A stretch of 37,983 bases of DNA from an uncultured Deinococcales bacterium (GCA_964244895.1 CAXTKV010000023.1:1-37983); one strand, 5' to 3'; counted from the first letter of the stretch, positions 1 to 37,983 are shown. Made by a program: numbers and translations. Notes: generated from the sequence alone by a model not told the origin.

Positions 1-397
1 CACCAAGGTCGGTGCGGCCCTGCGCGGCGCGCAATCCACCGGGCGGCGCGTGCGGATCGTGTTTCAGCCGCACCGTTACCTGCGCACCGCGCGCGAGTGG
101 CAGAGGTACGCCGAGATCCTGATGCCCGCCGATGAAGTCATGATCCTGGACGTTTACAGCGCCGGTGAGACGCCGATTCCGGGCGTCCACTCGAAACTGA
201 TCGAGGCCAGAATGATCGAGCGCGGTCACGGCGCAGCCAAGTATTTCTCGAGCCAGGACGACGTGATCGCGCACCTCTTGGGCACGGCGGATTCAAACGA
301 CGTGATCGTCACGATGGGCGCGGGCGATGTCACCAAACTCGGTCGGCGGCTCGTCGAGAAGCACCGTCTGGAACGCGAAAAGGAGGCCCTGGGATGA
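1..397 (+). CDS. murC: UDP-N-acetylmuramate--L-alanine ligase, 3' part (5' end outside window)
   Basis: Open frame from the window start; motifs VFQPHRY, DVYSAGE, TMGAGD; lies just upstream of murB. Confidence 0.92.
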   Translation, partial: TKVGAALRGAQSTGRRVRIVFQPHRYLRTAREWQRYAEILMPADEVMILDVYSAGETPIPGVHSKLIEARMIERGHGAAKYFSSQDDVIAHLLGTADSNDVIVTMGAGDVTKLGRRLVEKHRLEREKEALG

Positions 398-1347
398 CCG
401 TCTCGGACGCGAATTCGACCGCCCGCAGCGGCATGCTCGCACCCGCCGGGCGCGGTGCGCCCCGCCGCGTGCGACTGGCGCAATTCACCACGCTCGGCGT
501 CGGCGGCGAGGCCGAACTGTGGGTCTGCCACGATGCCTCGCAACTGCGCGAGGCGATGAAAGCTCCGTATCGCGTCCTCGGCGGCGGCTCGAACCTGATC
601 GTGGCCGACGAGGGCGTGAGCGAGCGCGTCGTCAAACTCGGCGGCGATTTCTCCGAGGCTGACCTCGAGCCGGACGCCGCGCGCTCGAGCGACACGGTCT
701 ACGTCACGGGCTGGGTCGGCGCGGCCAAACCGATCCCCGCGCTGATCCGCGCCCTTCAGAAGCGCGGCCTGTCCGGTCTGGAAGGGCTGGTCGGCGTGCC
801 CGCCGCCGTCGGTGGCGCGGTACGCATGAACGCCGGAACCCGCTACGGCGAGATGAGTGAAGCGCTCGAGGCCGTCGAGGTCGTGGTGGACGGTGTATCT
901 AAAATTTATAAACCCGAAGAACTCGGTTTCGTCTACCGCAACTCGAGCATTCCAAACGGCGTCAACGGCGTCGGCATCGTCACTCGAGTCAAACTCAGGC
1001 TCGCGCCATCCAGCCCGGATGCCGTTCAGGAGCGCATGAACCTGGCCGATGAAGCGCGCAAGGGTCAACCGCACTGGCGCACCTTCGGCTGCGCCTGGAA
1101 AAACCCCACGCAGCAGAGCGCCGGACGCCTGGTCGATCAGGCGGGGCTCAAAGGCACGAAAGTCGGCGGCGCGATGGTGTCCCTGGAGCACGGCAATTTC
1201 ATCATCAACATCGGTGGAGCCAGCAGCGACGACGTGTTAACCTTACTGAATCTCGTGGAATCAAAACTCGGTATTCCCCTAGAACGGGAAGTCGAGATCT
1301 GGGCGCGCGAACCATCACGCGCCACAGGAAGGGGTGAGGGCCTGTGA
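394..1347 (+). CDS. murB: UDP-N-acetylenolpyruvoylglucosamine reductase
   Basis: TTLGVGG, LGGGSNL, GGAVRMNAG, GCAWKNP, HGNFIINIG, LEREV motifs; ATGA overlap with murC stop. Confidence 0.95.
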   Translation: MTVSDANSTARSGMLAPAGRGAPRRVRLAQFTTLGVGGEAELWVCHDASQLREAMKAPYRVLGGGSNLIVADEGVSERVVKLGGDFSEADLEPDAARSSDTVYVTGWVGAAKPIPALIRALQKRGLSGLEGLVGVPAAVGGAVRMNAGTRYGEMSEALEAVEVVVDGVSKIYKPEELGFVYRNSSIPNGVNGVGIVTRVKLRLAPSSPDAVQERMNLADEARKGQPHWRTFGCAWKNPTQQSAGRLVDQAGLKGTKVGGAMVSLEHGNFIINIGGASSDDVLTLLNLVESKLGIPLEREVEIWAREPSRATGRGEGL

Positions 1348-1943
1348 CCCGCTTCGTGGTGACGGTGATCGTGCTGGGCGCACTCGCGGCGGCCTCGTGG
1401 TTCTGGCTGCCCGTCTGGGGCGTGGCCATCGCGGGCAGCAAGCACTTCAGCCAAAAAGAGCTGGCCAAAATGGCCGGAGCCATGCCCGGCAGCCCGTGGT
1501 TGTGGGTTAACAGTTGGCGTACGCGCGGTCTTCAAGAAAACCCCTGGGTCGTCAAGGCCGATGTGATCAAGCGCTTTCCCGGTCGCGTGGAAATTCGCGT
1601 CACCGAGCGGGAAGCCTTCGCGGTTTACGCGCCCCAGGACAGCGAGAAAGTCGTGGTCGCACGCGATGGCGTGGTCTTGCCGAACTCCAACCGCATCCCT
1701 AAACTGACCATCTCCGGTTGGGGCGAACCCCGGCTGGAGGAGAGCCTACAGGTCGCGGCGCTTCTGGGATCGGATGGGCTGCGGCAGGTGCAGTTCTCGC
1801 CGCAAGGATTTACGGTCTTCACCGATCGCGGAGAAATCTGGACGGACTCGTATAAGTCCTTGCTCAGATACGGCAAAAGTGTCAAGATATCGCAAGGCTC
1901 GCGGGTCAGCGTGTACCCGTGGGGGGTGAGCGCGCAACCATGA
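1344..1943 (+). CDS. ftsQ: Cell division protein FtsQ/DivIB
   Basis: N-terminal TM helix and POTRA-like segment (NPWVVKADVIKRFPGRVEIRVTER); lies between murB and ftsA with 4-nt overlaps. Confidence 0.85.
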   Translation: MTRFVVTVIVLGALAAASWFWLPVWGVAIAGSKHFSQKELAKMAGAMPGSPWLWVNSWRTRGLQENPWVVKADVIKRFPGRVEIRVTEREAFAVYAPQDSEKVVVARDGVVLPNSNRIPKLTISGWGEPRLEESLQVAALLGSDGLRQVQFSPQGFTVFTDRGEIWTDSYKSLLRYGKSVKISQGSRVSVYPWGVSAQP

Positions 1944-3322
1944 ACGATTACTCGAGCAATCAGGACGACCAGGGACGCGGTGGCTCGAGGATCGTGGTCG
2001 GCCTCGACATCGGCACCACGAAAATCTGCACCGTCATCGGCGAAGTCGATGAAAACGGCGTGCTGGACATCATCGGTGAGGGCAGCGTGCCTTCCGAGGG
2101 TCTGCGGCGCGGCGCGGTCGTGAACCTGGAAAAAACCATCAATTCGATCCGCAACAGCGTGTCCAGCGCCGAGCGCGTGGCGGGCGTGCGCGTGCTGGAC
2201 GCCTTCGTCGGCGTGGCTGGATCGCACATCAAGGCCCTCACGTCTCACGGGCTGGCCGCCATTCGCCGCAACCAGGAAATTTCAAGATCCGACGTGGATC
2301 GCGCCATCGAGAACGCCCGCGCGGTTCCACTCGACCCGAACCTCGAGATCGTCCACGTGCTGCCCCAGGAATACGTCGTGGACGGTCAGGAGGGCATCAA
2401 AGATCCGGTCGGTATGCACGGCGTGCGGCTCGAGGTGGACGTGCACATCGTCACCGGCATGCAGGGGCCGCTGGCCAACCTGCGCCGCTGCGCGACCGAG
2501 GCCGGACTGACCGTCAACGGATTGGTTTTGCAGGGCTACGCCTCCGGCCTGGCCGTGCTGGAACCCGCCGAGGAGGACGTCACGACCGTCGTGATCGACA
2601 TCGGCGGTGGCACCACGGACGTGGGCGTCTTCAGGCGCGGCAACCTGGCTTTCAGCGCGGTCGTGCCATTGGGCGGCGATCACGTCACGACCGACCTGGC
2701 GCAGATCCTCAAGATTCCGACCGACGAGGCCGAACGCGTCAAGAAGAAGTACGGCAGCGCCGTCCCGGAGATGGCCGATTCCGAACTGACGCTGGAACTC
2801 ACGCAGGGCGGCGTGGTCAGTTCCGTCAGCGCGTTCGAGCTCTCACGGATCATCAAGCCGCGCATCGCGGAAATTTTCAACCTGGTGCGCCACGAAATTG
2901 ACACCGCCCTCGGACCGGTCGAACTGATTGCGGGCGGCATCGTGCTGACGGGCGGCACCAGCCTGATGCGCGGCATCGTCGAACTGGCGCGCGAACGCTT
3001 CAAGCTGCCCGTGCGCGTCGGCAAACCGCGCGCCATCTCCGGCCTGGTGGACGTGGTCTCGAGCCCGATCCACGCGACCGCCGTGGGCCTGGTGCGTTAC
3101 GGCATCGCGCAGGGTTCCGGACGCGGCGCGACCCACCGACCCAACCTGGACGACGAACCCGAGAAGGTCATGGTCAACAATCGCCAATCGCGCGACGATG
3201 CCTACGCGAACGGCTTCGAGAGCCTGGAGCTGGCCGATACGACCCGCGTCAGCCGCGAACCTCGCCCCGCTGGGCCGAGCCTCTGGGAACGCATCCGTTC
3301 GATCTTCAAGGAATTTTTCTGA
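1940..3322 (+). CDS. ftsA: Cell division protein FtsA
   Basis: VGLDIGTTKI, IDIGGGTTD, VLTGG motifs and C-terminal amphipathic helix (LWERIRSIFKEFF). Start placed at ATG 1940, overlapping the ftsQ stop. Confidence 0.97.
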   Translation: MNDYSSNQDDQGRGGSRIVVGLDIGTTKICTVIGEVDENGVLDIIGEGSVPSEGLRRGAVVNLEKTINSIRNSVSSAERVAGVRVLDAFVGVAGSHIKALTSHGLAAIRRNQEISRSDVDRAIENARAVPLDPNLEIVHVLPQEYVVDGQEGIKDPVGMHGVRLEVDVHIVTGMQGPLANLRRCATEAGLTVNGLVLQGYASGLAVLEPAEEDVTTVVIDIGGGTTDVGVFRRGNLAFSAVVPLGGDHVTTDLAQILKIPTDEAERVKKKYGSAVPEMADSELTLELTQGGVVSSVSAFELSRIIKPRIAEIFNLVRHEIDTALGPVELIAGGIVLTGGTSLMRGIVELARERFKLPVRVGKPRAISGLVDVVSSPIHATAVGLVRYGIAQGSGRGATHRPNLDDEPEKVMVNNRQSRDDAYANGFESLELADTTRVSREPRPAGPSLWERIRSIFKEFF

Positions 3323-3518
3323 GCAAGCTCACCGTCCCCGAGCGTAGGCTCTGCACTGTACTCGAGCGTGGGCTCGAAGCTGAAGCAGCATCCGTCGAAA
3401 TCCGGCACGCAATCGGTGTCCCGTTCGCGGCACACGCGCTTCAGTTCGACCAGGCAATGGATCGTTCAACACTCAAACCGAACCAAGTGGTGACTTGGAT
3501 ATGAAGGGGGCAACCGGC

Positions 3519-4586
3519 GTGCAAGCAGCAAATATTCGAGTCATCGGTCTGGGCGGGGCAGGCAACAACGCGGTCAACCGCATGATCGAATCCGGGCTCG
3601 AGGGCGTGGAATTCATCGCGGCCAACACCGACGCGCAAGTCCTGGCCAAATCGCACGCCGAATTGCGAATCCAGATGGGCGACCAGCTGACGCGCGGCTT
3701 GGGCGCTGGCGCGAACCCCGAAGTCGGCGAGAAATCCGCCATGGAAACCCGCGAGGAACTCAAAGAATACCTGGAAGGTTCCGACATGGTTTTCATCACC
3801 GCTGGAATGGGCGGCGGCACCGGCACCGGCAGCGCGCCCGTCGTTGCCGAGATTGCCCGAGAAGTCGGCGCGCTGACCGTCGGCATCGTCACGCGACCCT
3901 TCCGCTTCGAAGGCCCCAAACGCATCCGCGTGGCCGAAGAAGGCATCCGCAAACTCGCCGAGCGCGTGGACGGCATGATCGTGGTCAACAACGACCGCCT
4001 GCTGGGCACCGTGGACAAGAAAGTGCCCGTCAAGGAAGCCTTTTTGATCGCGGATCGCGTGCTGTACTTTGGCGTTAAGGGCGTTTCTGACGTGATCAAC
4101 GTCGAAGGATTGATCAACGTGGACTTCGCCGATGTGCGCAACTTGCTGACCAACGCTGGCGCGGTGCTGATGGGCATCGGCGCGGGACACGGCGACAAAC
4201 TGGTCGAGGACGCCGCCATGAGCGCGATCCACTCGCCCTTGCTCGAGCGTTCAATCGAAGGCGCGAGGCGCATCCTGATCAACATCACGGGCTCTGAAAA
4301 CCTGACGCTGAACGACGCCTACGAGATCGTGGAAAAGATTCGCGGCGCGACCGGACACGAGGAACCCGATTTGCTGTTCGGTATCACCTACGACGAATCA
4401 GCGGGCGAGGAAGTGCGCGTGACCGTGATCGCCACGGGCTTTAACGAGACGCCCGGATTGATCACCAGCGTTCAGGGCGTGCGCGCCATCGGCCCGAGCG
4501 TGCTGCAAGCCATTCCTCGCACCGACACGAAGATTGACCCGAACGATTACGACATCCCCGCGTTCTTGCGTTACCCACGCGAGTAA
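3519..4586 (+). CDS. ftsZ: Cell division protein FtsZ
   Basis: GGGTGTG tubulin signature, INVDFADV, C-terminal DIPAFLR. GTG start at 3519 follows an AAGGGGG SD. Confidence 0.98.
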
Positions 4587-4599
4587 TCAAAACTCGAGT

Positions 4600-4662
4600 C
4601 TCGAGAACACCGTCCTGGACGGTGTTTTTTATTTTTCAGGGATTGCGTATTGGACGGTGTTC
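4600..4662. repeat. Palindromic repeat family A (AACACCGTCC...GGACGGTGTT)
   Basis: CTCGAGAACACCGTCC-T-GGACGGTGTT plus an extra right arm TGGACGGTGTTC. Confidence 0.85.
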
Positions 4663-5572
4663 AGAAAATTCGTGTAAATCTGGAAGGCCGAAGTGCGGGT
4701 GTAATCGGCTTCAAATTCTGAACCTTGCGCGCTTTCACACCAGTTTTCAAGTAATCGCAATTCACTTCGTAACGTTCAGAGAAGAACAATGGCGAAGATG
4801 CTTTCAAGACAAAAATCTTGCTGCTCGAGAACATCCCGACTGGTTTAGAAATTAAAAGATTCTCCGCGCAAATTTTACTTGGGAAAATTTCGCTAGCGAC
4901 AGTGGGAAAGATTCCTATCGAGATGTTTCCGAGATTGCGAACATTTGCGTTAGGTAGCTCGAGCAATTGCAAGTTGTACAGCTCATAGTTTTGCTTTTCT
5001 GGAACAACAAGCATAAATTCATTTATTCCGTTCAGATTGATGTCTGTAACGCTAAAGCGACTTCCAAGACCATCTTCATCTGGCTCCGCATACACAGCAA
5101 TTAACGTCCCAGTTTCAAAAATCATTGATCCTATCCAAGCCCCAGGGCCTTCCCAGGGTAAACAGTAAGCGAATGTGTAGAGGCGCTGCTGGTGGTTTCG
5201 TTGAGTGAAAGAACCCGTATGCACCTCGGCAATCGTGACGCCGTCGAGTACCCGATCAGTGATATCGCTCTGTTTGTAGGAACACCTTTCTTCAATCTCA
5301 CGATTCGGTTTTTGAATTGATGCTCCCCAACGTCTTACGCGTTTCAAGTACGCCTCGAGTGCTGGTACAACCTGATTTTTGACTGACCTCTGCTCGCTGC
5401 TCGAGAGCTTCGGTTCGACAAACGTTCCACTGTTTGCGGTACTGAGGCGATACTCAGCCTGAAAATCCTCGATGGGGTCATACAATTTCTTCAACGTAAT
5501 GTCCTGCGTGGCGAACGCTAAACTCAGCACGGCGAGCGCACCAATCGTTCCGATTGCAACTTGACGAATCAT
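4661..5572 (-). CDS. Hypothetical secreted protein (AT-rich)
   Basis: Long ORF in low-GC DNA; signal-peptide-like start MIRQVAIGTIGALAVLSLAFA; TACCGT 6 nt before ATG 5572; one FG-GAP/EF-like DINLNGINE motif. Confidence 0.75.
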   Translation of the reverse strand: MIRQVAIGTIGALAVLSLAFATQDITLKKLYDPIEDFQAEYRLSTANSGTFVEPKLSSSEQRSVKNQVVPALEAYLKRVRRWGASIQKPNREIEERCSYKQSDITDRVLDGVTIAEVHTGSFTQRNHQQRLYTFAYCLPWEGPGAWIGSMIFETGTLIAVYAEPDEDGLGSRFSVTDINLNGINEFMLVVPEKQNYELYNLQLLELPNANVRNLGNISIGIFPTVASEIFPSKICAENLLISKPVGMFSSSKIFVLKASSPLFFSERYEVNCDYLKTGVKARKVQNLKPITPALRPSRFTRIF

Positions 5573-5628
5573 GGGTTCACGGTAGCGCAACCTGGGCATT
5601 TCTCGAGGTCTGAAACTGGATTGCTGGG

Positions 5629-5681
5629 GAACACCGTCTAGGACAGCGTTCATAATTTGCGTGCAGAACGGTGTTCTCGAG
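5629..5681. repeat. Repeat family A
   Basis: GAACACCGTC...AACGGTGTTCTCGAG. Confidence 0.8.
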
Positions 5682-5747
5682 ACTCAAACCCCGGAAATCC
5701 CCCGCAGCACACGGGAATCAACTTTCCTCTCGAGGTACACTCCTCGC

Positions 5748-6248
5748 ATGGCGCGCGAAACGATTTATAAGGGACACATCCTCAATCTGGTCAAAGAGGA
5801 TGGCAAGTGGGAGATCGTCGAGCACGCGCCTGCGGTCGGTATCCTGGCCGTGCAGGACGGCAAGATGATGTGCGTCCGGCAGCTTCGGCGCGCGGCGGGC
5901 GTTCACACCCTGGAAGTTCCCGCCGGGCTGATCGACGCGGGCGAGACGCCGATTCAGGCGGCGGCGCGCGAGTTCGCGGAGGAGGCGAGGCTGGCGGGCG
6001 ATCTGACGTTGCTGACCTCGTTTTACGCCTCGCCGGGGTTCACGGACGAGTTGATTCACTTGTTTCGCGCCACGAATTTGCGGCCCGCGTACGGTGAGCG
6101 CGACGAGGACGAGGCGGGGATCGAGTTGGTGTGGATCGAGCCAGAGAAGTTTCTCGAGGGCGTCAAAACTGGAACCATTCACACCAGCGGCCCCGCCGTG
6201 GTCGCCGCGTTGTACGCGATGCTCGAGCCTCGGGGGTCGGTGAAGTAA
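5748..6248 (+). CDS. Nudix hydrolase, ADP-ribose pyrophosphatase-like
   Basis: Nudix box GLIDAGETPIQAAAREFAEE plus YASPGFTDE; TACACT 6 nt before ATG 5748. Confidence 0.9.
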   Translation: MARETIYKGHILNLVKEDGKWEIVEHAPAVGILAVQDGKMMCVRQLRRAAGVHTLEVPAGLIDAGETPIQAAAREFAEEARLAGDLTLLTSFYASPGFTDELIHLFRATNLRPAYGERDEDEAGIELVWIEPEKFLEGVKTGTIHTSGPAVVAALYAMLEPRGSVK

Positions 6249-7169
6249 ATGCTGGTCTATCAGAACCCGATGGATCGTCCGCACACGCCGAGCGCCGTCG
6301 CCATCGGTTCTTTCGATGGCTTGCACCTCGGGCATCAGGTCTTGCTGGGTCGCTTGCGCGAGATGGCGCACGATCATCACGTGCCGAGCGTGGTCTACAC
6401 TTTCGATCAGCCGACGCGGGTGCTGTTATCGGGTTCAAAGTTTTTGTACACGCTGGCGGAAAAGCTGAAGATCCTGGAAAGTTTCGGTCTGGACGAGGTC
6501 ATCGCCGTGCCGTTCACGCGCGAGTTTTCTTTGCGACCTCCCGAAGCCTTCCTGGAGGACGTGCGCACGCTGCAACCCGTCGGGATCGTGGTCGGCGACG
6601 ATTTCCGGTTCGGTCACGACCGCGCGGGTAGCCTGGACGATTTGCGGCGCGTGACGGACAACCTGATCGCGTTGCCGATGCACTCACTGAACGGTGATGC
6701 GGTCAAGACTTCTCGCATTCGCGGCTTGCTCGAGACCGGCGACGTGGAGCGCGCGCGGGCGCTTTTGGGGCGGGCGTACACGGCGCGCGGCGTGGTCGTT
6801 CACGGTGAAGCCAGGGGGCGCACGATCGGCTTTCCGACGGCCAACGTCACGCTGAGCGATGGGAAGCTTCTGCCGCGCGGCGTGTTCGCGGTCAGGCTGA
6901 TGACGCCGGATGGCGCGCTGCACGACGGCATGGCCAACGTCGGGCGCAGACCGACGGTGGGCGGCGAGACGGAATCCCTGGAAGTGCATCTCTTCGATTT
7001 CGATGGCGATCTGTACGGTCTGGAAGTGCGCGTGGATTTCCTGAAGCACCTGCGGGACGAACAGAAATTCGCCGGTCTGGACGCGCTCAAGGCGCAACTC
7101 GAGCGGGACAAGCTCGAGGCGAAACGTGCGTTGGGGAACGACGACTGGAACGGCGAAGCTCGAGGTTAA
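6249..7169 (+). CDS. ribF: Bifunctional riboflavin kinase/FAD synthetase
   Basis: IGSFDGLHLGHQ, VGDDFRFG, GRTIGFPTAN, NVGRRPT, LEVHLFDF, LRDEQKF motifs. Confidence 0.96.
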   Translation: MLVYQNPMDRPHTPSAVAIGSFDGLHLGHQVLLGRLREMAHDHHVPSVVYTFDQPTRVLLSGSKFLYTLAEKLKILESFGLDEVIAVPFTREFSLRPPEAFLEDVRTLQPVGIVVGDDFRFGHDRAGSLDDLRRVTDNLIALPMHSLNGDAVKTSRIRGLLETGDVERARALLGRAYTARGVVVHGEARGRTIGFPTANVTLSDGKLLPRGVFAVRLMTPDGALHDGMANVGRRPTVGGETESLEVHLFDFDGDLYGLEVRVDFLKHLRDEQKFAGLDALKAQLERDKLEAKRALGNDDWNGEARG

Positions 7170-7176
7170 ATGCTCA

Positions 7177-7240
7177 GGAACGCCGTCTGGGACGGTATTC
7201 TCGAGCTTTGGAAAATACAGTTCAGGACGGTCTTTTCGAG
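7177..7240. repeat. Repeat family A
   Basis: GGAACGCCGTCTGGGACGGTATTC plus an extra arm AGGACGGTCTT. Confidence 0.75.
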
Positions 7241-7245
7241 GTGAC

Positions 7246-8298
7246 ATGGACAAGCTTGAGCTTGCTGAACTCGAAGCCATCGCGTTCGAGGTCGTGGGCG
7301 ACGGTGCGCCGGGCGCGTGCCTGTCATTGATCGTCGATGGACAAGCATTCCCGACCATCGCGGTCGGTTCGAGCGATCTGGATGGGCGGCGTCCCATTTC
7401 GCCTGAGGCGGTGTTTTATGCCTACAGCGTCACCAAGCTGGTGATCGCGGCGCTGATCGTGCAACTCGAGCGAGAAGGGCGCTTGAGTCTCGAGGATCGC
7501 CTGGTCAGGCACCTGCCGGAACTCGAGATTCCCGAAAATATCACCGTCAGGCAGGTTCTGAATCACACCAGCGGCCTGCCCGACTACGGCGCGACCCGAA
7601 TGTATCAGAGCGCCCTCGAGCGCGATCCGACGCGACCGTGGACGGAAGACGCATTCCTCGGGTTCGCGGCGCGACAGGGCGCGCTGTTCGCGCCGGGCGA
7701 GGGTTGGGCGTACTCGAACGTCGGGTATGCGCTGCTGAAACGGCTGCTCGAGCGGCTCGAGGGCCGCACCTTCGACGCGGTGCTCAACGAGCGCGTGTTC
7801 GCGCCGTTGAACTTGACGCGGAGCTTCGTGGCGCGGTCGCTCGAGGATGCCGCAGCGCTGACGCCGGGCTGGAGTTCGGCGCTGTCCGGCACGCCAGAGA
7901 ACATCGTGAGCCGCTACCATCCCGGCTGGGTCGCGCACGGCCTGATGGCCTCGAGCGCACCGGAACTCGCATGGCTGATCGAATCGGTCTTCAGGAGCGA
8001 TTTGATCGGCAGGATGCGCGAGGGCGTGCGAGTGCCGGGAAACCACGCGCTGTTCAACCAGGCGCGCTACGGACTGGGATTGATGATCGACCCAGCCTCC
8101 CGATTCAAAGAGATGGCGGGGCACAACGGCGGCGGTCCGGGTTTCTCGGCGTCCGCGTTTCACTTCTCGGACGTGGCTGGTCATCGCGTTTGCGGGGTCG
8201 CGTTGCTCAACCGGGACGCGCCGGACGATCTGGCGCAGCGCGCGCTGATGGCGGTGGTCGATCATCTGGAAGTCCAACTGGTGCGCCCGCGACTGTAA
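7246..8298 (+). CDS. Serine hydrolase, beta-lactamase/D-peptidase family
   Basis: SxxK (SVTK), LNHTSGL, YSN, HNGG motifs; GAGGT SD before ATG 7246; no signal peptide. Confidence 0.88.
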   Translation: MDKLELAELEAIAFEVVGDGAPGACLSLIVDGQAFPTIAVGSSDLDGRRPISPEAVFYAYSVTKLVIAALIVQLEREGRLSLEDRLVRHLPELEIPENITVRQVLNHTSGLPDYGATRMYQSALERDPTRPWTEDAFLGFAARQGALFAPGEGWAYSNVGYALLKRLLERLEGRTFDAVLNERVFAPLNLTRSFVARSLEDAAALTPGWSSALSGTPENIVSRYHPGWVAHGLMASSAPELAWLIESVFRSDLIGRMREGVRVPGNHALFNQARYGLGLMIDPASRFKEMAGHNGGGPGFSASAFHFSDVAGHRVCGVALLNRDAPDDLAQRALMAVVDHLEVQLVRPRL

Positions 8299-8299
8299 C

Positions 8300-8363
8300 C
8301 TCGAGAACACCGTCTGAGACAGCATTCTCGGGCGAATCAGAACACCGTTCAGGACGGTGTTCT
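8300..8363. repeat. Repeat family A (two short units)
   Basis: CTCGAGAACACCGTCTGAGACAGCATTCTC and AGAACACCGTTCAGGACGGTGTTCT. Confidence 0.8.
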
Positions 8364-8398
8364 TTGGCGATGAATCTCGAGGCGTCCCGACGGGAACG

Positions 8399-8773
8399 CT
8401 ACCCGGCGGGATAGCCCGGAAAGATGTTGTCCGCCGCCCAGTGCGGTGCGTACCCGTAATGACCGTAGAGGCGCACCCAGTAGTCCTCGGCTGGAACGGG
8501 ACGGTACTCGGGTGAATCCAGCACGCGCCCTCGGGTTTGCTCGATCACGATGCGGTTCGCGTCGAGCTGTGTGATGGCATCGACAGGAATCAGAACGCGC
8601 CCCGTGCCTTCCGCGCCTTCCAAACCGATGAAGCGCACTTTTCGCTGGAATTCGTCGACGAACATCGTGTTCACGCGACCGATCTCGTGACCGTCGCAGT
8701 CCACGACCTGACGACCCCGGATGTCGAGCGCATCGTGCGTGAACGCTCGAGAAAAATCGTTCAGTTCGATCAT
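8399..8773 (-). CDS. PRC-barrel domain protein
   Basis: DIRGRQVVDCDGHEIGRV and VLIPV patterns, C-terminal YGHYGYAPHW; GGAGGG SD. Confidence 0.8.
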   Translation of the reverse strand: MIELNDFSRAFTHDALDIRGRQVVDCDGHEIGRVNTMFVDEFQRKVRFIGLEGAEGTGRVLIPVDAITQLDANRIVIEQTRGRVLDSPEYRPVPAEDYWVRLYGHYGYAPHWAADNIFPGYPAG

Positions 8774-8838
8774 GTCCCTCCGCTTCCGACCGCGAGCCGC
8801 CCGATCGACTTTCAGATTGACGTGTCATCATGCGCGGC

Positions 8839-10323
8839 ATGGCAAACCCGGTCACCATCGGCATCGATCTCGGCACGAGCGGCCTCAAGGCCATCGCCCT
8901 CACCCCCGACGGGCGCGGCGTGGCCGAGGCGAGCGCCAGTTACCCCCTCTTGACGCCGCAACCCGGCTGGACGGAACAGCACCCCAACGATTGGGTCGAT
9001 GCGGCGAGGAGCGTGCTGAAAACGCTGGCGGCTGATCTGAGCGCGAAGGGCTTCGAGGTCGCGTCCATCGGTTTGTCCGGGCAGATGCACGGTGCGGTCT
9101 TCCTGGACGCGAGCGGCAGCGTGATCCGGCCAGCACCCCTATGGAACGACCAGCGCACGGCGGGCGCGTGCCAGGAAATTGAGCGAGCGATTCCCAGGTC
9201 AGACTTGATTCAGCGCACGGGCAACCCCGCCGTGACGGGCTTCCAGTTGCCGAAGCTGGTGTGGTTGCGCGCCGCCGAACCCGAGCATTTCGCGCGCGTG
9301 CGCCACGTGCTGCTGCCGAAGGATTACCTGGGCTACGCCATGACGGGCCAGATGGCCACCGAACCGTCCGATGCGAGCGGCACGGGCGCGCTCAACCTCA
9401 AAAGCTGCGACTGGGACGATGACGTGCTGGGCGCGTTGAAGCTCCAGAAAAGCGTCTTTCCGAGCGTCATCCCATCGCACGGCATCGTCGGGACGCTCTC
9501 GAGCGATTGGGCGAAAGACGCGGGCTTGCCGGACGGCCTGCCGGTGATCGCGGGCGCGGGCGACAACGCGGGCGCGGCCATCGGCCTGGGGCTCTCGAGC
9601 GCGCGCATGGGCGTGGGCAGCGTCAGCCTGGGCACGAGCGGCGTGATCTTCGTGCCCCTGGAAGCCGCCACGCCCGATCCGGAAGGCCGCGTCCACCTGT
9701 TCTGCCACGCCGACGGCGGCTATCACCTGCTGGGCGTGACGCTGGCGGCGGCGGGCAGCTTGCAGTGGTTCCGCGATTCGCTCGCGCCCGGCGTGGCCTT
9801 CGATGATCTGATGAGCGAGGCTCAGGCCGTCCCGAGCGGTTCCGAAGGCGTATCGTTCATGCCGTACCTGGCGGGCGAGCGCAGCCCGTGGCTCGATCCC
9901 GCGCTGCGCGGTGCGTGGTTGGGCCTGTCGCTGGCGCACTCGCGCGGCCACATGACGCGAGCCATCCTGGAAGGCGTGGCGTTCAGCCTGCGCGACACGC
10001 TGGACGTGATGCGCCCGCTCGCGCCACTGGACAAGGCGCTCGCCATCGGTGGCGGCTCGAGGTCAGCTCTGTGGCTGTCCATCGTCGGCAATGCCCTCGG
10101 CGTGCGCTTTGAAAAACCAGCACTCGAGGAAGGCCCGGCTCGCGGTGCCGCGATTCTGGGCATGGTCGGCGCTGGCGGGTTCTCCAGCGTCAGTGAAGCG
10201 ATCACCGCGACCGCGCCCGCCAGCGAACCCGTCCAGATCGCACCCGATGCCGCCCTCGAGATCGCGTACACTCGTTTCAAGGCTGGTTTTCAGGCCGTCC
10301 AGCACGTCAAAGCCAGCAATTGA
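8839..10323 (+). CDS. xylB: Xylulokinase (FGGY family)
   Basis: [45 protein letters not shown] motifs. Alternative start at 8830. Confidence 0.9.
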
Positions 10324-10330
10324 TCTTTTA

Positions 10331-10380
10331 AGAACACCGTCCAGCACGCGTTTCGGGATATGCGTGCCGGACGGTGTTCT
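10331..10380. repeat. Repeat family A, long form
   Basis: AGAACACCGTCCAGCACGC-loop-GCGTGCCGGACGGTGTTCT. Confidence 0.9.
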
Positions 10381-10455
10381 CGTTTTCGCCTCCGCCATGA
10401 AAGAGGGGAGGTGTCACCTGCGACCCGAAATCCCGCTCGAGCTATGATGCCCGCG

Positions 10456-11256
10456 ATGGTTTCCCTTCCCGACGTTCAAAAACTCACCGGCACGCTCGGC
10501 CAGATTTGCCGGGAACGCGCGTCGGATTACGCCGATGCCAGCCTCGAGACACCGCCCGACGCGCCAGATTTTTCCGGTGGTCGTTTCGAGGCCGCCCTGC
10601 GCGGGGATGGTCGGGTCAAGCTGATCGCGGAACTGAAACGCTCCAGCCCGCGCGGAGCCATCCAGCCCAGTCTGGACGCGCTTGAGACGGCTCGGGCCTA
10701 CGCTGACGGCGGCGCGAGCGCGCTGTCCGTGCTGACCGAACCGCGACACTTCCTGGGTTCCCTGGACGATTTGCTAGCGATTTCCTCCGGTCAATCCCTG
10801 CCGACGCTGCGCAAGGATTTCGTGGTTCACCCTGCGCAGATTCTCGAGGCTCGGGCGGCGGGTGCGAGCGCCGTGCTGCTGCTCGTCAACGTCCTGGGGA
10901 AGCTGACGCGAGATTACCTGCGGCTGGCGCACGCCTGCGGGCTGGACGCGCTGGTCGAAGTCCACACCGAGGACGAACTTGAGATCGCGCTCCTGGCGGG
11001 CTCCCGCATTCTGGGCGTCAACAACCGCGATCTGGTCAGCCTGGAAATCAACACCGGAACCGCGCCGCGCATCGGGATGCTGGCCCGGCAGGACGATTTC
11101 GAGGGCGTGCTGATCGCGCTCTCAGGGTATTCAAACCGTGCGGAGTTGATCTCGCTGGAAGGTCTGTTCGACGCGGTGCTGGTCGGTTCCAGCCTGGCCG
11201 GTGCTGGCTCGAGCCTGGATATTACGACCGCGACTCGCGCCTTGCTGACTCGATGA
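10456..11256 (+). CDS. trpC: Indole-3-glycerol-phosphate synthase (TrpC-like)
   Basis: IAELKRSSP, LSVLTEP, LRKDF, LVEVH, GVNNRDL; TATGAT 7 nt before ATG 10456. The usual ESG motif reads LSG. Confidence 0.85.
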   Translation: MVSLPDVQKLTGTLGQICRERASDYADASLETPPDAPDFSGGRFEAALRGDGRVKLIAELKRSSPRGAIQPSLDALETARAYADGGASALSVLTEPRHFLGSLDDLLAISSGQSLPTLRKDFVVHPAQILEARAAGASAVLLLVNVLGKLTRDYLRLAHACGLDALVEVHTEDELEIALLAGSRILGVNNRDLVSLEINTGTAPRIGMLARQDDFEGVLIALSGYSNRAELISLEGLFDAVLVGSSLAGAGSSLDITTATRALLTR

Positions 11257-11303
11257 AGACCGTCCAGCACGCATTTTGATGATCGCGTGCTGGACAGTGT
11301 TTC
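11256..11303. repeat. Repeat family A, long form
   Basis: AAGACCGTCCAGCACGC-loop-GCGTGCTGGACAGTGTT. Confidence 0.85.
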
Positions 11304-11388
11304 TGGTCATCTCGAGCCCGAGAGTCACGCTCGAGCGAGGGATGGTCTGAAGCTCGAGTTGTCGTGATATTCGCCCAAGAACGCCGTT

Positions 11389-11483
11389 GTAGACGTGGGT
11401 TCAGACGTACGTGCCGAATAGCGCTATTTCAGTTTCACGATAGATCCGTGCCGCGTGAGTTCAGCGGGTCAGACGCACCCTAC
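11389..11483. repeat. Degenerate inverted pair of GTAG-type REP-like units
   Basis: GTAG-ACGTGGGTTCAGACGTACGT ... GCGGGTCAGACGCACC-CTAC. Confidence 0.4.
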
Positions 11484-11501
11484 GAAACCTTTCCTCTCGA
11501 T

Positions 11502-11550
11502 AACACCGTCCTGCACGCATTCTCGATCTTGCGTCCTGGACGGTGTTCTC
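11502..11550. repeat. Repeat family A, long form
   Basis: AACACCGTCCTGCACGC-loop-GCGTCCTGGACGGTGTT. Confidence 0.85.
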
Positions 11551-11561
11551 GTGTAGTAACC

Positions 11562-11598
11562 AAAAAAGAGCGCCACTCGAGGTGACTCGAGCGGCGCT
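11562..11598 (-). terminator. Intrinsic terminator of the cold-shock gene
   Basis: Hairpin AGCGCC.CTCGAG / CTCGAG.GGCGCT followed by a T6 run on the minus strand, just after the csp stop. Confidence 0.7.
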
Positions 11599-11616
11599 TG
11601 CTGTTGGTTTCAGCGT

Positions 11617-11823
11617 TTAGAGAGGCTGGACGTTGGCGGCCTGCGGGCCCTTGCCGTTCTTGCCGGGCTCGATGTCGAACGACACGCGCTGGCCTTCTTC
11701 GAGGTTGCGGTAACCCGTGCCCTTGATCGCGCTGAAGTGCACGAACACGTCTGGGTTGCCCTCGTGCGAGATGAAGCCGAAGCCCTTTTCACCGTTGAAC
11801 CACTTCACTGTACCTTCTGGCAT
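11617..11823 (-). CDS. Cold-shock protein (CspA family)
   Basis: GTVKWFN, RNP1 KGFGFI, RNP2 [22 protein letters not shown]. Confidence 0.97.
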
Positions 11824-12017
11824 TTCTACTCCTGATCCGATTTCGTTTGTTCTGCCAACGCCATCCGCGACTCTCCCAGAGTCCCTGGGGGATTCGGTTC
11901 AGAACGTTGATCCGAAATCGAACCGCAGAGTATCACATTGTGCAGGTTTGGGTGTGAAGTGCTGAATACGAGCGCTGAAGGGCTCGAGGAGGGGTTTTGA
12001 TCTCGAGAAAAACTCGA

Positions 12018-12070
12018 AAAACACCGTACTGGACGATCTTCCTGAGTTGAACCGCGTCTGGTACGGTGTC
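12018..12070. repeat. Repeat family A
   Basis: AACACCGTACTGGACG...CGTCTGGTACGGTGT. Confidence 0.75.
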
Positions 12071-12072
12071 GT

Positions 12073-14364
12073 TCAATCTTTTGTTTGCATCAGCTTCCAG
12101 AGCGTTTCGGGTTTGACGGGCAACTCGGTGACGCGCGCGCCCGTGGCATCGCGGATGGCGTTGGCGATGGCCGCCGCGCCCGCCGTGATCGGTGGTTCGC
12201 CGACGATTCGCGCCCCGAACGGGCCGCTCTGGGAGGCTTCCTGCACCAGGATCGCTTCGATCGGTGGCACGTCCTGGGCGCGGGGGAAGGCGTAATCCAG
12301 GAAGTTGGAGCTGATCAGGTTGCCGTCCGAGAAATGCATGCCTTCGTAGAGGCCCATGCTCAGGCCTTGCGCGCCGCCGCCGTGCATCTGACCTTCGACC
12401 AGCAGCGGGTTGAGGGCGAATCCCACGTCCTGGATGGTCACGAACTCGAGCGGTGTGACGCGGGCCGTGTCTGGATCGACCCGCACGCGCACGAGTTGCG
12501 CCGTGAAGCCCGGCGCGCCGGATTTGATGGCGGCGCGCCCTTCGGCCACGACCGGGCCGGGGCCGCCCGGCGTGCGCTGCCCGAGCCGCGCGAGTTGACC
12601 GATACCGATGGATTTCTCCGGCACGCCCTTGACGCGAGCCTGACCGTCCTCGATCTCGAGGTCGTCCTTGTGGGCTTCAAAGTGCTTGCTGGCCAGTTCC
12701 AGCAACTGGTCTTTGACCTGCAAGCTCGCGTCCTGCACGGCACCGGACAGGCTGATCGTGACCTGCGATCCGCCGGATGAAGGCGCGAACGGGCCGCTGT
12801 CGGTCGTGCCCTGCACGATTTCAACGTTGTCCGGGTGAACGCCCAGGGTTTCGGCGGCGATCAGCACCATGGAACTGTGCACGCCTGAAATGTCCACGCT
12901 GCCGACGTGCAAGCGCACCGTGCCGTCCGTGTCCACGCGGCAGATGGCTCCAGCCGGGGCGAACGCGCCCGGCCAGCCGCCGATGGCCAGCCCGACGCCC
13001 TCGAGCGCGCCTGAGTCCGCACCCTCGAGCGCGTCCGCCTGAGCGTTGGCGTTTCGGTTCTGCCAGATCGGGTGTTGGCGCACCCGCTCCAGGCAGGCTT
13101 TCAAGCCGATCTTCGGCCAGGGGCGGCCCGCGCCGTTCAGGTCGCCCTCTTCGACCGCGTTCAGATCGCGGAACTCGAGCACGTCGCGCCCGAGGGCTCG
13201 GGCCAGCTCGTCGATGCTGGATTCCAGCGCGAACAGGGCTTGAGGCACGCCCGGAGCGCGGTACGCACCGGTCGGCGCCTTGTGGGTCACGACCTCGAGC
13301 GTTTCTATGTGCACGTTGTCGCACTTGTACATCCCGCCGATGACCGTGGCGATGATCCCGGCGTGCCCGAACTTGAAAACCCCGTTTTCGATGGTCGCTT
13401 TGACCTGGATCGCGCTGATGCGCCCGTCCTGGGTGGCACCGATCTTGAGGTCGATCACCGTTCCTGGCGCGGGCATGGTGGTCAGCATGTCTTCACTGCG
13501 CGAGAGCACCATCTTGACGGGCTTTTTGAGTTTGAGCGCGACCGCCACCACCAGCGCGTCGATGATGCCGTACTTCGCGCCGAAGCCGCCGCCAACGGTC
13601 ATGGGGATCACCCTGACATCGCGCTCTCGCAGCCCGAGCGCGCCGGAAACTTCGTTCCGCACCACGTACTGACCTTGCGTGCTGGTGTAAACCGTGACCT
13701 CGCCGGGGCGCGCGCCGGGTTCGGCCACGACCGCGTGCGGTTCCATGTAGGCCTGGTGAACCCAGGAATTCGTGTAGGTGCGCTCGATCACGACGGCGGC
13801 CTGATCGAAGCCCGCGCCGATGTCGCCGCGCTCGAAGACGCGTTGTTCCTCAATATTGGAGGCTTTCGGGCCGGATTCGGCGTTGTCCTCGCCGCCGTGG
13901 ACGCTGGCCAGGCCCGCGCCCGCCGTGGGCGCACCGTGCGGCCAGACCAGCAGGTTGTCCGTTACGGCTTCCGTCAGGTCGGTGACAGCGGGCAGGGCTT
14001 CGTAATCGATCTCGAGCAGGCTGGCGGCATCCTGCGCGATGGCCTCAGACTGCGCCACCACGACCGCGACGGGCTGACCGGCGAACACGACCGTCTGGTT
14101 GGCCAGGATCATGCTGGGCCTGGAATGCGCGACCTTGTCCGGGTTCAGATCAGATCCGGTCAGCACCGCGATCACGCCGGGAATCCCGAGCGCGGCGGCG
14201 GTGTGAATCGCCGTGATTCTGGCGTGCGGGTAGGTCGAGAGCACGGGGCGCGCGTAAACCATGCCGGCCAGTTGCACGTCCGCGACGTAACGCGCGGTGC
14301 CGGTGATTTTCTCGAGCCCATCGATGATCTTGCGCGGTTTGCCGAGGTGCTTCGTTTGCGTCAC
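12073..14364 (-). CDS. Xanthine dehydrogenase/CO dehydrogenase family molybdopterin-binding (large) subunit
   Basis: KITGTARY, HQAYMEPH, VGGGFGAK, AYRAPG, NPLLVEGQMHGG, VGEPP, NAIRDATG; AGGAGG SD before GTG. Confidence 0.92.
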   Translation of the reverse strand: MTQTKHLGKPRKIIDGLEKITGTARYVADVQLAGMVYARPVLSTYPHARITAIHTAAALGIPGVIAVLTGSDLNPDKVAHSRPSMILANQTVVFAGQPVAVVVAQSEAIAQDAASLLEIDYEALPAVTDLTEAVTDNLLVWPHGAPTAGAGLASVHGGEDNAESGPKASNIEEQRVFERGDIGAGFDQAAVVIERTYTNSWVHQAYMEPHAVVAEPGARPGEVTVYTSTQGQYVVRNEVSGALGLRERDVRVIPMTVGGGFGAKYGIIDALVVAVALKLKKPVKMVLSRSEDMLTTMPAPGTVIDLKIGATQDGRISAIQVKATIENGVFKFGHAGIIATVIGGMYKCDNVHIETLEVVTHKAPTGAYRAPGVPQALFALESSIDELARALGRDVLEFRDLNAVEEGDLNGAGRPWPKIGLKACLERVRQHPIWQNRNANAQADALEGADSGALEGVGLAIGGWPGAFAPAGAICRVDTDGTVRLHVGSVDISGVHSSMVLIAAETLGVHPDNVEIVQGTTDSGPFAPSSGGSQVTISLSGAVQDASLQVKDQLLELASKHFEAHKDDLEIEDGQARVKGVPEKSIGIGQLARLGQRTPGGPGPVVAEGRAAIKSGAPGFTAQLVRVRVDPDTARVTPLEFVTIQDVGFALNPLLVEGQMHGGGAQGLSMGLYEGMHFSDGNLISSNFLDYAFPRAQDVPPIEAILVQEASQSGPFGARIVGEPPITAGAAAIANAIRDATGARVTELPVKPETLWKLMQTKD

Positions 14365-14535
14365 GTTGACCTCCTGAGCGACGCGCGAGTCTAACGCCGA
14401 CTCGCGCTTGCGCCCGTCAGCCGCATGACTATTTCTTCAGGGTGGCTCACTCGAGGTGATGCTGGAACGCACGACCCGCCTCTGGAGTTCACGAGCCGAT
14501 CGTCTCGAGCGAGCGTGACCGTTCGAGACCTTCAG

Positions 14536-14593
14536 GGACACCGTCCGGCACGGTGTCCTCGAGAGTCAAAATGCTGTGTTCGGGACGGTCTTT
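14536..14593. repeat. Repeat family A
   Basis: GGACACCGTCCGGCACGGTGTCC plus arm GGGACGGTCTT. Confidence 0.75.
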
Positions 14594-16838
14594 AGCGAAT
14601 CTGCACGCGGTAACAGACCTGCCCTGAACCGCCCGCCGCCAGCGAACCGACGTTGACCACGACCGCGCGGTTGGTCGCGTCGAAACCCGCCGTGTCCGTC
14701 ACGGGCGTCGTGGTCGCGCCCAGCGTCAGGGTGATCGTGCCGGGCACGAAGTCGGTGAAGAACGGCACGCTGTCGCGCACGACCAGGCTGGTGACCGCGC
14801 CGCCGAGTGCGTTGAAGGCGATGCAGTATTCGAGCACGTCCAAGGGCTTGCCCGTGCTGCTCGAGGAGAACGCCCCGGAAGCGGTCACGTTGCGCACCTG
14901 CTTCGTGAGGTTCAACTGACCGCCCGGTGTCAGGTTGATCGTGTCGGTCAGGCCGTTCGCATCGGTCACGCTCGAGCCCGTCCAGGTCAGGGTCAGGCTG
15001 GGTACGACGGTCGCGCTGCCGTCGGCGGCGCGACCGCTCGGGATGGTCACGACGACTTCCAGAGCGCAGGATTTTAATTGACCGTCGGCCTCGTAGCCCC
15101 AGGCCGCCGTGACGGAGATGCTGGTCACGGCGTTGCGTTCGCTGGGCTGGATCGCGCCGTCGCAGTTCGTGTCCTGGTAGGCGCGCGCGCTGTACCCGGC
15201 GGGCAGCGTGAAGCCTACGGCGGCCACGCCGAGCGTGCCGGGGCGGAAGGCGTGCGTGAAGGTCACGGTTCCGGGGCTGAGGCCGCTTTCGGTCTGGTTG
15301 GGCGCGAAGGCGCTCTGCGGCACCAGACCGAAGTTGTATCCCGACAGCGTCTGACCGCCCGCGAAAGTCCACGCGCGCCGAGCCGCGTTGGCGTCGGACG
15401 CGCTGGTGGCCAGAACCACCGATGCGTTCGAGAGGTTGTTGCCCGTCGAAAAGAACCCACTTCTGGCGACCCGCACGAACAGGCTCGAGGGGCTGCCCGC
15501 AGGCGCCCAGAGCTGAAACGCGCCGGACGTGTCCGTGACGGTGGACGCGACCGTGGTCGGCGTGGCGTCCGCGAGGCTGACGGTCGCGCCAGCCAGCGGA
15601 CTCTCGAGCCCGTTCTGAAGGCCGTCGTTGGCCGCGCCGGAACCCTGCGCGTTGTCGCGGAACACGATGCCGTTGATCACAGACCCGTTGTACAACCCGA
15701 AATTGATGCCGATGACGTTGCCCGTGCTGACCGCGACCTGGCGCGTCTGCGTCGGCGCCTCCGTCCCGACGTAGGTCGGCGGTCTGTACGGCGCGATGTC
15801 GCTCAGGGTGGCGTTGTTGTCGACGATCACCGTGAACAGGCCCGGCGGCACGGCAGCAAACTGGTACGCGCCCGTCGCGGTAGTCACCGGGGTCGCCACG
15901 AGCGCCGTGCTCGAGCCGTTCGGGACGATCTTGGCGTACAGCCCGGTCGTGCCCGTGCCCGTTTCCGCACCATCGAGCGCCGAGTTGTGGTTCGCGTCGC
16001 CGTAGACCTGACCCGTCAGGCTCGCCAGGGTGGTCGTGCTGCACGGAGCCGCGCCGAAGGCCCATTTTTGCTGAATGGTTTTGGTGGTGTTGGCCGCCAG
16101 GTCAAAATCCCACTGCAAGGCGATACCGTTGTCGATCACGGTGTTGTTGGTGGTGTTGTTGAGCGTGCCGGACTTCATGGCGCTCCAGATGGTGTTGTAG
16201 GTCGAACCCTGGTACGCGCTCTGCGGGGTCAAGGCCACGAACTCCTGGTACAGACTGACGCTGCCGACCGTGTTGTACGAGTGAACGCTGTTGCAGGTGG
16301 GCGAATACGCCGACAAGCTGTTGTCGTTGTTGAAGGTGAACGTGTCCACGCCGTGAAAGAAATTCACGCCCGTCTGGTTGATCGGGCTGGAGACATCCCA
16401 GTTGAACAACAAGAAATTCTGACCGTTGACGTAGGACACGGTCTGGGTGATTACGGTCGTGCCCGCCGTGAAATTCGTGACGACCTGCCACGGACTCGAG
16501 CCCGTGCCGCTGCCCAGCAGGGCCGATTGAGACGTGATGCCCAGGTTGAGGGTGCCGACGATGCCGCTGGTGGCGGCTCCGGTGAAACCGTAGCGCACGC
16601 CGCCGACGTTGATGGCGATGCCGCTGTCCGGTGTGGTGCCGCCGTAAACCTGGTTAACGCCGTTGTACGCGACCTGATGCCGTCCGCCGGTCGTGTCGTA
16701 GAGCGTGATGCTGATCGGCGATCCTGGAATGGTGCTCGTGGCTGCGAAGCCGAACCCAGAGATCAGCCACGCGATCAGGACGCCCAGTGCGGTCAGGCGC
16801 GAACGGATGGATCGTCTTGGCTCGAGCGGGCTTGGCAT
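14592..16838 (-). CDS. Secreted DUF11/SdrD-B-like domain surface protein
   Basis: Signal-like segment (LTALGVLIAWLISGFGFA), repeated G.V(Y/F).D.N modules, C-terminal LTKQVRNVT...LEYCIAF.N...DSVP. Start uncertain: ORF is open to 16928. Confidence 0.8.
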   Translation of the reverse strand: MPSPLEPRRSIRSRLTALGVLIAWLISGFGFAATSTIPGSPISITLYDTTGGRHQVAYNGVNQVYGGTTPDSGIAINVGGVRYGFTGAATSGIVGTLNLGITSQSALLGSGTGSSPWQVVTNFTAGTTVITQTVSYVNGQNFLLFNWDVSSPINQTGVNFFHGVDTFTFNNDNSLSAYSPTCNSVHSYNTVGSVSLYQEFVALTPQSAYQGSTYNTIWSAMKSGTLNNTTNNTVIDNGIALQWDFDLAANTTKTIQQKWAFGAAPCSTTTLASLTGQVYGDANHNSALDGAETGTGTTGLYAKIVPNGSSTALVATPVTTATGAYQFAAVPPGLFTVIVDNNATLSDIAPYRPPTYVGTEAPTQTRQVAVSTGNVIGINFGLYNGSVINGIVFRDNAQGSGAANDGLQNGLESPLAGATVSLADATPTTVASTVTDTSGAFQLWAPAGSPSSLFVRVARSGFFSTGNNLSNASVVLATSASDANAARRAWTFAGGQTLSGYNFGLVPQSAFAPNQTESGLSPGTVTFTHAFRPGTLGVAAVGFTLPAGYSARAYQDTNCDGAIQPSERNAVTSISVTAAWGYEADGQLKSCALEVVVTIPSGRAADGSATVVPSLTLTWTGSSVTDANGLTDTINLTPGGQLNLTKQVRNVTASGAFSSSSTGKPLDVLEYCIAFNALGGAVTSLVVRDSVPFFTDFVPGTITLTLGATTTPVTDTAGFDATNRAVVVNVGSLAAGGSGQVCYRVQIR

Positions 16839-16977
16839 CGGTCGTTGAGGGAAGGGATGCTTTCTGAAAGGATTGCTTTGAGACTTCAAAGCGTCACGGT
16901 GCATGGTGAACCACCGGGGCTTACGCACTTCTTACGGCGGTCGCGCCCTGACGGCTGACCGCTCGAGCATAAAAAAA

Positions 16978-17035
16978 GAACACCGTCCAGGACGGTGTTC
17001 TCGGGGATGCAACATGTGCGTCTGGGACAGTCTTT
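16978..17035. repeat. Repeat family A
   Basis: GAACACCGTCC-A-GGACGGTGTTC plus arm GCGTCTGGGACAGTCTT. Confidence 0.85.
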
Positions 17036-17729
17036 AGTTGTCGGTCAGCAGCACGCCGTCGGCGGTCGGGCCGACCAGCACGAAGGTGTAGACCTTGCCG
17101 CCCGCGAAGGCCAGCGAGGTGTTCGTGTCGATGATCGGGGTGGTCGAGTTGGCGGTCGTGACGCGAATGCGGTAGCTGGCCACGGTTTTCTCAAGGTAGA
17201 CCGATGCGCTCTTGTAGCTGACCTGCGCGGGCAGCACGCTGTTCAAGGGGTCGGTCGGGGCGGTGATGTAGACGTTCAGGGAATCGTTGCCGACGCTGGC
17301 GTTGACGATCCGCAGGCGGAAGTTCGTCTGGGCGCTCGGGGCGCTGTTGTCGTCCTGGATGACGGTCGCGTCGAGGGCGGTGGCCGCCGTTCCAGCCGCG
17401 CTGCCGACCACGAAGACCGTCTGGTTCTTATCGGACACCAGCGCGATGTCCTTGTCTTTGATCGGGCACAGCACGGAACCGGAGGCGCACACGTCGAGCT
17501 TGGGCGTTCCGGCGGTCTGCGAGATGTAACCCGTGGCCGGAAGCACCGACTTGACCGCGAGCGGCGCGGTCGTGAGCTTGTTCGTCTTGTTCAGGTACAA
17601 ATCCACCGTCCCCGCGTCCGTTGAGGCGTGGACGAAACGCACCTGAGCGGGCGGCGGCGGAACGGCGGGTGCTGGGCAGGCGGTCAAGGCCAGGCTCGAG
17701 GCGATCAATATCGGGATGAGCTTCTTCAT
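17034..17729 (-). CDS. DUF4397-domain lipoprotein
   Basis: Lipobox MKKLIPILIASSLALTAC, VRFVHASTDAGTVDLY, LRIVNAS, GGKVYT; AAGGGGG SD. Confidence 0.85.
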   Translation of the reverse strand: MKKLIPILIASSLALTACPAPAVPPPPAQVRFVHASTDAGTVDLYLNKTNKLTTAPLAVKSVLPATGYISQTAGTPKLDVCASGSVLCPIKDKDIALVSDKNQTVFVVGSAAGTAATALDATVIQDDNSAPSAQTNFRLRIVNASVGNDSLNVYITAPTDPLNSVLPAQVSYKSASVYLEKTVASYRIRVTTANSTTPIIDTNTSLAFAGGKVYTFVLVGPTADGVLLTDN

Positions 17730-17840
17730 GTGTTCCCCCTTGTGACTTGAGAGCGACGGGATCACATTACTTTCCATGTGTGAAAGACGGCTGATAACCT
17801 CGTCCCTGACTCCAATCTCGAGGTGCGCCATCGAGAGGGT

Positions 17841-17895
17841 GCGTCCTGGACGGTCTTTGTGGCCTCGAGAAAACACTGTCTGGGACGGTGGTCTC
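17841..17895. repeat. Repeat family A
   Basis: GCGTCCTGGACGGTCTT and AAACACTGTCTGGGACGGTG. Confidence 0.7.
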
Positions 17896-17983
17896 GCATG
17901 AATACCTCGCGTGTATCGGGCTTTACGGCGCGACTGTCACCTCGGGATACACCGCCCCCGCGCCCCGGCGGTACGATGTGCGC

Positions 17984-19216
17984 ATGCTCCCTGTCAAACG
18001 CAGAAAATCCGTACCCGTCAACGTCGGAGGCGTCTGGGTCGGTGGCGATCACCCGATCGTGGTGCAATCCATGACCAACACCGACACCGCCGACGCGAAA
18101 TCCACGGCCAGCCAGGTGATCGAACTGGCGCACGCGGGCAGCGAACTGGTGCGGATCACGGTCAACAACGCCGCCGCCGCCGCCGCCGTGCCGGAGATCA
18201 AGGCGCGCGTCGAAGAAGCCGGGTATCCGGTGCCGCTGGTCGGAGATTTTCACTACAACGGCCACATTTTGCTGCGCGAGTTCCCGGACGCGGCTCGAGC
18301 CCTGGCCAAGTACCGCATCAACCCCGGCAATGTCGGCGTGGGCGCGAAACACGACGAGAATTTCAGAACCATGATCGAGGTCGCCAAGGAGTTCGACCGT
18401 CCCGTGCGGATCGGGGTGAACTGGGGCAGCCTGGATCAGGGGAAAGTCATCCGCATGATGGACGAAAATACGCGCCGATCTGACCCCCTTTCCAGCGACG
18501 AGATCATGATCGAGGCGATGCTGGAAAGCGCCCTGGACAGCGCCCGCATGGCCGAGGAGTACGGTCTGGGGCGCGACAAGATCATCATTTCGACCAAGAT
18601 TTCCAACGCGCCGATGCTCTGGAACGTCTACCGACGGCTGGCCGCCGCCTGCGATTACGCGCTGCACCTGGGTTTAACCGAAGCGGGCATGGGCACCAAA
18701 GGCATCGCTGCATCCAGCGTAGCGCTCTCGCCGCTTCTGTCCGAGGGCATCGGTGACACCATCCGCGTGTCCTTGACGCCGGAACCGGGCGCGTCCAGAA
18801 AGCTCGAGGTAGAAGTCTCGAGGCAGATCTTGCAGGCCATCGGCGCGCGGTCTTTCAGCCCGCAGGTCACGGCCTGCCCCGGTTGCGGGCGCACGACCAG
18901 TTCCTTGTTTCAGGAACTGGCGCAGGACATCCAGCGAAGCCTGGACGCCAACATGGTCGGCTGGAAGCAAACCCACCCCGGCGTCGAGAACATGACGGTC
19001 GCGGTGATGGGTTGCGTCGTCAACGGTCCCGGAGAATCCAAGCACGCCAACATCGGGATTTCCCTGCCCGGCACCGGCGAGGAACCCCGAGCGCCCGTCT
19101 ACCGCGACGGCGCTCTGGTCACGACCCTCAAGGGCCCGACCATCGCCCAGGAATTCATGGCGATGGTGCAGGAGTACGTGGATCACCGGTACGGTGCGGG
19201 TCGCGCCCTGAGTTGA
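17984..19216 (+). CDS. ispG: 4-hydroxy-3-methylbut-2-en-1-yl diphosphate synthase
   Basis: [68 protein letters not shown] 6 nt before ATG 17984. Confidence 0.97.
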
Positions 19217-19232
19217 ACTCCGCGCTGTCTTG

Positions 19233-19261
19233 CTCGAGAACACCGTCCTGAACGGTGTTCT
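19233..19261. repeat. Repeat family A, short form
   Basis: CTCGAGAACACCGTCCTGAACGGTGTTCT. Confidence 0.85.
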
Positions 19262-19352
19262 TTGCGATTATGGAATCGCTTGAGGAACCGTACTCGAGTT
19301 TCTGAGGCTTCCTTTTGAACTGTCAAGTTTTGGTAAGAGTGATTCGTGTTGA

Positions 19353-19622
19353 ATGCCTGCCATGAGTACAGGCGAATACGAACACACTCCTCGAGTTAAG
19401 CCGAGCCTGGCGACGGTACTTTCGGGCGTCGGCCTGAGCGCCGCGAGCATCGCGGGTGCGGCGGATCTGGTACGCCACGGTCGGCTGCCGTGGCCGGATG
19501 GCGCGTTCAACGACCCGGACGTGTTGGTTCCAGTGATCGCCGTGATGATGGGTTTCCTGGCGGTCTTCGTGCTGGGTGAAATCCTGCGCCTCGCGCCGCG
19601 CGACGTGACCACCGACGACTGA
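19353..19622 (+). CDS. Small hypothetical membrane protein (2 TM)
   Basis: Two hydrophobic stretches and GC3-rich codons; lies between two repeat copies. Start may be 19362. Confidence 0.6.
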   Translation: MPAMSTGEYEHTPRVKPSLATVLSGVGLSAASIAGAADLVRHGRLPWPDGAFNDPDVLVPVIAVMMGFLAVFVLGEILRLAPRDVTTDD

Positions 19623-19635
19623 ACGCAGTCTTATC

Positions 19636-19683
19636 AACACCGTCCAGCACACAATTCTTGATATGCGTCCTGGACGGTGTTCT
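19636..19683. repeat. Repeat family A, long form
   Basis: AACACCGTCCAGCAC-loop-GTCCTGGACGGTGTT. Confidence 0.85.
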
Positions 19684-19812
19684 TGTGAACATGAGGGCCG
19701 AGGCACGCCCTCAAAGCTCGATCTCGAGCGGCTTCTTACAGAATTCAAGGTCAATCCTGATTGAGCGTGAAGCCCGGATGCTCGAGAATCAGGCCAGACT
19801 TCCGCAAGAGAT

Positions 19813-20643
19813 CTAAGGCTGGCGTTCGAAATTCGCCGAATCTAACGTCAGGATCGTTTTTGCCGGGTTGAGGCTCCATGCCAGATCGGAAACGCTGAGG
19901 TCAATTGGTACCAGACGCTTGGTCGCGTTGGGGCAATAGGTTTCCTCGAGCCAACCGATGGTTCTGGAAAACTTGAGGCTCGAAGCATCGAGCGCCACGG
20001 TGCCCCGGAATTCGGATCGCACCACGAAAGACGCGCCGCAACCGATCGGCTTGGATTGCTCGACGAAGCTTCCGTCCGCGCCCAGCCTGTAGCTGATCTC
20101 ATCGGCGGTGCCGGTGCGTTTCCAGACGCCGACCAGATCGGCGGGAAGCGCCGTGACCGGCGTACTGGGCGCACTCGGGTGCTGAAGTTGCAGGCGGTAA
20201 CGCAACCGACCCACCGAGCAGAACGAATCCGGCGGCCCGTTGTACCGCCCCGTCAGCGTCAGCACGTAACGACCGCTGGTGGGCGCGATGAACTCGAGCG
20301 GGGTTTCGGCTCGCGCCCCGCTGCCGTAGTCCCCCAACCTGGTGACGTTGCCCACCAGCGTCCCGTCGGGTGCGCGAATTTCTGCGGTCAGCACCAGGAA
20401 CGATCCGCCGAGTTGCGTCAACGCCAGCCCGACGCGCTGGCCCGCAGTGGCGTCGAAGGCGAACACGTCGGGCGTTTCGCCCTCGTTCATGGTGGCCTCG
20501 AGCGCGTCCGTGATCAGGCTGGCCTGAGCGCTCGAATCGTTCGGTTCGAACGCGTCGGCGGGAAAGGCGGGAATGGTGGTGCAAAAACACGATGACAACC
20601 CGATCAACAACATCGGTAGCCACGCGAGTCTCAGGTGTTTCAT
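19813..20643 (-). CDS. Lipoprotein with pre-peptidase C-terminal (PPC)-like domain
   Basis: Lipobox LLIGLSSC, DAFEPNDS...DVFAF...GRYVL pattern, second LVGVW lipocalin-like domain; GAGGAGG SD. Confidence 0.75.
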   Translation of the reverse strand: MKHLRLAWLPMLLIGLSSCFCTTIPAFPADAFEPNDSSAQASLITDALEATMNEGETPDVFAFDATAGQRVGLALTQLGGSFLVLTAEIRAPDGTLVGNVTRLGDYGSGARAETPLEFIAPTSGRYVLTLTGRYNGPPDSFCSVGRLRYRLQLQHPSAPSTPVTALPADLVGVWKRTGTADEISYRLGADGSFVEQSKPIGCGASFVVRSEFRGTVALDASSLKFSRTIGWLEETYCPNATKRLVPIDLSVSDLAWSLNPAKTILTLDSANFERQP

Positions 20644-20737
20644 CCGGCCTCCTCGAGCGAATCGTGGTTCGAGCCAATAGCGGTCGGTGCTTCAACCCAG
20701 TATGCCTGAGGCTCGGTTTGCCCTGGAAAAACAGCCA

Positions 20738-20762
20738 AAAAACACGTTTCTGACGGTGCTTT
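20738..20762. repeat. Repeat family A, degenerate
   Basis: AAACACGTTTCTGACGGTGCTTT. Confidence 0.45.
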
Positions 20763-20807
20763 CGTGCATCGAAAAGGTGAATGAAAAGATTCAGTTGTAA
20801 GACCGAT

Positions 20808-22748
20808 CTACAACCGCTCGAGCTGCGAATCCTTCACGCCGCCCCAGAGCGCATCTTCCGTACCGTCGGTGTTCAGCACGAAGGCGTTGCGGTCGTCCGC
20901 CAGTTGCGTCCTGAGCAGCCGCAGCACCTTGGATCTGGTTTTCTTGCGCAGCACCGGAAACACCAGTTCCAGACGGCGCTCGAAGTTGCGCGGCATCCAA
21001 TCCGCGCTGCCCGCCCAGATTTCCCAGCGCCCACCCGCCCGGAAGGCCGCGATGCGCGAGTGCTCGAGGAACCGTCCGATCAGGCTTCTGACCTTGAAGG
21101 CCGGGTGGATGCGCGTCAGGGTCGAACGGATGATCAACTCGACCTTCGCGCCGGATTCGGCGGCGCGCTCCAGCGCATCCAGCACTTTCGGGTCGGTCAG
21201 GTGGTTGAGCTTCAAGATGATGTGACCGCCCGCGTAGGATTCCGCCGCGATCCGTTCCAGCATGGCCTCGCGCGCCTGCGGGCCGACCTTCATCAATTCC
21301 AGTTGCGGGTACTTGCCTTCCTCTAAAGCCTTGAAGAAGGTGTTGGCGTCCCGCGCCAGCCCTTCGTGCGCCGTCAGGACGGACAGGTCGGTGTACAACT
21401 TGCCGGTCGCCGGGTTGTAATTGCCAGTTCCCAGGTGAACGAAGCCCTTGCCGCCGCGCCGGATGTAGAGCGCTTTGGCGTGGACTTTCAAATCTGACGG
21501 GTAGGGCAGGACGCGCACGCCGCCTTCCTTGAAGCGCAGTTGCCAGTACAGATTGGCCAGCTCGTCGAAGCGCGCCCGGCCTTCTAAAAAAACCGCCACG
21601 TCCTTGCCGTTGCGCGCGGCTTCCAGTAAGCCTTCAGCGATCGGGTTTTTGCGGCCCAAGCGGTACAGCGTGGCCCGCAGCCGATCCACTTGCGGGTCGC
21701 GCGCCACGCCCTGCACGAAGCTCACGACCGTGCCGTAATCGTCGGATGGGTGATAAAGCACCAAGTCTTGTTTCTCGAGAAAATTGAGTGGGCTCTTGTG
21801 AAAGAGCTTGCGTTTGCGCTGAACGTGCTCCGGGAAGTGCAGCGCGGCTTCCGGCAGGTCAGCGATCTGCTCCAGGAAGCGGTGATCGAGCGGCGATTCG
21901 ACCTCGAAAATTTCTTCGTTCCACAAGCCCAGCACCGCACCGACGGCTTTCAGCCACGGGAAGCCCGCTTCGACCTCGAGGCGCGCAGGTGGGCCATCCA
22001 GCCGGGATTCGAGCGCGTGCGCCAGGTCTTCCCAGTCCATGCTGCCCTTGATCTCGATGTTGGCGCGGCGCGTGACGCGCAGGGCGTAGACGGGCACGTC
22101 TTCGGGCACGAACAGATCGGCGCGCGACGCGATCAACGCCTCCAGGCGCACGAAGCTGCGCCTGCGTCCCGGCACTTCCAGAAAGCGCGGGATGCCGTCC
22201 GGCACGCGGAACAGGTGTTCCAGCCGTTCGCCTCCACCCGCCATGTAGAGCGCCCTGGAATCGAGGAAGGCCAGCGCGTCGGCGGGCATCAGGTCGGTCA
22301 TCGGTGCGACCTGTTCGGCCAGGTACGCCCCGAAGTACGCCTGTTCGTCCGGCTCGAGCCGATCGGGTTCGAGGATGTGAACGCCCGCGCCTTCCAGTTC
22401 GGGCTGCATGGATTTCAGGATGCTGGACGCCTGATTGACGGCTTGTCTGGCATCTTTGAGGAGCCTCACGTACTCGGGTTTGAGCGATTGAGATCCGTCG
22501 TGAACCTGCTGCTGCATCGGGTGGACGCGGGCCGTAAAAAATTCGTCCAGGTTGTTGGCGAAGATCGCCAGGAAACGCACGCGCTCTAAGATCGGGAAAT
22601 CCGGTCGGGTGGCTTGCAGCAGCACGCGATGGTTGAAGGTCAACCACGAGCGTTCGCGCGAGAATTGCAGGGTCTTTTTGGCCTTCTGTGTGCGGCTCGA
22701 GCCAGTTTTTGGCGCATTTTTCGCGGTTTTCGGAACGCTGGACGGCAT
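20808..22748 (-). CDS. ppk1: Polyphosphate kinase 1
   Basis: RERSWLTFNHRVL, NLDEFF, TLYR, ARFDE, LKVHAK, LGTGNYN, GRFLEHSRI, GSADWMPRNFERRLE. Alternative start at 22757. Confidence 0.95.
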   Translation of the reverse strand: MPSSVPKTAKNAPKTGSSRTQKAKKTLQFSRERSWLTFNHRVLLQATRPDFPILERVRFLAIFANNLDEFFTARVHPMQQQVHDGSQSLKPEYVRLLKDARQAVNQASSILKSMQPELEGAGVHILEPDRLEPDEQAYFGAYLAEQVAPMTDLMPADALAFLDSRALYMAGGGERLEHLFRVPDGIPRFLEVPGRRRSFVRLEALIASRADLFVPEDVPVYALRVTRRANIEIKGSMDWEDLAHALESRLDGPPARLEVEAGFPWLKAVGAVLGLWNEEIFEVESPLDHRFLEQIADLPEAALHFPEHVQRKRKLFHKSPLNFLEKQDLVLYHPSDDYGTVVSFVQGVARDPQVDRLRATLYRLGRKNPIAEGLLEAARNGKDVAVFLEGRARFDELANLYWQLRFKEGGVRVLPYPSDLKVHAKALYIRRGGKGFVHLGTGNYNPATGKLYTDLSVLTAHEGLARDANTFFKALEEGKYPQLELMKVGPQAREAMLERIAAESYAGGHIILKLNHLTDPKVLDALERAAESGAKVELIIRSTLTRIHPAFKVRSLIGRFLEHSRIAAFRAGGRWEIWAGSADWMPRNFERRLELVFPVLRKKTRSKVLRLLRTQLADDRNAFVLNTDGTEDALWGGVKDSQLERL

Positions 22749-22831
22749 GAGCAGCATTCTGTCAGGGTTGTGTCTGCTGATGTGTCAGGCGTGCGATGTG
22801 TGCAGCGTCTCTCGAGCCTCCAATGCCCTGA

Positions 22832-22881
22832 GTACCGTCCAGGACGTGAATCAGGAACACCGTACTGGACGGTATTCCTGA
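22832..22881. repeat. Repeat family A
   Basis: Arm GTACCGTCCAGGACG then hairpin TCAGGAACACCGTACTGGACGGTATTCCTGA, between divergent ppk1 and ppx. Confidence 0.8.
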
Positions 22882-22945
22882 AATCGCGGGTGTTCTGCGA
22901 TTCGCTTCGCGCCCCGGAAGGTTGCCAGACCGTAGGATGCGGGCC

Positions 22946-24442
22946 GTGGAACGCATCGGCATCGTGGATCTGGGCTCCGGCACGGCCAGGTTGGTCGTGT
23001 ACCACTACGAGACGGGCGCGTGGTTCCGCCTGACCGACGAGGTGCGCGAACCCGTCAGGCTCGGCCAGGGTTTCGCTCAGAAGGGGCAACTCGAGAAATC
23101 CGCGATCGAGCGCGCCCTCGAAGCCCTGCGGATGTACGCCGATTACGCGCACGCCACCAACCTCGGCAAGCTCGAGGTGATCGCCACCAGCGCGGTGCGC
23201 GAGGCGGCCAACCAGTCGGATTTCTTGTCGCGTTTAAAAAACTTGCCGCTCGAGTTTCACGTCCTGTCCGGCGAGCGAGAAGCCCAATACGGCGCGTTGG
23301 CGGTCGCCAACAGCTTCGATTACCCGAGTGCCTGGGTGATGGACTTGGGCGGCGGCAGCGCGCAACTGAGCCGTCTCGAGGACAGGCGTTGGGTCTCCGG
23401 GCAGGCGTTCCCGCTCGGCGGCGTGCGGCTGACCGAGATGTTCTTCAAATCCGATCCGCCAGATGAAACCGAAGTGACCAACCTCGAGAAGTTCGTGCGG
23501 CGCGAGATGCGCACCACCTTAGAACGCATGAAATCCGAACCCGCGCCGTTGGTGGCCATGGGTGGCACGATCCGCAACCTGGCGCGCAATATCCAGAAGG
23601 AGCACGGTTACCCTCTAGACGTGCTGCACGGGTTCGCGTTGCGCCGAAAGTCCCTGGAAAACCTGACCGAGAAACTCCTGGGGCTTCAATCCAGGGAACG
23701 CGCTCAGCTTCCCGGAATCCACCCGGATCGGGCCGACGTGATCCTGGCGGGCGCGCTGGTGTACCGCACCGTCATGCGCGAAGCTGGCCTGGATGAAATC
23801 ATCATTTCCGGTCAAGGCGTGCGCGAGGGCGCGTTCTACCGCCATTTCGTGCCCGACCCGCACCTGATCCCGGACGTGCGAAATTTCAGTGTCCGCAACC
23901 TGTTCGCGCACTACCCGCAACCCGAAGCCCACACCGAACGCGTGCGCTTCTTGTCCAGACGCCTGTTCGACGAACTCGAGCCGTTGCACCGTTACGGCCA
24001 AGCCGAAGCCCGTCTGCTGGACGATGCGGCGCAGCTGCACGACATCGGCATGGCGGTCAACTACTACGACCACCACAAGCACGGTGCGTACCTGGTGACC
24101 AGCGCCGCCATTCCGGGCCTGACCCCCAGAGAGCAGGCCTTGCTGGCGCTCTTGGTGCAGTACCACCGCAAGGGCGAACCGAAACTCGGAGCGTACAAGG
24201 ACTTCCTTCAGGACGGCGACGACCGGCTGGTGCTGCGCCTGTCGGCCTGTTTGCGTCTGGCCGAATACTTCGAACGTTCGCGCGCCGGTCGCGTCCAGGA
24301 TTTGAAGGTGGAAATAGGGAAAAAGACGGTGCTGATCACCCTTCAGGCCACCGAAGCGCCTCGAGTCGAACTGCGCGAGGCCGGAAAGCAATCCGGCGTC
24401 TTCAAGAAAGCTTTCGGGCGCGACATGATTCTCGAGGCTTGA
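22946..24442 (+). CDS. ppx: Exopolyphosphatase Ppx/GppA with C-terminal HD domain
   Basis: IVDLGS, ATSAVREA.N, LSGEREA, DLGGGSAQ, RADVILAG, GVREG, LHDIG, HHKHG; TAGGAT 7 nt before GTG 22946. Confidence 0.93.
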   Translation: MERIGIVDLGSGTARLVVYHYETGAWFRLTDEVREPVRLGQGFAQKGQLEKSAIERALEALRMYADYAHATNLGKLEVIATSAVREAANQSDFLSRLKNLPLEFHVLSGEREAQYGALAVANSFDYPSAWVMDLGGGSAQLSRLEDRRWVSGQAFPLGGVRLTEMFFKSDPPDETEVTNLEKFVRREMRTTLERMKSEPAPLVAMGGTIRNLARNIQKEHGYPLDVLHGFALRRKSLENLTEKLLGLQSRERAQLPGIHPDRADVILAGALVYRTVMREAGLDEIIISGQGVREGAFYRHFVPDPHLIPDVRNFSVRNLFAHYPQPEAHTERVRFLSRRLFDELEPLHRYGQAEARLLDDAAQLHDIGMAVNYYDHHKHGAYLVTSAAIPGLTPREQALLALLVQYHRKGEPKLGAYKDFLQDGDDRLVLRLSACLRLAEYFERSRAGRVQDLKVEIGKKTVLITLQATEAPRVELREAGKQSGVFKKAFGRDMILEA

Positions 24443-24450
24443 GTCCGTGG

Positions 24451-24495
24451 CACCGTCCAGCACGGTGTTTCTAAATTGCGTGCTGGACAGTGTTC
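24451..24495. repeat. Repeat family A
   Basis: CACCGTCCAGCACG...CGTGCTGGACAGTG. Confidence 0.85.
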
Positions 24496-24979
24496 AATTC
24501 TTCCCGAGGCTTTGCACGATGTGGGATGGCAGCACGAATTTCAACTGGCTTTCCTTCCCGAATTCCAGCCCGTACAGCGCCGCCTTGCGAAACTCGAAAC
24601 GCTTCGCGTGACGGGTCGTGCCCAGTAACAACAGCGAAACCAGTTCGCTCAGGAACGGCTCGTGCCCGACCAGCCCGAGCGATGTTGCACCCGCTTCCGC
24701 CCGAGATCGCAACGCATCCAGCAGCGCCTCGCCCGGACTGACCGCCAGCAATTCGCTCTGCTCGAGGGCGTCCGCCAGCCCACGTAGACCTTGCGCCGTC
24801 TGCATGGCCCTGACCAACGGGCTCGAGATGATCGCGCCGTAATGCACGTCCAGGCGCGCGAGCGCTCGCGCCAGACGCCCGACTTGCGCGTGCCCTTTTG
24901 GCGTCAGGATGCGTTGCGCATCCCGCTTTTCGTCCCTGCGCTCCTCGGCCCGTGCGTGCCGGATCAGGTGCAGAATCAT
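24494..24979 (-). CDS. sixA: Phosphohistidine phosphatase SixA
   Basis: LIRHA, LTPKG, SSPLVRAMQTA, LVGHEP; TAGGCT 7 nt before ATG 24979. Confidence 0.85.
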   Translation of the reverse strand: MILHLIRHARAEERRDEKRDAQRILTPKGHAQVGRLARALARLDVHYGAIISSPLVRAMQTAQGLRGLADALEQSELLAVSPGEALLDALRSRAEAGATSLGLVGHEPFLSELVSLLLLGTTRHAKRFEFRKAALYGLEFGKESQLKFVLPSHIVQSLGKN

Positions 24980-25398
24980 GCCCTCGAGCCTAACCTGTCG
25001 TGCGTTCCGTTCACGTCTCAACGGTGCCTCGCCGCAGTCATGCCAGAACAGGATCATCTCGGACAGACCACTGGCCTCAAAGGTTTTTATGGAGGCTAAA
25101 GTCTTACGAATAGGCGTCACGAGTCACTTCAAAAAATAAAGCATTGCGTTCAAAAGGGAATAAACATAAAGAGCGGAATTCGTAGCTCGATTCAAAAAAG
25201 TCGAAAAAATACGAGCAGTCCCAAAACAGCCCAAGTACAGAAAACCTTGTCCAGAACAGAATTTTTAGCGTTTTTGCCTTTCAAAACCCTGTCATTATTT
25301 TGTAAGTCCCAGGCTGGGAGTCCTCGGGATCGCGGGCTTCACGAAGTTAGCTTGATCACACGAAAGCAGAAAGCTTTCAGAATCCCTGGGAGGGGAAC

Positions 25399-25431
25399 AT
25401 GAAGAACAACGGATGGGCAACAGGCGGTTAA
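25399..25431 (+). CDS. Micro-peptide 1, MKNNGWATGG (10 aa)
   Basis: ATG AAG AAC AAC GGA TGG GCA ACA GGC GGT TAA preceded by a strong SD (GGGAGGGG); paralogous to micro-peptide 3. Not in the ORF track. Confidence 0.65.
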   Translation: MKNNGWATGG

Positions 25432-25493
25432 GCTCCACCCCATAATCGATTCTTCACTTCAATTCTTGCCAACGTTTTTGAAAGAGGTTGACC

Positions 25494-25631
25494 GTGTTCG
25501 TTCCAAAGAATCCCACATCCAAAACTGCTGATCAGTCCAAGGGCTCTTCCTCGAACAAACAGGACGTTCGGGCATCGGTCAAAACGACGAAGGTGGCGGG
25601 TCGGGTCTGGGCGGGCGGTTGGGCACACTGA
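25494..25631 (+). CDS. Small peptide 2, 45 aa, MFVPKNPTSKTADQSKGSSSNKQDVRASVKTTKVAGRVWAGGWAH
   Basis: GTG start after AAAGAGGT SD; hydrophilic Lys/Ser/Thr-rich N-terminus; C-terminal WAGGWA matches the flanking micro-peptides. Confidence 0.55.
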   Translation: MFVPKNPTSKTADQSKGSSSNKQDVRASVKTTKVAGRVWAGGWAH

Positions 25632-25679
25632 AGTTCAAGCACTACATACATTAAATTCTTTAACCCTGGGAGGGGACAC

Positions 25680-25721
25680 ATGAAAACTTACGGTTGGGCA
25701 GCTGGCAACGGCGGCGGTTAA
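25680..25721 (+). CDS. Micro-peptide 3, MKTYGWAAGNGGG (13 aa)
   Basis: Same CCCTGGGAGGGGA leader/SD as peptide 1; ATG AAA ACT TAC GGT TGG GCA GCT GGC AAC GGC GGC GGT TAA. Confidence 0.65.
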   Translation: MKTYGWAAGNGGG

Positions 25722-25751
25722 GTTTTACCCGATATACACACGTTCATCTTC

Positions 25752-25786
25752 CGAGGGCGATTCATAAAAATCGCCCTCGTGCTTTT
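25752..25786 (+). terminator. Hairpin/terminator closing the peptide cassette
   Basis: 11-bp perfect stem CGAGGGCGATT / AATCGCCCTCG, 6-nt loop, followed by TGCTTTT. Confidence 0.65.
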
Positions 25787-25813
25787 GACACGTGGTCAGC
25801 GCGTCGGTAAGAA
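25785..25813 (+). promoter_or_regulatory. Candidate sigma70 promoter of the TPR/HD-GYP gene
   Basis: TTGACA, 17 nt, TAAGAA. An alternative extended -10 (TGGTATTGT) lies near 25839-25847. Confidence 0.35.
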
Positions 25814-25872
25814 AGCTGTGAGCTATTGCACATCATTCTGGTATTGTCTAGTCCCCTGGCTCGACTCCTGAC

Positions 25873-28344
25873 ATGAGTGACGTTTTCGAAACAACTTCCC
25901 ACTTACCCGACGAGACGCTGACTCGGGCTGCTGATATGGATTTGTTTGCCTTAGAGCGAATCCAGGTTGACGATCTGATTCGTGATGCAAATATCTTTAT
26001 CCTGGATCAGCCGCAAAAAGCGCTTGAACTTTCCGAGACAGCTCGAGAGATAGCCACTGTTGTAAATTACGGATCTGGTATTGCCTGGAGTAATTACCGA
26101 ATCGGTGAATGCATCATCAACTTGGGCGATTTTCCGCGAGCTCTTAGCCATTTTCGCGTTTCGTTAGAACTTGCGCAAATCCAAGAAGATATACCTTTAA
26201 CTTCTTGGTCTATTTACAAAATTGGATTCTGCTATTTTCGTTTTGGAGAACTCGAACGTGCTTCAAAAAATTTCTCAAAGAGCCTTGAATTAGCTGAGCT
26301 AGTAAGTGATCTGAATTTAATTTGTAGGACTTATAACTTAATGGCGGGAATTTGTTACAAAAACGGTAAATATTTAGAAGCTATTGATTTATTGTATAAA
26401 TCTGTTAACGAAAATACGAGCGAAAAGACACTTACTTTAAAAGTTGCTAGCTTAAGTAACCTTGGATTAATTTTCGCTGATCTTGGGAATTACGAAAAAT
26501 CGATTGAATGCCTCAAAGAATCGTATACAAACGCTAAGGATGGCGCGGACAAAATCGCTGTCCTGGACGCCTTGATGAACATGGCGAACGTCTACGAAAA
26601 AATGGACAGCAAAAGAATGGCTTTGGATTTCGCGGAACGAGCGTTGGTGCTCAGCAAGGAAATCGGTAGCAAATTTCACGAAATCCACGTGCTCGAGACG
26701 ATCGCGTTGTTGCGTTTGAAACAGAACGAACCGGAACAGGCGCTGGCGCATTTCGAGGAAGCGCTGATTCTGACCGAAGAAAGCACGTACCAGGAGGGTC
26801 AGGTCGTCGTGCTAGCGGGCCTCGGGCGGGTTCACGACAGTCTGGCGCGTCACACGGACGCTCTGAATTACTATGGGAAATCGCTCGAGATTGCGCGGCA
26901 AATTGAGGATTTTCAGGGGCAGGTGTCAGCCTTGACAGGAATCGGTTCGGCCTACTTGAAGATGGACAACCATCACGCGGCGCTCAGGGCGCTCGAGGAA
27001 GCGCTCGAGCGCGCCATTCACGCGGATTTAAAGCAATCGGTGATCGAGTGCCACCTGAAGCTCGCGGAGGCGTACAAGACGGGTGGAAATTACCTCAAGG
27101 CCTTAGAGCATTTCGAGGTGCATCACGTTCTGGACAGGGATCACCGCGAGTTCATGGCTGAACAGCGCCGTCAGGTGCTCGAGGTCGAGTTGGGGCTCGA
27201 GTCGGAACGCAAGGCGCGCGACGACGCGGAAGGTCTGGTCAAGGTTCGCACACAGGAACTCGAGTTCGCGCACATCGAGGTGGCGGAACGTTTGGCGAAC
27301 GCCGCCGAGTACCGCGACGACAAGACGGGTGCGCACACGGAACGCGTCGGTTGGCTTTCGGCGCACATCGCCAAGGCGTTGGGTTGGCGGGCCGATCAGG
27401 TTGATCTGATTCGTCTGGCGGCGCGTTTGCACGACATCGGCAAGATCGGCATTCCGGACGGCATCTTGCTCAAGCCCGCCGCGTTGACCCCGGACGAATT
27501 CCGACAGATGGAGAGCCACACGGTGATCGGGGCGAGAATCCTGTCGGCGGGGCATTCGGACATCCTGAAACTGGCGGAATCGATCGCGGAAAGTCATCAC
27601 GAGCGCTGGGACGGCACCGGGTACCCGCACCAGTTGTGCGGCGATGAAATCCCGATGTCCGGTCGGATCGTGGCCGTAGCTGACGTGTTCGATGCCCTGA
27701 CCCGCGAACGACCCTACAAGCGTCCGTGGACGCTCGAGGAGGCGCTGGCTGAAATTGAGCGTCAGTCCGGGCGGCAGTTCGATCCGCGCGTGGTGGATGC
27801 GGCCCGTCAGGTGATCACGCCGGATGCGATCTCGAGCATGGAGATCGAGTTGATCAGGAATTTCATGATGCCGGACGCGGACGCCAACGATCCGATGGGG
27901 CCGGGCATCGAGGCTCGAGAGCCGGAAGTCTACCGCGATCCGGCGACGCTGCTGGCCAACGGCGAGGCCTTCGAGATGGACTGGCGCAACGAGGTGGCGC
28001 GCGCCGGGCGCACCGGCAGCGAGATCATCAGGCTGCATTTCGATCTCGAGGGGCTCGAGGGGTTGCGCCGGGTCGGGCGTTTGACGACGCTGTCCTCGAT
28101 CCGTCGGGCGTTCGCGGACGAGATGCGCAGCCGATTGCTGCACCTGGGTCGCTTGTACCGCGTCAAGGACGATGGGTTCCTGGTTCTGGTGGTTGGTCAG
28201 CCGGTCGGTCACGCTCAGGTGGATTTTGATCAGGCCGTCAAGCTGTTCATGGGCTCGTGGGCGGCGCGCTTCCCGACGGTGCTGGTGCAGTTCGGCGTGG
28301 AAAGCATCAAACCTCAGGAACACGATGTCGTCCCTGCGGCCTGA
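25873..28344 (+). CDS. TPR-repeat HD-GYP cyclic-dinucleotide phosphodiesterase with degenerate GGDEF-like tail
   Basis: About 9-10 TPR-like repeats (e.g. SLSNLGLIFADLGNYEKSIECL); HD-GYP motifs EYRDDKTGAHTERV, LHDIGKIGIPD, HHERWDGTGYP, ADVFDAL, RPYK, QFDP. Confidence 0.92.
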   Translation: MSDVFETTSHLPDETLTRAADMDLFALERIQVDDLIRDANIFILDQPQKALELSETAREIATVVNYGSGIAWSNYRIGECIINLGDFPRALSHFRVSLELAQIQEDIPLTSWSIYKIGFCYFRFGELERASKNFSKSLELAELVSDLNLICRTYNLMAGICYKNGKYLEAIDLLYKSVNENTSEKTLTLKVASLSNLGLIFADLGNYEKSIECLKESYTNAKDGADKIAVLDALMNMANVYEKMDSKRMALDFAERALVLSKEIGSKFHEIHVLETIALLRLKQNEPEQALAHFEEALILTEESTYQEGQVVVLAGLGRVHDSLARHTDALNYYGKSLEIARQIEDFQGQVSALTGIGSAYLKMDNHHAALRALEEALERAIHADLKQSVIECHLKLAEAYKTGGNYLKALEHFEVHHVLDRDHREFMAEQRRQVLEVELGLESERKARDDAEGLVKVRTQELEFAHIEVAERLANAAEYRDDKTGAHTERVGWLSAHIAKALGWRADQVDLIRLAARLHDIGKIGIPDGILLKPAALTPDEFRQMESHTVIGARILSAGHSDILKLAESIAESHHERWDGTGYPHQLCGDEIPMSGRIVAVADVFDALTRERPYKRPWTLEEALAEIERQSGRQFDPRVVDAARQVITPDAISSMEIELIRNFMMPDADANDPMGPGIEAREPEVYRDPATLLANGEAFEMDWRNEVARAGRTGSEIIRLHFDLEGLEGLRRVGRLTTLSSIRRAFADEMRSRLLHLGRLYRVKDDGFLVLVVGQPVGHAQVDFDQAVKLFMGSWAARFPTVLVQFGVESIKPQEHDVVPAA

Positions 28345-28372
28345 GGATCGGGTCGAGGTTCGGGATACGCCG

Positions 28373-28425
28373 AAGAACACCGTCCCAGACGATATTGTAT
28401 TCATTCCGTCTGGGACGGTGTTCTT
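28373..28425. repeat. Repeat family A, long form
   Basis: AAGAACACCGTCCCAGACG-loop-CGTCTGGGACGGTGTTCTT (19-bp perfect arms). Confidence 0.9.
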
Positions 28426-28494
28426 GAAGGCTGGCGCTTTGTTTGCTCCGCTCGGGCATCACGGATCTGAATGGGACGGCTAGAATAACCAACG

Positions 28495-30039
28495 GTGAAC
28501 CCTCGACCCGCCGAATTGCACCGCAACCCAACCGATCCGCGCTCGATCGCGACCGGCCAGCCATCTCAGGTTCGGGATGCGGATCTGACGCGCATGTTGC
28601 GGTTGCTCGGGCGGTCGTTGCGCGCGCCGGTGGCCGCCGTGGTGACGGATCGGCGCATCGTGGTGCGCGGCCTCAAATTGGAACGGGCGCGCGGTCTGAG
28701 GGAACTGATGGCGCTGGTTCCTCGGACGGGTCTGATCTCGGTCTCGAACCTGGCGGCGCTCCCACACTGGAACGCGGAGTGGCTCGAGGACAGCGAACTG
28801 CGCTTTCTGGCGGGCACGATGATCAGTGGTTCTCGAGCGGCGCTTGTGGTGCTCGATTCGCGCTTGCGCGGCCCGTTGACGCCCACCGAGCGCGCCGTGC
28901 TGACGGAGTTTGCCGGGCTGGCCGAGAGTTTGCTGCGCGATGATCCGCAATCTGCCCCTAAAACGCCCGTTTTGAGCGCGCCGAACACCGATGCGCGGGC
29001 GTCAGGTCAGGGCTTGCTCGAGCTGGCGCGGTTGAGCGCGGTGCGGGTGGACGCGTCCGGAGCGATCACCGAACTGGTCGGAGCATCGTTTGCGGCGCTC
29101 GGGTTGACGACCGCGCAGGTGGGCAAATCCACGTCCGAAGTGTTTGCCCAATGGCCCGCGCTGACGCTGGCTTTTGACCGCGCCCTGGAAGGCTATTTCA
29201 ATGTCGCCTCGCTCGAGCCCGCGCTGCCGCTGGAGTTGCATTGCCGTCCAGTGCGGCTCGACGGCATGCTGGCTGGCGCGGTCGGTGCGCTCTTCGAGAT
29301 CGGGTCGGATGACCGCGCCCGGAGGTCGGACGCGCGTTTCGAGGGCGGCTTTTCGGATCGGATTCGGTCGGTACGAACAGAAGATGCGACGCTCGAGGAC
29401 GCGAAACCCCGCGCGATCGCGGAGGAACGCGCACGCATCGCGCGCGAGATGCACGATGGTTTCGGCAAGGACGTGTTTGGACTGGCGATGATCCTCGAAT
29501 CGTTGGCGGAAAGCCAGCGCGGGCGCGCCCTTCAGAGCGAGCTGGTGAGGCACGCGCAGACGGCCAGACGGCTCGGGCACGAGGCCCGTGCGCTGACGCA
29601 GGGTTTGCGCCAGGTCGCCCCGGTCGGACTGGCGCAACGCGCGCGCGATGTGGCGGCGCAATTCCAATCTGAACAACCCGGCAGCCCCCGGACGCATATT
29701 TCTTTGCCGGAGCACCTGCCGGAACTCGACGGGAGCGCGGTTCACGAACTGAGCCGCGTGATCCGCGAGGCCCTCGAGAACGTGCGCCGGCACGCGCGCG
29801 CCAGAAACGTCTGGGTCAGCCTCGGGTTGCAAGACCGCCAGATGGTCTTGTGGATCGATGACGATGGCAGGGGCTTCGCGGCGCTCAGCGCGCCGGGACG
29901 CTACGGCGTGTTGGGGATGCGCGAACGCGTCGAATTGCTCGGTGGTCGTTTTGCCCTGGAGCCCAGCCCGCGCGGTGGCGTGCGCGTCGAAGCTCGGGTG
30001 CCGCTGGACGGGATCGAGGAACATGCCAGCCGCGTTTGA
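28495..30039 (+). CDS. Soluble sensor histidine kinase (HisKA_3/NarX type)
   Basis: ERARIAREMHD H-box, EALENVRRHA N-box, DDGRGF, GVLGMRER; GAF-like and PAS-like N-terminal segments; no TM helix seen. Confidence 0.88.
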   Translation: MNPRPAELHRNPTDPRSIATGQPSQVRDADLTRMLRLLGRSLRAPVAAVVTDRRIVVRGLKLERARGLRELMALVPRTGLISVSNLAALPHWNAEWLEDSELRFLAGTMISGSRAALVVLDSRLRGPLTPTERAVLTEFAGLAESLLRDDPQSAPKTPVLSAPNTDARASGQGLLELARLSAVRVDASGAITELVGASFAALGLTTAQVGKSTSEVFAQWPALTLAFDRALEGYFNVASLEPALPLELHCRPVRLDGMLAGAVGALFEIGSDDRARRSDARFEGGFSDRIRSVRTEDATLEDAKPRAIAEERARIAREMHDGFGKDVFGLAMILESLAESQRGRALQSELVRHAQTARRLGHEARALTQGLRQVAPVGLAQRARDVAAQFQSEQPGSPRTHISLPEHLPELDGSAVHELSRVIREALENVRRHARARNVWVSLGLQDRQMVLWIDDDGRGFAALSAPGRYGVLGMRERVELLGGRFALEPSPRGGVRVEARVPLDGIEEHASRV

Positions 30040-30694
30040 ACCGATCCGTATCCTGATCGTCGACGACAGCTTTATCGTCCGTCAGGGCCTGCGCGTCAGC
30101 CTCACGGATGATCGCTTTGTGGTCATCGGTGAGGCCACCACGGGCCTCGAAGGGCTCGAGCGAGCCGAATCGCTCGAACCGGACGTGATCCTGATGGACG
30201 TGCGCATGCCCGACCTGGACGGTATTTCCGCCACCCGATCCGTGATCGAACGCGACCCGGACGCGCGCATCATCATCCTGACCTGGTCGGAAAACGGTCA
30301 GAACCTGCTGTCCGCCGTCAAAGCGGGCGCGAAAGGCTACCTGGTGCACGGCTCGTTCACCATCGAGGAGTTGCGCGCCGCGATTCAGACCGTGTATGAC
30401 GGTGGCGCAGCGATTTCGCCGACGCTGGCGCCGTTGCTGCTGGACGCTTTTCGCAACAATTCCAGAAGCTCCGACGGCACCGATTCGCGTTCCGTTTCCG
30501 CCCTGACCCCGCGCGAGCAGGACATCCTGGCGTTGATCCGCGAGAACTACACCAACCGCCAGATCTCTGAGCGCCTGGGCTTGGCCGAAAAAACCGTCAA
30601 GAACTACATCTCGAACATTTATTCGAAGTTGATGGTCACGGACCGTCAGGCTGCGGCGCGCGTTCCGTTGCGGGTCGGCAGCGACGACCGTTGA
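30023..30694 (+). CDS. NarL/LuxR-family response regulator
   Basis: ILIVDD, DVILMDVRMP, LTPREQDIL, TVKNYISNIYSKL; overlaps the kinase 3' end; GAGGA SD. Confidence 0.93.
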   Translation: MPAAFEPIRILIVDDSFIVRQGLRVSLTDDRFVVIGEATTGLEGLERAESLEPDVILMDVRMPDLDGISATRSVIERDPDARIIILTWSENGQNLLSAVKAGAKGYLVHGSFTIEELRAAIQTVYDGGAAISPTLAPLLLDAFRNNSRSSDGTDSRSVSALTPREQDILALIRENYTNRQISERLGLAEKTVKNYISNIYSKLMVTDRQAAARVPLRVGSDDR

Positions 30695-30816
30695 CGGCGC
30701 GCCTCGAGCGTGAACGATGCTCGAGATCGTCTTCGAAGCGCGCTGTTGATGCCGATCGAAAGTGTACTGGCGGAATGGTTTTTCTCGTTCCCCACGCCTT
30801 CACTCGGGGAATGCTG

Positions 30817-30869
30817 CTCGAGAAGAACGTCCAGCACGCAATCATGATAATACGTGCTGGACGGTCTTC
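30817..30869. repeat. Repeat family A, long form
   Basis: GAAGAACGTCCAGCACG-loop-CGTGCTGGACGGTCTTC. Confidence 0.85.
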
Positions 30870-30874
30870 CTGAA

Positions 30875-31708
30875 TTAAAGGTGGTACAAACTCGGGTAGA
30901 GCCGCAGGGCCTGATCTTCGGTCAGGAACTCACCGTCCGCGTCCGGCGACCACACGACCTCGGCGGCGATCAGGCTTTCAGGGCTCACGCCGGAAGCCGC
31001 CGTAAGTGCGGCGCGCACCTCGTTCGATTCGACCGGCAGCGTCACGGACGGCATCAGAAAATCCCTGGCGGCGACGACCACGGTCACGACGCAGTACGTG
31101 CCGCCCGCGGTCGGTTGGTACTCGACCGTGCGCGCCTGCGCATCGTTGCGGATGGTTTCCGCCCGGTACGCGGCGCGGGCGGTCGTCGCCCAGGACTCGA
31201 CGCGCTGGCTCGAGGCGGATTCCGAACCGCTGGCGTCCTCGACGGTCGCGTAAACCCAGCGCTCCGGGCGACGCATCAGGCTCAGGATGCTCTCGCGCAC
31301 CATGTTGGACAGGCCGCGCGGCGTGGTTGGATCGCCGGTGGACGCGATCTGGTGCAGTTCGCGTTTGACTTCATCCCCTTGCAGCAGCATCAGTTGCACC
31401 CGCAGCGCACCCGACCCCGACGCGTCCGCGCCGCCTGGCCCGCGCGCCTTGCCGCGCCTGAGGTAACGCACGAGCGCGAATGCGCCCAGCACGACCACGA
31501 TCAACACGATGCCGTTGCTGCCACCGAAGGAGAACGCGTAGGGCAACCACCCGAGCGGGTTGCCGCCGTCACCCGGATTGGCGGGCGGCGGGTTCTGATT
31601 GCCGAAACCGCCACCGCCGAACGATCCGCCGCTCTGCGCCAGGACGTTGGACGCGAGCGCCGCAACGATCCCGACCACGGCGCAAGCGATGACCCATCGA
31701 AGCTTCAC
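30875..31708 (-). CDS. DUF1517 domain protein
   Basis: Signal peptide then [10 protein letters not shown], one TM helix, [27 protein letters not shown] 6 nt before GTG 31708. Confidence 0.8.
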
Positions 31709-31761
31709 ACCCACAGTCTACGGGCCTTTCTGAGACGCGCTTCCAAGGTAGGCTTTGTCGG

Positions 31762-32244
31762 ATGAACGACGATTTCCGCATCGGTTACGGCGAGGACGCG
31801 CACCGCCTCGCGCCGGGAAAAAAGTTGGTGCTGGCGGGCCTGGAGGTTCTTGACGCACCGCACGGCGCGATCGCGCACAGCGACGGTGATGCCGTGCTGC
31901 ACGCCGTGTCAGACGCGCTCCTCTCGAGCCTGGCGCTCGGGGATATCGGCAAGTTGTACCCGGACACCGACCCCGAGTGGCGCGGCCTGGACTCGAGCGT
32001 GATTTTGCTCGACGTGCTGGGGCGGGTGCGGGCGGCGGGTCTGGCGCTGGTCAACGTGGCGGTCGTGGTGACGCTGGACAGGCCGAAACTCGGGCCGTTG
32101 CGGGACGCGATGGCGGCCAAGCTCGGGGAATTGCTCGGCCTCGCGCCGGAGCGCGTCGGCTTGACCTTCAAGACCTCCGAGGGGCTCGCGCCGGAACACG
32201 TGCAGACGCGCGCGACCGCGCTGCTGCGGATGAATCGCGCTTGA
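31762..32244 (+). CDS. ispF: 2-C-methyl-D-erythritol 2,4-cyclodiphosphate synthase
   Basis: [36 protein letters not shown] 7 nt before ATG. Confidence 0.96.
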
Positions 32245-32319
32245 GGCTGCGCTCCAGAAACGCCCCGTTCGAGCACGCACCGCCGATGCTCGAGCGTGGG
32301 TGGCTCGAGCGATAATTCA

Positions 32320-32343
32320 GGGCGCGATGTATCGCGCCCCTAC
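32320..32343 (-). repeat. GTAG-type REP-like palindrome
   Basis: Minus strand GTAG-GGGCGCGAT-AC-ATCGCGCCC, between convergent ispF and GNAT. Confidence 0.6.
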
Positions 32344-32362
32344 GAACCGTGGCTTCTCGAGG

Positions 32363-32830
32363 TCACGGTTGTTCATCCGACCAGATCATCTCGTTGTTGC
32401 CCCGGAACCCCAGGCTTTCGTAGAGCTTCTGCGTTCCCGGCGCGGCGTGCAGGGTCACGACGCGAATCTCGCGCATTTTGGCTTCGTCCAAAAGCATCTC
32501 TACCAGCTTCGAGGCCAGGCCGCGCCGTCGGTGATCGGGTTCGGTGAAGGCGTTGAAAACATAGCCGCGCTGCGGGCTGGGGTTCGGATCGCGCGGGCTG
32601 GGCGGCCAGTCCACGATCATCATGCCCGCGCCCGCCGCGACCTGATGCGCGACCGTCGCCAGATAACCCAGGTACGCGCCGCGCGTGATCGCCTCGCGCA
32701 CCCAGGGCAGGAAGGCGGTCGTCACGGCTCGGAGTTGGTCGTCGCCGTAACCCATCTCCGAGAACATCCTGTGGCGATGCAGCGCGGCGATGGCCGCGTC
32801 CTCTCGTGTGGCGGGGCGGAAGTCGTACAC
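32363..32830 (-). CDS. GNAT family N-acetyltransferase
   Basis: Motif A TEPDHRRRGLA, LYESLGF; TAGAAT 6 nt before GTG. Confidence 0.88.
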   Translation of the reverse strand: MYDFRPATREDAAIAALHRHRMFSEMGYGDDQLRAVTTAFLPWVREAITRGAYLGYLATVAHQVAAGAGMMIVDWPPSPRDPNPSPQRGYVFNAFTEPDHRRRGLASKLVEMLLDEAKMREIRVVTLHAAPGTQKLYESLGFRGNNEMIWSDEQP

Positions 32831-32861
32831 GCCCGCATTCTAAAGGCTCGAGGCAGCAGAG

Positions 32862-32905
32862 CACCGTCCAGCACACGGAATTAAATATGCGTGCTGGACG
32901 GTGTC
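32862..32905. repeat. Repeat family A, long form
   Basis: CACCGTCCAGCAC-loop-GTGCTGGACGGTG. Confidence 0.85.
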
Positions 32906-32931
32906 CTGATCTTCTACGCGTTTTTTAAATC

Positions 32932-33855
32932 TCAGTACCCGAGCGCCCGGATGCTGCCCTGCGAGAGTTCATCGCGCGGGGTGCGGCGGCGGCGATCCAG
33001 ATGCCAGCCCTGCGGCAGCGTCGGCGCGGTGCGGAGCGTGCCGCTGACGCGCTTGCGGATCGTGTCCAACCGCCCGAGTTGCTCCAGGAGCGCGGCGGGG
33101 TCGTTGCGGTTGAAGCGCATCTCGCGCCCGTCGCGCGTTTTGCCCTCGTCGGGAATACCGCCGTATTCCAGCGTGATCGTCAACGCGCGCGCAGACCGTT
33201 CCAGGACGCGTTCCAGCAGGGCGTAATCCGCCTCGGCCATCGGCAGGTGGCGGTCGCGCAAGCCATCCTTCTCGAGTCGCGGGCCGGAGACGTGAATCTC
33301 GAGCGCCCGCTCGAGCGGCAGGGCGTTCAGGTACGCGATTTCATGCTCGTCGCGGTGGTGCGCCGCCACGCGGGCGTGCGCGATGTCCAACAGGAAACCC
33401 GCGCCGGACGCGTCCAGCGCCGCCGCGATGAACTCCGGGTCGGTCACGAAACGCGGGCGTTCAGACCAGGCGTAAGTCGGCATGTTCTCGAGCAGAATGT
33501 CCAGCTTGGTGATTTCCTGCAGGCGCTGAACGTTCTCGCGGACGCGCTCCAGGGCAATTTCCGGGTTGATCTGGCCCTCGAAATCTTCCGGCTGGAAGTC
33601 CAGGTGAACGCTCAGGTACGGCGTGCCGCTCGCGTCGATCAAGTCTTGCAGTTCTTCCACGCCGGGAATGTCAATCATGCCGATCCGGTACGGCGGTCCC
33701 CAGCCGTGCAGCAGCACTGGCTTCAAGCCTCTGGCCTGCGCGAGTTGCGCCCTCGCGTCGCGCTCGAGGGGAATCTTAAGGAAATCCACGGGTGCGTGCA
33801 CCTTCCGGAGCAGCTTCTCGAGGGCTTGTGACCAGTTCGCGGCGAGTCGGATCAT
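32932..33855 (-). CDS. DUF692 family multinuclear non-heme iron oxidase (MNIO)
   Basis: LLHG, SVHL, LLENMP, FLLDIAHA, EIHVSG, DRH, LEY metal-ligand pattern; GGAGG SD before ATG 33855. Confidence 0.82.
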   Translation of the reverse strand: MIRLAANWSQALEKLLRKVHAPVDFLKIPLERDARAQLAQARGLKPVLLHGWGPPYRIGMIDIPGVEELQDLIDASGTPYLSVHLDFQPEDFEGQINPEIALERVRENVQRLQEITKLDILLENMPTYAWSERPRFVTDPEFIAAALDASGAGFLLDIAHARVAAHHRDEHEIAYLNALPLERALEIHVSGPRLEKDGLRDRHLPMAEADYALLERVLERSARALTITLEYGGIPDEGKTRDGREMRFNRNDPAALLEQLGRLDTIRKRVSGTLRTAPTLPQGWHLDRRRRTPRDELSQGSIRALGY

Positions 33856-33898
33856 ACGCGGGCCTCCGGGCGTCCAGCACTGTGTGTTGAGTGCTATA

Positions 33899-33931
33899 AG
33901 TATGTTACACATCATACTCAAAATAGTATGA
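33899..33931. promoter_or_regulatory. Candidate operator, three AGTATG/CATACT half-sites
   Basis: AGTATG-N8-CATACT-N6-AGTATG in the AT-rich stretch upstream of the DUF692 gene. Confidence 0.4.
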
Positions 33932-33961
33932 AATTGGTGCGCCGACCTCACACTCGCAATG

Positions 33962-34012
33962 AAAACACCGTCCCGGACGGAAGACTGTATTCGTGTCCAG
34001 TACGATGTTTTT
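33962..34012. repeat. Repeat family A, degenerate
   Basis: AAAACACCGTCCCGGACGG...GTACGATGTTTT. Confidence 0.65.
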
Positions 34013-34086
34013 GAGCACTAAACGCTCCAGGCTCACGTGCTGATCTTCGCGGCTCGCGTCTAGAACGAACAATTGAAGACGGGACG

Positions 34087-34182
34087 GTCATCCTGAGGAG
34101 TTCACGACGAAGGATCTCGCGTCGAGTCATGTCCCAGATGAACTTACCGATGCCGAAAGATCCTTCACTGCGCTCAGGATGA
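34087..34182. repeat. Palindromic element of a different family (GTCATCCTGAG...CTCAGGATGA)
   Basis: TCATCCTGAG pairs with CTCAGGATGA, and GAAGGATCT pairs with AGATCCTTC, around a 40-nt spacer. Confidence 0.7.
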
Positions 34183-34197
34183 AACGAGCCGATGATG

Positions 34198-34226
34198 CTC
34201 GAGAACACCGTCTGGGACGGTGTTCC
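34198..34226. repeat. Repeat family A, short form
   Basis: CTCGAGAACACCGTCTGGGACGGTGTTC. Confidence 0.85.
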
Positions 34227-34233
34227 TGGGAAC

Positions 34234-34262
34234 AAAAAAGCAGCCCCCAGGGGGCTGCTTTT
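34234..34262. terminator. Intrinsic terminator (bidirectional appearance) after the SufR-like gene
   Basis: AAAAAAGCAGCCCCC-A-GGGGGCTGCTTTT. Confidence 0.8.
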
Positions 34263-34279
34263 AACGCAACCCAAGCTGA

Positions 34280-34909
34280 TTACCCGATCCGATACCGGCA
34301 GACGCTCGCGCCCTGAGAGATCTGGGATTCGCGCGCCACGTTCGTATCGAGCAACTTCGCGTACAGTTCCGTCTCGGACTGGCAGAGCTGCGCGTATTGC
34401 CGCGCGACTTCCAGCGCCGGGCAGTTGCCTTCCAGCAAGTACAGCGCACCGTCCTCGCCAATCTCGATCCGGGCTTCGTACCCGTGTTCGTTCAATACCC
34501 CGACCAGGCACTCGAGCTTCTCGAGGATGGTTCCGCCGCAGACGCGAGCTTGCCAGCTTTCCATCAATTTCGCGTTGCGCGCGGAAAGCACCTCGATGAT
34601 CGCGCCCGAACCGTAGAGCGTCTCGACGTGCTCCAGAATGTCGTGCGCCAGTTGCGCGTAACGCTTGGGGAAGGCGTGCTCGCCATCCGGGGTCAACGAA
34701 AACACGTGCTGCGGACGACCCCGCCCGGCGGGTTTCTCGACTTGCGAGTGAATCAAACCCGCCGCCTCGAGATCCATCAGGTGACGCCTCGCGGCGGGCA
34801 CGGTCACGCCCAGCGCGTCCGCCACGTCCTGCGCCGTGCCGCCCGTCCAACCGCGCAGCAGGGTCAGTACGCGACCTTTGGTCGAGTCTGTGGAGTACGA
34901 GACCATCAT
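34280..34909 (-). CDS. ArsR-type HTH regulator, SufR-like
   Basis: HTH (TAQDVADALGVTVPAARRHL), GRGRP, FPKRY, C-terminal NCP-X-LC (C-X12-C) plus a terminal Cys; follows mrp. Confidence 0.82.
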   Translation of the reverse strand: MMVSYSTDSTKGRVLTLLRGWTGGTAQDVADALGVTVPAARRHLMDLEAAGLIHSQVEKPAGRGRPQHVFSLTPDGEHAFPKRYAQLAHDILEHVETLYGSGAIIEVLSARNAKLMESWQARVCGGTILEKLECLVGVLNEHGYEARIEIGEDGALYLLEGNCPALEVARQYAQLCQSETELYAKLLDTNVARESQISQGASVCRYRIG

Positions 34910-34925
34910 GTTCGGTTCCTCGAGC

Positions 34926-35990
34926 CTACACCATCGGTAAGAGTTGCAGCGTCGTGACGCTGATCCGGCCCGCCAACGTCCGCGCGATCTCGCGCAGGGC
35001 GTGCGCTTCTGGTGTATCCGGATGCGCCAGCACGACCGGTTTGCCCGCATCGCCATCCTCGCGCACCTGCAAGCCGATCGGGATTTCACCCAGGAAGGGC
35101 ACGTTCATTTCCTCGGCTTTCCTGCGCGCGCCGCCGTGCCCGAAGATGTCGTAACGCTTGCCCGTGTCCGGCGCAACGAAGTAACTCATGTTCTCGATCA
35201 TGCCCAGCACGGGCACGCCCGCCTTCTTGAACATGTCCATCGCGCGGGCCGCGTCGATCAGAGCCACGTCCTGCGGCGTGGAAACGATCACCGCGCCCGT
35301 GATCGTGACCGTCTGGGACAGTGAAAGCTGCACATCGCCCGTGCCCGGCGGCAAGTCCACCACCAGGTAATCGAGTTCTCCCCAGGCGGCATCCTTCAGG
35401 GTCTGCTGGATGAAACTGTGCAGCATCGGGCCGCGCCAGACGGTCGCCTGACCGGGCGCGATCAAATTGGCCATCGAGATGAATTTCAGGCCGTAGCGCT
35501 CGATCGGCAGCATTTTTTTCTGATCGTCAGCGAACATCCGTTCACTGATCGCGCCCATCATGTGCGCCACGCTCGGGCCGTACACGTCAGAGTCCAACAG
35601 CCCGACCGCCGCACCATCCTGCGCCAGCGCCAGCGCCAGGTTGGTGGCGACCGTGCTTTTGCCCACGCCGCCCTTGCCCGACCCGACCACGATCACGTGC
35701 TTGACGCCCGGCAGCGCGTTCTCCATCGGTGGGCGCACCTGCGCCCCGAAGCTCACGTTGACGCCCTTCGCGCCCGGAATCTTCATGACCGCCTCGGTCA
35801 CGTCCAGTTCGATCTTGCCCTTCAACGGGCAGGCGGGCGTGGTCAGTTCCACCTTGACGTGAACCACACCGTCACTGATGCTGACCCGCTCGATCATGCC
35901 GAGCGTCACGAGGTCCTTGTGCAATTCGGGATCGTTGACCGTCCTGAGGGCGGCGGTCACGGCGGATTCAGAGAGCGACGTTCCAAACAC
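34926..35990 (-). CDS. mrp: Mrp/NBP35 (ApbC) iron-sulfur cluster carrier ATPase
   Basis: DPEL..DLV, LTTPACP, SGKGGVGKST, WRGPM, WGELDYLVVDLPPGTGD, STPQ, IENMS; TAAGCT 6 nt before GTG. Confidence 0.95.
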   Translation of the reverse strand: MFGTSLSESAVTAALRTVNDPELHKDLVTLGMIERVSISDGVVHVKVELTTPACPLKGKIELDVTEAVMKIPGAKGVNVSFGAQVRPPMENALPGVKHVIVVGSGKGGVGKSTVATNLALALAQDGAAVGLLDSDVYGPSVAHMMGAISERMFADDQKKMLPIERYGLKFISMANLIAPGQATVWRGPMLHSFIQQTLKDAAWGELDYLVVDLPPGTGDVQLSLSQTVTITGAVIVSTPQDVALIDAARAMDMFKKAGVPVLGMIENMSYFVAPDTGKRYDIFGHGGARRKAEEMNVPFLGEIPIGLQVREDGDAGKPVVLAHPDTPEAHALREIARTLAGRISVTTLQLLPMV

Positions 35991-36071
35991 GGATTGAGCT
36001 TACCGGGTTCGAGGCTGCAACGTAAGCCTCGAGTCACAAAGGCCGAGGATTATATGGGAGTCGCCCGCTCA

Positions 36072-36124
36072 GGAACACCGTCCAGCACGCAGATTAAATA
36101 CGCCTACTGGACGGTGTTCTCGAG
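36072..36124. repeat. Repeat family A, long form
   Basis: GAACACCGTCCAG-loop-CTGGACGGTGTTCTCGAG. Confidence 0.85.
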
Positions 36125-36157
36125 GGGAACAGTGATTGAACGAGCCGTCCTGCGGAC

Positions 36158-36961
36158 TCAGGTGGCAATTCTGGAGCGGTTCGCGTTGCGGGCGTAAACC
36201 AGGGCCACCCCGACCAGCGCGGCCATCAGCAGGGCGACGGCGGTGGCGATCGGGTTCTGGCCGCGCTGCACGACTGCGACCGCGATCCCGACCAGCGCCC
36301 AGATGATCGTCAGGGCGTAGGTCAGGTTGCCGCGCGTGACCACGGTCGTCAACGACGCGAGCCCACCCGCCGCCAGCAGCATGATCACCGCCCAGACGTG
36401 ATCCGGGAAGATCGCATTCCGCACGCCCAACTCGTACAGGCTCGTGGTGACGTTCGCGATGGTTCCAGCCGTGCACCACGCGGCGAAGACGCTGAGCGGC
36501 CAGACGATCATCAGATTCTCGTTCCTCGAGAGGCGCGGGCCGTACCGACCGATCTGGTAGATGGCGTAGATCAGGCTGATCAAACCGCCAAAAAAGCAGG
36601 GGATCGTGTATCGCACGGGATCGAGCAGCGTCACGACCGACCACAGCGCGATGCAAAAGAAGGCGAAGGCGGTCGCGAATCCGATGCGGCGCAACAGCGG
36701 ATTCTGGCGGTTTGCGGGCAGGGCCTGGTAGACGCCGTAGACGATCGAGGCCGGATAGATGAAGCCCCAGATGCTGAAAACGTAATCGGCGGGCAGAAAG
36801 TACGGTTCAGCTTTGGTCTGATCGTAGAACAGGCTATTGCCGAATTGCCCGGAAAAGATCAGGATGGCGGCCAGCATCTGAGCGATGGACAGGCTCAGGT
36901 TCAGACCCTGGCGGATTCGGTCGGTGGTGGTCTGTGCGGTCTCGAGCGTCTGTGCGTTCAT
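36158..36961 (-). CDS. Multi-pass membrane protein, TspO-like tryptophan-rich family
   Basis: 7-8 hydrophobic helices, PADYVFSIWGFIY, SVFAAW...AN, IIWALVGIA; GGAGG SD before ATG 36961. Confidence 0.7.
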   Translation of the reverse strand: MNAQTLETAQTTTDRIRQGLNLSLSIAQMLAAILIFSGQFGNSLFYDQTKAEPYFLPADYVFSIWGFIYPASIVYGVYQALPANRQNPLLRRIGFATAFAFFCIALWSVVTLLDPVRYTIPCFFGGLISLIYAIYQIGRYGPRLSRNENLMIVWPLSVFAAWCTAGTIANVTTSLYELGVRNAIFPDHVWAVIMLLAAGGLASLTTVVTRGNLTYALTIIWALVGIAVAVVQRGQNPIATAVALLMAALVGVALVYARNANRSRIAT

Positions 36962-37070
36962 GGGCCTCCAATAAATCAACCATTCGGTAGATAAGTTAAT
37001 TTAGGCTGCGCCCGAGGCGCAACGCTGTTCAGCAGCACACAATTGCTCGAGCCACCAAAGGGGAACCGCC

Positions 37071-37694
37071 TTGCCCAACACCAGACGCGTCGGACGACCG
37101 AGAACCGACACCAGCGCACCCGACACCCGCACGCGCATCCTCGAGATCACGGAGCAACTGCTGGACCGCAACGGCTTCGCTGGAACATCCATGGAAGCCC
37201 TCAGCGCGGCGGCGGGCATCACCAAAGGTACGCTCTACCACCACTTCGGTTCCAAAGACGAGTTGATCACCATCATGCTGAACGGCGTTCTCGACCGGGA
37301 GCGCGAGATCACGCGCGAGGCCCTGGCGGGCGCGCACAGCGCCCGCGCGCAACTCGAGGCGATGGCCCGACTGGGCTTCTCGCGGCAGCAGCACACGCAA
37401 CGCATCATGGCGATGGTGGCGGACGCCCAACGCTTCCTGCCCGCAGCTTCGTGGCAGGGTTTGTTCTCGCGGTTCATGTCCGAAGCCCACGCCCCGCTCG
37501 AGGACATCATGAAATTCGGCATCGAACGCGGCGAATTTGAACCCCACGACACGGGCTTCTCGGCCTGGGCCTTCATGGGGCTGTTGTCCCAACTCTCCGA
37601 GCCGCAGATCAGCCAGACCAAACCGGACATGGCGCGCGAAATGGTGGACTTCGTGATTCACGGCATCGGTCAGAAATCCCGTCAGAAACGCTGA
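37071..37694 (+). CDS. TetR/AcrR family transcriptional regulator
   Basis: GFAGTSMEALSAAAGITKGTLYHHFGSKDEL HTH; TTG start after AAAGGGG; divergent from the membrane protein. Confidence 0.92.
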   Translation: MPNTRRVGRPRTDTSAPDTRTRILEITEQLLDRNGFAGTSMEALSAAAGITKGTLYHHFGSKDELITIMLNGVLDREREITREALAGAHSARAQLEAMARLGFSRQQHTQRIMAMVADAQRFLPAASWQGLFSRFMSEAHAPLEDIMKFGIERGEFEPHDTGFSAWAFMGLLSQLSEPQISQTKPDMAREMVDFVIHGIGQKSRQKR

Positions 37695-37765
37695 ACGTTC
37701 CGCACGTTCACCCGGAGCTTCGTCTCGAGCGTGCGGCCCGATGCTGCTAACCGATTCGGGGCCAC

Positions 37766-37812
37766 GAACACCGTCCGGCGCGCACTTCAAAATTCTCGTG
37801 CTGGACGGTCTC
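37766..37812. repeat. Repeat family A, long form
   Basis: GAACACCGTCCGGCGCG-loop-CGTGCTGGACGGTCTC. Confidence 0.8.
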
Positions 37813-37983
37813 TTGAGCGCAACCTCGGATAGCGCGGGTCAGCCTTTCAAACCGAAACGCAATTGAATCTTCGAGGGTACAATCCTCGAGGCTCGCCGCA
37901 CTCTATCTTGGATAACGCTCGAGCCGATCAGACGGCTTGAAGGAGCGACTGCCGGCAGCGCCTACCCCGAAACCCACCCCGGA

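Follow-up and report, generated by a model that had tools for sequence, protein, structure and literature searches.

Tryptophan-containing micro-ORFs in the subtilase slot beside a TPR/HD-GYP sensor: a likely protease-free form of a Deinococcota peptide module

In a 37,983 nt stretch of DNA from an uncultured Deinococcales bacterium (which we refer to as the window), three micro-ORFs occupy the gene slot that is held in most relatives by a repeat-bearing exported subtilase, upstream of an 823-aa TPR sensor with an HD-GYP domain. We regard this cassette as real and under selection and its products as probably a signal, and the cassette is likely a protease-free form of a Deinococcota module built from peptide, TPR enzyme and c-di-GMP. 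The sensor belongs to a TPR-GGDEF/TPR-HD-GYP family whose TPR profile found matches in 279 genomes out of the 363 considered for the order (with up to five candidates scored per genome, and the unpublished genome G325 included). A literature search covering few subscription papers found none on the subtilase-repeat/TPR module and none naming the input of the enzymes of this family. The locus offers synthesisable candidates of 10 and 13 residues together with a natural allele pair for testing direct peptide control of c-di-GMP turnover, and it suggests a route from a protease-borne signal to a stand-alone micro-gene missed by annotation.

Reading frames and selection in the cassette

The cassette is the gap between a sixA-like gene and the 823-aa gene, and its three ORFs share one orientation (Table 1). 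The first-pass annotation had described three micro-ORFs with their own SDs here, and their coordinates and translations proved exact, with anti-SD pairing energies of −10.7, −6.5 and −10.7 kcal/mol for ORF1, ORF2 and ORF3, and −1.5 kcal/mol for the 823-aa TPR gene. It had also given the three peptides a common G-W-A, of which one part stood: W-A plus small residues is found in all of them, but G-W-A as such is not a shared core. The SDs of ORF1 and ORF3 lie within an identical 13-nt block, and the two frames end alike, so that we take them to be a duplicated unit. By inspection, none of the three ORFs has a hydrophobic stretch or a Sec signal. The 11-bp hairpin reported after ORF3 was confirmed, 30 nt 3′ of that frame, and is likely the terminator that closes the peptide cassette. 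A consensus scan gave no sigma-70-type promoter, a protein database search gave no homologue of ORF2, and no exporter gene lies adjacent to the cassette within the window.

Table 1. Features of the cassette and of the sensor gene, in window coordinates
Feature	Position	Strand	Evidence
ORF1 SD block, 13 nt	25384..25396	+	exact repeat at 25664-25676 before ORF3; anti-SD −10.7 kcal/mol
ORF1, 10 aa, MKNNGWATGG	25399..25431	+	translation; no listed change over SD and ORF (48 nt) in X1 and X3
ORF2, 45 aa, GTG start, polar, end GRVWAG-GWAH	25494..25631	+	translation; synonymous bias in X1; subtilase-unit motif rank 20 of 13,861
ORF3 SD block	25664..25676	+	repeat of the ORF1 block; anti-SD −10.7 kcal/mol
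ORF3, 13 aa, MKTYGWAAGNGGG, diverged duplicate of ORF1	25680..25721	+	translation; version in the X1 strain equals the ORF1 peptide
Hairpin, 11 bp, T-rich tail (likely terminator)	25752..25779	+	z −6.0 against shuffles; 3′ arm kept with another loop in X1 (loose contig end)
TPR + HD-GYP + degenerate GGDEF protein, 823 aa	25873..28344	+	gene call, Pfam, motifs
TPR superhelix, residues 38-447, conserved N155, N196, N236	25984..27213	+	model and alignment
Variable N-terminal TPR stretch, residues 39-189, low GC	25988..26437	+	X1 strain below the 80% alignment threshold
HD-GYP domain, motifs EYRDD, HT, HDIGK, HHERWDGTGYP, ADVFD, RPYK	27292..27792	+	HD_5 match, motif check
Degenerate GGDEF, residues ~686-783, KDDGF at the active-site loop	27928..28221	+	E 7.5e-13, profile of 41 relatives' GGDEF domains

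The chance of finding such frames was gauged with a W-micro-ORF criterion (8–50 aa, SD at or below −6, W[AS] within the last nine residues) that was chosen after the locus and the subtilase units described below were known. Genome-wide, 196 ORFs pass, and three in succession are found at the cassette only. Among 5000 dinucleotide shuffles of the gap, 4905 held no passing ORF, 95 held one and none held two or more, the real gap holding three.

For a strain comparison, related-strain contigs from two runs of one study (X1 and X3) were aligned on the cassette; beyond position 25553, that is for the second half of ORF2, for ORF3 and for the TPR stretch, the comparison consists of one X1 contig at a depth of 6, and 20 of the 23 substitutions counted on the aligned X1 piece are listed. 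ORF1 and its SD are unchanged in both runs, and the 50-nt spacer after ORF1 has six substitutions and one insertion. ORF2 has seven substitutions in X1, of which six are synonymous, where 2.0 would be expected (P = 0.0025), the seventh exchanges Ser for Thr, and none falls in the last 13 codons. In ORF3, five substitutions and a net in-frame deletion of 9 nt (worked out by hand) lead to the ORF1 peptide. Since ORF1 is unchanged, ORF2 shows a synonymous bias and the indel in ORF3 stays in frame, we conclude that the micro-ORF frames are under selection, which bears out their earlier reading as coding sequences.

The sensor and the subtilases of its relatives

The sensor had been described as nine to ten TPRs fused to an intact HD-GYP domain, and this holds: Pfam finds TPR_12/TPR_1 and HD_5, the TPR model (pLDDT 96) has about ten helix pairs, and the HD, HH, D and GYP motifs of HD-GYP phosphodiesterases are all present. 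The description had overlooked the degenerate GGDEF domain, a region without a Pfam match. The HD-GYP domain is predicted to degrade c-di-GMP. Successive helices of the TPR model carry N155, N196 and N236, which are conserved in 88, 86 and 57 of 91 aligned rows, respectively; judged by this alignment, the domain retains the asparagine ladder typical of peptide-binding grooves, and asparagines of this kind line the peptide pocket of RopB (accessible part of PMC6565748). Structure comparison of the TPR model placed LGN first (Z 31.5, rmsd 4.9, 317 residues aligned); NprR (Z 26.7, rmsd 5.9, 350 residues; E 6e-24) and RapI (Z 26.6, rmsd 6.1, 356 residues) were also matched, NprR scoring under LGN/PINS in a repeat fold that yields many high scores.

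The N-terminal repeats are the variable part of the protein. Four orthologues of the sensor were found at 69–96%, and the identity of orthologues is 52–65% in residues 31–190 vs. 60–93% further on. The X1 contig does not align at the 80% threshold over residues 39–189, and over the remainder it has 124 differences in 2164 nt (~94% identical). One strain pair therefore differs in both a peptide (ORF3) and the N-terminal repeats of the sensor, which is suggestive at n = 1.

The sensor has full-length matches that place it in the same TPR family (E 1e-110 to 1e-92), and in the TPR region its identity to subtilase-linked relatives is only 25–29%. In a tree for which 67 sequences were used it pairs, with weak support (0.80) and on long branches, with the C138 sensor of its own genome, whose peptide unit starts G-W. 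We examined the upstream regions of 130 of the 150 family loci listed, kin among them not being independent and the set being biased because most sequences behind the TPR profile came from loci with a linked subtilase: a subtilase lies upstream in co-orientation in 105 loci and divergently in two, 19 have none and four are without DNA. Between the pro-region and the catalytic domain, these subtilases carry tandem units with the consensus G-x(3-4)-W-[AS]-G, and at least two W units precede the catalytic domain in 88 of the first 97 loci scored. Of the 310 pairs of identical units, 283 show synonymous differences. A lipobox-like motif is found in 62 of 72 full-length subtilases.

In the window, no repeat-bearing subtilase stands directly upstream of the sensor; the gap holds micro-ORFs only, with the sixA-like gene beyond. 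GW-containing peptides had been expected to recur upstream of TPR enzymes, and a related W motif is indeed encoded upstream of most family members, but in subtilase repeats and not in micro-ORFs. Ranked by the subtilase-unit motif among the 13,861 candidate ORFs, ORF1 and ORF3 stand 438th and 460th (ORF2, Table 1); this motif comparison links ORF2 well to the subtilase units, and ORF1 and ORF3 (top 3%) loosely. The adjacency of protease and TPR gene is not obligatory, since four of five repeat-bearing subtilases in the window's own genome lie away from any TPR enzyme, as does one in D. deserti. A D. radiodurans record has the subtilase–sensor pair, with a transposase splitting the sensor, and all 18 plasmid records that match a paralogous subtilase of the genome are from Deinococcus. 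Opp-type binding proteins are represented in the genome by 22 SBP_bac_5 matches.

A second array and the search for further cassettes

A second micro-ORF array is present in the same genome (G000) at C18:36502-37281, where seven 13-aa ORFs, all with different peptides, lie downstream of their regulator, a TPR/BTAD protein, and ahead of an MFS transporter. The syntenic locus in another genus (G001:C591) has three such ORFs and a 59-aa signal-less ORF ending W-A-S. The short-plus-long ORF layout of this locus mirrors that of the cassette in the window. Across both arrays, four of nine distinct C-terminal heptamers are identical to subtilase units of other genomes (null expectations 0.96 and 0.20; P 0.01 and under 1 in 20,000), which ties free micro-ORFs directly to protease units.

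A strict order-wide scan of 221 genomes found an in-frame array in G000 only (G001 falls below the completeness filter), and family scans returned the G000 and G001 arrays and otherwise chance matches. GWA matches in G016 and G012 were rejected as cassettes, being part of another element. None of the 19 subtilase-free family loci has W micro-ORFs, and 20 further TPR regulators of the window's own genome likewise lack them in their flanks. Pattern scans of genome contigs and of metagenome contigs each gave at least 120 loci, with 12 in frame in the former and 24 short and in frame in the latter, and none of the 12 or the 24 is near a TPR-family or subtilase gene. Similarly, 61 stretches from a metagenome search with a single TPR region match a pattern, and none is a relative. 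Among the loci listed by these scans, none places a cassette of the window's type beside another TPR enzyme.

Proposed mechanism, known systems and alternatives

The first-pass annotation had proposed the peptides as ligands of the TPR domain that tune second-messenger turnover, a proposal that the results support in part. The reading we favour, with confidence a little above even, is that the cassette peptides serve the adjacent sensor as ligands, or as immediate precursors of its ligands, and thereby control how active it is as a phosphodiesterase. The W peptides would bind the asparagine-lined groove of the TPR domain, and binding would switch the HD-GYP domain, a predicted c-di-GMP degrader. 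In relatives, the protease would free its W repeats during self-processing and the peptides would return via an oligopeptide permease; in the window, protease and export signal would have been lost and the ribosome would make the peptides directly, the products of ORF1 and ORF3 being nearly mature and that of ORF2 being trimmed to its C-terminal unit. The peptides may act inside the producing cell or exit by a Sec-independent route, and the N-terminal TPRs likely set specificity. More tentatively, at somewhat less than an even chance, we propose that an undescribed Deinococcota peptide language sets c-di-GMP via TPR enzymes, its signal normally packed as repeats of a self-processing protease, and that one family has freed this signal into signal-less micro-gene arrays, where ligand and receptor alleles change together in the window and the other array spells the codes of several other species.

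Several known systems resemble parts of this arrangement. In RRNPP(A) systems (Rap-Phr, NprR-NprX, PlcR-PapR, AimR-AimP), as here, a cytosolic TPR protein with an Asn-lined groove is encoded beside a short peptide gene. The first-pass annotation had named a phosphodiesterase-type output and a missing Sec signal as departures from these systems, and the HD-GYP motifs and the absence of a hydrophobic stretch agree with both; in addition, the effector of the sensor (HD-GYP/degenerate GGDEF) is C-terminal and its TPRs start near residue 38, whereas RRNPP proteins have an N-terminal HTH or Rap bundle, and the cassette has no Sec propeptide and a host in the Deinococcota. A precedent for the missing Sec signal is given by the leaderless peptides of RopB-SIP (accessible parts of PMC6565748 and PMC10518010), where an ultrasmall RBS-led ORF containing Trp and no secretion signal also lies by a TPR receptor. 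The LCPs of that system, as described there, are hydrophobic 8-10-mers with HTH (RopB-clan DNA-binding) receptors in Firmicutes, whereas the cassette peptides are polar, rich in Lys, Gly and Asn, come three per cassette and lie beside an enzyme. Because effector, peptide chemistry and host differ, the cassette is in neither family, though by analogy it likely operates in the manner of RRNPP or leaderless-peptide systems. With the Deinococcota module of subtilase repeats and TPR-HD-GYP or GGDEF enzymes the cassette has in common the TPR family, the gene slot and the W-[AS]-small motif, but it lacks protease and export signal, its peptides are separate genes and its ORF1 and ORF3 fit the unit loosely. 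The sensor has the metal-binding and GYP motifs of RpfG-type HD-GYP phosphodiesterases, in which the input is a receiver domain; its own input is a TPR superhelix and its substrate is a prediction. The main text of PMC12700828 mentions neither Deinococcus nor GGDEF nor HD-GYP, and its supplements, like those of PMC4007540, list candidate peptides that may bear on novelty.

The alternative that survives best, though we think it unlikely, is that the peptides act in trans, either jamming or mimicking signals at other TPR sensors (the C138 paralogue, or sensors of neighbouring species) or binding subtilases as pro-region mimics. The seven different peptides of the C18 array, four of them matching subtilase units of other species, would suit such a role, as would the orphan subtilases of the genome and the G-W with which its own subtilase units begin, like ORF1 and ORF3; the position of the cassette in the exact subtilase slot, and the difference of both ORF3 and the N-terminal TPRs in the X1 strain, argue instead for the adjacent sensor.

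Some RiPP precursors have a basic N-terminus and a Trp core, a resemblance that counts for reading the ORF products as precursors that undergo modification, by cross-linking of Trp or by prenylation, with the enzymes encoded elsewhere and the sensor either unrelated or sensing the product. We give this little credence: there is an MbnB/TglH/ChrH-family gene at 32932-33951, but it lies 4.6 kb past the sensor gene on the opposite strand, and although an MFS transporter follows the C18 array, no modifying enzyme is seen next to the cassette or to either array. Just as improbable, in our estimate, are upstream regulatory frames whose translation, possibly tryptophan-sensing, would govern how much transcription passes the 25752 hairpin and enters the sensor gene. 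The strong SDs, the presence of Trp codons and the hairpin lying 30 nt past ORF3 speak for this, and leader peptides of attenuators are reported in D. deserti (accessible part of PMC4007540). Unlike Trp attenuator leaders, however, the cassette has no tandem Trp codons and no Trp-related operon, the gene downstream being unrelated to Trp; moreover, the folded pieces show no alternative pairing, selection on the amino acids of ORF2 acts at a distance of over 150 nt from the hairpin, and the C18 array, whose peptides have the same motif, is found downstream of its regulator.

Least probable of all is a functionless relic, in decay, of a subtilase gene that was lost, and the substitution pattern already goes most of the way to refuting it: a subtilase remnant at locus L159 does end directly after two units, but the cassette has no further subtilase sequence noted in its gap and has its own duplicated SDs, a synonymous bias and an in-frame indel.

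Small frames at TPR/BTAD regulators

The micro-ORFs of two arrays, one in the window's own genome (G000) and one in a genome of another genus (G001), share an MKK start and a W at the third-last position, and four heptamers of their peptides are identical to subtilase units of other genomes, the tandem G-x(3-4)-W-[AS]-G peptides of proteases upstream of most related TPR enzymes. The G000 array holds an additional 48-aa ORF with a signal-like N-terminus. In 9 of 30 loci an ORF of 44-66 aa lies ~100 nt 3' of a TPR/BTAD-family regulator; the N-terminus of these ORFs is signal-like and their tail often Pro-rich, and the pairs are candidates for a further peptide-regulator class. One further locus (L502, G005:C146) has a signal-less 61-aa ORF 3' of the regulator, with a strong SD and internal GSKNNVT repeats.

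Repeat-bearing subtilases and an intergenic element

Four further subtilases with GW(T)(A/S)WSG repeats are encoded in G000 (contigs C21, C141, C9 and C5), none of which adjoins a TPR enzyme; two have a C-terminal domain of ricin-type appearance. A subtilase remnant at L159 (G011:C975), ~700 nt 5' of its TPR gene, comprises a signal-like start, two repeat units and then a stop, and may be an intermediate that links the protease-borne peptide with its free form. In D. radiodurans DRR11 (L531, NZ_OV024759.1:252241-256115) a transposase gene splits the TPR from the HD part, 3' of a subtilase.

Two loci, L366 (G016:C429) and L373 (G012:C52), neither with a TPR gene nearby, share a conserved intergenic element made up of a hairpin, a strong SD and two frames, a short one that contains GWA and a basic-hydrophobic one; the element appears to resemble a type I toxin-antitoxin leader.

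The variable TPR stretch and listed features

Within the variable stretch of the window's TPR gene, GC falls to 31% at 26201-26400 vs 63% in the genome, which suggests that this segment was exchanged.

Positions of the features discussed and of neighbouring window genes
Feature	Location	Strand	Remarks
HisKA_3 sensor kinase and LuxR-type response regulator	window 28495-30694	+	directly 3' of TPR gene, co-oriented
MbnB/TglH/ChrH-family protein	window 32932-33951	-	PF05114, E 2.5e-18
Seven 13-aa micro-ORFs	G000:C18:36502-37281 (L064)		between TPR/BTAD regulator and MFS transporter
Three 13-aa micro-ORFs	G001:C591 (L067:1415-1630)		between TPR/BTAD regulator and MFS transporter
44-66-aa ORFs	L496-L498, L500, L501, L513-L515, L522
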